This document shows positions 1 through 61,172 of a stretch of 61,172 bases of DNA, piece by piece. The notes under the pieces were generated by a model. The model saw nothing but the letters and a program-made list of their open reading frames with translations. It did no database searches and was not told the origin of the DNA. The position numbers were made by a program, and so were the translations under genes. The DNA comes from Candidatus Nomurabacteria bacterium. GTDB lineage: Bacteria > Patescibacteriota > Minisyncoccia > Phycocordibacterales > UBA9973. The stretch is from the NCBI GenBank assembly GCA_943350445.1, contig CALRAE010000003.1, positions 1 to 61,172 on the forward strand, given 5' to 3'. Numbering within the stretch: the stretch's first letter is position 1; each line of letters starts with the position of its first letter.

Positions 1-555
1 TGACAAATCAATACCTTGTTGTTTTGCAACTTTTGCTAATTCATAACTAGCCCACCAACCGTATAATTTTTTCCTTTCATCAATACTAATTAACTGATTT
101 TCTACTTGCCTTTCAGCTTTCGCACCAACAATTGGTTGTGTAACGCCCAACCCTTGTCTCAACTCCCCAATCCTTTTTTTATCAGCTTTTTGCCTTTCTT
201 CTTTTGCTAACTCTGTAGATTCTTTTTCTCGTAAAGAAGCAAGCACTCTCGCTTTTTTTTCCTTCTGAGCCTTCGTCTTTTCTGGATCAACATATTCAGG
301 AATTGTCCAAATAAAATCTAGGGTTTCAGAATCTAAACCCCTGTATTGAGGAGGAACTCCATTTGTCTCTTCTAGCACACCCTCATTAACTTCTGAATTT
401 TGTTCAGCAAGTCTTTTTTCAATACCGGACTTAAAAGAGGCTGGAAGGCCTTGAAAAATAGAATCTTCAGATTCTCCATTTCTGATACGATCGACATATT
501 CCTGAATCTTTTGCTCTCCGCCGACAAGAGGCTTAGTACTGTCTATGGATTTCAT
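1..555 (-). CDS. hypothetical protein, 5' part only (ORF continues past the window start)
   Basis: Own reverse-strand translation from the ATG (complement of 553-555) reads MKSIDSTKPLVGGEQKIQEYVDRIRNGESEDSIFQGL... and stays open to position 1. It is missing from the ORF track only because it is open-ended. No family recognised. Confidence 0.6.
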   Translation of the reverse strand, partial: MKSIDSTKPLVGGEQKIQEYVDRIRNGESEDSIFQGLPASFKSGIEKRLAEQNSEVNEGVLEETNGVPPQYRGLDSETLDFIWTIPEYVDPEKTKAQKEKKARVLASLREKESTELAKEERQKADKKRIGELRQGLGVTQPIVGAKAERQVENQLISIDERKKLYGWWASYELAKVAKQQGIDLS

Positions 556-563
556 ATTATTCC

Positions 564-1745
564 TTAATTATACCACTTCCCCAGTTTAGTCAAAATTTCG
601 GACAAAGCTTTGACTGTGTAATCGATATCTTGCTTAGTTGTTTCTCTGCCTAGTGAAAATCTTAAAGAGCCATCCTCATCTTTTATATTTTTATTGATTG
701 CCTGTATGACATAAGACACTTTGCCATCGCCGGATTTGCAGGCGCTTTTGGCTGAGGCCATGATGCCTCGCGCCGAGAGCTCAATAACCAAAAGATCGCT
801 CGGAATATTCGGAATAGTAATATTCACATTATTCGGCAATCTATTTTTCAAATCGCCATTTAAATCTATTCTATAATTCGTTAGAATTGTAGAATTGGTT
901 AATTTAGAGACAAAATAGTCACGAAGCTTAGTCAGGCGTTTTGTTTCTTTTTCTTTAATTTTTTGCGCAGATTTTAACGCGTGAGTAAATTTCAAAATCT
1001 CAAACAAATTTTCCGTCCCCGGACGCAATCCCATTTCTTGGTCTCCCCCGCCGAATACTTTTGCGAGCGGTACGGAACTTTTTTTGTAAAGCACGCCGAC
1101 TCTGCCCGCGCCTTCAATTTTTGAACCGGAAAGCGTTAGCATGTCCACTCCTAGTCTAGCCACATTCAAATCCAGATAATTCGCGGCCTGAACTGCGTCG
1201 GTGTGAAATACGGGGAACCTCTCCCAAGAGGTGAGGTGTGTTTTTTTATAGCGCCTAATTATTTTTGCGATTTCTTTTATCGGCTGGATCGTGCCGATTT
1301 CGTTGTTGGCATAATGCACTGAAACTAATATCGTATTTTTGTTTATTTCTTTCTCTATTTTTTTAGGGTTCACAATTCCGCTTTCCTCAACCGGAACAAT
1401 GGAAATTTTCGCGAGCTTCCTTTGCTCAAGCATTTTGAAAGTTTCCAAAACAGACGGATGCTCTATGTTTGTAGTTATGATATGAGGCAAATTAAACCCC
1501 TCCCCACCCCCTCCCCTTAATAAGGGGAGGGCTCCCTGAATTGCCAAATTGTTACTCTCAGTACCTCCGCTTGTAAAAATTATCTCCTGTGGCTGAGCAT
1601 ACAGCAAATTAGCAACCCCGCTACGAGCATTTTCCAGTTTAGAGCGAGCTTCTACTCCCAAAGTATGTATAGAACTAGGATTGGCGTTCACGCTTGCGGC
1701 ATAATCTAAGTATAAATTATGGGACTTTTTGGTTGATTTAACCAT
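564..1745 (-). CDS. cysteine desulfurase / class-V aminotransferase (NifS/IscS-like), copy 1
   Basis: 393 aa. It has a PLP-lysine region (LSGSKIEGAGRVGVLY) and an active-site Cys region (SAKSACKSGDG). Paralog of 6527..7690. Confidence 0.85.
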   Translation of the reverse strand: MVKSTKKSHNLYLDYAASVNANPSSIHTLGVEARSKLENARSGVANLLYAQPQEIIFTSGGTESNNLAIQGALPLLRGGGGEGFNLPHIITTNIEHPSVLETFKMLEQRKLAKISIVPVEESGIVNPKKIEKEINKNTILVSVHYANNEIGTIQPIKEIAKIIRRYKKTHLTSWERFPVFHTDAVQAANYLDLNVARLGVDMLTLSGSKIEGAGRVGVLYKKSSVPLAKVFGGGDQEMGLRPGTENLFEILKFTHALKSAQKIKEKETKRLTKLRDYFVSKLTNSTILTNYRIDLNGDLKNRLPNNVNITIPNIPSDLLVIELSARGIMASAKSACKSGDGKVSYVIQAINKNIKDEDGSLRFSLGRETTKQDIDYTVKALSEILTKLGKWYN

Positions 1746-1769
1746 AAAAATAGTATATATTATCTATCT

Positions 1770-2225
1770 ATGAATACAAAGCTTCAGATTGCTTTTTTTG
1801 TTGTAACCGGAATCGCCCTAGCGATGATTGCTATTTGGGCTATAGTCACGGAAAGGCGCCTGAAAAGATTTTTCCTAGGCAAAAAAGCGAAAGATTTAGA
1901 AGATACTATTGTTAGTTTAGAAAATCACATTATTCAGCTGAAAAAATCAAAAGAGAATATTGAAAAAGAAATGGCCGTGATAAACGCAAAGCTGAAGAAA
2001 AGCGTCCGCGGAGTAGAGACGATACGCTTCAATCCTTTCCCCGACCAAGGCAGCAACCAAAGCTTCGCCATCGGCATGCTGAATGAAGAAGGCGACGGCG
2101 TGGTATTTTCGAGTTTATATTCCCGCGACCGAATGAGCGTATTTGCCAAGCCGGTGAAAAATCATAAATCAGAATACGAACTTTCCGCCGAAGAAAAAGA
2201 TGCTTTAAATAGAGCAAAAGTATAA
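1770..2225 (+). CDS. DUF4446-like single-pass membrane protein, copy 1
   Basis: 151 aa with an N-terminal TM helix, a coiled-coil segment and the block RFNPFPDQGSNQSFA...VVFSSLYSR. The family name comes from memory of that motif. Confidence 0.6.
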   Translation: MNTKLQIAFFVVTGIALAMIAIWAIVTERRLKRFFLGKKAKDLEDTIVSLENHIIQLKKSKENIEKEMAVINAKLKKSVRGVETIRFNPFPDQGSNQSFAIGMLNEEGDGVVFSSLYSRDRMSVFAKPVKNHKSEYELSAEEKDALNRAKV

Positions 2226-3739
2226 TGCAAGAAAATAAAAATAATAAAATAACTTCTCGTCCGCCAGTAGTCGTCGTCATGGGACACATCGACCATGGCA
2301 AATCTACGCTTCTCGACTACATTCGAAAGACAAATGTGACGGATACGGAAGCAGGAGGCATAACTCAAAATATTTCCGCATATGAAGTAGTGCATAAAGA
2401 CGAGCACGGCAAAGACCAAAAAATTACTTTCCTCGACACTCCGGGCCACGAAGCCTTTTCTAAAATGCGGGAGCGCGGAGCGGTAATTGCCGATATTGCT
2501 ATCCTGGTGGTTTCAGCCGAGGACGGTGTGAAACCCCAAACAATTGAGGCTTGGAAAACGATAGTCGAAGCCGGGCTGCCTTCTATCGTCGCCATAAACA
2601 AGATAGACAAGCCGGGCGCGAATGTCGAAAAAACCAAACAAGAGCTCGCGGAAAATGAAATTTATCTGGAAAACTACGGAGGCAAAATACCATGCGCGGA
2701 AATTTCCGCCAAGACAGGAGCCGGAGTAGATGGCCTCTTATCGCTCATTTTGATTCTATCGGAAATGGAAAATTTCACTACCAGCATTGAAGAAGACGCA
2801 ACCGGCTTCGTCATAGAAGCAAACTTAGATTCTAAGCGCGGAATACAAGCGGCTCTAATTGTTAAAAATGGAACTATCGGCAAAGGAATGTTTGTGGTGG
2901 TGGAAAATACCATTTGCTCCACACGCATGATCCAAAATTTCAAAGGAGAAATGATCGAGAGCGCTTCCCCTTCCGCGCCGATACGACTTTGCGGTTTTGA
3001 TAAAATGCCCAGAGTCGGCGCTCCGTTCAAATCTTTTAAAAAGAAAAAAGAGGCTGAGGAATACATAAAAAAATTACCCCCTCGCTCCGACCTAGGTCGG
3101 AGCACTCCCCCTTCTCAAGGGGGGGAGGGTAGCAAAAAGATTATACCTATCATGCTCAAAGCCGACGTTTCCGGCAGTCTTGAAGCTATCGAAAAAGAAA
3201 TTGCTAAAATAAAAAACGAAGGAGCGGAATTTAAAATTATAGCGAAAAGCGTGGGTCCTATTTCCGAATCTGATATAAAAAATATCTCTAACAGCGAAAA
3301 CGCCATAATTATCGGATTCAACGTCAAAGCCGACAAAAGCGCTAGCGAAGTCGCAGAGAAGCGAGGCATAACCATCTCTTTCTTCGATATCATTTACAAA
3401 ATGACCGAGTGGCTCACGGTAGAGATGGAAGCGAGAAGGCCGAGGATAGAGACGGTAGAGACGACGGGAAAGGCGAAAATCATCCGGGCTTTCAGCCGCA
3501 CCAAAGAACGCCAGATCGTCGGCGGAAAAGTAGTCGAGGGACGCATGCTCCTAAATGGCACAGTTAAAATTATGCGCCGGGAATTTGAAATCGGGCGCGG
3601 GAAAATCGTAAACTTAGAGCAAGGCAAGGTCAAGACAAGCGAAGTTGCCGAAGGCCTAGAGTTCGGCATGATGGTCGAATCGAAAATAGAAATAGCGCCG
3701 GGCGACATTATTGAACTATTTTCCATAGCGCAAAAATAG
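2225..3739 (+). CDS. infB: translation initiation factor IF-2, short form, copy 1
   Basis: GTPase motifs GHIDHGKST, DTPGHEAF and NKID, with the C-terminal IF-2 domains. Only 504 aa, so the long N-terminal region is absent. Confidence 0.9.
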   Translation: MQENKNNKITSRPPVVVVMGHIDHGKSTLLDYIRKTNVTDTEAGGITQNISAYEVVHKDEHGKDQKITFLDTPGHEAFSKMRERGAVIADIAILVVSAEDGVKPQTIEAWKTIVEAGLPSIVAINKIDKPGANVEKTKQELAENEIYLENYGGKIPCAEISAKTGAGVDGLLSLILILSEMENFTTSIEEDATGFVIEANLDSKRGIQAALIVKNGTIGKGMFVVVENTICSTRMIQNFKGEMIESASPSAPIRLCGFDKMPRVGAPFKSFKKKKEAEEYIKKLPPRSDLGRSTPPSQGGEGSKKIIPIMLKADVSGSLEAIEKEIAKIKNEGAEFKIIAKSVGPISESDIKNISNSENAIIIGFNVKADKSASEVAEKRGITISFFDIIYKMTEWLTVEMEARRPRIETVETTGKAKIIRAFSRTKERQIVGGKVVEGRMLLNGTVKIMRREFEIGRGKIVNLEQGKVKTSEVAEGLEFGMMVESKIEIAPGDIIELFSIAQK

Positions 3740-3740
3740 C

Positions 3741-4073
3741 ATGAGCCAAGAGAATCAGCGAAAAGACAAAGTGGCAAATTATCTCAAAGAGCTAACCGCC
3801 GAATTTTTGGGGCGGGAAAATAATAGAACCTCGCTCATCACCGTGACGGGCGCCACCTGCTCCCCCGACCTGAAGCGCGCCACCATCTTCATCACCGTGC
3901 TGCCGACTGAAAAAGAATCTCTCGCCCTCGAATTCGCCAAGCGCAAAAGAGGCGAACTGCGCGAATTTTTCAAAAAGAAACTAGAAATAAAAACTATCCC
4001 CTTTATAGATATAGCCATAGACCTAGGAGAAAAACACCGCCAAAAAATTGACGAACTGCTACGAAATGGATAG
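3741..4073 (+). CDS. rbfA: ribosome-binding factor A, copy 1
   Basis: 110 aa lying directly after infB, the classic infB-rbfA order. RbfA-like core LITVT...SPDLK.A.I.I. Confidence 0.8.
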   Translation: MSQENQRKDKVANYLKELTAEFLGRENNRTSLITVTGATCSPDLKRATIFITVLPTEKESLALEFAKRKRGELREFFKKKLEIKTIPFIDIAIDLGEKHRQKIDELLRNG

Positions 4074-4092
4074 ACTTTAGGAAGTTTGTAAC

Positions 4093-4164
4093 GGCCTGGT
4101 AGCCAAGTAGTAAGGCATTCCTCTGCAAAAGGAATATACGTGGGTGCGATTCCCACCCAGGCCT
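4093..4164 (+). tRNA. tRNA-Cys (GCA)
   Basis: Hand-folded cloverleaf: acceptor GGCCTGG/CCAGGCC, anticodon arm TTCCT-CTGCAAA-AGGAA, T arm GTGGG-TGCGATT-CCCAC. 72 nt, no encoded CCA. Confidence 0.9.
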
Positions 4165-4167
4165 CAT

Positions 4168-4491
4168 TTATTTTTCTCGAAGCAATTCGTCAATTCGCTG
4201 TCTGTGTTTTTCTCCGAGGTCGAGCTCGATGTCGATGAAGGGAATATTCTTTGTGGTCATCTTTTTCTTAAAGAATTCTCGAATTTCTGGTCTTTTGCGC
4301 TTGGCAAATTCTAGTGCAGTTTTTTCTTTGTCTGTCGGCAATACAGTGATGTATATGGTCGCCTTTTTTAAATCAGGCGAGCAGTCGGCAGAAGTCACGG
4401 TGATGAGTGATGTCCTATTATTTTCTCTCATCAAAAATTCTGCTGCGAGTTCTTTTATATAATTTGCTACTTTGTCATATCGTTCAGACAT
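4168..4491 (-). CDS. rbfA: ribosome-binding factor A, copy 2
   Basis: 107 aa, clearly homologous to 3741..4073 (DKVANY.KEL.AEFL.RENNRTSLITVT...). Confidence 0.8.
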   Translation of the reverse strand: MSERYDKVANYIKELAAEFLMRENNRTSLITVTSADCSPDLKKATIYITVLPTDKEKTALEFAKRKRPEIREFFKKKMTTKNIPFIDIELDLGEKHRQRIDELLREK

Positions 4492-4492
4492 T

Positions 4493-6043
4493 TTATTTTT
4501 GGGCTATTGAGAATAATTCAATGACGTCTCCGGATGCGACTTCGATTTTGGATTCGATCATCATGCCGAACTCCAGACCCTCCTCAACCACGCTGGTTTT
4601 CGCTTTGGCTTGTTCTAGGTTGACGATCTTCCCACGGCCGATCTCGAACTCTCGGCGCATTATTTTAACTGTACCGTTTAAGAGCATACGTCCTTCGGTC
4701 ACTTTACCACCTATGATCTGGCGTTCCTTTGTTCGACTAAAAGCTCGAATTATTTTTGCTTTACCTGTGGTCTCTACTGTCTCCACCCTAGGGCGCCTTT
4801 GCTCCATTTGTTCTTCTAGGAATTCAGTCATTTTATAAATAATATCAAAGAAAGAAATTGTGATCCCACGTTTTTCTGCCATTTCGATTGCACTCTTGTC
4901 TGCCTTCACATTGAACCCGATAATTATGGCAGCTTCACTGTTTGAAATATTTTTTATATCAGATTCAGAAATTGGACCTACGCCCTTACTGATGATTCTA
5001 AATTCTGCGTTATCGTTTGCTTTTCCATCAACCCCTTTACATTTTATTTTGGCGATTTCTTTTTCTATTGCTTCAATAGATCCAGAGACATCCGCTTTTA
5101 ATAATATTGGGATTATTTTCTTATCAGCTTTTTTTTCAGAAGTTTTTATATCGGATTTATTTTTTTCACCCTTTTGATTCTGCTCAATTTTCCAACTTTC
5201 CGCGTATTCCTGAGCACCCTTTTTGTTTTTGAAAGTCTTAAACATTGCTCCCACTTTTGGCAATTTATCAAAACCACATAGACGTATGGGTGTTGAAGGG
5301 GAGGCACTATCTACCGTTACTCCTTTAAAGTTTTGTATCATGCGTGTAGAGCAGATGCTGTCTTCGACAATTACAGTCATGCCTTTTGTGATTGTTCCAT
5401 TTTTTATGATAAGAGTGGCTTGTATTCCGCGTTTAGAATCAAGTTCTGCTTCGATGACAAAACCCGATGCATCTTCACCCGTATTTTCGGTGAAATTTTC
5501 CATTTCAGCTAAAATCAAAATTAATGATAACAGACTATCTACCCCAGTTCCTATTTTTGCAGAAATTTCTACGAAAGGGGTTTTGCCTCCATAATTTTCT
5601 AAATATATTTCATTCTCTGCAAGGGTTTGTTTTGTCTTTTCAATATTCGCGCCGGGCTTATCTATCTTGTTTATAGCAACAATTACTGGTAGCTTGGCTT
5701 CCACAATTGTTTTCCATGCCTCAACTGTCTGTGGCTTTACGCCATCTTCAGCAGAGACCACAAGAATAGCGATATCTGCAACGATTGCGCCACGTTCTCG
5801 CATTTTTGAGAAAGCTTCGTGCCCTGGGGTATCAAGGAAAGTTATTTTCTGATCTTCCCCTTTCTCATTTTTGTGAAGTACTTCATAAGCAGATATGCTT
5901 TGGGTGATACCACCAGCCTCACCATCAACTACGTTTGTTTTGCGGATATAGTCTAAAAGCGTAGACTTGCCATGGTCAATATGACCCATGACTACTACGA
6001 CTGGTGGACGAGGAGTGATTTTGTTTTCTTTGTTTTTTTGCAT
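4493..6043 (-). CDS. infB: translation initiation factor IF-2, short form, copy 2
   Basis: 516 aa with the same GTPase motifs as copy 1. It differs from copy 1 mainly by indels in the linker after domain II. Confidence 0.9.
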   Translation of the reverse strand: MQKNKENKITPRPPVVVVMGHIDHGKSTLLDYIRKTNVVDGEAGGITQSISAYEVLHKNEKGEDQKITFLDTPGHEAFSKMRERGAIVADIAILVVSAEDGVKPQTVEAWKTIVEAKLPVIVAINKIDKPGANIEKTKQTLAENEIYLENYGGKTPFVEISAKIGTGVDSLLSLILILAEMENFTENTGEDASGFVIEAELDSKRGIQATLIIKNGTITKGMTVIVEDSICSTRMIQNFKGVTVDSASPSTPIRLCGFDKLPKVGAMFKTFKNKKGAQEYAESWKIEQNQKGEKNKSDIKTSEKKADKKIIPILLKADVSGSIEAIEKEIAKIKCKGVDGKANDNAEFRIISKGVGPISESDIKNISNSEAAIIIGFNVKADKSAIEMAEKRGITISFFDIIYKMTEFLEEQMEQRRPRVETVETTGKAKIIRAFSRTKERQIIGGKVTEGRMLLNGTVKIMRREFEIGRGKIVNLEQAKAKTSVVEEGLEFGMMIESKIEVASGDVIELFSIAQK

Positions 6044-6502
6044 TTATTTTACTTCTGCTTTCTTTAATGCTTCTTTTTCTTCCGCACTCAATTCGTATTC
6101 TGATTTATTATTTTTAATGGGTTTTGCAAAGATACTCATGCGTTCACGAGAATATAGACTTGAGAATACCACTCCGTCACCATCTTCATTTAATATCCCA
6201 ACTGCAAAACTTTGGTTACTACCCTGATCAGGGAATGGGTTGAAGCGGATGGTCTCTAACCCACGGATACTTTTTTTCAACTTTGCATTTATAGTTGTGA
6301 TGTCTTTTTCGATATTATTCTTTGCTTTTTTGAGTTCAGTGATATTGTTTTCTAAAATAGTGATGGTGTCTTCTAGATCCTTCGCTTTTTTACCTAAAAA
6401 GAATCTTTTCAATCGTCTCTCTGTCACAATCATCCAAATAGCGCCCATGATTATGGCAATGCCTCCTAAAACAAAAAAAGCCAGTTCGAGCTTTGTATTC
6501 AT
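6044..6502 (-). CDS. DUF4446-like single-pass membrane protein, copy 2
   Basis: 152 aa, homologous along its full length to 1770..2225. Confidence 0.6.
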   Translation of the reverse strand: MNTKLELAFFVLGGIAIIMGAIWMIVTERRLKRFFLGKKAKDLEDTITILENNITELKKAKNNIEKDITTINAKLKKSIRGLETIRFNPFPDQGSNQSFAVGILNEDGDGVVFSSLYSRERMSIFAKPIKNNKSEYELSAEEKEALKKAEVK

Positions 6503-6526
6503 ACCGCTATAATATATACTATTTTT

Positions 6527-7690
6527 GTGGCTAAATCAAATAAAAGCTCAATAAATAAAGCACGGAAAATATACATGGATCATGCCTCCAGTGCTCTTTC
6601 TGCCTCTGCTAACCCTGGGTCTATTCATGAGTTGGGTGTAAAAGAGAAAAATACATTAGAAAGCGCTAGGGGTATAGTGGCAGATATTTTAAATGCTCAC
6701 AGTAAGGAAATTATTTTCACCTCTGGGGCAACAGAAAGCAACAATTTGGCTATTTTGGGTTTGATTAATGCGGTGAATCGTTTATTTTTACCGCACATTG
6801 TGACTACCAACATTGAACACTCATCAGTTTTAGAAGTTTGTAAACATTTAGAAAAAACAAAACAAGTGGAAGTGACTTATGTGTCGGTGGAGGGTAGTGG
6901 TATTGTCGATCCAGAAAAAATTAAAAAAGCTCTCAAGCCAAACACTGTCTTGGTTTCTGTAATGTATGCAAATAATGAAATAGGAACGGTGCAACCAATT
7001 CGGGAAATTGCAAAAGAAATTCGGCATCATAATAAAAATCTTGAAAGTAAGGTTTTTTTTCACACTGACGCAGTTCAAGCAGTAAACTATCTGCCGGTTA
7101 ATGTTGCCCAGCTGGGAGTGGATATGATGTCTATCAATAGCGCTAAAATATATGGTCCAAAAGGAGTAGGGGTTTTGTATGTAAAGAAAGGCACACTCAT
7201 TAGCCCTATTATGTTTGGCGGTGATCAAGAGTTTAGTCTAAGACCAGGCACAGAGAATGTGGCTTTAGCTATTGGTCTCGCAAAAGCTCTAGAGACTACT
7301 GAAAAAATGAAAGAAATTGAGGTGAAGCGATTAACAAAATTTCGGGATTATTTTTTTAAGAAATTATCTAAAATAAAAAATATTAAATTTACAATTAATG
7401 GTGATCTGGAAAAAAGGTTAGCAAATAATATAAACATAACTATTCCAAATATTCCGAGCGATCTTTTAGTCATTGAACTTTCAGCACGTGGGGTGATGGC
7501 ATCTGCGAAGAGTGCTTGCAAGGCAGGGGATGGTAAAGCTTCACATGTTATAGAAGCTATACACCCCAACGTAAAAGAAACTGATGGGTCTTTGAGGTTT
7601 TCTGTAGGAAGAGAAACCACAAAAGCTGATATTGACTATACTATTAAAGCTTTATCTCATATTTTATCCAAGCTAGAAAAGTGGTATTGA
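6527..7690 (+). CDS. cysteine desulfurase / class-V aminotransferase, copy 2 (GTG start)
   Basis: 387 aa with a PLP-Lys region (NSAKIYGPKGVGVLY) and SAKSACKAGDG. Paralog of 564..1745. Confidence 0.85.
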   Translation: MAKSNKSSINKARKIYMDHASSALSASANPGSIHELGVKEKNTLESARGIVADILNAHSKEIIFTSGATESNNLAILGLINAVNRLFLPHIVTTNIEHSSVLEVCKHLEKTKQVEVTYVSVEGSGIVDPEKIKKALKPNTVLVSVMYANNEIGTVQPIREIAKEIRHHNKNLESKVFFHTDAVQAVNYLPVNVAQLGVDMMSINSAKIYGPKGVGVLYVKKGTLISPIMFGGDQEFSLRPGTENVALAIGLAKALETTEKMKEIEVKRLTKFRDYFFKKLSKIKNIKFTINGDLEKRLANNINITIPNIPSDLLVIELSARGVMASAKSACKAGDGKASHVIEAIHPNVKETDGSLRFSVGRETTKADIDYTIKALSHILSKLEKWY

Positions 7691-7715
7691 CATTAATGTC
7701 ATTTGGGTGTAGAAT
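7687..7715 (+). promoter_or_regulatory. sigma70-like promoter (TTGACA, 17-nt spacer, TAGAAT)
   Basis: TTGACA at 7687-7692, a 17-nt spacer, then TAGAAT at 7710-7715. It overlaps the nifS copy 2 stop codon. Confidence 0.55.
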
Positions 7716-7747
7716 GCAAAGAGTATAAGTTCTTTCATATTTTGCAT

Positions 7748-7813
7748 AACTCACTGAGCTTTTAGTTTATGAATATAGGACATATTCGTAGTTTAAAAGC
7801 TCGGTGAGTTTTT
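7748..7813 (+). terminator. long hairpin followed by a T-run (attenuator- or terminator-like)
   Basis: The arms aactcactgagctttta (7748-7764) and taaaagctcggtgagtt (7794-7810) pair over 17 bp with one G:U. An inner stem is gaatat/atattc. TTTTT follows. Confidence 0.4.
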
Positions 7814-7875
7814 AATTGCACACTAAGGTAGTTGTGCACACCAGCAATCAACCAAACTACACACAGCATGACACC

Positions 7876-8037
7876 ATGACACATTGTGAACACTGCAGGG
7901 AGGAGTTGCCAAAACATCCGGAGACACAAACCCCCCACTGCTTTATCGTCAGGGAGCTGATCGTCTGCGTTCAGTGCTTGCTGAACTTTCGGTCGGAGAT
8001 TCTTCCGGAGAACGTGCAACAACAAGCAGAGCAGTGA
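7876..8037 (+). CDS. possible small Cys-rich protein (53 aa); may instead be part of a non-coding RNA
   Basis: ATG-initiated ORF MTHCEHCREELPKHPETQTPHCFIVRELIVCVQC... with two CxxC pairs. No SD and no nearby -10 box. The opposite strand is also open, and the region is locally GC-rich. Confidence 0.25.
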   Translation: MTHCEHCREELPKHPETQTPHCFIVRELIVCVQCLLNFRSEILPENVQQQAEQ

Positions 8038-8055
8038 GTAGTAAGGTCCATCAAA

Positions 8056-8098
8056 GGGCCGAAGAAAAGCGCCGATGTGCTTTCCTTCGGCCCTTTTT
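8056..8098 (+). terminator. intrinsic terminator
   Basis: The stem gggccgaag (8056-8064) pairs with cttcggccc (8085-8093) and is followed by TTTTT. Confidence 0.7.
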
Positions 8099-8140
8099 CT
8101 TTTGATTTTGACTAAATAAAAAAGATGCTATAATCGAGTT

Positions 8141-8950
8141 ATGGACATCAAGGATCTAAACAAACCACAATTGATCCTACTCGCGGTACTTTTGAGTTTT
8201 GTGACTTCTATCGCGACGGGTATAACAACAGTTACGTTGATGCAACAAGCACCAAAGTCCTTTACTGCACCTATAAACCGTGTCGTTCAACAAACAATTG
8301 AGAAAATACAACAAGTCGAAGGTAAGACCACAGTCCAAACAGTGATTGTGAAAGAAGAGGACTTGGTGGTAGATGCTATTGCGAAAAACAAATCAGTGAC
8401 ATTTACTATTACCAAGGAAGTTTTAGATGCAGAAGGAAAAAATGTTGAAGTTTCTGTCGGTAAAGGTTTTGCAGTAAATGCTGATGGCACTATCGTCGTG
8501 GATGGTAATCTAATTTCAGAGAAACAAGTATATTATGTAAAAAATGAGAGTGGTAAATTTAAGGCAGATTATGTTTCTACAGACAAGGCTGGCTTTTCTT
8601 TTGTAAAAATAGGGGCTGCGGTAAATGGCACAGACAAGCTTGTGGTCACAGTGCCTATCTTCGGAGATTTGGAGAAAATGAAAATAGGTCAAAAGATTTT
8701 AGTGTTGGGCAACACTATCGCTGCATCTATTTTTGAGGGGAACAAAAATCTGAATGTGAGTATCACAAAAGGTAGTGCAGGAGGGGTAGTACTCAATCTA
8801 GACGGGGAAGTCATAGGTATTGCTTTGTTTGGAGATGGCGCGAACTTCGCTTCGATCAATAGTATAAATAGTGCTTTAAAACCTTCTCTCGATCCTGCGA
8901 CCAGTATGACTGCATCTCCAGTACTTGCACCAGCTACTTCTACACCATAG
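8141..8950 (+). CDS. membrane-anchored trypsin-like (HtrA/S1C-type) domain protein, probably non-catalytic
   Basis: N-terminal TM helix. S1C-like blocks GKGFAV..DGTIVV and GSAGGVVLNLDGEVIGIA, but the triad positions are substituted (see findings). No PDZ domain. Confidence 0.6.
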   Translation: MDIKDLNKPQLILLAVLLSFVTSIATGITTVTLMQQAPKSFTAPINRVVQQTIEKIQQVEGKTTVQTVIVKEEDLVVDAIAKNKSVTFTITKEVLDAEGKNVEVSVGKGFAVNADGTIVVDGNLISEKQVYYVKNESGKFKADYVSTDKAGFSFVKIGAAVNGTDKLVVTVPIFGDLEKMKIGQKILVLGNTIAASIFEGNKNLNVSITKGSAGGVVLNLDGEVIGIALFGDGANFASINSINSALKPSLDPATSMTASPVLAPATSTP

Positions 8951-9001
8951 ATAATGTTGTGCTTGACAGGTAGTGTATAATGAAAAAATAAACAAAAATA
9001 T

Positions 9002-11707
9002 ATGCCACCATTAAATAAATTTACAACCAAAGCCAAAGATGCCATCAAGAGAGCTCATGAGCTCGCTATTGAGCGTGGAGTGAACCATGTTTCCTCAGTG
9101 CATTTGCTCGCAGCGCTACTCATCCAAGAAGAGAGTATGGTGAATTCAATTTTAGATAAATTGGAAATAGACACGATGCTCCTTACTGACTCTGTTTTGG
9201 AATTAATAGAATTACCAGAGACTCACACCACTCTTTCTCCTTCATATCAGATATATCTCAATCCAGATCTTGCCCAAGTAATAGAACAATCAGCCAAAAT
9301 AGCGGAGTCCATGAAAGATGACTTTGTTTCTACTGAGCATCTATTCATAGCTATACTAGAAGTGACTTCTGAGGCACGTGAGACTTTAGCACGATTTAGA
9401 ATCCACAAAGACTCAGTTGTGAAAGTAATCGAAGAACTTCGCAGCCAAAATATCACTGATGTAACAGAACCAAAGAAATTTAAATTAATTTTGAAATACA
9501 CTCGCAATCTGACAAAGCTAGCCAAGGAAGACAAACTCGACCCAGTTATCGGCCGTGATAGTGAAATCATGCGCATCATGCAAATTCTTTCAAGAAGGAC
9601 CAAAAATAATCCAATTCTCATCGGTGAAGCGGGTACAGGCAAGACAGCGGTGGTGGAAGGACTCGCACAAATGATCGTAAAGAATAATGTTCCAGAATCT
9701 TTAAAAGACAAAGAGCTTGTGTCGCTTGATTTAGGGCTACTTGTCGCTGGTACCAAGTATCGTGGAGAGTTTGAAGAGAGATTGAAAGGCATCATGAAGG
9801 AAATTGAACGTTCAGATGGTAAGGTTATTATCTTTATCGATGAGATACACACCATCGTCGGTGCTGGCGGTGCTGAGGGCTCAATGGATGCTTCAAACAT
9901 GTTGAAGCCTGCTCTTTCTCGTGGAGAACTCCGAGCTATTGGTGCGACGACTTTACGAGAATATCAAAAACACATAGAGAAAGACCCAGCGCTGGCTAGA
10001 CGCTTTCAGCCTGTATATATAGATGAGCCTAATATTGAAGACGCTGTGGCTATACTTCGTGGACTAAAAGAAAAGTATGAACTTTTCCATGGTGTGCGTA
10101 TTACAGATGACGCCATCGTATCTGCGGTCAATCTTTCTGCTCGATATATCACAAACAGATTCTTGCCAGACAAGGCGGTGGACTTGATAGACGAAGCTTC
10201 TTCTTCACTCAAGATAATGTTGGAAAATAAACCACCTATTCTAGAAGATGCACATAGGAAAATAATGCGTTTAGAAATTGAAAAAGAAGCTCTAAAAAAA
10301 GAGATATCTAGTTTGGCTGGGGAGGTAAGTAAAGAAGATAAAGAAAAACAAAAAGAATTAAAAAATAGAATCAAAGAGGTGGATAGTGAAATAGGCAATT
10401 TGCATGAAAAAACAAAAGAGCTCGAATTAAAGTGGCAAAATGAAAAGACAATTGTGGTAGAGATACGTGCTATCAAAAAAGATCTAGAAAGTCTGCGTCT
10501 GGAGGCTGAGAACGCTGAGATGAAGTCGGATTTGTCTCGCGCGGCAGAGATACGCTACGGTAAAATTCCAAATCTAAAAAAAGAACTTGAAACCAAACTT
10601 TCACGATTAAAGAAACTACAAAAATCACGCCGAATTTTAAAAGAAGAGATTACTGCTGAAGACATCGCTGAGGTTGTTGCGCGTTGGACTGGTATACCAC
10701 TCACCAAGATGCTCGAAGAAGAACGTGCAAAACTTGAGAAGATGGAATCAGAATTGAGCAAGAGGGTGATGGGTCAAGATGAGGCCATCAAGCGCGTGTC
10801 AGACGTCATCCGACGTTCTCGTGCTGGTATTTCTGATCCGAATAGACCTATCGGCTCTTTCATCTTCCTTGGTCCGACCGGTGTCGGTAAGACTGAGCTT
10901 ACAAAGGCCCTTTCTGCTTTTATGTTCAACGATGATCGTGCGATTATCCGTGTCGATATGTCTGAATATATGGAAAAGCATTCGATCTCAAAACTTGTCG
11001 GTTCTCCACCTGGATATGTCGGTTATGATGAAGCAGGACAACTCACAGAGGCTGTCCGACATCGCCCCTATGCAGTTATACTTTTCGATGAGATAGAAAA
11101 AGCTCATCCCGATGTCTTCAATATGCTTTTGTCTGTGATTGATGAAGGTAGACTAACTGATGGAAAGGGAAGAGTGGTGAATTTTAAAAATACCATCATC
11201 ATTCTCACTTCCAACATTGGTTCACAATTTGTAGAAAAGATGGAATCAATCGGGTTCTCTAATAATTCCAAAAAAGACGATTACAACAACATGAAAGATA
11301 AAGTGATGGAAGCGTTGAAAGACAATTTTCGTCCAGAGTTTTTGAATCGTTTGGATGAGACTATTGTCTTTGATGTGTTGAGTGAACAAGCAATAGGTGA
11401 GATAGTTAAGTTGAGGGTACAAGTGGTCAAAGACCGCTTGGCCGGTAAAGGTATTGGTTTTGAGATTTCTATGGAGGCCTTGGTGTACTTGGCAAAAGAG
11501 GGTTACAATCCGCATTATGGTGCAAGACCACTGAACCGTTTGATTCAAAATAAAATCCTAAATCCCGTGGCTTCTTATATTATTTCAAATGGTGTGAAGA
11601 AAGGGGACATGGTGAACGTGACTGTAAAGAACAACGAGCTTGTTATCGAAAAGAAAAGAGAAAAGGTAAAAAGCTCTATTCAAATGAGGACTAAGGAGGG
11701 GGTGTAG
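9002..11707 (+). CDS. clpB: ATP-dependent chaperone ClpB
   Basis: 901 aa with a Clp N domain, two AAA+ modules ([16 protein letters not shown]) and a long coiled-coil middle domain. Confidence 0.95.
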
Positions 11708-11720
11708 AAAGAATAAAAAA

Positions 11721-11746
11721 AGAGCCCCATAATGGGGCTCTTTTTT
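11721..11746 (+). terminator. intrinsic terminator after clpB
   Basis: The stem agagcccca/tggggctct is followed by TTTTTT. Confidence 0.75.
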
Positions 11747-11755
11747 AAAAACCTG

Positions 11756-11828
11756 TGGACCCAAGCGGTCTCGAACCGCTCACCTCCTCATTGCAAATGA
11801 GGCGCTCTACCGGATGAGCTATGGGCCC
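11756..11828 (-). tRNA. tRNA-Ala (UGC)
   Basis: Reverse complement GGGCCCATAGCTCATCCGGTAGAGCGCCTCATTTGCAATGAGG...TGGGTCCA. G3:U70 is present, the anticodon loop is TTTGCAA, and the T loop is TTCGAGA. Confidence 0.9.
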
Positions 11829-11850
11829 AATTTACTTTCAAATCCGAGGG

Positions 11851-11922
11851 CTCCGAGGGTAGGGATCGAACCTACGACCAATCGCTTAACAGGCGACCGC
11901 TCTACCGCTGAGCTACCTCGGA
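11851..11922 (-). tRNA. tRNA-Asn (GUU)
   Basis: Reverse complement TCCGAGGTAGCTCAGCGGTAGAGCGGTCGCCTGTTAAGCGAT...CCTCGGAG. The anticodon loop is CTGTTAA. Confidence 0.9.
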
Positions 11923-12120
11923 ATTTACTTTTAAAGAACCTATTTATACTAGCAGAAATTATAAAAAAAACAACAAGATATTAAACCTATCAATCTAGCC
12001 AAGGATATTTTCAGCTATAGACTTTATATAAAAATATTGTGTAAAAAGATTTGCACAGATTTTGGGTGGTTATGAACTATCTATGCACAGGTTGTTCATA
12101 CTTTTCGCGCATTCATGCTA

Positions 12121-12149
12121 TTGACTTTTTTCTGTTTTGCGAGATAATT
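12121..12149 (+). promoter_or_regulatory. candidate promoter (TTGACT, 16-17 nt spacer, GATAAT/ATAATT) inside a 450-bp intergenic region
   Basis: The hexamers were read directly. No start codon follows within 10 nt. Confidence 0.3.
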
Positions 12150-12378
12150 ACATAAAGCTAATCTTTCTAGGGAGACTCTAAAAAATTTACAAAACTTGTT
12201 TCATGTATCTCGAGAGTTATGATCTCGAATCAGAGACAAAAAATTATATAAAAGTGGTTTTCCCTTACTAGAGGATCAGCTACACAAACCGAGGCCCTTC
12301 GTTAAACACGGGGGCCTTTGGTGTATACGAACTATTTGAATTATTGATATTTTGGTAAATATCTAGTATAAACTAAAT

Positions 12379-12783
12379 ATGAAAAGAAATATTTTTATAT
12401 ACATCATTGCTGGTGCTGTATCTCTCATCATCTTCACATCTGCCTCCGCTGCCACTTTTCCTATTCCTGGGGTTGAAGTTTTTGCCAAAAGTATTGTAAG
12501 TAGCCAAGTTTCTGTGGGGGGTGCAGATAGTAGTGGTAATTTTACTGTTTCAGTAAAAGAAGAAAATGGCACCTATAATGTTTTCTTTGTTGACCAGAAT
12601 TTTCCTCCAGTAAAAATGACAGCAAAGGGTGGTGTGATCAGTGGTCGTATTGTTGTTCTGACTGATGGAACCACGACAAAAGATCCCGAAGTCATTATTC
12701 TAAAGAACAAGTCTGTTCCAGTTAAGGCGATAAAAAAAGTCTCAAAACCCGTAGTTAAAAAAGTTAACCCGAAGTTACCCTAA
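12379..12783 (+). CDS. small secreted protein (signal peptide), unknown function
   Basis: 134 aa. N-terminal hydrophobic segment ending ASA-AT, and a Lys/Val/Pro-rich C-terminal tail. Confidence 0.6.
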   Translation: MKRNIFIYIIAGAVSLIIFTSASAATFPIPGVEVFAKSIVSSQVSVGGADSSGNFTVSVKEENGTYNVFFVDQNFPPVKMTAKGGVISGRIVVLTDGTTTKDPEVIILKNKSVPVKAIKKVSKPVVKKVNPKLP

Positions 12784-12838
12784 ATTTTCTATTTAGAATA
12801 AGTCTTGCATTTAAAAAATAAAAATATAAAATAGAACC

Positions 12839-13354
12839 ATGAAAAATCAAATAAAAATGCGTCCAGATGTTGCTTTGCTTATTACCAGACTTATTATCGG
12901 TGGAATTTTCGTTTTTAGTGGGTGGGCTAAGGTTTCCGATATGACGGGGACATTTGGTATGTTTAGTCAGATGGGGATACCGGTTTTCTTGACATACATA
13001 GTATCATACGGAGAATTGATAGGTGGGGTCATGTTGGTGCTCGGTTTGTGGACAGAGCTCGCAGCGCTTTTCCTGACTATTGTAATGCTTGTGGCTTTTT
13101 ATCTAACAAGGCACTTTGGTTTTCAAGCGTTTAGTATGCCGCTCGCGACACTCGCCGGACTTTTAGTAATTATTGGATGTGGGCCTGGAAAATATAAAAT
13201 GAAAGAAATGTGTGGAGGACACTACATTTGCCGTGGGGGTTGTAAGGGGGTCTCAAAAGTAAAAGGCATTTGTCAGGCATCAAACTGTGCAAGTCGTGGC
13301 CAAGATCTCTCTATGTGTAATTGCGGAGATAGCCTGCATAATTATTTTAAATAG
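12839..13354 (+). CDS. DoxX-family membrane protein with a Cys-rich C-terminal extension
   Basis: DoxX-like N-terminus LLITRLIIGGIFVFSGWAKV and four TM segments. Residues ~121-171 contain 7 Cys. Confidence 0.7.
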   Translation: MKNQIKMRPDVALLITRLIIGGIFVFSGWAKVSDMTGTFGMFSQMGIPVFLTYIVSYGELIGGVMLVLGLWTELAALFLTIVMLVAFYLTRHFGFQAFSMPLATLAGLLVIIGCGPGKYKMKEMCGGHYICRGGCKGVSKVKGICQASNCASRGQDLSMCNCGDSLHNYFK

Positions 13355-13391
13355 GCTTATTTTAGAAATAAGGTTTTGGGTGAAATTAAAG

Positions 13392-13422
13392 ACCAGCACC
13401 GTCTCCGAGAGAGGGTGCTGGT
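13392..13422. terminator. hairpin between convergent units (bidirectional terminator candidate)
   Basis: The stem accagcacc (13392-13400) pairs with ggtgctggt (13414-13422). T-rich runs lie on both sides when each strand is read. Confidence 0.55.
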
Positions 13423-13441
13423 TCTTTGATGTTGGTGGGGC

Positions 13442-13636
13442 TTAGCAGCCCATGGTCGTGGCACCCGCATAGGGGTGCTTGGAGTGAGACCAGCGTGAGC
13501 TTACTGACAGCTTATGCATTTTTGGTCCTTGTCCGAACCCGATGATTTGATCCAGGGCGGATCTTTTCCTTCTCGACTTCCTGCTATTGTTCACGCGAAG
13601 TGCATCTTGCGTGGTCTGGTCTTCCTTTGATGCCAT
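13442..13636 (-). CDS. possible small basic protein (64 aa); coding status uncertain
   Basis: The ATG at 13636 is preceded by GAGGAA 9 nt upstream. The sequence is MASKEDQTTQDALRVNNSRKSRRKRS.... The segment is GC-rich and no family was recognised. Confidence 0.25.
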   Translation of the reverse strand: MASKEDQTTQDALRVNNSRKSRRKRSALDQIIGFGQGPKMHKLSVSSRWSHSKHPYAGATTMGC

Positions 13637-13720
13637 ATGTGTTGGTTCCTCTACTTTCATTGATCTACTTTAAAGATCGCAAGCACACTCCATGTTGCTG
13701 TGCTTGTTCTTCAAGAGGGT

Positions 13721-13748
13721 ATTGTATTGACTTTGGGTTCTTTGTCAA
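13721..13748 (-). promoter_or_regulatory. sigma70-like promoter on the minus strand (TTGACA, 16-nt spacer, TACAAT)
   Basis: The reverse complement reads TTGACAaagaacccaaagtcaaTACAAT. Confidence 0.5.
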
Positions 13749-13784
13749 GTCGAACGTAATATACCAATAGCTTGGAATCACTCA

Positions 13785-13967
13785 CTATTTAAATAGTTCG
13801 AAGAACTTTACGGGATCAATCGCAATATTGTTGATGCGAATACCTAGATGCAGATGCGCGCCGAGCGTGTATCCAGTTTGCCCGCTTAACCCTATGACTT
13901 GGCCCACCTTCACCACATCGCCGACTTTTACTTTAATTTTAGACAAATGCAAATAAAAACTCATCAT
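13785..13967 (-). pseudogene. C-terminal remnant of an M23 (LytM-type) metallopeptidase
   Basis: Only 60 aa remain (...YLHLSKIKVKVGDVVKVGQVIGLSGQTGYTLGAHLHLGIR...), covering the HLH motif half. An in-frame stop lies 7 codons upstream, and the HxxxD half is absent. Confidence 0.6.
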
Positions 13968-14203
13968 TCCGAGCCCATGCTTCCGTCATTTAGCTCTGCC
14001 GCTAATTCGTAAGTTCCTACTTTTTTATTCAAAACGAGAGAAAGGTAGCGTCTCCTTAGCTTTGTTGTAATAAATTGTTTGTATTATAATAAAGAGATGT
14101 ATTGATCCGAATACTGAATTGGCAATACTAGACTAGTATTTAAATTAAATTAAATATATACTAGAATAGGAATGCGATAGATCGTGTATTTTTATTACGT
14201 AAT

Positions 14204-15742
14204 ATGAAAAATAATAATTTTCAAAAAATAAAGATGTTTCTTTTAATAAATAAGAAAACAGTAATTTTCTTATTTATTATACTCGGAGGTATCTCTTTCT
14301 TTATTTTTCGTTCGCCTGAGTCTAATGTGGTAAACATTGATTCTGTAAAATATGTCGACTTGTCTAAGTCTGTGCGAGCTACTGGGCAAGTTATTTCCAA
14401 TATTGACCTAGACCTATCTTTCAACAAGGCGAGTGTCGTCAAATCCATAAAGGTAAATGTGGGGGATGTGGTTAAGGTTGGACAAATTTTAGCGAATCTT
14501 GATCAGGGTCAGGTTTTTGCAAAATTAACAGAGGCTAGGGCGGGGTTACTCGGTGCGCAAGCTAAATACAATAAAACCCTAGAAGGTGCTTCTGGTGAAG
14601 AAGTGGCTTTGGCAAAGGTAGCATTAGATAATGCAAAGATAGATTTAGAAAATACCAAAAACAATCAAGAGACGATAGTTCAGAGTGCATACCAGGCTGT
14701 ACTCAATTCTTATATTGCAGCACTTTCTACTTCTGCGTCAGACACCCAGTCTGCTCCGACCATAAGTGGCACATATGCTCTAGGTAAAGAAGGAGAGATC
14801 AGGGTGTCTGTCGCACAGGGTGGTTCAAATGGCTATTTTAGTGCGTTTGGTTTGCTTATTTATTTGGGTACTGTTAGTAATACTAATCCGCAACCGATTG
14901 GAAACTCTGGTTTATATATTTTATTTCCCTCAAATTTTTCATCTCAAAATGAATGGGTTATTAGTATCCCAAACAAAAAGGCAACAAATTATCTAACCAA
15001 TTATAATGCCTATCAAAATGCTCTGCAGGCTAAAACAAGTGCTATTGGTGTCGCTCAATCTACTCTCAACCAAAAACAAGCTGAATATAATTTGAAAATA
15101 TCTGTCGCGCGAAGTGTGGACCTAGATATAGCAAAAGCAGAAGTTTTATCAGCCGAAGGGTCTCTGCAGTTAGCTCAGTCTTCTTATGAAGACACAATAA
15201 TCCGTGCGGGAGCTCCCGGGACTATTACAAAAGTAGACATAAAATATGGAGAATTGTCTCAAGCTGGTAAGTCCGTGATCACTCTACAAGATGTGGAGAA
15301 TCTGTATATAGAGGCTCTGATTAATGAAGCCAATATTGCATATCTAAAAGATGGACAAAGTGTGGCAATAACTTTCGATGCTTTTGGTCGCGATAAAAAG
15401 TTTAGCGGAGTAATAGCCCACATCGATCCATCAGCAGATACCGATAATGGAGTGGTGAATTATAAAATAAAAGTTTCTCTAACTGAAAACAATCTGACGA
15501 TCCGTCCAGGGATGAATGCTAATATTGATGTCCTCGCTGGGGGGGTACAAAATGTTTTAGCAATACCAAATATTTTTGTTATCAAGAGAGATAGTAAATC
15601 TTTTGTGAATGTAATTATCGATGAAAAAAAGAAAAGTTATGCTGAGCAGGAAGTGAAGACTGGATTCATAGGAGACAATAATCTGGTTGAGATAATCTCT
15701 GGCTTATCTAAGGATGAAAAGATCGCTCTCTTAAAGGACTAA
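14204..15742 (+). CDS. HlyD/MacA-type periplasmic adaptor (membrane fusion protein)
   Basis: 512 aa with an N-terminal TM helix, a lipoyl-like segment (VGDVVKVGQILANLD), long coiled coils and a beta-barrel C-terminus. It precedes an FtsX permease and an ABC ATPase. Confidence 0.75.
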   Translation: MKNNNFQKIKMFLLINKKTVIFLFIILGGISFFIFRSPESNVVNIDSVKYVDLSKSVRATGQVISNIDLDLSFNKASVVKSIKVNVGDVVKVGQILANLDQGQVFAKLTEARAGLLGAQAKYNKTLEGASGEEVALAKVALDNAKIDLENTKNNQETIVQSAYQAVLNSYIAALSTSASDTQSAPTISGTYALGKEGEIRVSVAQGGSNGYFSAFGLLIYLGTVSNTNPQPIGNSGLYILFPSNFSSQNEWVISIPNKKATNYLTNYNAYQNALQAKTSAIGVAQSTLNQKQAEYNLKISVARSVDLDIAKAEVLSAEGSLQLAQSSYEDTIIRAGAPGTITKVDIKYGELSQAGKSVITLQDVENLYIEALINEANIAYLKDGQSVAITFDAFGRDKKFSGVIAHIDPSADTDNGVVNYKIKVSLTENNLTIRPGMNANIDVLAGGVQNVLAIPNIFVIKRDSKSFVNVIIDEKKKSYAEQEVKTGFIGDNNLVEIISGLSKDEKIALLKD

Positions 15743-15749
15743 AAGACCA

Positions 15750-17030
15750 ATGGAGGATAAAATAATAAAAATAGAAAATTCTTTCTCGCAGAATTTTAGC
15801 GTCGGCTGGTTTTTGGCAAGGCGTGACATCAAGCATGCAAACAAGTGGACCACGAGTCTGATAATTTTCGTTATGACTTTAACCTTTTTGAATCTGATTG
15901 TGGTTTCTGGTATTTTGATTGGTTTAATCCAGGGCTCAGAAGATGCTGCAAAGAAATATGCTATAGGGGATATGATCGTCTCTTCATTTTTAAATCGTTC
16001 TGCTATCGAACAAACTCCAAAAGTTGAAGAAATAGTAAAAACGATACCAGGGTATAGAGACCACACGGTGCGATACACTGGGGCGGTAACCGTCTCCTCA
16101 AACTATAGAGAGACGATTCGTCCCGGGGACAAGGTAGATGAGATGGGCGCAATACTCATGGGTATAGATCCAACACAAGAAGAAAAATTCTCTGGTATTT
16201 CCAAGTTTGTCATTCGTGGGGAATATTTAAAAGATACAGATCAAGATAGTATCCTGATAGGTAAGAATCTTTTATATGAATTTACACCAATTGAGGCTCC
16301 AGGGTTTCAAACTTTAAAAAATATTTCTATCGGTCAGCGGGTCAAGATAACGGTCGGTAATAATTCCAAAGAGTATTTCATAAAAGGTATACTTGGAAGC
16401 AAGGTTGATGAATTCGATACTTCAGTGGTGGCAGTCGCTAGTGAAGTGCGTAAATTGACTGGCCGGACTGACCTAAACGCTGGCACAATAGCGATACAAC
16501 TTTTGCCTGGCACTGACCCCGTCTTTGCTCGAGATTTTCTTTTGAAAAGTGGTGTGGGTGAATATGCTCGAGTGCAGACAGCAGAAGAAGCTTTCCCGAA
16601 ATTCTTGAAAGATATCAAAGCGACTTTTGAAATACTTGGTACTGCTATCTCTGGTATTGGATTAGTGGTGGCTTCAATTACAATATTTATCGTTATTTTT
16701 GTGAATGCCATCACGAGTCGTCGATACATAGGTATTTTAAAAGGTATCGGCATAAACCAAAAAGCTATACTATATTCTTATATGTATCAAGCTTTTATTT
16801 ACGCATCTTTTGGAATTATTTTCGGAATGATGCTTATTTTCTTTTTAATAAAACCATACTTTGCAGCTCATCCGATAAACTTTCCTTTCTCTGATGGTAT
16901 TTTGGTAGCCACCATGTCTGGCTCACTTTTTCGAGCTGTTGTGCTTTTAGTCACAACCATAATTGCCGGATACATCCCAGCACGTATCGTTATTAAACAA
17001 AACACCCTAAGCGCAATTTTAGGGCGGTGA
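15750..17030 (+). CDS. ABC transporter permease, MacB/FtsX family
   Basis: 426 aa with TM1, a large extracytoplasmic domain and three C-terminal TM helices (FtsX-like). Confidence 0.75.
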   Translation: MEDKIIKIENSFSQNFSVGWFLARRDIKHANKWTTSLIIFVMTLTFLNLIVVSGILIGLIQGSEDAAKKYAIGDMIVSSFLNRSAIEQTPKVEEIVKTIPGYRDHTVRYTGAVTVSSNYRETIRPGDKVDEMGAILMGIDPTQEEKFSGISKFVIRGEYLKDTDQDSILIGKNLLYEFTPIEAPGFQTLKNISIGQRVKITVGNNSKEYFIKGILGSKVDEFDTSVVAVASEVRKLTGRTDLNAGTIAIQLLPGTDPVFARDFLLKSGVGEYARVQTAEEAFPKFLKDIKATFEILGTAISGIGLVVASITIFIVIFVNAITSRRYIGILKGIGINQKAILYSYMYQAFIYASFGIIFGMMLIFFLIKPYFAAHPINFPFSDGILVATMSGSLFRAVVLLVTTIIAGYIPARIVIKQNTLSAILGR

Positions 17031-17112
17031 AAAACAAATGAGTATTTTTTAGGTTCTCGGTTCCCCGGGTCCCTATCCCGGCCAGACCATAAAAAATACC
17101 CATTTGTTTTTC
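17029..17112. repeat. 22-bp inverted repeat (1 mismatch) around a 40-nt GC-rich loop, between the permease and ATPase genes
   Basis: gaaaaacaaatgagtatttttt (17029-17050) pairs with aaaaaatacccatttgtttttc (17091-17112). The loop contains a ccggg/cccgg stem. Confidence 0.8.
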
Positions 17113-17128
17113 ACCAGATAGAAAATTT

Positions 17129-17809
17129 ATGTTAGAAATTAAAAATCTTACAAAAACATTTAAAAGCGGAGATGAAAAGATTGTTGCGGTAAACAATTTG
17201 TCCTTTTTTGTTACCGCTGGGCAATTCTTGTCTATCACTGGACGATCTGGTTCAGGGAAGTCTACACTTTTGTATCAGCTTGGGCTTCTCGATATGCCGA
17301 CTTCTGGGCAGGTGCGTATCGACGGAGTGGACTTGGTGTCTGTACCCGAAAAAGAGCGCACTACTCTACGTCTAAACGACCTAGGATATATCTTTCAAGA
17401 TTACGCTATCTTGCCTTCACTTTCGGCCCTAGAAAACACTATGCTTCCACTTTTAATGCAGGGTTATGATTTTAAGAAGGCTCAAGAAAAAGCGAGAAAA
17501 GCTCTTACCAAAGTCGGTCTCTCTGATCGTGAGAATAATATACCAAGTGAACTTTCTGGTGGCCAACAGCAACGTGTGTCTATCGCGAGAGCCATCGCTC
17601 ATGATCCGAAAATAATTTTTGCCGATGAACCTACGGCAAACTTAGATTCAGAAACTTCCGAGCAGGTGATGAAGGTATTTTTGGATTTAAATAACGAAGG
17701 GCAGACCATCATAATGGTGACCCATGAAGAACAATATGCGCGTCTCTCACATCGAACAATTACTATGGTGGATGGTTCTATAGTTAATGATGTATTAAAT
17801 AAAAAGTAG
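17129..17809 (+). CDS. ABC transporter ATP-binding protein (MacB/LolD-like)
   Basis: Walker [10 protein letters not shown], signature LSGGQQQR, Walker B IIFADEPT. Confidence 0.9.
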
Positions 17810-17812
17810 AAC

Positions 17813-18451
17813 CTATCTGACTTGAGGTGGTCTCCAGAAGATGCGTTCTAGGATACCATGACTTTTCTTACGAGCTACTTTTTGTGCATATTTCTTGCCC
17901 CGCTTAAAACATTTATTGAGTATTTTATTATTTTTAAAAGTTTTGGTGTCACCACTATAAAATGCTCCCATTACTTTTGCATTGAAATACAAAAATACTC
18001 CACGGAGCCAGAAAGAGGGGAAGGCAAAGAATAAAATATGCTCTGCCCAGTTTGGTGTGCCTCCAGATACTAGGAAATATGTCTTTAGATGCCCGAGTGT
18101 TCCCATGGGTTGCCCTAGTTCGTTTTTCTTTGTGAAATCAAGAGCGAAGAACCTGATGCGGTCTACGAAATTCTTTAAATGCGCGGGTACAGAGAAATTG
18201 TATGTCGGCGTGGCGATGACTAGTCCCGAGAATTCATTCTTCATTCTATCTGTTAACTTTTTGAATTCTGGTTCTGTGTCCTCTGGCGCCTGCCTGTTTT
18301 CATAAGTGTAGTCATTAATCCGAATATCTTGTAAATAGATTTTTTCTACTTCAATACCTGAAACCTCTTTCATGCCGAGAATAAAATGATCCAACATTGT
18401 GTCGGAGTTCCTGCCTCTCGATGGGGAACATGCTATGGCTAATATTTTCAT
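17813..18451 (-). CDS. flavodoxin-like NAD(P)H-dependent FMN reductase family protein
   Basis: 212 aa with N-terminus MKILAIACSPSRGRNSDT and a flavodoxin-like fold signature (ATPTYNFSVPA). Confidence 0.6.
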   Translation of the reverse strand: MKILAIACSPSRGRNSDTMLDHFILGMKEVSGIEVEKIYLQDIRINDYTYENRQAPEDTEPEFKKLTDRMKNEFSGLVIATPTYNFSVPAHLKNFVDRIRFFALDFTKKNELGQPMGTLGHLKTYFLVSGGTPNWAEHILFFAFPSFWLRGVFLYFNAKVMGAFYSGDTKTFKNNKILNKCFKRGKKYAQKVARKKSHGILERIFWRPPQVR

Positions 18452-18542
18452 ATGATTATGTCCTTACATATTGGCATTTTTCCAACTAAAAAACCAGTCT
18501 ATTTACTCTCATTTGACTAGTTTTTACTTAAGTGGACTGGTA

Positions 18543-18570
18543 TTGACTTTTAATATATTTATGCTATTAT
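18543..18570 (+). promoter_or_regulatory. near-consensus promoter (TTGACT, 16-nt spacer, TGcTATTAT)
   Basis: TTGACT at 18543-18548 and TATTAT at 18565-18570, with TGc immediately upstream. An ATG follows 7 nt downstream. Confidence 0.6.
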
Positions 18571-18577
18571 GGTAGCA

Positions 18578-18703
18578 ATGGCCCTGAAAGGGTCTTTTAG
18601 TTTAAACAGTCCTTTGAAAATCACATATACAATAACAACTTTTCACGTGTGTGGAGAGGTGTGTGATGTTTGTTGGACGAATCGGTTAATTCGGTGTAAC
18701 TAG
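18578..18703 (+). CDS. possible leaderless small Cys-rich peptide (41 aa)
   Basis: MALKGSFSLNSPLKITYTITTFHVCGEVCDVCWTNRLIRCN. The ATG lies 7 nt after the -10 box, the same geometry as many bona fide genes in this window. Confidence 0.35.
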   Translation: MALKGSFSLNSPLKITYTITTFHVCGEVCDVCWTNRLIRCN

Positions 18704-18713
18704 TAACACGCGT

Positions 18714-19094
18714 ATGAAAAAACAGAACGAAAACAACGGAAATCTGGTGATGTGGATGGCGATCGCATTGGCGCTCGTGTGTCTCATCGGTAGCTCGGTG
18801 ATCATCAAACGCTATGGGTGGCCGCCAGGGAACAATATGACCAAGGAGTCGCCGGTGTTTACGCCGGTGGAGAAACTTTTCCTACCCGAGCCTGAGCCTT
18901 CGAGGAAGGACGGTTCAGCAGGGGATCTGGCGGCGAAGCCAGCCAGTTACAAGTTGGTAGTCGGGGCGAACCCGACGGTCAACCAGAAGCAGATATTCGC
19001 ACCTCCGACGAATTCGGTGGTGATCACGAATCAAGTGCAACTTGACCTGCTCACCAAGCAGGCCAAAGAGTCGCGCCAACAAGCAAAGAAGTAA
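18714..19094 (+). CDS. membrane-anchored protein, unknown function (GC-rich island)
   Basis: 126 aa with one TM helix (VMWMAIALALVCLIGSSVII) and a Pro/Glu-rich linker. Codon usage is GC-rich, unlike the neighbouring genes. Confidence 0.6.
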   Translation: MKKQNENNGNLVMWMAIALALVCLIGSSVIIKRYGWPPGNNMTKESPVFTPVEKLFLPEPEPSRKDGSAGDLAAKPASYKLVVGANPTVNQKQIFAPPTNSVVITNQVQLDLLTKQAKESRQQAKK

Positions 19095-19134
19095 AACAGC
19101 AATCAAAACCGCAACGCAGAAAAACACTCAGAAA

Positions 19135-20244
19135 ATGAAAACAAAAACGTTAATTGCCGCCATACTCATGGCGGCCGTCCTGTTCATAACGCAATTCAAC
19201 CTCAACGCTCAAACGTCCGTAACCCCACCAGTGGCGGTTCCGGAAACGTTGCCGATTGGTGACGCTGCAGATCTTCAGGCCTACGCCTGGGAGCAAGTGT
19301 CCCAGGTCGGCATCTACGGATGGGCTGCGTCATTAATTCGGTCCACGACAAATGCTCAGTCGGATCTGTGGGTTCAGTATTCACGTCCGAATGGTGTCGT
19401 TGATGTTGATGAAATACTCAACCTCATCAGGGGGCAACAGCTGCTTTTGAGCGTGCTGTATCCGAGTGACTCCCTGACTTTAGGGGTAAATCTCTGCGAT
19501 GCCGAAGGGAACAATTTGTTCTACGGCTACACACAGGGGGATATCAGTTCTCCAAGAAACGGAGTTTCGCGGAACACACTTTTTGTCGTTCTGGACATGA
19601 ACTCCGTTATCTCAATTCCGTTTGGGGCCGCTCAGAGGTTCCAGATTGTGGAGCGGGACGCAAACGGCAACCCCGTTCGTGTTTATCACTCCAGTGAGTG
19701 GGACGTTTACAACGGGAAGATTCGTTTCCCTGCGTATTTCGCGAACAAGTTGGGGGAGATGAGAGTCACCCTCAATGATGGCACAGAGGTAGCCTACAAC
19801 CTCTCTAGGGGAAAGAAAATCACTCCGACGGATGTCAAAGTCTTGATTGGCAACGTCTCCGCGCTTGGCACACGAACTTTCCGTGGCCCACTTGCAGTGG
19901 TCGTGGAAGTCAGTGAGGAGGAGTTCAAGAAGAACATCACTCCACTATCGCAGTTGGTAAATCCAGATGGGTTGATTCACTTCACTGCTTCAATAAACCG
20001 CTCGAACGTTTACGGCAATTATCCAGAATTTGCTTCGAGTGTGCATATCTGGCCACAAGGTCAGCCATCAAGCACGGCGCTGGTGATTCAAATCTCGCCT
20101 CTGGGGTATACCAAACTGTGGTTTCCTGGCAACGGCAGGTATTGGGTTAAGTTCAAGTTTCCGAGTGGTTGGCCCACCGAGAACCAATTCAGCCCGCCGT
20201 ATCGTTACGAGGAGCAGACCGTAACGGTCAGCGAGGGGAAGTAA
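19135..20244 (+). CDS. secreted protein, unknown function (GC-rich island)
   Basis: Start chosen at the internal ATG, giving MKTKTLIAAILMAAVLFITQFNLNAQ (signal peptide). 369 aa, no recognised domain. Confidence 0.6.
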   Translation: MKTKTLIAAILMAAVLFITQFNLNAQTSVTPPVAVPETLPIGDAADLQAYAWEQVSQVGIYGWAASLIRSTTNAQSDLWVQYSRPNGVVDVDEILNLIRGQQLLLSVLYPSDSLTLGVNLCDAEGNNLFYGYTQGDISSPRNGVSRNTLFVVLDMNSVISIPFGAAQRFQIVERDANGNPVRVYHSSEWDVYNGKIRFPAYFANKLGEMRVTLNDGTEVAYNLSRGKKITPTDVKVLIGNVSALGTRTFRGPLAVVVEVSEEEFKKNITPLSQLVNPDGLIHFTASINRSNVYGNYPEFASSVHIWPQGQPSSTALVIQISPLGYTKLWFPGNGRYWVKFKFPSGWPTENQFSPPYRYEEQTVTVSEGK

Positions 20245-20309
20245 GTCCTCGTTTCACATGGTTGTATACAACCCAGTCGAAAGACTGATTAAATTTCACA
20301 TCACGGATC

Positions 20310-20344
20310 GGGTCGCGAGTTTTACTCTGCGGCCCTTTCTTTTT
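20310..20344 (+). terminator. intrinsic terminator closing the GC-rich island
   Basis: The stem gggtcgcgag/ctctgcggccc (1-nt bulge) is followed by tttcttttt. Confidence 0.6.
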
Positions 20345-20363
20345 GCCAAAAAGCGCAAAATCA

Positions 20364-21419
20364 CTAAAAAATCCTCAAAAAAAGATTAAAGAGGTTTATG
20401 ATAGGGGACAAAATATAGTCGAACCACTTAGGTTTGTATGATTTGTAATCAAACAATGTAGCAGACTTTTTCCATTCTGTAGATATCTCTACTAGTTCTG
20501 ATACTACTTTTTGTTCTTTAAAGAATATTCCTACCTCAGAATTAAAATCGAAAGACAAGAAATCCAGGTTTTGTGAGCCCACCATAGCTTCTTTTTGGTC
20601 TATAATAATAACCTTGGCGTGATTCATTTTTTCTTCCAGATAGAATTTGACTCCCAGTTTAGATATTTTATATATGTAAAAATAATTTACTCTATCAACA
20701 ATGAAATTGTCTGTAGTTTTTGGTACTAGCACTTCAACATCAACTCCACGCAAGACTGCTTGGTGTAAAGCTGCCGACATCCAACGTTTTGGTATAAAAT
20801 AGGGTGTGATAAACGTCAGACTCGAAGTCGATTTATTCAAATATTTTTTGTAGATTTTTTTAAAATGGAATTTTGCTTTAACTGGTGAATGTTCAATGAT
20901 CCATGTGTCTGGTTTCCCTTCTTTATTTTTTTTATTTATAGATAAGAGGATAGGATCCATGCCACCAGCATTTATGTAAGATTTAGTAAATGACATGACC
21001 ACCCTCTCTACCAAGTGCCCTGTTATTTTAACCATTAAATCATTCCACAACCTTGATCTCTGGTGTAGGTTTACGCCCCCAATAAAGGCGATGCGCTTAT
21101 CTACGACTAGGACTTTGCGGTGCATACGATGGAGTAGATAAGAAAGTGAAAGTATTTCGACTCCTGAACTTTTTAATTCAGCGACTGAGCTATCTTTCAA
21201 CCCAGCACTTCCAAAAGAGTCCAGTATTAATTTCACCTGTAGTCCTTGCCCTGCTTTTTCCTTCAGTAGATTAAAAAAATTAAATTCAACCATATCATTT
21301 TCAAAAATATACATTTCTAAATATATGGATTGTTTAGCGTTCGACATACTTTCAAACATTACTCTCCATGCCTTTTCCGAATTAGTGAAAAACTTGTATT
21401 TCATCATGTCATTATACAC
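20364..21419 (-). CDS. phospholipase D-family protein (cardiolipin synthase-like, two HKD motifs)
   Basis: The HKD motifs are HRKVLVVD and HAKVIIID. 351 aa, with no N-terminal TM helices. Confidence 0.8.
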   Translation of the reverse strand: MYNDMMKYKFFTNSEKAWRVMFESMSNAKQSIYLEMYIFENDMVEFNFFNLLKEKAGQGLQVKLILDSFGSAGLKDSSVAELKSSGVEILSLSYLLHRMHRKVLVVDKRIAFIGGVNLHQRSRLWNDLMVKITGHLVERVVMSFTKSYINAGGMDPILLSINKKNKEGKPDTWIIEHSPVKAKFHFKKIYKKYLNKSTSSLTFITPYFIPKRWMSAALHQAVLRGVDVEVLVPKTTDNFIVDRVNYFYIYKISKLGVKFYLEEKMNHAKVIIIDQKEAMVGSQNLDFLSFDFNSEVGIFFKEQKVVSELVEISTEWKKSATLFDYKSYKPKWFDYILSPIINLFNLFLRIF

Positions 21420-21447
21420 GAATTAAGAGATGTGCTATAATGAACTT

Positions 21448-21573
21448 ATGGCAAAAAGAAATACAACACTTAGTCCTAAAAATAGGTCAAGACGTTCTCA
21501 TAAGACCAAGAAGCGACTTGCGATCAAGAATTTATTGCTTGCAAAGAAATCTCTTCAAGGAAAGTCTAAATAA
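21448..21573 (+). CDS. small, very basic protein (41 aa), leaderless geometry
   Basis: MAKRNTTLSPKNRSRRSHKTKKRLAIKNLLLAKKSLQGKSK. TGcTATAAT (21436-21441) lies 6 nt before the ATG. The ORF is below the track's size cutoff. Confidence 0.45.
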   Translation: MAKRNTTLSPKNRSRRSHKTKKRLAIKNLLLAKKSLQGKSK

Positions 21574-21630
21574 AGCATTTTAGGTTTTATTTATTTTTCA
21601 AAATCTTTTGAAATGTGCTATAATAGAGTC

Positions 21631-22305
21631 ATGGAAAACATAAAGAATTACAGTTTTTGGATTTTGGGTTTGGCATTATTTGTGTTTTCACTTGTTTTTT
21701 TCTTATCCGCACAGAATTTCTCTAAACAGGGATCATATGTAGAAGTAAAAGGGTTGTCTGAGAAGATTGTAAAGGCTGATGTGGCTATTTGGTCACTTAA
21801 CTTTGAGGTTAAATCAAACAATATTGATTGGCTTTATGCTGACATAGAAAAGAATCTTTTAACCATCAAGACATTTCTAAAAGAAAAAGGTTTTGAAGAA
21901 TCTGAAATAAATGTAGCCCCGGTAAATATATACCAAGACACATATCGAGATGCTCTTTTTAGATATAATGCGAATACTCAGCTCTCTGTCTATACTAAAA
22001 AAGTAGATATAGTACGTTCTGCATCTAAAGATACGTTACTTATAGTTAAAAAGGGAGTTACTTTAAACCAGAATTCTATTACATTTCAATTTTCTGATAT
22101 AAATAGTGTAAAGCCCGAGATGCTTGCAGAGGCTATCAAGAATGCGAAAATATCAGCAGAACAATTTGCCACCGAGTCTGGTTCTCGACTTGGGTCCATC
22201 TCTAGAGCTAATCAGGGGGTCTTTGATATTAGTGATAAAGATCCTGGCTCCCCAGAATTTAAAAAGATCCGTGTGGTTTCTAGTTTGAGGTTTCTTGTGA
22301 ACTAA
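21631..22305 (+). CDS. SIMPL/DUF541-like secreted or membrane-anchored protein
   Basis: Start moved to the ATG 6 nt after TGcTATAAT (21619-21624). It has an N-terminal TM or signal segment. The family assignment comes from overall resemblance and is weak. Confidence 0.5.
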
Positions 22306-22315
22306 AGGTTACAAA

Positions 22316-22672
22316 ATGAATAAGCTAAGTGAAGAGGAAAAGAGGGTAATAATCAATAAAGGCACAGAAGTACCTTTTGTTGGGGAATATTACAAGAACC
22401 GAGAGGGTGGTGTTTATGTGTGTAAACAATGTGACAATCCTTTGTATACTTCAGAACAGAAATTTGAGTCTACTTGTGGCTGGCCATCTTTTGATGATGA
22501 GATAAATGGTGCGATAAAAAAGAGTTTGGATGTTGATGGTGTGCGTACTGAAATAACTTGTGCAAGATGTGGAGGGCATCTGGGCCATTTGTTTAAAGGT
22601 GAACATTTGACTAGGGCGGATATTCGACATTGTGTAAATTCGATATCATTAAAATTTATTCCTGGAAAATAA
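22316..22672 (+). CDS. msrB: peptide-methionine (R)-S-oxide reductase
   Basis: Two CxxC pairs (CKQC, CARC) and the catalytic region RHCVNS. 118 aa. Confidence 0.9.
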
Positions 22673-22721
22673 TGTGTCGCGCTTTAATGGATGATTGCGC
22701 GGCATGATTTCGTAAAATCAT

Positions 22722-23207
22722 ATGAAAAAAATAGTATTAGCAGGAGGATGTTTTTGGGGTCTGGAAGATTTAATAAGGAAACAAGTGGGTGTGATAAACA
22801 CTACAGTGGGTTATATAGGTGGGAGCGTGGTGAATCCGACATATCACAACCATGAAGGTCATGCTGAAGCCGTGGAAGTGGAATATGATGAGCAGAAAAC
22901 TTCTTATAAAAATCTTCTAGATTTCTTTTTCCAGATACATAACCCGACTACGCTTAACCAGCAAGGCAACGACAAGGGCACTTCCTATCGCTCTGCTATT
23001 TTCTATGGAAATGATGAGGAAAAGAGAGAAGCTCTTAATTTTATAGCAATAGTAAATAAATCTAAGCGCTGGAAAGACCCAATAGTTACCACTCTTGAGC
23101 CATTGGTGCAGTTTTATAGAGCAGAAGACTACCATCAAGACTACTTAGAGAGGAATCCAGGCGGATATACTTGTCACGCTATATACTTTGATAGTTACTT
23201 AAAATAA
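22722..23207 (+). CDS. msrA: peptide-methionine (S)-S-oxide reductase
   Basis: The GGCFWG motif lies at the N-terminus. 161 aa. Confidence 0.9.
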
Positions 23208-23225
23208 CTATATAATGTCTTTTGT

Positions 23226-23735
23226 ATGGAAAATACAAATAAACCAAAGAAATCAATGAAATTAGTCATGGTTAGTGGGGGGTTTGACCCAGTCCATATA
23301 GGCCATGTACGTATGTTTAAAGAGGCAAAAAAGCTAGGAAATGAGCTTGTTGTTGTTATTAATAATGACAATTGGAAGAGGCAGAAAAGGAAGTATGTTT
23401 TTATGCCTGATAATGAACGTAAAGAAATTATCGAAGCGTTTGCATGTGTGGACAGAGTGGTTATTACTGGGCATTCCAAAAATCCAAAAGGTTCAGAGGC
23501 CATGAGCGTAAGTAAAGAGTTGCACAAAATCAAACCGCACATCTTTGCTAATGGTGGAGATAGGAATAAGAAAGATTCTCAAAATCCTGAATCTTCTCTA
23601 TACTATGACATAAAAACATGTAAGAAATTGGGTATCGAAATGGTTTTTAATGTTGGACATGGCGGCAAAGTTCAGAGTTCTTCAGAACTTGTAGAAAAAA
23701 GTGTTTTAGCAAAAGTTAAACAAAAAAAAATATGA
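23226..23735 (+). CDS. cytidylyl/adenylyl-transferase family protein (HIGH-motif nucleotidyltransferase, RfaE-II/TagD-like)
   Basis: GGFDPVHIGHVRMF...LVVVINND. Confidence 0.7.
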   Translation: MENTNKPKKSMKLVMVSGGFDPVHIGHVRMFKEAKKLGNELVVVINNDNWKRQKRKYVFMPDNERKEIIEAFACVDRVVITGHSKNPKGSEAMSVSKELHKIKPHIFANGGDRNKKDSQNPESSLYYDIKTCKKLGIEMVFNVGHGGKVQSSSELVEKSVLAKVKQKKI

Positions 23736-24520
23736 AGCCATTAGACGAAATGTTAAAAAAAGATTTGAGCGGGATAAAAATGATAGTTTTTGACGTGGAT
23801 GGGGTGTTGGTGCCGAGGGGGACCAAAATAAAGCAGTCAGGTAGTATCACAACACTCGAGACTAAAATAATCGCTGATAAACAAATAGAGCAAATAAAAG
23901 AATTGAGCGAAAGAGGATTTTTGATAAATATTAGTTCCGGTAGGGGACTTTATATGCTACAAGAGATGTTTCGGGGGATTTTGCCTTTTGTAAGTTTGAC
24001 TTATGAAAACGGCAGCGCTACTTGGTATCAGGGTAAAATATATCAACATGTAAATAGTTTCAAATATCTAAAAAATGTTTTCCCTAAGCTAAAAGAAATA
24101 ACTAAAGAGAATAAAGATGTGAAAGGTTTTGAACCGAAAGAATTTATAATAACGATACATTGTCAAAAACAAGTAAAAGAGATTGAAGATATAGTAAAAA
24201 AGGAAAAAGGTTTGACCACTATATGGAATGGCGAGGCTTATGATATTCAGATAGATAAAGATCAGACCAAGGCTGTGGGCCTTCAGCATGTGATGGAGAT
24301 ATTTAAATTAAAGAAGAAAAATGTAATGGCAATAGGGGATAATTATAATGATGCTGAGATGTTGCAAGAAAGCGGTTTACCCATATCTGCTGATAAAGAT
24401 AGAGTAGGGGGTAAATTCTATGTGCCACTCGAGGGGGAGTTTCTTCCGGCAGATTTGCTTATGCAGAAAATTTTATTTCTGAAAAGAAATGTGGTACAAT
24501 TAAAATGTGACAGAATTTAA
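23732..24520 (+). CDS. HAD-superfamily phosphatase (Cof/IIB-like)
   Basis: Motif I is FDVDGVL and motif IV is GDNYNDAEM. 262 aa. Confidence 0.75.
   Translation: MKPLDEMLKKDLSGIKMIVFDVDGVLVPRGTKIKQSGSITTLETKIIADKQIEQIKELSERGFLINISSGRGLYMLQEMFRGILPFVSLTYENGSATWYQGKIYQHVNSFKYLKNVFPKLKEITKENKDVKGFEPKEFIITIHCQKQVKEIEDIVKKEKGLTTIWNGEAYDIQIDKDQTKAVGLQHVMEIFKLKKKNVMAIGDNYNDAEMLQESGLPISADKDRVGGKFYVPLEGEFLPADLLMQKILFLKRNVVQLKCDRI
24435..24469 (+). repeat. 35-bp perfect direct repeat, copy 1 (inside the HAD gene 3' end)
   Basis: gggagtttcttccggcagatttgcttatgcagaaa, identical to 28006-28040. Confidence 0.95.
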
Positions 24521-24857
24521 AATATTTCAAGAAAAACGTCCGTGGGGGAACTTTCGGCAGTTTACTCACAATACTCTCTGCACGATAAAAATTATTTTTG
24601 TAAAGAAAGACGAGGCTTTTAGCTTGCAATATCACAATAACCGAACTGAGTTTTGGAAAATTCTTTCAGGGACCCCAGAAATTACAATAGGGGAATCGAC
24701 TATAAGCGCGAAGAAAGGTGACGAATTTGAAATACTGCCCAAAACAAGGCATCGTATCCATTCTGCTGATACTGACACTGAAATTTTAGAAATCTCTTCT
24801 GGTGATTTCGATGAAAATGATATTATAAGAATAGAAGATAAATATGGCCGTACTTAA
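24507..24857 (+). CDS. cupin-domain protein (mannose-6-phosphate isomerase type II C-terminal-like), GTG start
   Basis: EKRPWGNFRQF... and a cupin core. TGgTACAAT (24495-24500) lies 6 nt before the GTG. Confidence 0.65.
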   Translation: MTEFKIFQEKRPWGNFRQFTHNTLCTIKIIFVKKDEAFSLQYHNNRTEFWKILSGTPEITIGESTISAKKGDEFEILPKTRHRIHSADTDTEILEISSGDFDENDIIRIEDKYGRT

Positions 24858-25965
24858 AAAGAAAATCGTCTCATCAGCGATCCGTCGAAAAGCCGAAAAA
24901 ATAAATAGGAAAGTAAAGAAAAAAGTCACAAAAAAAACTACTAGAAAAGTTACTGCTCTTGACCTGAAACGATCAAAGAAAAATCCGATTATCGAACCGA
25001 TTAGTCATAGACACTGGGCATCAAAAGCAACATTCAACCCGACTGCTCTTTTTCATAATGGGAAGGTTCACATTATCTATCGGGCCATTGGAGAAAGCGA
25101 TAATTCTGTTTTAGGTTATGCAATAAGCAATAACGGTTTTGCTGTATCAGACAGCTTTCCCACACCTGTTTATTTTCATTTCATGAGAAAAAATAAAGAT
25201 AGCTCTTTACCATCAATTTCATACAGCTCAGGTGGTGGCTGGGGTGGCGGGTGTGAGGATCCCAGATTGACACTTTTGGGCGATCAAGTGTATATGATAT
25301 ACACATCTTTTGATGGGTGGGGCTCTGTGCGAATGGCTTTGACATCTATCAATTTAGATGATTTCATATCTAGACGCTGGAATTGGAAAGAACCGGTATT
25401 AATTTCTCCGCCTGGGCAAATAAATAAAAATTGGGTGCTTTTTCCGGAGAAAATAAAAGGAAAGTATGCCATTCTTCACAGCATTTCTCCTAAAATAATG
25501 ATAGATTATTTTGATAGTCTAGATGAACTGGACGGAGATAATTATCTATACAGCGTTCATAAAGCAAGTCGTTTATGGGAATATAGAGATAAATTTATAC
25601 GCGGGGTCGGACCTTCTCCCTTAAAAACGAAATATGGCTGGCTAGTTTTGTATCATAAAATGGAGAAAGATGATTCTGATAGATATAAACTATGGACCAT
25701 GATCTTAGACGCGAAAGATCCAACTAAAATTTTATATAATTCAAATCAACCAATTTTAGAACCAGACGAATGGTATGAAAATGAGGGATATAAGGCAGGG
25801 GTAGTATATTCCTGCGGAGCGGTCATTAAGGATGGAAAGTTATTTGTATACTATGGTGGTGGTGATAAAGTTTCCTGTGTGGCCACAGCCAATTTGGATA
25901 AATTTTTACAAGAATTGATTCATCCCAACCTCTCCAAATTAGAAAGTAAAAAAATTAAAGCATAA
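24844..25965 (+). CDS. GH130/DUF377-family glycoside phosphorylase-like protein
   Basis: Blocks NPT..F..GK....YRA, CEDPRL and GW.VLYH. 373 aa, with a Lys-rich N-terminal tail. Confidence 0.7.
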   Translation: MAVLKKKIVSSAIRRKAEKINRKVKKKVTKKTTRKVTALDLKRSKKNPIIEPISHRHWASKATFNPTALFHNGKVHIIYRAIGESDNSVLGYAISNNGFAVSDSFPTPVYFHFMRKNKDSSLPSISYSSGGGWGGGCEDPRLTLLGDQVYMIYTSFDGWGSVRMALTSINLDDFISRRWNWKEPVLISPPGQINKNWVLFPEKIKGKYAILHSISPKIMIDYFDSLDELDGDNYLYSVHKASRLWEYRDKFIRGVGPSPLKTKYGWLVLYHKMEKDDSDRYKLWTMILDAKDPTKILYNSNQPILEPDEWYENEGYKAGVVYSCGAVIKDGKLFVYYGGGDKVSCVATANLDKFLQELIHPNLSKLESKKIKA

Positions 25966-25968
25966 TTT

Positions 25969-27900
25969 ATGTTTGTTGTAAAAAGATCTCATCACAATCC
26001 AATTCTTGTCCCAGATAAAGACCATTACTGGGAAGCCTTCGCCACTTTTAATATGAGTGTTATTAAAAAAAGCCTTAGATTTTTTGGTGTTTATCGCGCT
26101 ATTTCTGCAGTAGATAGACTCCGAACACCACAACAATTTTCAATTATAGGTATTGGGAAAAGTAAAGATGGTACATATTTTGAAGAACGTGTACCGTTTG
26201 TTATACCCGTGGAAGAATGGGAGAAATATGGCTGTGAAGATCCGCGCATCACTTATTTTGAAGGGCTATATTATATATTTTATACAGCCCTTTCTAAGTA
26301 TCCATTTGAAGCGAGTGGAATCAAAGTGGCAGTCGCTGTTTCCAAAGATTTAAAAAAAATAAAAGAGAGGCATTTAGTGACACCCTTTAATGCCAAAGCC
26401 ATGACTCTTTTCCCAGAGCGTATCGGGGGCAAAATCACCGTGATTCTCTCGGTCAATACTGATATGCCTCCTGTAAAAACTGCCATAGCCCAAGTGGATA
26501 AAATAGAAGAATTATGGAATCCAAAATTTTGGGAAGGGTGGTATCAAGATATTGACAAACATGTTATTGATTTTAAAAGATCTCCTTATGACCATATTGA
26601 AGTCGGTGCTCCACCTATTAAAACTTCTCATGGCTGGCTCTTTATATATTCACATATTCAAAATTATTTTTCTTCCCCTGAAAATTTAAATCGCATATTC
26701 GGAATTGAGGCGGTAATTTTGGATTTTGATAATCCGCTTAAAATTCTTGGGCGTACAGGTGGCCCACTACTGGCTCCTCGTGAATCATACGAACTTTTAG
26801 GCCATGTTCCCGATGTCATCTTTCCAGCGGGAGCAATTATAAAGAAAGATACACTTTTTATATATTATGGAGCAGCTGATATGACCACTTGCGTCGCTCA
26901 TGTAAACTTGCAAGACCTTATGGGAACCATGCGTCCCGAGACAAGTTCACATTGGCATTTCAAACGATCCTTACAGAATCCGATCATTACACCTAATAAA
27001 AAACACCCATGGGAGGCGAAAGCGACTTTCAATCCAGCTGTCTTGCGGATACGAAATATAACACACATATTATATCGAACCCTTTCCGATGATAATACTT
27101 CTTATATTGGATATGCCAGTAGTCGTGATGGTGTTAATATTGACGAGCGGTTGTTAGAACCTATCTATAGTCCAAGGGAGGATTTTGAATCAAAAAAAAT
27201 TGCTGGAGGAAATTCAGGCTGTGAAGATCCGCGTCTTACTAAAATAGGGAAAATTATTTATATGTGCTACACAGCCTTTAACGGCATTGGTCCGCCGCGA
27301 GTGGCTATTACTTCTATTACAGAGAAAAACTTTTTACAAAAGAATTGGCAATGGAAAAAACCTATTTTAATCACTCCAGCTGGTTTTGATGACAAAGATA
27401 CCTGTATTTTCCCTAAAAAAATCAAAGGTCAGTACTTTATTTTGCATCGTGTCGGCGACGAAATATGCGGAGATTATTTAAAATCGCTTAATTTTGAAAA
27501 GGAAACTGTCACTAAGTGCATTAGAATTATAGGGCCCAGAATAAATAGTTGGGATAGCTCCAAAGTTGGCATCTCGGCGCCACCGATAAAAACAAAAAAT
27601 GGCTGGCTACTTCTTTACCATGGGGTTTCCAAGAGTCATAATACCTATCGTATTGGAGCAATTCTACTTGATTTAAATGACCCGGCCATAGTGCTTGCGC
27701 GTACCACTGACCCCATATTTGCACCGCAAGAATTATACGAAAAAGTCGGGGTAGTTAATAATGTTGTTTTTCCGTGCGGTATGGCCCTCAAAGATCGTTT
27801 TCTCTATATATATTATGGCGCGGCTGATACCGTAGTTGGAGTGGCAACCATAGAATTAGATATTGTCTTAAAAGCTCTGACCAGGGATATTAAGAAATAA
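25969..27900 (+). CDS. tandem double GH130/DUF377-domain protein
   Basis: The same block set appears twice (CEDPRITY...HGWLFIY, then CEDPRLTK...NGWLLLYHG). 643 aa. Confidence 0.7.
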   Translation: MFVVKRSHHNPILVPDKDHYWEAFATFNMSVIKKSLRFFGVYRAISAVDRLRTPQQFSIIGIGKSKDGTYFEERVPFVIPVEEWEKYGCEDPRITYFEGLYYIFYTALSKYPFEASGIKVAVAVSKDLKKIKERHLVTPFNAKAMTLFPERIGGKITVILSVNTDMPPVKTAIAQVDKIEELWNPKFWEGWYQDIDKHVIDFKRSPYDHIEVGAPPIKTSHGWLFIYSHIQNYFSSPENLNRIFGIEAVILDFDNPLKILGRTGGPLLAPRESYELLGHVPDVIFPAGAIIKKDTLFIYYGAADMTTCVAHVNLQDLMGTMRPETSSHWHFKRSLQNPIITPNKKHPWEAKATFNPAVLRIRNITHILYRTLSDDNTSYIGYASSRDGVNIDERLLEPIYSPREDFESKKIAGGNSGCEDPRLTKIGKIIYMCYTAFNGIGPPRVAITSITEKNFLQKNWQWKKPILITPAGFDDKDTCIFPKKIKGQYFILHRVGDEICGDYLKSLNFEKETVTKCIRIIGPRINSWDSSKVGISAPPIKTKNGWLLLYHGVSKSHNTYRIGAILLDLNDPAIVLARTTDPIFAPQELYEKVGVVNNVVFPCGMALKDRFLYIYYGAADTVVGVATIELDIVLKALTRDIKK

Positions 27901-28005
27901 AATAATATAATTAAATGTGTGGATTCAAAACCACAAGAAAGTGTTGGAGTTAATGGGTTGAAGATTTTAAAGGATCTACTTTTTCTGGTCTCAGTATATG
28001 AATCA

Positions 28006-28040
28006 GGGAGTTTCTTCCGGCAGATTTGCTTATGCAGAAA
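28006..28040 (+). repeat. 35-bp perfect direct repeat, copy 2 (relic HAD C-terminus)
   Basis: Identical to 24435-24469. In the HAD frame it reads GEFLPADLLMQKVL followed by a stop. Confidence 0.95.
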
Positions 28041-28200
28041 GTTTTGTAATTAAGTTAAATTATTTTTTAGGAGGAAGTAGGTTATCAAGTTCTTCCATTG
28101 TCTCTGGTATCCACGCAGCAAGTAGTCGATTGACAACAATTGTTCCTGTGAAAGCCATGCGGGTTTTATTACCTGACTTTGTCGTCTCGCTTTTATATGC

Positions 28201-28413
28201 CTAAAAGTCAGCTTTTGTAACTAAGCCTCTAGTATAGTTTTTTATTTTATACCAAATCTCAGCACCTGTTTCAGTTAGTTCGGCAAGATTCATTACAGTT
28301 TCAGTAGGAATGTTACCCTTTGCAACTATAAGTTCAACCATCTCTTTACGGAAGGCTTCCATATCTATTTGACCTTCTTTTTTATTTTGGGGTGGTGTGT
28401 CCATTTGTGACAT
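28201..28413 (-). CDS. hypothetical small protein (70 aa)
   Basis: Start moved to ATG 28413 (MSQMDTPPQNKK...), which lies 6 nt after a CATACT -10-like hexamer. Confidence 0.45.
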   Translation of the reverse strand: MSQMDTPPQNKKEGQIDMEAFRKEMVELIVAKGNIPTETVMNLAELTETGAEIWYKIKNYTRGLVTKADF

Positions 28414-28442
28414 CAGTCTAGTATGTATGCTATAATGTATAT

Positions 28443-28841
28443 ATGCAAATAAATCTAGTAGCAAAAAATGTAGAGTTAACAGAAGACATTAAAAACTATG
28501 TCTCAAAGAGAGTTACTAATCTAGAAAAGTTACTGACAAGAATCGAGGAGGCTGGTGGGAAAGTGATGGCTAATTTTGAAGTTAGTAAATCTACAAATCA
28601 CCATAAAGCTGGCGAGGTTTTTCATGCAGACTGTTTGATTAAAATAGATGGAAAAGAATTTTATGGGAGTGCTGATAAAGAAGACTTTTATGCAGCAGTA
28701 GATGACGTCAAAGACAGCCTATACTATGAAATAAACAAAAATAAAGACCGCACACAGACTCTATTCAAAAGAGGGGCTGCAAGTATTAAGAAAATGATGA
28801 AAGGCCTATCAAAGAAGAATCCTTTTACTTCAAAATATTAG
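28443..28841 (+). CDS. hpf: ribosome hibernation factor (HPF/RaiA family)
   Basis: The N-terminus is MQINLVAKNVELTEDIKNYVSKRV. 132 aa. Confidence 0.75.
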   Translation: MQINLVAKNVELTEDIKNYVSKRVTNLEKLLTRIEEAGGKVMANFEVSKSTNHHKAGEVFHADCLIKIDGKEFYGSADKEDFYAAVDDVKDSLYYEINKNKDRTQTLFKRGAASIKKMMKGLSKKNPFTSKY

Positions 28842-29697
28842 TTTTAAGAAAATCCTCGTATTTTATTTCCTTTTTGCCTTCAGGTAGGACTTTTTTGATT
28901 ACAAACTGTTTACCCTGAGTTTCGTCGAAGGGGTTGTTTTCTAATATGGCATCAGTAATTATTATTCTCTTATTATTCTGGAAGAAGAAAGTTCTGGGCC
29001 ATAGGGCATAAGCTCTAAATTTGTTGTAATTTTTTACTGCATCAGCTTTTAAATCTATAAGTCCGTCCTCTTTCTTTATTTTTTTACAAACCGAAGTAAG
29101 GCTTCCTTTTTGAGGAGTTAATTTTATTTTTCCTTCAGTAAAGTTTAGTAAAGTTTTTATTAAAAGTTCTCCACCTATTTTTATCAAACGTTTACGTAGA
29201 TCAGGTGCTTTTTCATCTGCTAATATATTGACTTTTTCTTGAGCAATAATTGCTCCAGAGTCGATTTTGTACTCAATTTGCTGAATGCTGACCCCAGTTT
29301 CAGTGTCTCCATTTAAAATAGCTGACTCTACAGGGGAAGCACCACGGTATTTAGGCAGGAGTGAATAGTGAATGTTGATCGAGCCCAATTCTGGCATGCT
29401 TATAAGTTTTTTGGGCATTATTTTGCCGTAAGCAACGACTATAGATAGCTTATGGTTTATGTCTTGTAGCTTTCTAGAAAATTCTTCGTCTAATTTTTCT
29501 GGCTGTATATATGGAATATTATTTTCTATTGCCCAAATTTTTACTGGCGTGGGAGTCATGAGCATTTTACGTCCTTGGGGTTTATCTGGAGAGGTAGCAA
29601 TGAGTGAAGGTAAAAATCCAGCTTGTTTTAAAATTTCAAGCGTTTCACTGGCTACATCTGGTGTGCCAAAAAAGACAAAGTTTAATTTATTTTGCAT
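28825..29697 (-). CDS. fmt: methionyl-tRNA formyltransferase
   Basis: N-terminus FFGTPDVA, the motif SLLPKYRGASP, and a position downstream of def. Confidence 0.9.
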   Translation of the reverse strand: MQNKLNFVFFGTPDVASETLEILKQAGFLPSLIATSPDKPQGRKMLMTPTPVKIWAIENNIPYIQPEKLDEEFSRKLQDINHKLSIVVAYGKIMPKKLISMPELGSINIHYSLLPKYRGASPVESAILNGDTETGVSIQQIEYKIDSGAIIAQEKVNILADEKAPDLRKRLIKIGGELLIKTLLNFTEGKIKLTPQKGSLTSVCKKIKKEDGLIDLKADAVKNYNKFRAYALWPRTFFFQNNKRIIITDAILENNPFDETQGKQFVIKKVLPEGKKEIKYEDFLKTNILK

Positions 29698-29698
29698 G

Positions 29699-30268
29699 TT
29701 ATTTGTTTATTTCTTCTGCCTTGATATCCTTTGCGTGATCGATAAAGAGGATGCCGTTTAGATGTTCTGTTTCATGTTGGAATATTTGCGCGAGTAATCC
29801 AGATCCGCCACGGGTGAATTTCTTACCATTTTCATCATAAGCCGTAGCCGTAGCCTTCTTTGATCTTAAAGTTTTGCCATAAAGTGGACGGACAGAGAGG
29901 CATCCTTCTGGTATCCAATCTTTTTCACGGGACAGTTTAGAAATTTTCGGATTAATAAAGACAAGGTTCTTTGGTTCTTCCTCTCTTTTTATTTCTTCAG
30001 AGGTTTTAACTAAATTATTTTGGTTTAACATTCTTTCTTCTCGGCTTTTAGCAAAATCTTGCGCGAATATTTTACCCGACACAATAAAGATGCGTAAAGA
30101 ATATCCTATCTGGGGTGCTGCGATAGCTACACCATCATCTTGGCTCTTTAGGGCTTCAGACATTTCTTTTAAAACCTTTTTTATTTTAGTTGTTTGAATA
30201 TCAGCAATAGGAACTTCCTTTGCCATGAGATGTAAGACCTTTTCTTCTTTTTGAAGAATTTTCTTCAT
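29699..30268 (-). CDS. def: peptide deformylase
   Basis: Motifs GVAIAAPQIG, EGCLS and HETEHL. A ~30-aa insertion lies between motifs 1 and 2. Confidence 0.9.
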   Translation of the reverse strand: MKKILQKEEKVLHLMAKEVPIADIQTTKIKKVLKEMSEALKSQDDGVAIAAPQIGYSLRIFIVSGKIFAQDFAKSREERMLNQNNLVKTSEEIKREEEPKNLVFINPKISKLSREKDWIPEGCLSVRPLYGKTLRSKKATATAYDENGKKFTRGGSGLLAQIFQHETEHLNGILFIDHAKDIKAEEINK

Positions 30269-30276
30269 TCTGGTAT

Positions 30277-31572
30277 TTATTTAAGCTCTTTTAAATATTC
30301 CAAAAGTTTGGTGAGTTTGACTGTATCTTGAGATCTATTGCTCATATCTCGGACTATAACAGAATTATCAAGTGCTTCTTTGACTCCAAAGATGAGAGCA
30401 TAGGGGATAGCCAATTTTTCAGCGATTGCGAGCTGGGAACCTAGGCTGTCTTTAGAGAGTGATTGAGCGATCGGAACATGGGCCTTGCGTAGTATTTCTA
30501 TAATGTTCAAGCTTTTTAATTTCGCTTCAGCACCAAGCTGGATAAAATAAATTTTTGGTTTCTTTAATATGCGAGGAGAAAGTTTCTTATACCATTTTGA
30601 TTCGACTATTCTATCTACACCCATAGAGAATCCAACGGCTGGTACATCTTTTTTGCCACCAATTTGTTTCGCTAGATAGTCATATCTTCCACCAGAAGCC
30701 ACTTGTATTGGTGACCCACCCTCCTCTAGACTTTCTGTATATATCTCAAAAACTGTACGCGTGTAATAGGAGAGTCCACGTACTAAGTTTTTATTAATAT
30801 TGTATTGAATATTCATTTCTTCTAAATATTCCAGTACCTCTTTGAAGTGTTTTTTACAAGAGGGACACAAGAAAGAGACTGCGTCCGGCGCATCTTTATT
30901 TATCTCTTTTGTTTTTTCTTCTTTTGAATCAAGAATGCGAAGAGGGTTTGTCTTTAGTCGTTCGCGATCAATATTTGGTAATTGGCTTATATGTTTCCTA
31001 TAGTAAGCTGTAAGCTCTTTGATATATCCATTTCGACATTCCTTGTCCCCAATTGAATTTATTTCAATGGAAATATTTGGTGCTCCAGCTTCTTCTAGGA
31101 TGGTCATACCAGTTTTTATTACCAACGCATCCATGATGCTTTTATCATTTCCTAATGAATCTAGATCGAATTGCCAAAATTGTCGGTATCGTCCACGTTG
31201 AGGTTTGTCGTGTCTAAAGACGGGGCCATATTGATAGAGCATTACAGGTTGGGGGATTGTCTGCATGCCATGCTCGATATATGCGCGCATAAGTGGAGCA
31301 GTGTGCTCTGGTCGAAGCGCTAAATGATCCCCGCCTTTAGTTTTTAGAGTGTACATCTCTTTATCTATGATGTCTGTGCCTTCGCCTATGCTGGTCGTAA
31401 AGATCTCTTCATTTTCTAGTATTGGAGTCTCAATGGGTTTAAATCCGTAGTATATTGCCACTTCTTGAGCTTTTTCAAAAAAACCCTGAAATGCATAATA
31501 TTCTTCGTTCATCAAATCTCTCATTCCTTTTGGTGAAGCTATTTCAGCTCCTTTATTTTTATTTATACTCAT
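30277..31572 (-). CDS. hisS: histidine--tRNA ligase
   Basis: Class II motifs (LRPEHTAP, FRHDKPQRGRYRQFWQ, GGGRYD-like SGGRYDYL). Confidence 0.9.
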   Translation of the reverse strand: MSINKNKGAEIASPKGMRDLMNEEYYAFQGFFEKAQEVAIYYGFKPIETPILENEEIFTTSIGEGTDIIDKEMYTLKTKGGDHLALRPEHTAPLMRAYIEHGMQTIPQPVMLYQYGPVFRHDKPQRGRYRQFWQFDLDSLGNDKSIMDALVIKTGMTILEEAGAPNISIEINSIGDKECRNGYIKELTAYYRKHISQLPNIDRERLKTNPLRILDSKEEKTKEINKDAPDAVSFLCPSCKKHFKEVLEYLEEMNIQYNINKNLVRGLSYYTRTVFEIYTESLEEGGSPIQVASGGRYDYLAKQIGGKKDVPAVGFSMGVDRIVESKWYKKLSPRILKKPKIYFIQLGAEAKLKSLNIIEILRKAHVPIAQSLSKDSLGSQLAIAEKLAIPYALIFGVKEALDNSVIVRDMSNRSQDTVKLTKLLEYLKELK

Positions 31573-31584
31573 TTTCTTGATTTA

Positions 31585-32172
31585 TTAATCTTCTTTTTGT
31601 TGATAATCGCCCGGTAGTACACCCATTTTATTTATCGGAAGTAAACGTAAAAAAGCTCTTCCTGTTAGGAGATTTTTTTTCAATGCTCCCCAATATCTTG
31701 AATCAGAACTAGCACTTCTGTTGTCTCCCATTACAAAATATTCGTCATCGTTTAATTTAAGGTGGGTGTCGTTATTGGCGGTATTTTTTACGTATGGTTC
31801 ATCAAGCTTAAACCCAAGAGGATTCTTTTCATTGGTTATCGTAACGACACTGCCCTTAATGTCTACGGTTTCATTTGGAAGACCTATGATTCTTTTAACA
31901 AAAAATTTTGTTTGATCATTCGGATATTTAAACACCACCACGTCATCTCTTTGTGGCTTACTGAGTTTGTAAGATATCTTATCTACGATAAGATAGTTAC
32001 CATTTTCAAAAGTGGGTACCATGGAATTTCCTGACACAATAAATGGTTCTGCTATGAGTGTGCGGATGGGGAGGACTATTATTAAGGCTATAAATGCGAA
32101 GCGCAAGAGCTCCCAGAATGATTGTTTTCCAGATGGTGCCTGCTTTATTTCTTGGACAATTTCATTTTCCAT
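31585..32172 (-). CDS. lepB: signal peptidase I
   Basis: Motifs SGNSMVPT, KRIIGLPNE and GDNRSASSDSR. Start moved to ATG 32172, 7 nt after TGcTATATT. Confidence 0.85.
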   Translation of the reverse strand: MENEIVQEIKQAPSGKQSFWELLRFAFIALIIVLPIRTLIAEPFIVSGNSMVPTFENGNYLIVDKISYKLSKPQRDDVVVFKYPNDQTKFFVKRIIGLPNETVDIKGSVVTITNEKNPLGFKLDEPYVKNTANNDTHLKLNDDEYFVMGDNRSASSDSRYWGALKKNLLTGRAFLRLLPINKMGVLPGDYQQKED

Positions 32173-32262
32173 AGGTGTAAATATAGCATAAAAAAGTATT
32201 GACAATATGTGATAAATTGTGTCTTAATAATACTTATAAAATCTACGTGTTATTATAGAGTA

Positions 32263-32796
32263 ATGAAAATAGTCGTTGGGTTGGGAAATCCAGGGAGTGA
32301 ATATGAAAACACCAGACATAATACTGGGCGGATTCTTGTACGTATTTTTGAGGAAAAAAATACAACTAAGCAAAAAATTAAATTTATAACTCCAGACACC
32401 TTTATGAATAATTCGGGTAAGGCCGTTGTCCCATTCATTAAAACCAAGAAAGACTTGAAAGATCTCATTGTTGTTTATGATGACATTGATTTACCTTTAG
32501 GAAAAATTAAAATTTCCTTTAATCGTTCTGATGGTGGGCATAATGGATTGGGTTCTATAATAAAACTTTTAAAAAGCCAAGAATTCTTACGTATTAGGGT
32601 TGGCATTTCACCAACTACCCCAAAGGGTTTTGTAAAAAAACCAAAAGGTGAGGGTGCTGTTTTAAAATTTCTTTTGGGTGAATTTAAAAAATCAGAATTA
32701 GAATTAATCAAAAAACTCGGCAAAAAAGTAGCAGAGGCCATCGAGACTATATATTCTGAGGGTGCTGGCAAGGCGATGACTGTATACAATAATTAA
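32263..32796 (+). CDS. pth: peptidyl-tRNA hydrolase
   Basis: MKIVVGLGNPGSEYENTRHN. Start moved to the ATG 6 nt after TATTAT (32251-32256). Confidence 0.9.
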   Translation: MKIVVGLGNPGSEYENTRHNTGRILVRIFEEKNTTKQKIKFITPDTFMNNSGKAVVPFIKTKKDLKDLIVVYDDIDLPLGKIKISFNRSDGGHNGLGSIIKLLKSQEFLRIRVGISPTTPKGFVKKPKGEGAVLKFLLGEFKKSELELIKKLGKKVAEAIETIYSEGAGKAMTVYNN

Positions 32797-35700
32797 ACTT
32801 CTTTCACTGCTTCTATAATGATGCTTTTTTCACCATTGCGGTTTGATATTTTTCCTGAAAGCGCTATGCATTTTTCAGCCACTAGCACTTCAATATTGTC
32901 TTTAAATATAGAAGGGAATACCACTACTTCGATTGAACCAGTGAAATCAGATATTTTTAGGAATGCCATGCGTTCATTATTTTTGGTGATAACTTGTCTA
33001 GAGGTTTCTATTATTCCTGCGATAGTTATTTGCATGCCATTACCTACATTGTTTTCCTGACCATCATGTATTTTTTTAATATTGATACCTCGACTTTCTA
33101 TTTTCTCTCGAATGCGATCGAGTGGATGTCCAGAAATATAAAGTCCAAGCAATTCTTTTTCCCAAAGTAGTTTCTCTGCCTGGGTCGCTTCTTTGGCACT
33201 CTGTAATTTAAATTCTAGAGCTTTTATAGAGCTTGTTCCTCCAAAAAGAGAAGTCTGGTTTTGATTTTGTCTGTTCACTTCATGATTGTAGGCAAGCATG
33301 GCTTCTCCGTTTGCGATCATTACTCCTCGATCACCCCATTCATCCATACATCCAGACTTGATCAAGGCTTCCATAGATTTTTTATTTAGATTTTTATGTT
33401 TTATTCTATCTAAAAAATCAGTGATAGATTTAAATTTACCATTTGTCCTCCTCTCAAGAACGATTGAATTTGCTATATCAGTTCCCAAATTTTTGATTGT
33501 ATAAAATCCAAACCTTATTTTTTTGCTTTTGTTTTTGTCACTTATTGTGGTGTCCTTTTCTTCAGGTAGGCAAGTAAAATCGCCATAGCTTTCATTTATG
33601 TGTGGAGGTAAAACTGGGATATTCATGTTCTTACATTCCTTAATTATTTCGGAAATTTTTTCTACGTCACCAGATTCAGCCGTGAGGATGGCTGCCATAT
33701 ATTCGACAGGATAATTCGCTTTCATGTATGCAGTCTGGTAGGCGACTTTTCCATAAGAAGCTGCGTGAGCCTTGTTGAATCCGTATGCCTGGAATGGTTC
33801 GAAGAGTTTCCATAATTTTTCAGCAAATGCTGGGGTCTGTCCATTGGCGATAATTCCTTTCGTTAATTTATCTCTTTGCGCCGCCATTTCTGCTGGGATT
33901 TTTTTACCCACCGCCTTACGGAACTTGTCCGCTTCCTCCCAGTTGTAACCTGCGAGTTCGATAGCAGAAAAGAGAAGGTCGTCTTGATACACGATCAGTC
34001 CATAAGATTCACCTAAGAATTTCTTCATTCTTGGATCTAAATACCTTACGAGCGCTGGGTTATGTTTTCTTTTAATATATTCTGGGATCGATTCCATCGG
34101 ACCTGGGCGATATAGAGCGACCATAGCATTGATGTCGTGAATAGAAGAGGGCTTGAGCTCTTTTAAATATCTCGTCATCCCGGAACCGTTTAATTGGAAT
34201 AGTCCCTCTGTTTGACCACTTGCTAAAAGTTCAAAAGTTTTTTTGTCATCGAGGGGGACATTCTCTATGTCTATATTTATGTTATAGAATCTTTTCACCA
34301 TGCTGACAGCATCGGCCAATATAGATAAGTTTCGAATACCCAAGAAGTCGAACTTTAGAAGCCCCGCTTCTTCGATGTTGTACATATCATATTGAGTGAT
34401 GATTTTCCCAGAACCGTCTGTGCCTCCTTTTGGGTCGTATTGAAGTGGCACATATTCTACGAGTGGTATGGGGGAAATAACGACTCCAGCAGCGTGCACT
34501 GAGATGTGTCTGACGCATCCTTCTAGTTTTTTCGCTAGATCTATTATTTTTTTTGTATCCTTTTCTGTTTTGTATGCAGCTTTGAGTTCTGGGGTTATCT
34601 CCATCGCATGATCTATGGTCATGGGCATACCTTGTGAGCCCATTGGGATCATTTTAGAAAGCCTGTCACCAACAGTGTATGGATATGCTAGCGCACGAGC
34701 CACGTCTTTGACCGCACCACGTGCCATCATCGTACCGAAAGTTCCTATTTGTGCCACTTTATCTTCTCCATATTTGCTTTTAACGTACTCGATCATCTGG
34801 TCTCTTCTGTTGTCAGCAAAGTCCATATCGATATCGGGAGCAGAGGGGCGAAATGGATTCAAAAATCTTTCAAAGGGAAGTTTGTACTCGATTGGATTCA
34901 CGTTTGTGATGCCGAGGAGGTATGTCGCCATTGATCCAGCCACGGATCCTCGGATGGTGGTCAGAATTCCATTTTCTTTTGCGTATCTCAAGAGATCACC
35001 CACCACGAGGAAGTAAGGAGCGTACCCTTTATCTTTTATGACTTTCAACTCATACTCTACACGTTCTTTTATTTCAGCTATCTCTTTAAGTTCTCGTCTT
35101 TTAAAACCGGCATAGGTTAATTCACGCAGTTTCTCATCATAACTTTTTCCATCTTCAACTTTAAAATCAGGGAAAACCCATTTACCAAGTTCAAGCTCAA
35201 GGTTGCACATATCTGCCACTTTCATTGTATTTTCTACTGCCTCAGGAATATCTTTAAAAATTTCTAAAGCCTTTTTTGTATCAATGAAAGAAAAGTCATC
35301 ATTTGAGAATTCAAATTTAGCTCCTTCTTTGCCATCACCCTGGGTATTTATTTGTAATAGAGTATGGTGCGCATCATGGTCATCACTACAGGGGTAGTGT
35401 GAGTCTTGGGTACCAACGATTGGGACATCGTGTTTCCTTGCAAGCTTGATTAATGTTTCTCGAACCTGTTTGTCATTTTCTACTGAAGGGTGACATTGTA
35501 TTTCTATAAAGTAATTTTCTTTACCAAAAATGCTTTGGTATTCCAAAACAAGTTCATCTGCTTTTTTAGTGTCACCTTTCATCACCGTTTGTGACAATTC
35601 TCCACCCAGACATCCCGATAGGGCTATTATTCCATTTGAATACTTTCTCAATATTTCTTTGTCCATCCTCGGCTTGTAGTAATAGCCTTCGAGGTTGGAA

Positions 35701-36050
35701 ATTGTTACCAGCTTCATTAAGTTTTTATAACCCTCCAGATTTTTCGCGAGCAATATCAGGTGATAGTAGCGCTTTGTGCCTCCAGCTTCTGTCGTTCGGT
35801 CTAGGCGGGAACCCGCTGTCATGTAAGCCTCTACTCCTATAATCGGCTTGATGCCTTCCTTTTTTGCCAATTTGTAAAATTCAATCGCGCCATACATGTT
35901 CCCATGGTCAGTAATTGCCATGGCCGGCATTCCAGCTTTCTTCGCGAGCGCCACCAAATCTTCAAGCTTCGAAAGCCCGTCGAGGAGGGAATAGTGCGAG
36001 TGGGTATGGAGGTGGATGAATTTTATGTCTTTGCTTTCTTCTTTTTCCAT
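32793..36050 (-). CDS. dnaE: DNA polymerase III alpha subunit
   Basis: 1085 aa with a PHP domain (FIHLHTHSHYSLLDG), the polymerase core and a C-terminal OB fold. Confidence 0.95.
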   Translation of the reverse strand: MEKEESKDIKFIHLHTHSHYSLLDGLSKLEDLVALAKKAGMPAMAITDHGNMYGAIEFYKLAKKEGIKPIIGVEAYMTAGSRLDRTTEAGGTKRYYHLILLAKNLEGYKNLMKLVTISNLEGYYYKPRMDKEILRKYSNGIIALSGCLGGELSQTVMKGDTKKADELVLEYQSIFGKENYFIEIQCHPSVENDKQVRETLIKLARKHDVPIVGTQDSHYPCSDDHDAHHTLLQINTQGDGKEGAKFEFSNDDFSFIDTKKALEIFKDIPEAVENTMKVADMCNLELELGKWVFPDFKVEDGKSYDEKLRELTYAGFKRRELKEIAEIKERVEYELKVIKDKGYAPYFLVVGDLLRYAKENGILTTIRGSVAGSMATYLLGITNVNPIEYKLPFERFLNPFRPSAPDIDMDFADNRRDQMIEYVKSKYGEDKVAQIGTFGTMMARGAVKDVARALAYPYTVGDRLSKMIPMGSQGMPMTIDHAMEITPELKAAYKTEKDTKKIIDLAKKLEGCVRHISVHAAGVVISPIPLVEYVPLQYDPKGGTDGSGKIITQYDMYNIEEAGLLKFDFLGIRNLSILADAVSMVKRFYNINIDIENVPLDDKKTFELLASGQTEGLFQLNGSGMTRYLKELKPSSIHDINAMVALYRPGPMESIPEYIKRKHNPALVRYLDPRMKKFLGESYGLIVYQDDLLFSAIELAGYNWEEADKFRKAVGKKIPAEMAAQRDKLTKGIIANGQTPAFAEKLWKLFEPFQAYGFNKAHAASYGKVAYQTAYMKANYPVEYMAAILTAESGDVEKISEIIKECKNMNIPVLPPHINESYGDFTCLPEEKDTTISDKNKSKKIRFGFYTIKNLGTDIANSIVLERRTNGKFKSITDFLDRIKHKNLNKKSMEALIKSGCMDEWGDRGVMIANGEAMLAYNHEVNRQNQNQTSLFGGTSSIKALEFKLQSAKEATQAEKLLWEKELLGLYISGHPLDRIREKIESRGINIKKIHDGQENNVGNGMQITIAGIIETSRQVITKNNERMAFLKISDFTGSIEVVVFPSIFKDNIEVLVAEKCIALSGKISNRNGEKSIIIEAVKEV

Positions 36051-36094
36051 TTTTTGATTATACCTTTTTTATTATTATTTGGTATAATGTTGAA

Positions 36095-36397
36095 ATGAAT
36101 AAAAAATATTGGCTTAGAGTTGCGCTATCTCTCGTTGTTGTGCATCTAATATTATTGATAATTACATTCATTATATCCTCTAGCTCAACGGGGCCAGAGG
36201 CAGGCTTTGTGTGGATCTGGATATCACTTCTGGATTTACCAGTCTTAACTTTGGCGAAGAGTTTTATTTCTGGGAGTTTTGGGCTTAAGGAAACAGCAAT
36301 TTTAGTGTTTGTTGCAGGTTCGATCCAGTGGTTTTTGATTGGTGGATTTCTCGGATGGCTTTACGGAAAAATTAAAAATAGAAATAAAGTGATATAG
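36095..36397 (+). CDS. small membrane protein, paralog of 37719..37997
   Basis: The two share the ends MNKKYWLR... and ...LGWLYGKIKNRNKVI. Three TM segments. Confidence 0.6.
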   Translation: MNKKYWLRVALSLVVVHLILLIITFIISSSSTGPEAGFVWIWISLLDLPVLTLAKSFISGSFGLKETAILVFVAGSIQWFLIGGFLGWLYGKIKNRNKVI

Positions 36398-36404
36398 TAT
36401 ATAC

Positions 36405-37427
36405 ATGAAAACAATCAAAGTTGGCATTAACGGGTTTGGTAGAATTGGAAGAGCTTTTTTAAAAGTAGCTTGGGAGAGGCCAGAGATTGAGATAGTGGCA
36501 GTGAATGATTTAGGAAGTGTGGAGAACATGGCCTATCTTTTGAAATACGACACAGTCTATAGAGAATGGAAGCATGAAATAAAAGCCGAAGGACAGGAGA
36601 TCATTATTGATGGCAAGAGAATAAAAGTTCTAGCCGAAAAAGAGCCGACTAAATTACCTTGGAGAGATTTGGGTGTGGATGTGGTTGTAGAGTCTACCGG
36701 ATTTTTCGTCACTTTTGATAAAGCTAGAGCGCATTTGGATGCGGGCGCTAAGAAAGTAGTCATTTCTGCTCCAGCGAAGGAGGGTGAGGTGCCGGCAAAA
36801 GGCGAGACTATTTTAATGGGAGTAAATGAAGACAAATTCGGCACTTGCGATGTGACTTCCAATGCATCTTGCACCACCAATGCCGCTTCACCACTTATCG
36901 CAATATTAGACGAAGCTTTGGGGATTGAAAAAGCGCTTTTAAATACTGTGCATGGATATACAGCGAGTCAGTCAATCGTGGATGGGCCAAATAAAAAAGA
37001 TTTCAGGGAGGGCAGAGCCGCAGCGCAGAACATCGTGCCGAGCTCTACTGGTGCAGCTATCGCTGTGACTAAAGCGTTTACAAAACTTGCTGGCTTGTTT
37101 GATGGTATCTCAATGCGTGTGCCTGTGCCCGCTGGATCAATCGTGGATATTACTTTTATTTCAAAAAGAGAAACCACTGCTGAAGAGGTGAATGCTATTT
37201 TAAAGAAAGCTTCTAAGGAAAAAAGATGGGAGGGGATATTCAGTGTGACAGAGGAAGACCTCGTCTCGAGCGACATCCTCGGAAGTCCGTATGGTTCTAT
37301 CGCCGACTTGAAACTTACTCGCGTAGTCGGAGGTAACCTCGTGAAAGTCATGGGGTGGTATGACAACGAAATGGGGTATACATACACACTCGTAGACCAT
37401 GTTATTAAAACTGGTAATTCAATATAA
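36405..37427 (+). CDS. gap: glyceraldehyde-3-phosphate dehydrogenase
   Basis: INGFGRIGR and the active-site SNASCTTN. 340 aa. Confidence 0.95.
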   Translation: MKTIKVGINGFGRIGRAFLKVAWERPEIEIVAVNDLGSVENMAYLLKYDTVYREWKHEIKAEGQEIIIDGKRIKVLAEKEPTKLPWRDLGVDVVVESTGFFVTFDKARAHLDAGAKKVVISAPAKEGEVPAKGETILMGVNEDKFGTCDVTSNASCTTNAASPLIAILDEALGIEKALLNTVHGYTASQSIVDGPNKKDFREGRAAAQNIVPSSTGAAIAVTKAFTKLAGLFDGISMRVPVPAGSIVDITFISKRETTAEEVNAILKKASKEKRWEGIFSVTEEDLVSSDILGSPYGSIADLKLTRVVGGNLVKVMGWYDNEMGYTYTLVDHVIKTGNSI

Positions 37428-37431
37428 AAAT

Positions 37432-37713
37432 ATGTTAAAAACAATTTTAATCAGTGTAGTAGTTCTTATTCCTTTAGCTTGGGGCTTTGTTCTTCTCTCT
37501 GTGGGAGGTTTTTCAGGAACAATGGAAAGCATCTTCTTTGATTCATTCCTTCTTCCAATTATTTTAGGATGTATAGCTTTATTTTTTATAATTAAAGGCG
37601 GCAAGGAAGCTTCCGAGCAGAAAAAATATAGTAATAATATATCTATTGGTATTCTATTCGTACTGATTGCAATAGGTGTGCTATTTTTTATTATCAAAAA
37701 TGCTTGGTCTTAA
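37432..37713 (+). CDS. small membrane protein
   Basis: Start at the internal ATG (MLKTILISVVVLIPLAWG...). Three TM segments. Confidence 0.5.
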   Translation: MLKTILISVVVLIPLAWGFVLLSVGGFSGTMESIFFDSFLLPIILGCIALFFIIKGGKEASEQKKYSNNISIGILFVLIAIGVLFFIIKNAWS

Positions 37714-37718
37714 TCAAT

Positions 37719-37997
37719 ATGAATCAAAAAAGATATTGGTTGAGGGGAGGAATTACGGGATTAGTGGTAGGTATTTTTTATTTTTTAATTGGTTGGATAT
37801 TTCCCTCTCTAGGAGAAATCCTGATAGACATCTTTGCAATAATTTTTAAACCAACATTTGCTTTATTGAAATTGTTTAGGCCGATAAAATTAGAATTGGG
37901 AAGTTTAATCTTTGCAATTTCGTTCTCGCTATTTCTTTACGGCATGATTCTTGGCTGGTTTTACGGAAAAGTTAAAAATAGGAATAATGTAATATAG
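37719..37997 (+). CDS. small membrane protein, paralog of 36095..36397
   Basis: MNQKRYWLR... ...LGWFYGKVKNRNNVI. Confidence 0.6.
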   Translation: MNQKRYWLRGGITGLVVGIFYFLIGWIFPSLGEILIDIFAIIFKPTFALLKLFRPIKLELGSLIFAISFSLFLYGMILGWFYGKVKNRNNVI

Positions 37998-38008
37998 TAG
38001 TAACATGA

Positions 38009-38130
38009 ATTCCGTTAGAGATTAGGTGGTTAATTTTTTTGATTAGTGTTAAATTATCACTGTAGTTAATTTGATTAATAATTTTTAATGTAAGTACGGA
38101 AATCTAAAGATTTCCTATCTCTAACGGAAT
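38009..38130 (+). promoter_or_regulatory. structured leader of rpiB: a 14-bp perfect inverted repeat whose distal arm covers the rpiB start codon
   Basis: attccgttagagat (38009-38022) pairs with atctctaacggaat (38117-38130), and the ATG is at 38129. An inner hairpin is ggaaatc-taaa-gatttcc (38098-38115). TATAGT lies at 37993-37998. Confidence 0.5.
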
Positions 38131-38629
38131 GAAAATTTTTATTGGGACAGATCATGCTGGGTATGAGTTGAAAGAAAAAATGAAGGTTTATCTAGCCGAG
38201 CTTGGGCTCGGGTATGAAGTCGTGGATAAAGGAGCTTTTTCGTATGACAAAGATGATGATTATCCAGATTTTATAAAGCCAGTGGCGGAAGCTGTGGCGA
38301 GCAATCAGGGAAGCTTTGGGGTCATCATTGGTGGCTCTGGCCAAGGCGAAGCGATGAGTGCAAACAGGGTTCCTGGCGCGAGGGCAGCTGTTTTTTACGG
38401 GGAAGCTGTTGCGCAAGGGGCTATCGATGTAAGTGGTAAGAAAAGTAATGACCCATATGAAATAATTAAACTTGCTCGTGAGCATAATGATGCAAATATT
38501 TTATCTCTCAGTGTGCGATTCCTTTCGGAAGATCAGGCGAAGTTTGCCACAGAACTTTTTTTAAGTACAAAGTTTTACAGTGATGAAAGGCACATTCGCC
38601 GTATTAAGAAGCTGGAAACTAAAATCTAA
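38129..38629 (+). CDS. rpiB: ribose-5-phosphate isomerase B
   Basis: MKIFIGTDHAGYELKE... and GGSGQGEAMSANR. Confidence 0.85.
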   Translation: MKIFIGTDHAGYELKEKMKVYLAELGLGYEVVDKGAFSYDKDDDYPDFIKPVAEAVASNQGSFGVIIGGSGQGEAMSANRVPGARAAVFYGEAVAQGAIDVSGKKSNDPYEIIKLAREHNDANILSLSVRFLSEDQAKFATELFLSTKFYSDERHIRRIKKLETKI

Positions 38630-38632
38630 TTT

Positions 38633-39331
38633 ATGGCAGAAATAATTCCTGCAATTTTGGAAAAGAATTTTAACGAGATAAAAAACAAACTCACTGCTCT
38701 GCGTGAGCAGTCTAAGTGTGTGCACATAGATCTTTGTGATGGTGTTTTTGTACCGAGTCAGACATGGCCTTTTTCTTCCGGTGGTTTAGAAGATTATGAT
38801 TTTCATAGAATAATGAATGAGGAAGAAGGGATGCCTTTCTGGGAGGACTTTGATTTTGAATTTGATTTGATGGTGGCAGATGCCGTAGAGAATTTTGATC
38901 TATATATGAAGTTAGGGCCAAAGAGGCTGATCTTTCATCCAGTAATTGGCGAAAATATGGAAGAATTTGAACACTTCTTGGAGGGTTTGGATATGTATAT
39001 ACGAGACAATGTGCAAATAGGTGTTGCTTTTAGACCTAGTGATGATTTGACTATTGTGTCAAAACTTTCCCACAAGGCTGATTTTCTGCACTGTATGGGT
39101 TCGGATAAGATTGGTTTTCAGGGTGAAGATTTTTCTCAAAAAGCTCTAGAAAATATAAAATTTCTCAAACAAAATCTTCCAGGAGTTGTGATATCGGTAG
39201 ACATCGGTGTGAATCTAGAAAATGCGGAGAGCATAATAGAAGCTGGCGCAGACAGGCTCATAGTGGGTTCAAGTATTTGGAAAAGCGCAGACCCTATTGG
39301 TGCGCTACAAACTTTCCAGAATCTGGTATAA
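38633..39331 (+). CDS. rpe: ribulose-phosphate 3-epimerase-like (TIM barrel) protein
   Basis: N-terminal block IIPAIL....HIDLCDGVFVP. It lies between rpiB and the transketolase genes. Confidence 0.6.
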   Translation: MAEIIPAILEKNFNEIKNKLTALREQSKCVHIDLCDGVFVPSQTWPFSSGGLEDYDFHRIMNEEEGMPFWEDFDFEFDLMVADAVENFDLYMKLGPKRLIFHPVIGENMEEFEHFLEGLDMYIRDNVQIGVAFRPSDDLTIVSKLSHKADFLHCMGSDKIGFQGEDFSQKALENIKFLKQNLPGVVISVDIGVNLENAESIIEAGADRLIVGSSIWKSADPIGALQTFQNLV

Positions 39332-39339
39332 TTAAACAG

Positions 39340-40182
39340 ATGTTTTTATCTGAAGAAAAAATAAAAGATTTAGCAATCAAGGCGAATGATATTCGCAAGA
39401 GTATTATTGAGATGCTCGTAGAAGCAAAGAGTGGGCACACTGCGGGCCCCCTTGGCATGACAGATATTTTTACCCTTTTTTATTTTCATATTTTAAAACA
39501 TGATCCAAAGAATCCAACTTGGGAAGAGAGAGATAGGCTAGTGCTCAGTAATGGACACATATGTCCAGTGCTTTATGCCACGATGGCACATGCAGGATAT
39601 TTCGAGAAAGAGGAATTAAAAACTTTAAGAAAATTTGGTACTCGATTGCAAGGACATCCACATCGAGAATATTTGCCTTATGTTGAAAATTCTTCAGGTC
39701 CTCTAGGTGCAGGGCTTTCTCAGGCGGTGGGTATGGCTTTAGCTGATAAAATAGATCAAAAAGATGGCGCAAGATTTATTTATTGTTTTTTGTCTGATGG
39801 GGAACTCGATGAAGGAAATAGCTGGGAGGGGATAATGCTTGCGGGAAAACATAAACTCCACAACTTGATTGCTATTATAGATCGAAATAATATTCAGATT
39901 GAGGGAGTGACAGAAGAAATAATGCCCCTTGAACCGTTAGCGGATAAGTGGAAGGCTTTTAATTGGCATGTGATAGAAGTAAGCGGGCACGACTTCAAAG
40001 CTCTAAACGAGGCAGTGGAGGAAGCGCAGACTATTTTTGAGAAGCCAACGGTTATCATTGCGCACACCATACCAGGGAAAGGTGTGAAATCATTTGAGAG
40101 GAATTATAAGTGGCATGGTAAAGCACCAAATAAAGAAGAAGCGGCAATGGCGTTAAAGGAATTAGATGAGGTAAGGTTTTAA
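39340..40182 (+). CDS. transketolase, N-terminal (TPP-binding) subunit
   Basis: GHTAGPLGM, GHPH and LSDGELDEGNSWE. Start moved to the ATG 7 nt after TGgTATAAT. Confidence 0.85.
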   Translation: MFLSEEKIKDLAIKANDIRKSIIEMLVEAKSGHTAGPLGMTDIFTLFYFHILKHDPKNPTWEERDRLVLSNGHICPVLYATMAHAGYFEKEELKTLRKFGTRLQGHPHREYLPYVENSSGPLGAGLSQAVGMALADKIDQKDGARFIYCFLSDGELDEGNSWEGIMLAGKHKLHNLIAIIDRNNIQIEGVTEEIMPLEPLADKWKAFNWHVIEVSGHDFKALNEAVEEAQTIFEKPTVIIAHTIPGKGVKSFERNYKWHGKAPNKEEAAMALKELDEVRF

Positions 40183-40185
40183 ATC

Positions 40186-41187
40186 ATGCTTAACCCAAAA
40201 TTAAAACTTAATGCGAAAATATTCAACTCTGATGTTGAACAGGTACCTATCCGAAAAGGTTTTGGCCAGGGATTTATGCTTGCCGGAGAAGCAGATAAAA
40301 ATGTCGTTGGACTTTGCGCAGATTTGACCGAGAGTACACAAATGTATTTGTTTGCTGATAAATTTCCACAAAGATTTGTGCAGGTGGGGGTGGCGGAGCA
40401 AAATCTAGTCACTGTGGCTTCCGGTATGGCCTCTATGGGCAAGATTCCTTTTTGTTCTTCTTATGCGATGTTTTCTCCAGGGCGAAATTGGGAACAGATC
40501 AGGACGACGATAGCTTACAATGACAGAAAAGTAGTAATAGTGGGTTCACACGCTGGTATTTCAGTTGGGCCCGACGGAGGAACTCATCAGGCGCTTGAGG
40601 ATATTGCTCTGATGCGAGTAATGCCGAATATGGATGTCGTTTCTCCTTGTGATGCGATAGAAGCCAAGAAGGCAACTCTTGCACTCGCAAAGAGTAAAAG
40701 GCCGGCTTATCTGCGTTTGGCTCGTGAAAAGACTCCGATCATCACCACAGATGAAACCCCTTTCACTTTAGGTAAAGCAGAAATTTATTGGATGCCGGAT
40801 GTTGGGATAGCGCAAGTGGGAATAATAGTTACCGGTGGATTGATGCACCGCGCACTACTTGCAGCCAAAGAACTCGAGGCCGAAGGTATAAAAATAAAAG
40901 TATTAAATTTACCTTCTATTAAACCGATAGACACTAATGCAATAATATCTCTAGCGAAAGAAACTAAAAGAATTGTAACAGTCGAAGAACATCAAGTGGC
41001 AGGAGGAATGGGAGGGGCAGTAGCAGAAGTTTTGGCACAAAATTATCCTGTTGCTATGGAATTTATCGGGGTCAAAGATTTATTTGGTCAAAGTGGCACA
41101 CCAGATGAACTTGTTGAACATTATGGTATGGGTAAGGATTCTATAAAGGAAGGAGTGAAGAGAATTTTAGGAAGAAAAATTATCTAG
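40186..41187 (+). CDS. transketolase, C-terminal (pyrimidine-binding) subunit
   Basis: VGVAEQN, GPDGGTHQALEDIA. 333 aa. Confidence 0.85.
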   Translation: MLNPKLKLNAKIFNSDVEQVPIRKGFGQGFMLAGEADKNVVGLCADLTESTQMYLFADKFPQRFVQVGVAEQNLVTVASGMASMGKIPFCSSYAMFSPGRNWEQIRTTIAYNDRKVVIVGSHAGISVGPDGGTHQALEDIALMRVMPNMDVVSPCDAIEAKKATLALAKSKRPAYLRLAREKTPIITTDETPFTLGKAEIYWMPDVGIAQVGIIVTGGLMHRALLAAKELEAEGIKIKVLNLPSIKPIDTNAIISLAKETKRIVTVEEHQVAGGMGGAVAEVLAQNYPVAMEFIGVKDLFGQSGTPDELVEHYGMGKDSIKEGVKRILGRKII

Positions 41188-41540
41188 TTTTCTTCTACGT
41201 TGTCAGGCATCAACTGGGCTTCTATGTTTAATATTCTCCTTTCAATATTAGCTAACGCTTCAAATGCTTCCTTTTCTTCGGTGGGTAAATTACCCATTTG
41301 TTTTAAAAGATCACCAAGTTCACCATTCAATCTTTCTACTTCGTGTGGTAGGGTACGCATATCACCATCAGCTGCTTCTACTTGAGCTATCATTCTCGCA
41401 GTAAAAGCTGCAGATGAAGGCTTTAATATTTCAGCTAGTTTTGCTAGATGTCTAGTTAATTTCTCTCGTTCTATATTTAGAGTATCCATTCTTTTTGCAA
41501 ATGCACCTGCTAGGAAATTGTCTCCTTGATCTGGGGTCAT
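41184..41540 (-). CDS. hypothetical protein (helical)
   Basis: 118 aa with no recognised family. It sits in tight tandem after the PfkB kinase gene. Confidence 0.5.
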   Translation of the reverse strand: MTPDQGDNFLAGAFAKRMDTLNIEREKLTRHLAKLAEILKPSSAAFTARMIAQVEAADGDMRTLPHEVERLNGELGDLLKQMGNLPTEEKEAFEALANIERRILNIEAQLMPDNVEEN

Positions 41541-41542
41541 AA

Positions 41543-42541
41543 TTATATTTTCTTAGCTTGATAATCCGGAGCATTTTTAAGCAAGGCTTCTATCTCCGAC
41601 TGAGACAGAAGGCCTGCTTGCGCTCCCACTTTTTGCACTACAGACATAGAATTTACAGCTCCCCACGCTAGGGCTTCGGGTAAAGTTTTACCTAGAATAA
41701 ATGCAGAAACTACAGTAGAAGCAAAAGCATCTCCAGCGCCAGTGCGTTCGTATGGAGGTTTTGGATCTGGATAGGGTTTTATGAACCAATTATTTGTACC
41801 GTCATATGCGTATGCACCCTTTGGTCCATCGGTTATTACAATATTTTTCGGACCTAATTCGTGGATTTTTTTTAATAATTCCACTGCGTCTACATTTTCT
41901 ATGCCAAGTATTTTTTCGGCTTCTTCTACATTACAGAAGAAGAATTCTGATTTATCATAGAGCTTGATAAGTTTTTCTTTACCTAATTTTATTTCATTCT
42001 TGCCGGGTTGGAATGCCAGTTTGATATTTGGATGGTTCTCTAAATATTCTGCGACAATGTTATGAAAAGGGAAGGCGGTTTCGCTTATGGAACTAAAATA
42101 AATCCATTTTGGTTCTCCGACCTCAGGTAAACTGTAATCATATTTTTCGTGTTTAATTAAAATAGTGCGTTCTGGTGGATACCAGAGTACATAATGATAA
42201 TTGGTTTTGATGCCTTGATTGATTTTAATAAAATCCGTTTTCACTTTATTGTTTTGCAAAGTCTTCAAACAATCTTTACCATTTTCATCATCTCCAATAT
42301 TTGATACTAAAGCTGAAGCAAGCCCGAGTCTGGCTGCGGATACGGCCGCATTCGCTGCATTTCCAACTGCGGGAAGTATCAAGACTTCTTCGTAAGGCAC
42401 TTTGTCAGCAAATTGCATACAGATTTTATATTCTGATGTGTCTGGCGCGCCTACAATGTTTGCTTCTTTTAATTTTATGAATGCATCTACCACAGTATCC
42501 CCGATTGCCAAGAAATCTATTTTGTTTTCTTTTTCAGTCAT
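41543..42541 (-). CDS. PfkB-family carbohydrate kinase
   Basis: C-terminal motif TGAGDAF. Start moved to ATG 42541, 6 nt after TATAAT. Confidence 0.8.
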   Translation of the reverse strand: MTEKENKIDFLAIGDTVVDAFIKLKEANIVGAPDTSEYKICMQFADKVPYEEVLILPAVGNAANAAVSAARLGLASALVSNIGDDENGKDCLKTLQNNKVKTDFIKINQGIKTNYHYVLWYPPERTILIKHEKYDYSLPEVGEPKWIYFSSISETAFPFHNIVAEYLENHPNIKLAFQPGKNEIKLGKEKLIKLYDKSEFFFCNVEEAEKILGIENVDAVELLKKIHELGPKNIVITDGPKGAYAYDGTNNWFIKPYPDPKPPYERTGAGDAFASTVVSAFILGKTLPEALAWGAVNSMSVVQKVGAQAGLLSQSEIEALLKNAPDYQAKKI

Positions 42542-42602
42542 GATATTATTATACATTATAAATATTTTTCCGCCAAAGGTGACCAGTCTAGGCTAAAAAA
42601 TT

Positions 42603-44078
42603 ATGTCTAAAAAATTATTTATCTTTTTTGTGGTATTTACCTTTTTTTCTTCTTATCATTTTACTCATGCTGGTTTGATAATAAACGAGGTGATGTATGA
42701 CTTGTCAGGCGCAGATAGTGTCAGTGGCAAAAGTAAGGAATGGATCGAGATTTATAATCCGGATGCTAGTGATATTTCTATTGATGCTTCAGAATGGAGA
42801 ATATATGATGGTTCCGCAAATCGAACAATAAACGGTGAAATAGATTTCTCTATTCCCACTCAATCTTATATAATTTTTGCCGGAGATAAAGATACATTTC
42901 TAGCGGACAATCCAGGTTTTGGAGGGGTGGTTTATGATACGGGGATTACCAGCTTGAATAATACTGGAGCAACTTTAAAAATTTTAGATCAAAATGGAGT
43001 TACTGTGGACTTAATTACCTATGCCTCCTCGCAGGGTGGAGCTGGGGATGGAAATTCTTTACAAAAAATATCGGGTTCTTGGACGGGGAATACGCCTACA
43101 CCCGGAGCTACGAATGAAGCTTCTACACCCAATTCATCTAGCGGAGGTGGAGTAGGAAGCGCTACTCAGAGTAATAATTCTAATGATACGACCATAAAAG
43201 AAGTAAAAAATAAACCAGTGGAGGAGTCAAAAATTAGAACTAAAATTATCGTAAAGAACATTGTTTTGGTCGGTAACCCATTAGTATTTCAACTTACTGC
43301 TACTGGTTATAATAAAGAAAAATTATTCCATGGTGGGTATTTTATAAATTTCGGAGATGGTGATTCTAGAGAAATACAAGTAAGTAGTACCCAAAATAAT
43401 GCAAGTATGTCGCATACCTATTTTTATTCTGGTGAATATGTCATGAATCTAGAATATTACATGAATTCTTATGGCGGCGTCCCGGATGCCTCTGATCAGA
43501 TGACTATCAGGGTGGCTCCGTCAGACATATCAATCTCTGGTGTGGGGAACGAGCAAGATTTTTTTGTTGAGTTGAGTAACAATACAGAATACAATGCTGA
43601 TATTTCTGGATGGATCTTGGCTAGTAATCTGAAAAGTTTTACTTTTCCGAAAAATACCATTATAAATCCAAAAAAGAAATTGTTTATTTCTCCAAACCTT
43701 ACCAATTTTACCATTTTAGATAAAGACACTCTAAAATTAATGAATTCACAGTGGAAAACTGTTTTTGATTATGGGGGATCTATTAACTATGTTATTAAAA
43801 AAGAAAATCCTCCGATCAAAACTACAACGTCGGTCCGTGCTACTCCCATTCAAGAAGTTTCAGCCGATACAGAAGAAATATTGAGATTACCGTTGGTGCC
43901 AGCTGAAAATTTGGGTGCCCTGGTTTCTTCAAGTGGCGTAGTTAAAAATAGCGTAATTCCTTATGCTCCGATGTTAGCCTTTGTTTTTATTGGTGCATCA
44001 GCCGGTGCTGTTTATTTTGTTCGTCGAAAAGGCATCCCATTTAAGATCGGAGATGATTTTAAGATACTGGATGAGTAG
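42603..44078 (+). CDS. secreted lamin-tail-domain (LTD) protein with a C-terminal membrane anchor
   Basis: Signal peptide, LTD block LIINEVMYDLSGADS...EWIEIYNP, a second LTD-like block FFVELSNNTEYNADISGW, and a C-terminal TM helix followed by RRK. Confidence 0.7.
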   Translation: MSKKLFIFFVVFTFFSSYHFTHAGLIINEVMYDLSGADSVSGKSKEWIEIYNPDASDISIDASEWRIYDGSANRTINGEIDFSIPTQSYIIFAGDKDTFLADNPGFGGVVYDTGITSLNNTGATLKILDQNGVTVDLITYASSQGGAGDGNSLQKISGSWTGNTPTPGATNEASTPNSSSGGGVGSATQSNNSNDTTIKEVKNKPVEESKIRTKIIVKNIVLVGNPLVFQLTATGYNKEKLFHGGYFINFGDGDSREIQVSSTQNNASMSHTYFYSGEYVMNLEYYMNSYGGVPDASDQMTIRVAPSDISISGVGNEQDFFVELSNNTEYNADISGWILASNLKSFTFPKNTIINPKKKLFISPNLTNFTILDKDTLKLMNSQWKTVFDYGGSINYVIKKENPPIKTTTSVRATPIQEVSADTEEILRLPLVPAENLGALVSSSGVVKNSVIPYAPMLAFVFIGASAGAVYFVRRKGIPFKIGDDFKILDE

Positions 44079-44081
44079 TTG

Positions 44082-44200
44082 TAAAATTCTCTGAAATATA
44101 AACTTTTTCCGGTACAAATTTTTCGAAGCTTGAAAAATTCTGAAGTTTCCTCGCCGTCGCTCGGAAAACCCCTCCAAAAGTTATATTTCAAAGAATTTTA
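44082..44200. repeat. ~25-bp imperfect inverted repeat flanking ~68 nt
   Basis: taaaattctctgaaatataaactttt (44082-44107) pairs with aaaagttatatttcaaagaatttta (44176-44200), with 1 mismatch and 1 indel. Confidence 0.75.
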
Positions 44201-44220
44201 TTATGTGGTATATTGTTTGC

Positions 44221-44436
44221 ATGTTTCAAAATTTTTTAATTAAAAAAATGCTTCGCACGCAGGGCGTGCCAGAAGCGCAAATAGATATGTTTATAAGCAT
44301 GATGGAGAAGAATCCTGAGCTTTTTAAGACTATTGCCGAGGAAGTGCAAGTAAAAATAAAAGGAGGAATGGATCAGCAGACTGCTTCAATAGAAGTAATG
44401 AAAAAACACGAAGAAGAACTTAAAAAATTGGCTTAG
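44221..44436 (+). CDS. small hypothetical protein (71 aa)
   Basis: Start moved to the ATG 6 nt after TGgTATATT (44209-44214). The sequence is MFQNFLIKKMLRTQGVPEAQ.... Confidence 0.5.
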   Translation: MFQNFLIKKMLRTQGVPEAQIDMFISMMEKNPELFKTIAEEVQVKIKGGMDQQTASIEVMKKHEEELKKLA

Positions 44437-44463
44437 AAGTTGAAATTTTGCTATATTTTCTCT

Positions 44464-45282
44464 ATGTCTTTAAAGATTGGAATTGTCGGTTTACCAAACG
44501 TGGGGAAGTCCACGCTTTTTAATGCGCTTACAAACAAAAGTGTTCCTGCAGAGAATTACCCTTTCTGCACTATTGATCCATCTGTGGGAATTGTTCCCGT
44601 GCCAGACGAAAGACTTACAAAACTATCTACTATTTCCAAATCTAAAAAAACAGTGCCTGCTGTCGTGGAGTTCGTAGACATCGCAGGGTTGGTCAAGGGT
44701 GCATCAGAAGGGGCGGGTCTTGGTAATAAATTTCTGTCGCACATTAGGGAAGTAGATGCGATTATTGAAGTGGTGCGAATTTTTGAAGATCCAAATACGA
44801 TTCATGTTCACGATAAAGTGGATCCGCTTTTTGATATCGAGGTTATAAATTTTGAATTAGACAAGGCTGGGATTAAAAAACCAACCTTATATGTCTTAAA
44901 TAGTTCTGAGGCAGCAGAAAATGTCAAAAAAGATTTTATATCAAAACTTAATGGTCCCTATATTGAAGTCGATGCAGTTTTCGGTACAGGACTCGATAAA
45001 CTTATTAAGGCAGGCTACGATTTGTTAAACTTGATCACTTTTTTTACCACCGGTGAAGATGAATCAAGGGCTTGGACGACACTTCGTGGAGCGACAGCGC
45101 CATTTGCGGGCAAATCCATACACACTGATTTTCAACAGAAGTTTATTCGTGCGGAAGTTGTGTCTTATGATCAACTAATCGAGGCAGGGAGTTTTGTAAA
45201 AGCGAAAGAAAGAGGTTGGGTGCGAACAGAAGGTAAAGAATATATTGTTAAAGATGGTGATGTTATTGAGTTTCTGGTATGA
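44464..45282 (+). CDS. ychF: ribosome-binding ATPase YchF (short form)
   Basis: [23 protein letters not shown] and a C-terminal TGS-like block [10 protein letters not shown]. 272 aa. Start lies 6 nt after TGcTATATT. Confidence 0.85.
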
Positions 45283-45378
45283 ACTCAATGACCCTGAGTA
45301 TGTCGAATGGGTAAATTGAATTTTTAATATAAAATTCGTAGATACTGAGCAAAACGAATATATGGTAGAATTCTTAAT

Positions 45379-46281
45379 ATGAAAAAAGAAATTGAAATTT
45401 TTATTTCAAAAGAGTGGCCAGCCTTACTGACGGATAAAAATGATTACGAGCTTCTCGACACCGGTGGTCGAGAGAGACTCGAGCGTTTTGGTAAGTATAC
45501 TTTTGTGCGTCCTTATAGTGATGCTGTTTGGGAAAGGACTTTATCAAATGAAGAGTGGAATAAAGCTGATGGTAAATTTTGGAGTACCAAGGAGGGTGCT
45601 AAGGGTGGATGGAATATGACGCACAAAGTTGAGTTTAAATGGGAAATGTCTTACAAAGATATAAAATTCCTAGCTTCGCCTACTCCATTTCGACATCTAG
45701 GATTTTTCCCCGAGCAGGTAAGTCATTGGGATTTTATAGAAAATACCATAAAAAATGCTGGACGACCTATCAAATTCTTGAATTTATTCGGTTACACTGG
45801 TGTGGCGAGCCTTTTTGCTTTGCGTGCGGGGGCAGAGGTTACACACTTAGATGCTTCAAAGCAAACTCTCGATTGGGCCAAAGAGAATCAAAATGTAGCG
45901 GGTTTAGATAAATTACCCATGCGGGTGATAGAAGATGATGCTATTAAATTTCTCGAAAGAGAAGAAAAAAGAGGTAACAAGTATGATGCCATAATAATGG
46001 ATCCGCCGAAATTTGGTAGAGGACCAAATGGGGAAGTTTGGAAAATAGAAGAAATGTTGCCGAAACTTCTATCCGCAGTAAGAAAAGTTTTAAGCGATAA
46101 ACCACTTTTTGTTATTTTGACTTCCTATGCCATTGATTCTTCTTCGCTTTCTCTCGGATACGCACTAGAAGCAATGATGAAAGATTTTGGTGGGGATGTT
46201 CAGGCTGGAGAGTTGTGTATCTTAGAAAAATCAAATAATCGCATTATTTCGCTTGCGAACACTGCCGTCTGGAGTGTATAA
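45379..46281 (+). CDS. class I SAM-dependent methyltransferase (RlmI/YwbD-like)
   Basis: Motif I-like LNLFGYTGVAS and the DPPKF motif. Confidence 0.6.
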   Translation: MKKEIEIFISKEWPALLTDKNDYELLDTGGRERLERFGKYTFVRPYSDAVWERTLSNEEWNKADGKFWSTKEGAKGGWNMTHKVEFKWEMSYKDIKFLASPTPFRHLGFFPEQVSHWDFIENTIKNAGRPIKFLNLFGYTGVASLFALRAGAEVTHLDASKQTLDWAKENQNVAGLDKLPMRVIEDDAIKFLEREEKRGNKYDAIIMDPPKFGRGPNGEVWKIEEMLPKLLSAVRKVLSDKPLFVILTSYAIDSSSLSLGYALEAMMKDFGGDVQAGELCILEKSNNRIISLANTAVWSV

Positions 46282-46288
46282 TTGATAT

Positions 46289-47332
46289 ATGTTAAATTAT
46301 TTGCCCTATATTCTCTATCTTTTTGTTCCACTCATAATCTTGGTCGCCATCGTCGTGGGTATCGTTGTATTTATTAATAATCGTAATAACACAAATAACA
46401 TGGATCCAACTCAAATAAAACCAAAAGCAAGCGCAAAAGATTTCTTTCTAAATCTTGGAGCTTTTATTTCGTTATATGTCTTAGTAGGTAATCTTCTAGG
46501 TTTATTGTTTACTATCATTAACACAGCTTATCCTAAAATCACTAACGGTTATAATTATTTTGGAAGTTCGTCAATCAGTTGGCCTGTTGCTACTTTAGTT
46601 GTACTCCTTCCAATTTTTATTCTTCTAATGTGGTTTTTAGAAAAGAGTTACAGAGTGGAGCCAGAAATGCAAAATAGTCTCATTCATAGAGGTCTTACAT
46701 ACATGACTCTTTTTATTTCCGGTTGTGTTGTTGCGGGGGATTTAATAACAGTTGTTTATTATTTTATTGATGGACAAGAATTGACCACAGGCTTTCTTTT
46801 GAAGGTCATAGTTCTACTTGTTATCTTTACTAGTCTATTTATCTACTACATTTCTGATCTCAGAAAAAAATTAACAAAAAACTCTAGAATAGTTTGGAGA
46901 ATCACTGCGTTAATAATCGTCATAGGATCAATTGTCTGGGGTTTTGCTGTTCTTGGTTCACCTCGAACACAGAGGTTATATAAATATGATGAGCAGAAAG
47001 TAAGTGACCTACAAAATATAAATAATCAAGTTACAAGTTTTTATTCTAATAAAGGAACTTTGCCACAAGACATAAGAGAAATAAATTCATATCAGAATAA
47101 TTATTATCCTGTTAAAGTTGACTCTCAAACTCAAAAATCATACGAGTATATGAAGACTTCTAACACAACATATAATCTCTGTGCAGAATTTAATAAAGAA
47201 TCAGTTGCTGATAAAAATAGTACGAACTTCTTATTCATATCCAATGGTGGATGGACACACCCCGCTGGGCACTATTGTTTTACAGAGACCATAAATCCAA
47301 ATATGTATTCTAAGGAAGTGCCTAGATACTAA
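46289..47332 (+). CDS. multi-pass membrane protein (possibly DUF5671-like)
   Basis: 347 aa with about 6 TM segments and a soluble C-terminal domain. The family name is tentative. Confidence 0.5.
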   Translation: MLNYLPYILYLFVPLIILVAIVVGIVVFINNRNNTNNMDPTQIKPKASAKDFFLNLGAFISLYVLVGNLLGLLFTIINTAYPKITNGYNYFGSSSISWPVATLVVLLPIFILLMWFLEKSYRVEPEMQNSLIHRGLTYMTLFISGCVVAGDLITVVYYFIDGQELTTGFLLKVIVLLVIFTSLFIYYISDLRKKLTKNSRIVWRITALIIVIGSIVWGFAVLGSPRTQRLYKYDEQKVSDLQNINNQVTSFYSNKGTLPQDIREINSYQNNYYPVKVDSQTQKSYEYMKTSNTTYNLCAEFNKESVADKNSTNFLFISNGGWTHPAGHYCFTETINPNMYSKEVPRY

Positions 47333-47400
47333 TAAAATATTTCTTTGAAATACAAAAAACCTCTTTGCATAAAGGCGGTTTTTTGTTTATTATGTAATGT

Positions 47401-49842
47401 ATGAAAGAATACGACCATAAAAAAATCGAAAAAAAGTGGCAGACTATTTGGGAGAAAAATGGGGTCTACTATGCAAAGGACCCAAAAAATAATAAGTCTA
47501 AGAAGCCAAAATATTATAGTCTAATTGAATTCCCATATCCGTCCGGAGACGGTTTGCATGTGGGGCATCCACGGCCGTATATCGGGATGGATATAATTTC
47601 TAGAAAGAGAAGGTTGCAAGGCTTTAATGTCTTGTATCCAATAGGTTGGGACGCTTTTGGTTTGCCGACGGAGAATTACGCTATAAAGACCGGCCTTGAT
47701 CCACGAGTGGTCACTAAGAAAAATACTGATACTTATCGTCGACAAATAAAATCACTCGGCATATCTTTCGATTGGTCACGAGAAATAAATACAACTGACC
47801 CAAAATACTATAAATGGACGCAGTGGATATTTTTGCAATTCTTGAAAAAGGACCTAGCATATAAGGCAAAGATGACTATAAATTGGTGTCCGAAGGATAA
47901 AATTGGACTTGCAAATGAAGAAGTTGTAAATGGATGTTGCGAACGCTGTGGGACGGTGGTAGAAAAAAGGGAGAAAGAGCAATGGATGCTCGCCATTACC
48001 AAATATGCCGATAGGCTTTATAAAGATTTGGATGATGTGGATTACCTACCACAAATAAAACTCGGACAGAGGAATTGGATAGGGAAGAGTGAAGGGGTAG
48101 AAGTGGATTTTAAAATAGTTTCCGCTAGGCAAGGCCTTACGGAGGAGAGTGCAAAAGTGTTTACCACTCGGCCAGACACTATTTTTGGGGTGACTTATTT
48201 AGTGCTTGCGCCGGAACATAATTTAGTTCAAAAATTAAAATCTGAAATTACTAATTGGGATGAAGTACTACGATATATCGTAGCAAATAAAAAAAAGACC
48301 GATGTTGAACGTACCGCAGAAAATAAAGAAAAAACAGGTATAGAACTCAAGGGTATAAAAGTCATAAATCCAGGCAATACACAGGCGTTGCCTGTGTGGA
48401 TAGCGGATTATGTCCTTGCAGGTTATGGCACGGGAGCCATCATGGCTGTGCCAGCAGATGATGTTCGTGATAAGGAGTTCGCAGAAAAATATAAATTACC
48501 AATTGTTGAAAATTATGAGAAGGCGGGTTTTGAAGATTACGGAAAAAGAATTACGAAATTTAAACTTCGAGACTGGATATTTTCTCGTCAGCGATATTGG
48601 GGTGAGCCTATACCTGTGATAAATTGCGAAAAATGTGGGCTTGTGCCAGTGCCGGAAAAAGACTTGCCAGTGGAGCTACCAAAAGTGAAGAATTACCAGC
48701 CGACGGATTCAGGGGAATCCCCACTTGCAAACATTGCAAAATGGGTAAATGTGAAGTGTCCGCAGTGTAGGGGTAAGGCAAAGAGAGAAACTGACACGAT
48801 GCCAAACTGGGCGGGGAGCTCTTGGTATTATCTTCGGTATATTGATCCAAATAATAGTAAACAGTTTGCGTCACCCAAGAATCTCTATTATTGGTCGGAT
48901 TCTAAGCTAAAAGCTGGTCTAGTGGATTGGTATAACGGAGGCAACGAGCATACTACTCTTCACCTTTTATATTCTCGTTTTTGGCATAAATTCCTATATG
49001 ATTTAAAGCTTGTACCCACAAATGAACCGTATGTGAAGCGTACTTCACATGGCATGATTCTCGGTGAAGGGGGAGTAAAAATGTCAAAATCACTTGGTAA
49101 TGTGATCAATCCAGACGACATAGTAAAAACATATGGCGCAGATACACTGCGTGTCTATGAGATGTTCATGGGGCCCTTTAATCAATCTGTCGCTTGGTCT
49201 ACAGAGAGTATTATAGGTTCACGCAGGTTTATAGAAAAAGTTTGGCGGATAGGACAGAAGACCATCACTTCTTCCGTTCCGAGAAGTGTTCCAGAGAAAA
49301 ATTCTCCCACCTTCGCCCTCGGAGACAAGAGGACAGGACTGCTTCAGCAGGTGATACACGGCTCCTTGAATTTATCTCCGGAACACCTCTCGAGGCTTCT
49401 CCACAAAACAATAAAAAAAGTATCAGAAGATATAGAGGGGATGCATTTCAATACAGCGATCTCTTCAATGATGATTCTCGCAACAGAGATGGAAAAAAAA
49501 CAAAATATTTCTATTGAGGATTTCAAAATGTTTTTGCAAATACTTTCACCATTCGCTCCACATATTACAGAGGAACTTTGGAGCTCGCTTGGAGAAAAAA
49601 AGTCCATAAATATTTCAGAGTGGCCAAAATGGGATGTAGCTTTAATGCAAAATGAAGAGATAAAAATTATTTTACAGATAAATGGCAAGATAAGAGCAGA
49701 AATTTTCATACAAGCTGAAGAAAAAGAAGAAAATATTAAAGAGAAAGCGCTCAAAAATGAGGTTATTTTAAGGCATATGGCTGGTAAAGATGTGAAAAGG
49801 GTGATTTATGTCAAAAATCGACTTATCAACATAGTGGTTTAG
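47401..49842 (+). CDS. leuS: leucine--tRNA ligase
   Basis: HVGH (HIGH) and KMSKS motifs, plus an editing-domain insertion. 813 aa. Confidence 0.95.
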   Translation: MKEYDHKKIEKKWQTIWEKNGVYYAKDPKNNKSKKPKYYSLIEFPYPSGDGLHVGHPRPYIGMDIISRKRRLQGFNVLYPIGWDAFGLPTENYAIKTGLDPRVVTKKNTDTYRRQIKSLGISFDWSREINTTDPKYYKWTQWIFLQFLKKDLAYKAKMTINWCPKDKIGLANEEVVNGCCERCGTVVEKREKEQWMLAITKYADRLYKDLDDVDYLPQIKLGQRNWIGKSEGVEVDFKIVSARQGLTEESAKVFTTRPDTIFGVTYLVLAPEHNLVQKLKSEITNWDEVLRYIVANKKKTDVERTAENKEKTGIELKGIKVINPGNTQALPVWIADYVLAGYGTGAIMAVPADDVRDKEFAEKYKLPIVENYEKAGFEDYGKRITKFKLRDWIFSRQRYWGEPIPVINCEKCGLVPVPEKDLPVELPKVKNYQPTDSGESPLANIAKWVNVKCPQCRGKAKRETDTMPNWAGSSWYYLRYIDPNNSKQFASPKNLYYWSDSKLKAGLVDWYNGGNEHTTLHLLYSRFWHKFLYDLKLVPTNEPYVKRTSHGMILGEGGVKMSKSLGNVINPDDIVKTYGADTLRVYEMFMGPFNQSVAWSTESIIGSRRFIEKVWRIGQKTITSSVPRSVPEKNSPTFALGDKRTGLLQQVIHGSLNLSPEHLSRLLHKTIKKVSEDIEGMHFNTAISSMMILATEMEKKQNISIEDFKMFLQILSPFAPHITEELWSSLGEKKSINISEWPKWDVALMQNEEIKIILQINGKIRAEIFIQAEEKEENIKEKALKNEVILRHMAGKDVKRVIYVKNRLINIVV

Positions 49843-49878
49843 TTGCTTTTTGAAATTGACATATAGTATAATTGACGG

Positions 49879-51990
49879 ATGAAAACAAATATATTTGATA
49901 GGATTTCTTTCGTGTCATTATTTTTAGTAATAGTTTTACTCCCAGTTTTCTTTTTACCTTTTACTAATATTCCTATCGAAACTTCTAAAGGTTTACTTTT
50001 GGTGGTCGGACTCACTGTCTCAGTTATTTGTTGGGGTCTAGCTCGTTTTTTTGACGGAAAAATAACCCTTCCAAGATCTGCAACATTACTTGCGGGCGGA
50101 GGAGTTGTGCTTGCTTTTCTTTTGTCAGCTTCTTTCATGAAAGATTCCGAGGTTGCTTTCTTTGGTACAATGTTTGATGTTGGCACCTTCTGGTTCATTT
50201 TTGCTGCTTTCTTGTTGATGTTTATGTCTTCAATCATTTTACGAGATCCAAAGAAGGCTAAGATAGTTTTATTTGGTTCAATATTGTCTGGTGCTGTACT
50301 TTTGGTTTTCCAGGCTGTTCGTTTATTGCTACCCGATATCTTATCTCTTGGAGTTTTAGCTTCTAAGTCTGACAACCTCTTGGGTTCATGGAATGCACTT
50401 GGTATTTTCGCAGGTTTTTCAGCTTTGATGTCTCTTCTTATTGTTGAATTTTTCCCAACTACAAAGGTAGAGAAACGGCTACTTCAAGCATTAGCAGTGC
50501 TTTCAATGATAGTTATCGCAGCTGTCAACTTCCAGTTCGTGTGGCAGCTTCTTGGTATTTTTGCTCTAATTATTTTCGTTTACAAAATTTCTATTTCTTT
50601 AAAGGAAAAGAATACAGAAAGTGCTAGTAATACCAAAGATAATTTTCCAGTTTTTTCTTTTGTGATAATTATGGTTACGCTCTTATTTTTCATGTCTGCA
50701 CGATTTATTGGAGGTATCTTGCCAAACTATTTAGAGGTCCCAAATATTGAAGTTAACCCTTCTTTTAATGCTACAATGGGTGTGACTAAGTCTGTACTCA
50801 CAGAACACCCTATGTTTGGTATGGGTCCAAATAAGTTCGGGGCTGCATGGGCAATGTATAAACCAATCAACATAAACAATACAATTAATGGTAATGAATA
50901 TTGGGGCACTACTTTTAATTCTAGTTCAGGTTTGATTCCAACTTTTGCGGCTACTACAGGTGCTGTAGGCATACTTACCCTCCTCACTTTCTTCATTTTA
51001 TTGATCGTGGCTGGTGTTAAGTCTATTTTCTCTAGTATCAAGAATGGGTCAAACTGGGAGACAATGGCATTTTTCGTACTATCTCTCTACTTATTTGTTT
51101 CCTGTTTCTTCTATTCGGCAGGGGCGGTAGTGTTCTTGTTGGCGCTTGCTTTTGCAGGTATTTTCATCGGACTCTCTTCTTCTTTACACCACAAGGGAGA
51201 AATTTCATTCTCTTACTTAAATGATCATAGAAAGAGTTTCTTTTCGATATTGTTTATTGTTATCATGTTGATAGCAGCAGCAGCTGTTTCATTTAAATAC
51301 ATAGAACGTCTCGTGTCTGTCTCATATTTTTCCAAGGCTGTTACAGCGTCAGATATATCACTTGCAGAATCTTCGATCTCTAAGGCTCTCACATTTCATC
51401 AGAATGATTTGTATTTGCGTACTTATGCACAGGTGTACCTTGTTAAATTAAATTCAATTGTAGCTAAAGATGCTACCACCCTTTCTGACGAAGACAAAGC
51501 AACACTACAATCTAGTTTAGAACAGGCAGTAAGTGGAGCCCAGCTCGCGATTAATTATGATCCTACAAATTATTTGAATCACCAAGCTCTTGGTTCTATA
51601 TATCAAAGACTTGCTTCTGTTGGAGTCAAAGATGTATATAGTAAATCAATTGAATCTTATGCTAAAGCTTCTGCTTTAAACCCAAAGAATCCAGGTATCA
51701 AATTAAACATGGCTAGCGTATCTATGGCTGACAAGAAAGTCAAAGAAGCTAAGGAATATGCTAGTGCTGCGGTTGCCCTCAAGCCAGATTATATCGATGC
51801 TTATATTATTCTATCTCAGATCGCAAAAGAAGAGGGTGATAATGCTGCTGCGCTTTCTTATGCACAGACTGCTCTATCTATTTCTCCAACCAACAAAGAC
51901 TTGATAAAGTACGCTGACTCTTTCAAGGTTAGTACTCCAGCTCCTACTTCAGATTCAATCAAAGCTTCAACTACTACCAAAAAGAAATAA
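49879..51990 (+). CDS. O-antigen ligase/polymerase-like polytopic membrane protein with a C-terminal TPR domain
   Basis: About 12 TM segments followed by TPR-like repeats (AKASALNPKNP..., AVALKPDYIDAY...). Confidence 0.55.
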   Translation: MKTNIFDRISFVSLFLVIVLLPVFFLPFTNIPIETSKGLLLVVGLTVSVICWGLARFFDGKITLPRSATLLAGGGVVLAFLLSASFMKDSEVAFFGTMFDVGTFWFIFAAFLLMFMSSIILRDPKKAKIVLFGSILSGAVLLVFQAVRLLLPDILSLGVLASKSDNLLGSWNALGIFAGFSALMSLLIVEFFPTTKVEKRLLQALAVLSMIVIAAVNFQFVWQLLGIFALIIFVYKISISLKEKNTESASNTKDNFPVFSFVIIMVTLLFFMSARFIGGILPNYLEVPNIEVNPSFNATMGVTKSVLTEHPMFGMGPNKFGAAWAMYKPININNTINGNEYWGTTFNSSSGLIPTFAATTGAVGILTLLTFFILLIVAGVKSIFSSIKNGSNWETMAFFVLSLYLFVSCFFYSAGAVVFLLALAFAGIFIGLSSSLHHKGEISFSYLNDHRKSFFSILFIVIMLIAAAAVSFKYIERLVSVSYFSKAVTASDISLAESSISKALTFHQNDLYLRTYAQVYLVKLNSIVAKDATTLSDEDKATLQSSLEQAVSGAQLAINYDPTNYLNHQALGSIYQRLASVGVKDVYSKSIESYAKASALNPKNPGIKLNMASVSMADKKVKEAKEYASAAVALKPDYIDAYIILSQIAKEEGDNAAALSYAQTALSISPTNKDLIKYADSFKVSTPAPTSDSIKASTTTKKK

Positions 51991-53670
51991 ATGGAGAAAA
52001 TATTCAGGATCTTCAGTAAAGAATCTGTAAACATAAATCAAGCAGCGCTTCTTTTGGGTTTTTTCACACTACTTTCTCAGATTTTAGCGCTGTTTCGTGA
52101 TCGTTCGATTGCGCACTTCATTGGTCCGTCATCGTCTCTAGACGCTTATTATGCTGCTTTTCGTGTTCCAGATCTTATATTTATTTCTATTGCTTCTCTT
52201 GCCTCTGTCACTGTGCTAGTGCCATTTATTACAGCCAAGATGAATGGTGATACAGTGACAGAAGAAGCAAAAAAATATTTAAACGATATTTTCACTGTTT
52301 TTCTTCTAGTTATGGTTGTCGTCTCTGTCTTTGCTTTCTTTTTAATGCCATATTTAGCTCCACTTATTGCTCCGGGATTTACACCTGTTTTTCAAGAAAA
52401 ATTAATAATGCTTTCGCGCATCATGTTGCTCTCTCCAATACTTTTAGGACTTTCGAATTTGTTTGGAACAGTCACTCAATTATTTAGAAAGTTTTTCATG
52501 TATGCCTTAAGCCCTATTTTCTACAATATAGGCATTATTATCGGTGTGGTATTTCTCTATCCTGCTTTAGGGATATATGGACTTGCCCTCGGGGTGGTGC
52601 TTGGTGCATTTATGCACTTCGCCATACAGGTCGTAGCATCAAAGTCGTGTGGATTTGCGCCCAGATTTTCTTTCCCTATTAATTATGCAGATATAAAAAG
52701 TATTGCTCTGACGTCACTTCCTAGGACTCTTGGGCTTTCTTTTAACAATATTGCTCTGATCTACATTATCGCTGGAGCTTCTTTTCTAAAAAGTGGCTCT
52801 ATTTCAGTATTCAACTTTGCTTTTAATCTTCAGTCGGTACCGCTTAATATTATTGGTATTTCATATGCAGTGGCAGCTTTTCCAACTTTAGCCAAGTCTG
52901 TGTCTTTGGGTAAAATGGAAGAATTTAAAATGCACTTAAAATCTGCTGCGCGGGCAATAGTCTTCTGGTCTTTACCAGTTATATTTCTCTTTATTGTGGT
53001 TCGTGCACAGATCGTGCGCGTGATACTCGGGTCAGGGGGGTTTTCTTGGGAGAATACCCGTCTGGTGGCAGCATGTCTCGCCATTTTCTCTGTATCTATC
53101 ATGGCACAAGGGATGATCACCCTTCTTTCTCGTTCTTATTATGCGGTGGGTAATACCAAGCGTCCGCTAATGATTAATTTATTTTCTTCCGTGGTGATTA
53201 TAGTTTTGGCTTATTCTCTTACTCATTTATTTCAGAATGCTGATATGTTTCGTTATTTCATCGAAGCTTTGTTTAAGGTGAGTGACATACCAGGTACAGC
53301 AGTGTTGATGTTGCCGCTCGCTTATTCTGCTGGTACTATTTTAAATTTTATTTTGCAATGGTTCTTTATTAAGAAAGATTTTATGCCAAAGGAAACATTC
53401 ATTTCTAAAACCTTTTTCCAAAGCCTAGGAGCTTCTTTCTTTTTAGGGCTTGTCTCTTACATTGGTCTAAATATACTATCTCCAATTTTTGGCACAACCA
53501 CACTTATTGGGGTTTTCCTGCAAGGCTTCATTTCTGGTATTTTTGGCATATTGGCAGCTATTTTAGTTCTTTATTTACTTAAAAATGAAGAACTGAGCTA
53601 CTTGTTTGAAACATTTAAAACTAAATTCTGGCGCGCAAAGGTTGTCGCTCCATCTCAAGAAGGGCTTTAA
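51991..53670 (+). CDS. murJ: lipid II flippase MurJ/MviN
   Basis: 559 aa and polytopic, with the N-terminal block LLSQILALFRDRSIAHFIG....DAYYAAFRVPD. Confidence 0.85.
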   Translation: MEKIFRIFSKESVNINQAALLLGFFTLLSQILALFRDRSIAHFIGPSSSLDAYYAAFRVPDLIFISIASLASVTVLVPFITAKMNGDTVTEEAKKYLNDIFTVFLLVMVVVSVFAFFLMPYLAPLIAPGFTPVFQEKLIMLSRIMLLSPILLGLSNLFGTVTQLFRKFFMYALSPIFYNIGIIIGVVFLYPALGIYGLALGVVLGAFMHFAIQVVASKSCGFAPRFSFPINYADIKSIALTSLPRTLGLSFNNIALIYIIAGASFLKSGSISVFNFAFNLQSVPLNIIGISYAVAAFPTLAKSVSLGKMEEFKMHLKSAARAIVFWSLPVIFLFIVVRAQIVRVILGSGGFSWENTRLVAACLAIFSVSIMAQGMITLLSRSYYAVGNTKRPLMINLFSSVVIIVLAYSLTHLFQNADMFRYFIEALFKVSDIPGTAVLMLPLAYSAGTILNFILQWFFIKKDFMPKETFISKTFFQSLGASFFLGLVSYIGLNILSPIFGTTTLIGVFLQGFISGIFGILAAILVLYLLKNEELSYLFETFKTKFWRAKVVAPSQEGL

Positions 53671-53701
53671 TATATTGGTTTTTTCTGTTAGTATGTAAAG
53701 T

Positions 53702-55459
53702 ATGCTTTTTGGCAAGATTTTTCATTATTATTGGCAGCAAATCAGGAAATACAAGTTGTCCTTTTATTTTACATTCATTACTTATGGCATAGCGGTGGTT
53801 ATTTCGAGTATTATAAATCCATTCTTGTATAAGAATGTTATTGATCTAATTTCTAGCTCAGTGCCGAGCATCGAATTAAGCGAAGAATTATTTCGTTATG
53901 TTTTTTTTATTGTGTTTTCGGTGGTCGGTTATAATATTTTTTATAGAGCAGGAGATTACTTAATCACACACTTTCAATCAAATGTAATTAGGGAAATACA
54001 CAATGATACCTTTAGCCGTTTAATGAATCATTCGTATCGTTTTTTTTCCAATCACTTTTCTGGAAGTCTTGTCTCAAAGTCAAAAAGATTTGCTGCTTCT
54101 TTTGAGAGAATAAGTGAGGTTATAAGTTTCAATCTTTGGTTTACATTTATACATTTCACTGGGGTGTTTGTCATTTTATTTTTTAATGCTCCATTGGTGG
54201 CCTATATAATTTTAGGTTGGGCGATAATCTATATTCTCATTACGTTGTTGTTTATTAATAAAAAAGTCAGGTATGACTTGATGGAAGCCGAAGCGGATTC
54301 CAAGGTAACTGGACATTTTGCAGATTCTTTTACTAATATTTTAAATATCAAAATATTTTCCAATAGAGAAAATGAGTATGCATCTTTTAAAGATATAACT
54401 TTTGATGAATATGGTAAACGTGCTAAAGCTTGGGGTTTTGCGAATTTTCAGAATACTATTCAGGGTATTTTAATGGCGATACTTCAAATCGTGGTTCTTT
54501 TTGTTGTAGTAAAGATGTGGCTTGCTGGATCTATCACTACTGGTATGGTTGTTTTAATTCAAATTTATATGTTTGCCTCCCTTGATCATTTATGGGAATT
54601 AGGAAAATCAATGACAAGGTTGTTTAAGTCGATGGCCGATGCTAAAGAGATGGTCGATATTTTTGAAGAAAAGTCTGATATTGTAGACGTGGTAAATCCC
54701 GAAAAATGTATAATCTCAAAAGGTAATATAAGTTTTAAAAAAATAAACTTTGAATATATAAAGGATTACGCAGTTTTTAATGATTTTGAGTTTAATATAA
54801 AATCTGGAGAAAAGGTGGGCCTGGTGGGGCATTCTGGTTCTGGTAAATCGACAATTGTTAAAATACTTTTGCGTTTTGCTGATGTTAAAGGTGGTGAGGT
54901 ATTGATTGATGGACAAAATATAGCCAGTATTAGGCAGGATGATCTACGGCAGACCATATCTTATGTACCACAAGAGTCGATCTTGTTTCATAGGAGTATT
55001 AAGGAAAATATTGGTTATTCAAAAAATGGTTCAAGTAATGAAGAAATTATTGAGGCAGCTAAAAAAGCTCATGCTCATGAGTTTGTTTCAAAATTACCAC
55101 ATGGATACAATACTTTTGTTGGTGAGCGTGGGGTTAAACTTTCAGGTGGGGAACGTCAGAGGATAGCGATAGCTAGGGCGATGTTAAAAGATGCCCCGAT
55201 TTTAATTCTCGATGAAGCGACAAGTTCACTGGATAGTATTAGCGAGTCATATATTCAAGATGCCTTCAATGAGCTGATGAAGGATAAGACCACGATAGTC
55301 ATAGCTCACAGACTTTCGACCATTCAAAAGATGGATAGGATTGTGGTTCTTGACAAAGGTAAAATTGTCGAAGAAGGAACACATAAAGAACTTCTAGAAA
55401 AAAATGGTTTTTATGCTGAGCTTTGGAGTCATCAGACAGGAGGATTTTTGGAAGAGTAA
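53702..55459 (+). CDS. ABC transporter, fused permease/ATPase (MsbA-like exporter)
   Basis: Six TM helices plus an NBD with [17 protein letters not shown] and ILILDEATS. Confidence 0.85.
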   Translation: MLFGKIFHYYWQQIRKYKLSFYFTFITYGIAVVISSIINPFLYKNVIDLISSSVPSIELSEELFRYVFFIVFSVVGYNIFYRAGDYLITHFQSNVIREIHNDTFSRLMNHSYRFFSNHFSGSLVSKSKRFAASFERISEVISFNLWFTFIHFTGVFVILFFNAPLVAYIILGWAIIYILITLLFINKKVRYDLMEAEADSKVTGHFADSFTNILNIKIFSNRENEYASFKDITFDEYGKRAKAWGFANFQNTIQGILMAILQIVVLFVVVKMWLAGSITTGMVVLIQIYMFASLDHLWELGKSMTRLFKSMADAKEMVDIFEEKSDIVDVVNPEKCIISKGNISFKKINFEYIKDYAVFNDFEFNIKSGEKVGLVGHSGSGKSTIVKILLRFADVKGGEVLIDGQNIASIRQDDLRQTISYVPQESILFHRSIKENIGYSKNGSSNEEIIEAAKKAHAHEFVSKLPHGYNTFVGERGVKLSGGERQRIAIARAMLKDAPILILDEATSSLDSISESYIQDAFNELMKDKTTIVIAHRLSTIQKMDRIVVLDKGKIVEEGTHKELLEKNGFYAELWSHQTGGFLEE

Positions 55460-55467
55460 AATAATTT

Positions 55468-57294
55468 ATGGATTTAAAACACATCAGAAATTTTTCAATA
55501 ATAGCGCACATTGACCATGGTAAAAGTACCTTGGCTGATAGGATGCTGGAGATTACACACACAGTGCCAGAACGTTTAATGAGAGATCAAGTTTTGGACT
55601 CTATGGAGCTCGAACGTGAGCGTGGCATCACTATCAAAATGCAGCCAGTAAGAATGGAATATGATTTTGATGGAGAAAAGTATGCTTTGAATCTAATCGA
55701 CACCCCAGGGCACGTCGACTTTTCTTATGAAGTATCTCGTGCTTTAAAGGCCGTGGAGGGCTCTATTTTGCTTATTGATTCTACACAGGGAGTGCAGGCG
55801 CAAACACTCACCACGCTCGCTATGGCGCGTGGTGGGGGCACTGAGGCGGGCAAGAAGATCATTCCTGTTATTACAAAGATAGATTCACCTCTCGCTAGGA
55901 TATCTGATGTTAAAGAAGAAGTTATAAAGCTTCTAAGTTGTAGTCCTGAAGAAATATTACAAGTTTCGGGTCGTACAGGTGAAGGCGTGTCTTTCTTATT
56001 AGAGCAAATTATAAAACGTGTTCCAGCTCCAATAGAAACTCATAAAAATCAAGAAAATAATGAAAATATCTTGCGTGCACTTATTTTTGACTTTAAATAT
56101 TCGAATCATCGTGGGGTCATAGTCTTCGTACGAGTACTCGATGGCAAGGTAAGAAAGGGCGACAATTTGACCTTCGCTGTATCAAATGAGAAATTTACTG
56201 CGCTTGAGGTGGGGACTTTTTCACCAGAAGAAGTGGCTCGCGAGTCTGTTTCTTCGGGTGAGATAGGTTATATAGTTACTGGTATAAAGAAGCCCGGTAT
56301 CGCGTCTGTTGGAGATACAATCACTAAATCTGCGAATCCTTTGCCAGCACTTGCTGGTTATATGCAACCAATGCCTGTAGTCTGGGCAAGTGTCTTTCCA
56401 GAAGATGCGGATGATTTTGCCATTCTAAAACTTTCTTTGGGTAAGTTAAAACTTTCTGATTCTTCATTTTCATATGAAGAAGAATCTTCAGGATCTTTAG
56501 GTAGGGGATTCCGTTGTGGTTTTCTTGGGATGCTACATCTTGAGATTATCACTGAAAGATTAAAACGTGAATTTAATCTTAATTTGGTGATAACGACACC
56601 CTCTATTATCTATGAAGTTGTGAACAATAATGACAAAAGAGAGAAGATCTATTCCCCGTATTTTTTTCCAGATGATGGCAATATTAAAATTGTCTTTGAG
56701 CCGTGGGTTAATGCAAAAATAATTTCCCCAGTTAATTATATAGGTAATATTATGCAGCTTTTGTTTGATCATGAAGGTGAAGTGGGAGAAACAGAAAACT
56801 TTGGAGATAATCGTTCATCAGTATCTGTAAGAATGCCTCTTCGTGAATTAATGCGAAATTTTTTCGATGAATTAAAAAGTACAACTTCAGGTTATGGATC
56901 TATTTCTTATGAAATGGCTGAAATGCGCGAGGCAGAAGTCACTCGACTCGATGTGCTTGTTGCAGATGAGATAGTGCCAGCTTTTTCTAAGGTTATTTCT
57001 AAAAAAAGAGTTGAAACTGAGGCTGAAGAGTCTGTCTTAAAGTTGGAAAGACTTTTACCAAGGCAGATGTTTACATTGAAAATTCAAGGTAAGGCATTGG
57101 GACGTATTATATCATCACGCACCCTTAGTGGAATGAAAAAAGACGTTACTGCCCATATGTACGGAGGTGATATTACTCGCAAAATGAAACTTCGTGAAAA
57201 ACAAAAGAAAGGAAAGAAAAGAATGAAAGAACACGGTAGGGTAAATATCCCGCAAGATGTGTTTTTGAAAATGATGCGAAATGGAGAAAACTAG
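55468..57294 (+). CDS. lepA: elongation factor 4
   Basis: IRNFSIIAHIDHGKSTLADR, DTPGHVDF and the LepA C-terminal domain. 608 aa. Confidence 0.95.
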   Translation: MDLKHIRNFSIIAHIDHGKSTLADRMLEITHTVPERLMRDQVLDSMELERERGITIKMQPVRMEYDFDGEKYALNLIDTPGHVDFSYEVSRALKAVEGSILLIDSTQGVQAQTLTTLAMARGGGTEAGKKIIPVITKIDSPLARISDVKEEVIKLLSCSPEEILQVSGRTGEGVSFLLEQIIKRVPAPIETHKNQENNENILRALIFDFKYSNHRGVIVFVRVLDGKVRKGDNLTFAVSNEKFTALEVGTFSPEEVARESVSSGEIGYIVTGIKKPGIASVGDTITKSANPLPALAGYMQPMPVVWASVFPEDADDFAILKLSLGKLKLSDSSFSYEEESSGSLGRGFRCGFLGMLHLEIITERLKREFNLNLVITTPSIIYEVVNNNDKREKIYSPYFFPDDGNIKIVFEPWVNAKIISPVNYIGNIMQLLFDHEGEVGETENFGDNRSSVSVRMPLRELMRNFFDELKSTTSGYGSISYEMAEMREAEVTRLDVLVADEIVPAFSKVISKKRVETEAEESVLKLERLLPRQMFTLKIQGKALGRIISSRTLSGMKKDVTAHMYGGDITRKMKLREKQKKGKKRMKEHGRVNIPQDVFLKMMRNGEN

Positions 57295-57295
57295 C

Positions 57296-57409
57296 CTATT
57301 GAATGGTGAAGAATGGGGAATACAATAAAATCATGCTGATGATGATTAGTATACTGATGACCGCCCAAACTACTTGTATTTTCTTTTGATGTTTTTTATT
57401 GAAAAGCAT
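57296..57409 (-). CDS. possible 37-aa membrane peptide
   Basis: Own translation MLFNKKHQKKIQVVWAVISILIIISMILLYSPFFTIQ, with one TM helix. There is no other support. Confidence 0.25.
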   Translation of the reverse strand: MLFNKKHQKKIQVVWAVISILIIISMILLYSPFFTIQ

Positions 57410-57431
57410 ATACTATTTATATTAACATAAT

Positions 57432-57815
57432 ATGAGAAGTTTTCAACAAAAGGGAGGTTTTAGAAATATTTTACAATCACGGCCAGTACTGGCCCTTTTG
57501 GTGTTTTTTGTAGTAATATTTGGTTACACTGTAGTGGGTTTTATGGTTAAAATGATAGTAACCGAGCAGAATAGAAAAGTGGCCGAAATAAAGGTTGCCG
57601 ATTTAAAGAAAATGAAAGAAAGGCTTGGAGCTGATATATCTAAGTTGAATACAGGAGGTGGGGTAGAAGAAAGCATACGTGGTAAATTTGGTTTAGCAAA
57701 AGAAGGAGAAAGGCTTATCGTGGTAATAGATAATAAAAGTAATGTGGAGGTTCAAGAGGAAGAATCAGGTGGATTCATAGAATCTTTATTCTTCTGGAAG
57801 AATTGGTTCAAGTAA
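57432..57815 (+). CDS. septum formation initiator (FtsB/DivIC-like)
   Basis: One TM helix, a coiled coil, and the block EESIRGKFGLAKEGE. Confidence 0.6.
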   Translation: MRSFQQKGGFRNILQSRPVLALLVFFVVIFGYTVVGFMVKMIVTEQNRKVAEIKVADLKKMKERLGADISKLNTGGGVEESIRGKFGLAKEGERLIVVIDNKSNVEVQEEESGGFIESLFFWKNWFK

Positions 57816-57856
57816 TTTAATCATAGAAATGCTATAATCATAGAAATAAAAAGAAT

Positions 57857-58654
57857 ATGCATTCAAAAGCTCAAATTGTGGCCACCATAGGTCCAGCTAC
57901 CAGGGAAAAAGAAGTAGTTAGAAAAATGATAGAAAACAATATGTCTATCGCTCGCCTCAATTTATCTTGGGGTACTTATGAGGAGCATGCTGGTTATATA
58001 AAAAATATTAGAGAGGTGGCAAAAGAGCTCGGTAAAAAAATTCCAATTATTCAAGACTTGTCTGGTCCAAGAATTCAGGAACAGTTGGGTCATAAATTCA
58101 ATGAGGGTGTTTTAGAAATAATTACTGAAAAGGATTTAGTTGATTTAAAATTTGGTATTGAGCAGGGTGTGGACTATGTGGCGATGTCTTATGTGGGTAG
58201 TGCGGGAGATATTTTAAAATTGAGAGAAAAAATGAAAGGATTTGGTAAGATCATTCCCATTATTGCAAAAATCGAACGCAAGTCAGCACTTACTAATATA
58301 GATGAAATAATAGGAGCCACTGACTCTATCATGGTGGCTCGGGGAGATTTAGGTAATGAAATTCCTGTTGAGCAAATACCTTTTGTTCAAAAAGATATCA
58401 TTGATAGGTGTAAAAAGGCAGGGAAGCCAGTAATTGTGGCGACCCAAATGATGATATCTATGATGGAAAATCCAGAGCCAACACGTGCGGAAGTTGCTGA
58501 CATATCTTGTGCTATATCTAGCGGTGCTGATGCAGTGATGCTTTCTGAAGAGACAGCTATAGGAAAATATCCCCTACAGGCTGTGACGATGATGGGAAGG
58601 GTAGCAAGAGAGGCAGAAAAACACTTAAAAGATTTTAAGATAAATAGTTTGTAA
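57857..58654 (+). CDS. pyruvate kinase-like protein, A (barrel) domain only
   Basis: IVATIGPA, ARLNLSWG, AKIE, MVARGDLG and SEETA blocks are present. At 265 aa there is no room for the B (lid) or C-terminal domains. Confidence 0.7.
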   Translation: MHSKAQIVATIGPATREKEVVRKMIENNMSIARLNLSWGTYEEHAGYIKNIREVAKELGKKIPIIQDLSGPRIQEQLGHKFNEGVLEIITEKDLVDLKFGIEQGVDYVAMSYVGSAGDILKLREKMKGFGKIIPIIAKIERKSALTNIDEIIGATDSIMVARGDLGNEIPVEQIPFVQKDIIDRCKKAGKPVIVATQMMISMMENPEPTRAEVADISCAISSGADAVMLSEETAIGKYPLQAVTMMGRVAREAEKHLKDFKINSL

Positions 58655-58657
58655 AAA

Positions 58658-58680
58658 TTTGTGCGGGATGGGGTAATCGA
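58658..58680. repeat. 23-bp direct repeat of the tRNA-Gly 3' end (second copy at 58775..58797)
   Basis: tttgtgcgggatggggtaatcga occurs twice. The second copy spans the last 19 nt of tRNA-Gly plus 4 nt beyond it. Confidence 0.9.
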
Positions 58681-58778
58681 GCTACCACGTAGCCAGGTGC
58701 TTTTCCATCTGGCGCAAAGGAAAAGCCTTTTCGATTCCCCACACAAGCAAAGCAGTTTGCTTGCTATCCCTTACTTTG

Positions 58779-58849
58779 TGCGGGATGGGGTAATCGAAAC
58801 CCCGTCTAATCCTTGGGAAGGACTCATTCTACCACTAAACTAATCCCGC
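58779..58849 (-). tRNA. tRNA-Gly (CCC)
   Basis: Reverse complement GCGGGATTAGTTTAGTGGTAGAATGAGTCCTTCCCAAGGATTAGACGGGGTTTCGATTACCCCATCCCGCA. Anticodon loop TTCCCAA, T arm GGGGT-TTCGATT-ACCCC. Confidence 0.9.
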
Positions 58850-58933
58850 AATTGTATAAAATATATCCCTGTTTTGTCTTTAGGGCAAGTATGATATAAT
58901 TACAGTATTAAAAAATAATATTTTAAAAGTTTT

Positions 58934-59167
58934 ATGAAAAATGTAACGATTTATTCAACCCCAACCTGTCATTTTTGCCACATGGCTAAAGATTTCTTTA
59001 AGGAAAAAAATATTACCTATACTGAGTTTGATGTGGCAGGGAACCCTGAAAAGAGAAAGGAATTAGTGGAAAAAAGCGGCCAAATGGGCGTACCTGTTAT
59101 CATCATCGACAATGATTTAGTTGTTGGTTTTAACAAGCCAGTAATAGTTAAGTTGCTTGGACTTTAA
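58934..59167 (+). CDS. glutaredoxin-like small redoxin (NrdH/Grx family)
   Basis: 77 aa with the active site TCHFC, and GVPVIIID. Confidence 0.7.
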   Translation: MKNVTIYSTPTCHFCHMAKDFFKEKNITYTEFDVAGNPEKRKELVEKSGQMGVPVIIIDNDLVVGFNKPVIVKLLGL

Positions 59168-59197
59168 TCCACCTCTAATATACTATGGTCCTTATAG

Positions 59198-59272
59198 GTC
59201 CTCGTAGTTAAATGGATATAACGACTCCGTCCTAAGGAGTAATTGTAGGTTCGATTCCCGCCGAGGACACCA
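59198..59272 (+). tRNA. tRNA-Arg (CCU), CCA encoded
   Basis: GTCCTCG...ACTCC-GTCCTAA-GGAGT...GTAGG-TTCGATT-CCCGC-CGAGGAC-A-CCA. There is one A:C mismatch in the T stem. Confidence 0.8.
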
Positions 59273-60818
59273 AAACAGAACTCAACGGCTTTTTCAAAGC
59301 CAGAAGGTGGGACGCGCGAAGCGCGTCCCACTGATTTCCCCCCATTTTTCCAAACGAATTCAGAATTTTTGGCGTGCTGGCGCGCACCTGTTTTTCGCCA
59401 AGGAGGAGGTTCGAGCCAAAGATTTCTTTGGCACAGACCTTTTTGGCAAAAAGGTCTGAATCAGAAGCAATTTTGTCTATATTCTGTGCGACTTCTAGCC
59501 AGTTTTGGAAAGGTTCGAGCCAATCATTCTGCTTGTGTGAAAGATTGTAGATTTCTTCCTCGAGCGACTTCTTTTGTAAAAGCAATTTTCCTTTTTCAGC
59601 ACGATAATCTTCCTTATCAATATCTTGGTCTAAATATCCATTAAGAAGTCGCTCCAGTCTAATTGAAATTGAAGAAATCTTCTCTTGTTTCTCTTTCACA
59701 CAAGCAGTCAAAGACTGGGCGGATTTTCCGTGGTCTTGCAAAGCAAGACGATTGAGTTCCACCGCCCAGTCTTTTGGCAAAGAAACTTTTTTGATTAAGG
59801 ATGATAACTGGCTATCTAGTATTTCTTGGCGAATACAAGGTTCTTTACATTTCACATTTTTATTTTTCTTCGTGCAGTGATAATACACATACTCGTGAGT
59901 ATTACCATTCTTTTGTTTCTTAACCTTGTATTCGCCAGTTATCATCATTCCGCATGAGGCGCAGGAAATGAGGCCACAGAAAGGTTGTGGGTCGTTTAGG
60001 GGCTTTCTATCTGGCTTACCGCGAAGTTTCAACATTTCCTGCGCCTGATCAAAAAGTTTCTTTGAAATGATTGGCTCGTACTTTCCTTCGTGGAGTTCAC
60101 CACCATATCGGAATAGTCCAGTGTAGAAAGGATTTGAGAGAATTGAAGTCGCACGGGATTTGTGGATTTTCTTTCCGGTTTTTGAAAATAGATTGTGCTT
60201 CGCCAAAAAGTTTGAGACATCTTCCAGTCTATTCCCACCTTTTACATAAAACTCAAACGCTTGCTTAATAATTTTTGCTTTCTTTCTATCAACGACAACA
60301 GTTTTTGTTCGCGAGTCGTTGATGTAGCCGACAGGAGCAAGCGTTGGATAATCTCCATTTCTCACTTTTTGGCGAAGTCCTCTTTTGGTGTTTTCGGAAA
60401 GAGAATCCACATAATATTTGCTTTGCCCGAAAGCCATATTCAACATAAATTTCCCTTGCGAAGTGCTATCGCACCAGAAAGTGGGAAATTTGAGGCTCGC
60501 AAGTTTCCCTGTGTCGAGGAGGTAAATTATCTTCCCACCATCAATACTATTTCTTGCGAGACGATCTGGATGCCAAGAGAGAATAGAATCTGCATCGCCC
60601 TTTTCGATACATTTTATCATTTCGTTAAAAATCGGTCTGCCAGGAATTTTCGCAGATTGCTTTTCGACAAATTCAAGGGCGATATTCAGATTTTCTCTCT
60701 TGGCATAGTCTCGCAATTCTTGGAGCTGTGCCTCAATCGAAAGAACCTGCTTGTCCTCGACATCAGTGGACTTGCGAGCATACAAAAAGAATTTTTTATT
60801 TTCCATATTATTGTTCAT
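59232..60818 (-). CDS. large serine recombinase
   Basis: N-terminal resolvase domain (FFLYARKSTDVEDKQ...SIEAQ, ...HPDRLAR), recombinase domain, Cys-rich zinc ribbon (CASCG...YYHC...C..PC) and a coiled coil. Start taken at ATG 60818. The last ~60 codons lie in the left IR and antisense to tRNA-Arg. Confidence 0.85.
   Translation of the reverse strand: MNNNMENKKFFLYARKSTDVEDKQVLSIEAQLQELRDYAKRENLNIALEFVEKQSAKIPGRPIFNEMIKCIEKGDADSILSWHPDRLARNSIDGGKIIYLLDTGKLASLKFPTFWCDSTSQGKFMLNMAFGQSKYYVDSLSENTKRGLRQKVRNGDYPTLAPVGYINDSRTKTVVVDRKKAKIIKQAFEFYVKGGNRLEDVSNFLAKHNLFSKTGKKIHKSRATSILSNPFYTGLFRYGGELHEGKYEPIISKKLFDQAQEMLKLRGKPDRKPLNDPQPFCGLISCASCGMMITGEYKVKKQKNGNTHEYVYYHCTKKNKNVKCKEPCIRQEILDSQLSSLIKKVSLPKDWAVELNRLALQDHGKSAQSLTACVKEKQEKISSISIRLERLLNGYLDQDIDKEDYRAEKGKLLLQKKSLEEEIYNLSHKQNDWLEPFQNWLEVAQNIDKIASDSDLFAKKVCAKEIFGSNLLLGEKQVRASTPKILNSFGKMGGNQWDALRASHLLALKKPLSSVLVSSAGIEPTITP
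59267..59414. repeat. 148-bp inverted repeat, left copy (starts inside the tRNA-Arg 3' end)
   Basis: It matches the reverse complement of 60880..61027 except for a 3-nt patch (cacctgttttt vs cactgattttt). It contains the hairpin gggacgcgc-gaa-gcgcgtccc. Confidence 0.9.
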
Positions 60819-60879
60819 AGTAATAAAAATTCTTTTTGTATTTCGGGCAAAGCAAATGTAGTCAAAATTGCTTCTGATT

Positions 60880-61027
60880 TCGAACCTCCTCCTTGGCGAA
60901 AAATCAGTGCGCGCCAGCACGCCAAAAATTCTGAATTCGTTTGGAAAAATGGGGGGAAATCAGTGGGACGCGCTTCGCGCGTCCCACCTTCTGGCTTTGA
61001 AAAAGCCGTTGAGTTCTGTTTTGGTGT
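60880..61027. repeat. 148-bp inverted repeat, right copy
   Basis: See 59267..59414. Confidence 0.9.
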
Positions 61028-61172
61028 GTTTATTGTACCAAGCTCGAACCTATTTCCAAAATCGGTAATGTGCCACGCGCGGAGCGCGTGGTGACTTGAA
61101 ACTAAATCGTACGCTCGTATCGTTCCGCCACTGCCTCGCTTCACTCGGCAACCCCAAAAAGAAAAAATGTTC

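What the first reader, a model, noticed from the sequence alone, without database searches (positions are those of the whole stretch)
59198..61027. Large serine recombinase alone between 148-bp near-perfect inverted repeats, docked on the 3' end of tRNA-Arg
IRs at 59267-59414 and 60880-61027 are identical except for a 3-nt patch. The only gene between them is a 529-aa large serine recombinase. The outermost 6 nt of the left IR are the ACACCA that completes tRNA-Arg(CCU), the only tRNA in the window with an encoded CCA. The recombinase ORF runs out through the left IR, so its last about 60 codons are IR- and tRNA-encoded. The right IR carries the same coding information facing outward: ORF 60868-61068 gives the same ...ASTPKILNSFGKMGGNQWDALRASHLLALKKPLSSVLV and then a different 13-residue end. 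Inversion of the 1465-bp core by recombination within the IRs would therefore regenerate a full-length recombinase in either orientation. Each IR contains a perfect 9-bp GC hairpin (gggacgcgc-gaa-gcgcgtccc) and an AAGGAGGAGG run.

The known classes do not fit well:
- IS607-type elements have small recombinases and no IRs.
- Phage integrases have short att sites.
- Hin/Gin invertases are small, with about 26-bp sites.

The unit may be a minimal LSR-based mobile element with very long TIRs, or a self-contained invertible switch next to a tRNA.
Basis: partly seen in the sequence, partly recalled or inferred. Interest (0 to 1): 0.8.

Follow-up and report, generated by a model that had tools for sequence, protein, structure and literature searches.

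The report
tRNA-docking serine-integrase island, duplicated attachment arm
The recombinase between two 148-bp inverted repeats is the integration module of a small genomic island inserted at the 3' end of tRNA-Arg, one member of a very large and apparently undescribed family in ultra-small (CPR) bacteria whose serine integrase can dock on almost any tRNA gene.

Summary
In detail: 148-nt arms, 145/148 identical, bracket one large serine recombinase (LSR), and the left arm overlaps tRNA-Arg(CCU).

It is neither a lone IS-like element nor, on present evidence, a simple switch. Most of 80 related loci from CPR/Patescibacteria MAGs show the same layout. One arm starts at C72-A73-CCA of a tRNA or tmRNA (25 different targets). 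The other arm abuts a conserved sequence "B". B carries a T-arm-like GGTTCGA 4 nt further from the junction than in the tRNA, which is the attP-versus-attB geometry of serine integrases.

In relatives a second, inverted B copy is followed by CAC and, in most cases, a displaced tRNA terminator (attR-like), with variable cargo in between. Empty sites show the insertion point (…GAGGACAC|).

The reading is therefore attL (tRNA|arm) – LSR – internal inverted attP-like site (arm|B) – cargo – attR. The arm supplies the tRNA with CCA and a covariation-supported terminator hairpin, and encodes the last 49 LSR codons.

Both orientations of the LSR core exist in nature. Many database examples are assembly-ambiguous, and active inversion is unproven.

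New variant of a known kind; interest about 0.7.

The parts
59198..59272 (+). tRNA-Arg(CCU). Its T-arm and acceptor 3' strand form the B-type (attB-like) half-site. The CCA is supplied by the inserted arm.
   Evidence: ARAGORN; Rfam tRNA 56 bits on the identical L081 copy; empty sites L086/L090 end ...GAGGACAC|AGTTTT with no CCA.
59268..59270 (.). CAC common core (tRNA C72-A73-C74), the inferred crossover region of attL.
   Evidence: Arm identity starts at CAC(CA) at 65 tRNA junctions. The core is CTC in the three tRNA-Thr-targeting relatives. attR-like junctions keep CAC. Empty and occupied sites diverge right after CAC.
59267..59414 (+). Left arm 'A', the P' arm joined to the tRNA (attL). 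It encodes the last 49 codons of the recombinase on the minus strand.
59307..59352 (+). 11-bp GC hairpin plus T-rich tract: an inward-facing, terminator-like element that replaces the displaced tRNA terminator.
   Evidence: Covariation on 44 distinct arm variants: 93.2% paired against 72.1% shuffled, 6/11 pairs changed on both sides, score 0.462 against 0.113 (0/500 shuffles), slid controls at most 0.133. The T-tract is read from the sequence.
59372..59395 (+). Second small GC hairpin (GCGTGCTGGCGCGC) followed by ACCTGTTTTT.
   Evidence: Terminator-like hit (mapped from L081 7434-7447). In relatives the stem varies compensatorily (GCACCGCC-TTCG-GGCGGTGC and others), judged by eye.
59232..60818 (-). 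Large serine recombinase, 528 aa. The catalytic motif YARKSTD is invariant.
   Evidence: Pfam; invariant columns; distant PDB matches to SPbeta SprA/YokA 1.9e-08 and A118 integrase 5e-07.
60819..60879 (-). Recombinase 5' leader, a conserved AATCAGAAGCAATTTTGAC...AAAAAGAATTTTT box. It is promoter-like in relatives (TGCTATAAT).
   Evidence: by eye; not picked up by the promoter scan in this strain.
60880..61027 (-). Right arm, the inverted copy of A. It carries the same hairpins and the same coding information facing outward.
61003..61059 (.). Internal attP-like junction rc(A)|B', centred on GTG 61024-61026, with P-type half-sites on both sides.
   Evidence: 37 B|arm junctions share ...AAATAGGTtCgAgcttgGTAnAATAaAnA|CACCA. 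GGTTCGA lies 24 nt from CAC here against 20 nt in tRNAs. [quoted passage not shown]
61028..61172 (+). Start of conserved segment B' (continues beyond the window; at least 330 nt in L081). It contains a GC hairpin at 61070-61095.
   Evidence: L081 extends the sequence 5.6 kb.
61032..61059 (-). Promoter-like site in the B end (TTGGAA-16 nt-TACAAT with TG), firing across the junction into the right arm toward the recombinase.
   Evidence: L081 5760-5787. The -35 and -10 hexamers are kept in most B ends (by eye). Function not tested.
60868..61068 (+). 66-codon outward ORF (arm-encoded tail plus LLYQARTYFQNR). It is most simply a by-product of the duplication. The same ending is the recombinase's C-terminus when the core faces B'.

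Best explanation
The unit is the recombination module of a small genomic island that a large serine integrase inserted at the 3' end of tRNA-Arg(CCU).

Site assignments:
- tRNA|left arm is attL.
- The right arm is not a transposon end. Joined to the conserved B sequence, it forms a complete attP-like site that the island keeps inside itself in inverted orientation.
- In relatives a second, inverted B copy joined to CAC and, in most cases, the displaced tRNA trailer/terminator is attR, with variable cargo between the two B copies.
- In this strain the cargo side carries RmuC, a DNA methyltransferase and two unknown genes, and runs to a decayed arm at tRNA-Ser.

Target recognition (inferred): the integrase recognises features common to all tRNA genes, namely the T-arm GGTTCGA 20 nt before C72-A73-C74. 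B mimics this motif 4 nt further out, as in attP versus attB half-sites. This would explain how near-identical enzymes sit at many different tRNAs and at tmRNA.

What the arm does: it gives the tRNA a CCA and a new terminator hairpin, and it carries the recombinase's last 49 codons. Because the arm is duplicated in inverted orientation, the gene stays complete whichever arm it faces.

Inferred steps:
- The free form carries two inverted attP copies (B.A-LSR-rc(A).B').
- Either copy can recombine with a tDNA by ordinary attP x attB chemistry, which sets the orientation of the core.
- The leftover attP can later react with a second tRNA.
- The arms are kept alike by gene conversion or occasional inversion through host homologous recombination.
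For: - Family size: more than 7900 homologues, the top 120 at 71% identity or more (63% over a partial match for one fusion protein), named Patescibacteria/CPR where named.
- Recurrence: about 60 of 80 related loci have an arm pair bracketing the LSR.
- Targets: 25 tRNA/tmRNA targets; flank classes are (B,t) 29, (contig end,t) 26, (t,t) 2, (B,B) 1, (t,B) 1.
- Outer boundary: fixed at CAC(CA) of the tRNA. The other side is always B.
- Inner boundary: fixed after GGAGGT[TG]CGA.
- Far end: B.CAC(CA) is followed by a terminator hairpin in L021, L060, L063 and L072. The common core is only CAC in L015, L025 and L039.
- Empty sites: L086/L090 read grx-tRNA-Arg...GAGGACAC|AGTTTT, against ...GAGGACAC|CAAAAC in the window.
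- Core covariation: the core is CTC where the target is tRNA-Thr.
- Half-site geometry: the 4-nt offset of GGTTCGA matches the DBD2 shift reported for LSRs, which is 4 bp in SPbeta integrase, the closest solved relative.
- Recent mobility: one 90%-identity cluster holds at least 10 different tRNA-derived tails. Two copies occur in single MAGs (L024/L042, L025/L056).
- Same island, different flanks: L094 versus L095.
- Units flanked by two tRNAs with diverged arms: L014, L059.
- Units with B on both sides and diverged arms: L046, L083.
- Arm hairpin covariation.
Against: - No free circular form was recovered, and there are no relatives in IMG/VR.
- In this strain no inverted second B copy or B|trailer junction lies within 10 kb, so attR is inferred from relatives only.
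- Why an island should keep an inverted attP is unexplained. Canonical LSR rules give that site no partner except another tRNA.
- Half-site assignments rest on sequence pattern, not binding data.
- B ends also look like promoters, so part of their conservation may have nothing to do with recombination.
- The B classification used a hand-made pattern.
Confidence: 0.68

Rival explanations
1. Self-inverting switch. The recombinase itself recombines the two arm ends (tRNA|A with B|A, formally attL x attP) and flips its own gene. This swaps its promoter context (B promoter versus tRNA read-through) and its C-terminal tail (tRNA-antisense junk versus the conserved LLYQxRTYFQN). The swap would act as a built-in control of expression or directionality.
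For: - The two sites are in inverted orientation with identical arms.
- The ORF is regenerated in both orientations.
- About a quarter of the top 120 homologues carry the LLYQ tail.
- A reliably assembled flipped locus exists (L085, six arm mismatches), as does L051.
- A fossil tRNA-Ser|arm|leader lies in this very genome.
- Arms are usually 98-100% identical.
- Mosaic and chained arrangements (L012, L081) would be easy to make if sites sharing one half could recombine.
Against: - Known LSRs do not recombine attL with attP, and attP x attP recombination is most likely prevented by coiled-coil interactions (PMC11722253).
- Three assemblies of this strain show one orientation.
- Among loci with distinguishable arms, the tRNA-proximal 3' orientation dominates (about 13 to 1).
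- Many LLYQ tails can be assembly mis-threading through identical arms.
- No near-isogenic opposite pair was found.
- The arm peptide co-varies with the hairpin, which argues against a specific tail function.
Confidence: 0.15
2. Minimal IS-like transposon. The 1761-bp arm-LSR-arm unit is an autonomous element with 148-bp terminal inverted repeats that transposes on its own to tRNA 3' ends. B and the cargo would be unrelated neighbours.
For: - Many contigs of 1.7-2.2 kb consist of the unit alone.
- The unit sits at many different tRNAs.
- Copies are multiple per genome.
Against: - Short unit-sized contigs are what assemblers produce at any repeat longer than k; contig ends fall at 55, 77, 99 and 141 nt inside arms.
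- No locus shows the unit with plain target DNA on its second side. That side is B, a B variant, a second tRNA or a contig end.
- B co-occurs and co-evolves with the recombinase across hosts.
- A serine recombinase acting on inverted ends inverts rather than excises (established mechanism, from my own knowledge).
Confidence: 0.05
3. 2-micron-like episome. The natural state is a small circle in which two long inverted repeats (B+A, 300-550 bp) separate the recombinase from the cargo. The repeats would serve flip-based replication or copy control, and chromosomal copies would be secondary.
For: - Excision of the integrated form would give exactly this topology (inference).
- B-on-both-sides contigs exist: L046 and L083 with diverged arms.
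- Both repeat pairs are kept near-identical.
Against: - No circular contig was found.
- Cargo is variable and no conserved replication gene was evident.
- There are no hits in viral or plasmid-like collections for this family.
- Nearly all long contigs are chromosomal, with housekeeping flanks.
Confidence: 0.05
4. Assembly fold-back artefact at a contig end.
For: - The window ends 145 nt past the right arm.
- Genuine fold-back contigs exist in this family (L093, 1718-nt perfect palindrome).
Against: - The arms differ at 3 positions and are followed by different unique sequences.
- The leader|arm and arm|B junctions are unique sequences found in dozens of independent assemblies.
- L081 spans the unit inside an 81.6-kb contig.
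Confidence: 0.02

Closest known systems
Phage and element serine integrases (SPbeta SprA, A118/LI, phiC31, Bxb1): attP x attB integration
   Same: - Domain set (resolvase catalytic domain, recombinase domain, zinc ribbon with long helical insertion).
- Tiny common core instead of long direct repeats.
- P-type versus B-type half-sites with the outer motif shifted 4 nt, as in SPbeta.
   Different: - The target is the 3' end of essentially any tRNA/tmRNA gene rather than one specific site, usually in a protein-coding gene.
- The element retains an intact inverted attP-like site.
- The integrase ORF runs across the crossover point.
- No RDF candidate was identified.
- Sequence similarity to characterised members is only E about 1e-8.
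tDNA genomic islands of the Islander type / tycheposons
   Same: - Small cargo islands (defence-type and other accessory genes) next to a tRNA gene, with the integrase gene adjacent to the tRNA.
- The tRNA is kept functional by sequence supplied by the island.
   Different: - Those islands use tyrosine integrases in nearly all cases (PMC4383910; 910 of 937 tycheposons, bioRxiv 10.1101/2020.12.28.424599).
- They leave a direct repeat of the tRNA 3' part. Here the shared core is 3 nt, the enzyme is an LSR, and the repeats are inverted.
Tn4451/Tn5397 (TnpX/TndX) LSR transposons
   Same: An LSR is the sole mobility enzyme, targets are multiple, and the crossover core is short (own knowledge).
   Different: Those elements have short imperfect ends with a GA core, no tRNA specificity and no internal inverted attP (own knowledge; not tested here).
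Invertible segments with long inverted repeats and crossover sites at their outer ends (phage P1 C segment with 0.6-kb repeats and cix sites; Hin/Gin/Cin family)
   Same: Geometry: long inverted repeats carrying coding sequence, with candidate crossover sites at the outer edges, so that a gene end is exchanged on inversion (own knowledge).
   Different: - Those use small serine invertases encoded outside the segment, with Fis and an enhancer.
- Here the enzyme is an LSR encoded inside the segment, and inversion is unproven.
Myxophage Mx8 intP/attP overlap
   Same: The attachment site lies within the 3' end of the integrase gene, so integration changes the enzyme's C-terminus (own knowledge).
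   Different: Mx8 Int is a tyrosine recombinase, and it has no duplicated inverted arm that restores the alternative ending.
Yeast 2-micron plasmid
   Same: The predicted excised circle would have two long inverted repeats, each holding a recombinase site, separating two unique segments (inference).
   Different: FLP is a tyrosine recombinase acting on identical sites for copy amplification. No circle or replication function was seen here.

Membership tests
Large serine recombinase / serine integrase | N-terminal resolvase-type catalytic domain with the serine nucleophile motif | tested here: met
   PF00239 E 5.9e-22. YARKSTD is invariant in 49 sequences (R15 K16 S17 T18 D19).
Large serine recombinase / serine integrase | Recombinase domain (DBD1) and zinc-ribbon domain (DBD2) C-terminal to the catalytic domain | tested here: met
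   PF07508 4.4e-15 and PF13408 6.2e-08. Cysteines C281, C286, C289, C315 and C324 are invariant.
Large serine recombinase / serine integrase | Coiled-coil insertion in DBD2 | tested here: inconclusive
   The model shows long helices at 349-396 and 402-431 with pLDDT 80-91 locally, but the overall model is poor (mean pLDDT 54).
Large serine recombinase / serine integrase | Short att sites with a 2-bp crossover and no long direct repeats at the element ends | tested here: met
   The common core of attL, the attP-like, the attR-like and the empty site is CAC.
Large serine recombinase / serine integrase | Outer (DBD2) motif 4-5 bp closer to the centre in attB than in attP half-sites | tested here: met
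   GGTTCGA lies 20 nt from CAC at 65 tRNA junctions and 24 nt at 37 B junctions. Rule taken from PMC11722253. Protein binding was not tested.
Large serine recombinase / serine integrase | Unidirectional attP x attB reaction, reversed by an RDF | not testable with these tools
   No RDF candidate was recognised. This needs biochemistry.
IS607-type serine-recombinase insertion sequences | Small serine recombinase with an N-terminal DNA-binding domain, no terminal inverted repeats, usually a TnpB partner | tested here: not met
   The protein is a 528-aa LSR with C-terminal DNA-binding domains, the repeats are 148 nt, and there is no second gene.
Hin/Gin/Cin-type DNA invertase switches | Small (~190 aa) serine invertase | tested here: not met
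   528-aa LSR.
Hin/Gin/Cin-type DNA invertase switches | Two sites in inverted orientation bounding a segment found in both orientations within one population | tested here: inconclusive
   Inverted candidate sites are present. Both orientations occur across lineages (L085, L051 versus most). Within this strain only one orientation was seen. No read data were available.
tDNA genomic islands (Islander definition) | Integration into a tRNA/tmRNA gene with the gene restored by island sequence | tested here: met
   Empty versus occupied site. The arm supplies CCA and a terminator.
tDNA genomic islands (Islander definition) | Tyrosine integrase, with a displaced direct-repeat fragment of the tRNA at the far end | tested here: not met
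   The enzyme is an LSR. The far end keeps only CAC(CA) plus the trailer.
2-micron-like inverted-repeat circles | Circular replicon with two inverted repeats, each holding a recombinase site | tested here: inconclusive
   The topology is predicted from the integrated form. B-both-sides contigs L046 and L083 exist. No circular contig and no replication gene were found.

The most novel reading that the evidence does not exclude
The enzyme may not obey the canonical attP x attB-only rule. It would recombine any two sites that share one half (tRNA|A with B|A; B|A with B|trailer). Arm-bounded recombinase cassettes and B-bounded cargo cassettes could then flip, chain and swap at tRNA genes without an RDF.

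This would be a serine-recombinase cassette-shuffling system, shufflon- or integron-like, anchored on tDNA and spread across the Candidate Phyla Radiation. Self-inversion of the recombinase gene would switch its promoter and C-terminal tail.
Probability: 0.12. Interest if true: 0.85.

Novelty: new variant of a known kind. Interest (0 to 1): 0.7.

Why it matters
Three reasons.

1. **Abundance without description.** This appears to be a dominant mobile-island type in CPR/Patescibacteria: thousands of close homologues, up to 96% identical across different candidate phyla. These organisms' means of gene exchange are poorly known, and five literature searches found no description.

2. **A generic landing pad.** A serine integrase whose natural target is the generic 3' end of tRNA genes (T-arm motif plus C72-A73-C74; 25 targets including tmRNA, for enzymes at least 64% identical) is unusual. 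tDNA integration is classically the territory of tyrosine integrases. Such an enzyme could be attractive for landing-pad-free genome engineering, because tRNA genes with this motif exist in every organism.

3. **An unexplained design.** The retained inverted attP-like site, and the integrase ORF reading across the crossover point, have no counterpart in standard serine-integrase biology. Units flanked by two tRNAs suggest that the spare site drives chromosomal rearrangements between tRNA genes.

Tried and rejected
- **Viral contigs.** The IMG/VR scan found no relatives.
- **Rfam.** Only the tRNA was found; B and the arm match no known RNA family.
- **Structure prediction.** Mean pLDDT 54, so the low confidence of the arm-encoded tail cannot be interpreted. 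No fold search was run.
- **Codon-position analysis of the arm.** Second positions are the most conserved (0.68 against 1.1-1.2 bits in the outer part; 0.36 against 0.66-0.72 in the inner part). This is a weak coding signal confounded by DNA-level constraints.
- **Near-isogenic opposite orientations.** L085 versus other loci at the same tRNA cluster are only about 75% identical.
- **The displaced downstream gene of the empty site.** Absent from this genome's nearby sequence; L086 is a different species.
- **A second B copy or attR in this strain.** Not found within 10 kb.
- **P0122 loci.** They first looked like proof of a B-both-sides form and of two recombinases. I rejected them as evidence because the repeats are 100% identical to the contig ends (fold-back or mis-threading).
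- **The 3-nt patch as a functional asymmetry or crossover mark.** Rejected: arm differences are scattered and locus-specific.
- **A second GAAC motif in the arm as the dyad partner of GGTTCGA.** Rejected: the spacing does not fit a common centre.
- **Single-stranded DNA idea.** I considered that the repeats might rebuild a double-stranded attP from DNA taken up by transformation. No evidence bears on it.
Full report
**1. The observation**

The repeat is as described. The arms are 59267-59414 and 60880-61027, 148 nt each, 145/148 identical, and 1465 nt apart. It is the only long near-perfect inverted repeat in the window.

tRNA-Arg(CCT) occupies 59198-59272, and its last six bases are the first six of the left arm. 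The other four tRNA genes of the window do not encode CCA.

The only long ORF with domain support between the arms is a minus-strand ORF, 59232-60818, with the full domain set of a large serine recombinase (LSR): Resolvase, Recombinase and Zn_ribbon_recom. It reads out through the left arm (49 codons) into the antisense of the tRNA. The right arm carries the same coding information facing outward and ends ...LVCLLYQARTYFQNR.

Two other assemblies contain the unit at 100% identity. One of them sits inside an 81.6-kb contig (L081). The structure is therefore not an end-of-contig artefact.

**2. It is one member of a very large family**

A protein search returned more than 7900 homologues at E up to 1e-10. 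The best 120 were at 71% identity or more (63% over a partial match for one fusion protein, P0073) and, where named, came from Patescibacteria/CPR.

I fetched 80 related loci from GTDB species genomes. About 60 have an inverted-repeat pair of 137-185 nt bracketing the recombinase at the same spacing. Many contigs stop inside an arm after 55, 77, 99 or 141 nt, which is the signature of a repeat longer than the assembler's k. This also explains the many unit-sized contigs of 1.7-2.2 kb.

**3. Junction anatomy**

*Outer boundary.* In every locus with both arms complete, arm identity begins at CAC(CA). These bases are C72, the discriminator A73 and CCA of a tRNA. The tRNA differs from locus to locus: 25 different tRNA species plus tmRNA. 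One locus uses a non-tRNA pseudo-site that still has GGTTCC about 20 nt before CAC (L039).

*The other arm.* It never abuts arbitrary DNA. It abuts a conserved sequence that I call B, with consensus ...AAATAGGTtCgAgcttgGTAnAATAaAnA|CACCA across 37 junctions. The last 145 nt of this window are the start of B. L081 shows that B continues for at least 330 nt, in conserved blocks.

*Inner boundary.* It is equally fixed: after GGAGGT[TG]CGA, inside the conserved EIFG|SNLLLGEK motif on the 3' side and next to a conserved leader on the 5' side.

*Second repeat.* In eight or more relatives a second inverted-repeat pair made of B (150-405 nt, usually 99-100% identical) starts exactly where the arm ends and encloses 2-3 kb of variable cargo.

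*Far end.* The distal B copy is followed by CAC or CACCA. In L021, L060, L063 and L072 an intrinsic-terminator hairpin comes next, which is what the displaced native trailer of the tRNA should look like. In L015, L025 and L039 the shared core is only CAC.

*Empty sites.* A metagenome scan anchored on this tRNA-Arg found them. L086 and L090 have the same glutaredoxin-tRNA-Arg context and read ...GAGGACAC|AGTTTTGATTTTTTT, then a gene. The window reads ...GAGGACAC|CAAAACAGAAC. The insertion point is therefore directly after CAC. The native gene has no CCA; the arm provides it.

*Core covariation.* In the three relatives that sit at tRNA-Thr, both the tRNA junction and the B junction read CTC instead of CAC. 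The core thus co-varies with the discriminator base, as expected if the crossover dinucleotide includes position 73.

**4. Reading the sites with serine-integrase rules**

In tRNA junctions the T-arm motif GGTTCGA starts 20 nt before CAC. In B junctions the same motif starts 24 nt before CAC.

In LSRs the motif bound by the zinc-ribbon domain lies 5 bp closer to the centre in attB than in attP half-sites. In SPbeta integrase the shift is 4 bp (PMC11722253). SPbeta integrase is the closest solved relative of this protein, although only at E 2e-8.

I therefore read the sites as follows:
- tRNA = B-type half-site.
- B = P-type half-site.
- The arm = the P' half.
- tRNA|arm = attL.
- B|arm = an attP-like site.
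- B|trailer = attR.

The window thus contains attL, the recombinase, and an intact attP-like site in inverted orientation. These assignments are inferences from sequence pattern, not binding data.

**5. What the arm carries**

*Terminator.* The 11-bp GC hairpin is kept by compensatory change. On 44 distinct arm variants:
- 93.2% of cells pair, against 72.1% in shuffles.
- 6 of 11 pairs change on both sides.
- The covariation score is 0.462, against 0.113 in shuffles (0 of 500 reach it) and at most 0.133 when partners are slid.

On the strand entering from the tRNA the hairpin is followed by a T-rich tract. I read it as the terminator that replaces the one pushed to the far end. A second small hairpin also varies compensatorily, judged by eye.

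*Coding.* The recombinase frame stays open through the arm in nearly all homologues. The peptide changes with the hairpin (WDALRASH, WACLRHAH, WAALCAAH), and the codon-position signal is weak. The tail is probably translated, but its sequence is dictated largely by the DNA or RNA structure.

*Promoter in B.* The B end matches an extended -10 promoter (TTGGAA-16-TGgTACAAT) that fires across the junction into the arm. Part of B's conservation may be promoter function.

**6. The island in this genome**

L081 and L092 extend past the window's end. In order, they carry:
- B.
- RmuC.
- An N6/N4 DNA methyltransferase.
- A 305-aa and a 98-aa protein without family matches.
- A diverged copy of the arm plus the recombinase leader, with no recombinase, abutting the 3' end of tRNA-Ser(GGA).

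Housekeeping genes (TruB, TerC, a UvrD/PD-(D/E)XK helicase-nuclease) follow. The island therefore fills the ~6 kb between the convergent tRNA-Ser and tRNA-Arg genes. No inverted second B copy and no B|trailer junction occur in this stretch, so attR is inferred from relatives only.

**7. Orientation, and a caveat**

Among the top 120 homologues about 70% end in tRNA-antisense tails (G[IFL]EP...) and about 25% in LLYQxRTYFQN[KR]. One 90%-identity cluster contains at least 10 different tRNA-derived tails and several LLYQ tails.

Such counts cannot be taken at face value. When the arms are identical and longer than k, the orientation of the core and the choice of exit from an arm are undetermined in short-read graphs. 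L093 is a perfect 1718-nt fold-back, and L094/L095 end in 100%-identical repeats.

Using only loci whose arms differ:
- The window's orientation (recombinase 3' arm at the tRNA) holds in about 13 loci.
- The flipped orientation is reliable in L085, which has six arm mismatches. L051 also shows it on a 149-kb contig, with identical arms.
- The fossil arm plus leader at tRNA-Ser in this genome also has the flipped orientation.
- B lies on both sides in L046 (arms 90.6% identical) and L083 (76%).
- tRNAs lie on both sides in L014 and L059.

Both orientations and all flank combinations are therefore real, but the window's orientation dominates. I found no near-isogenic pair in opposite orientations. 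Three assemblies of this strain agree with one another.

One hint of population polymorphism: the MEGAHIT k141 contig L081 ends at the position equivalent to window 59131. That is exactly 140 nt from 59271, the first base after the core that differs from the empty site. This is what a branch between two alleles at the junction would produce. It is suggestive only.

**8. Mechanism**

*Shown or directly read from sequence:*
- Insertion after CAC of a tRNA.
- A fixed attL/attP-like/attR-like anatomy.
- Many tRNA targets for near-identical enzymes.
- The same island next to different flanks (L094 versus L095).
- Two copies in single MAGs.

*Inferred:*
- The integrase uses ordinary attP x attB chemistry with tRNA genes as generic attB sites.
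- The free form carries two inverted attP copies. Either may be used, which sets the core's orientation.
- The remaining attP can later react with another tRNA, giving units flanked by two tRNAs.
- Gene conversion, or inversion by host homologous recombination, keeps both repeat pairs nearly identical.

All four observed flank classes can be reached with canonical chemistry from a B-both-sides precursor, which is why I prefer this account (confidence about 0.68).

*Main rival (about 0.15):* the recombinase itself inverts its gene through an attL x attP-type reaction, switching promoter and tail.
- For: mosaic arms (L012), a recombinase-less arm plus leader heading cargo (L081), and a tRNA fragment caught between arm and B (L074) show that these junctions recombine in more ways than simple integration.
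- Against: known LSR rules, and the orientation bias among reliably assembled loci.

*Minimal-IS reading (about 0.05):* no unit is ever seen alone.

*2-micron-like episome (about 0.05):* no circle or replication gene was found.

*Artefact reading:* excluded for the repeat itself.

**9. Comparison with known systems**

It works like a serine integrase and meets the family's sequence-level criteria. It differs in four ways:
- It targets tDNA generically.
- It keeps an inverted attP-like site.
- Its ORF crosses the crossover point.
- It lacks a recognisable RDF.

It resembles tDNA islands and tycheposons in lifestyle. Those use tyrosine integrases in nearly all cases and leave direct repeats of the tRNA end (PMC4383910).

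From my own knowledge, not tested here:
- The geometry recalls the P1 C segment, with long inverted repeats and sites at their outer ends.
- The changed integrase ending recalls Mx8 intP.
- The predicted circle recalls the 2-micron plasmid.

Five full-text searches found no description of this family or architecture.

**10. Verdict**

This is a new architectural variant of a known kind (an LSR integrative element). It is abundant across CPR bacteria and has a potentially useful generic tRNA-gene target. The purpose of the duplicated arm and the retained attP-like site, and whether the core actively inverts, remain open. Both can be tested directly with read data and simple in vitro recombination assays.

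Noticed in passing
window 58658-58797 (minus strand; tRNA-Gly(CCC) at 58778-58849): A ~97-nt insert with two hairpins lies between the 3' end of tRNA-Gly and a 20-23-nt direct repeat of that 3' end. It is homologous to ~105-nt inserts next to tRNA-Arg(CCT) in L087 and L089, which are likewise followed by a 19-nt repeat of the tRNA end. This looks like a second, miniature tDNA-associated element family.
   Followed up: partly
window 564-7690: Mirror-image paralogous gene triplets lie on either side of tRNA-Cys (4093-4165): 393 aa-, 151 aa+, 504 aa+ | tRNA | 516 aa-, 152 aa-, 387 aa+. Nucleotide identity is 71-75%. This is an old inverted segmental duplication centred on a tRNA gene.
   Followed up: no
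L081 1526-1780 (beyond the window's end, same strain): A diverged, recombinase-less copy of the arm plus the recombinase leader abuts tRNA-Ser(GGA) and reads into the cargo genes (98 aa, 305 aa). It is either a fossil of the flipped arrangement or a non-autonomous derivative.
   Followed up: partly
L081 contig end (= window 59131); L082 ends (= window 59130 and 61164); window end 61172: Contigs carrying the unit stop 136-145 nt past the far arm. L081 stops exactly k-1 = 140 nt from the first base after the CAC core, as expected if a second allele (an empty or differently occupied site) shares the flank in that sample.
   Followed up: partly
L093 1-1718 vs 5369-7086; L094/L095 5669-5939 vs 7405-7675: Perfect fold-back contigs run through the B and A repeats. 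Public assemblies and gene calls for this family therefore contain mis-threaded orientations and chimeric recombinase C-termini.
   Followed up: yes
L074 5528-5601: A ~72-nt 3' fragment of a class II tRNA is caught between the arm and B', flanked by CAC cores. It looks like a footprint of recombination at a secondary site followed by excision.
   Followed up: no
L012 3663-3870 vs 5381-5527: The two arms of one unit belong to different arm subtypes (159-nt type versus 147-nt type), so elements recombine with one another.
   Followed up: no
L085 7607-8007: An inverted fragment of a second recombinase gene (85.6% identical to residues ~230-363 of the first) lies 70 nt into B'. This is evidence of nested or decayed copies.
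   Followed up: no
L006 about 1740-1790; L039 5561-5600: In L006 the target tRNA has lost its acceptor 3' strand at the junction, so the tRNA is damaged. L039 is inserted at a non-tRNA pseudo-site with GGTTCC ~21 nt before CAC.
   Followed up: no
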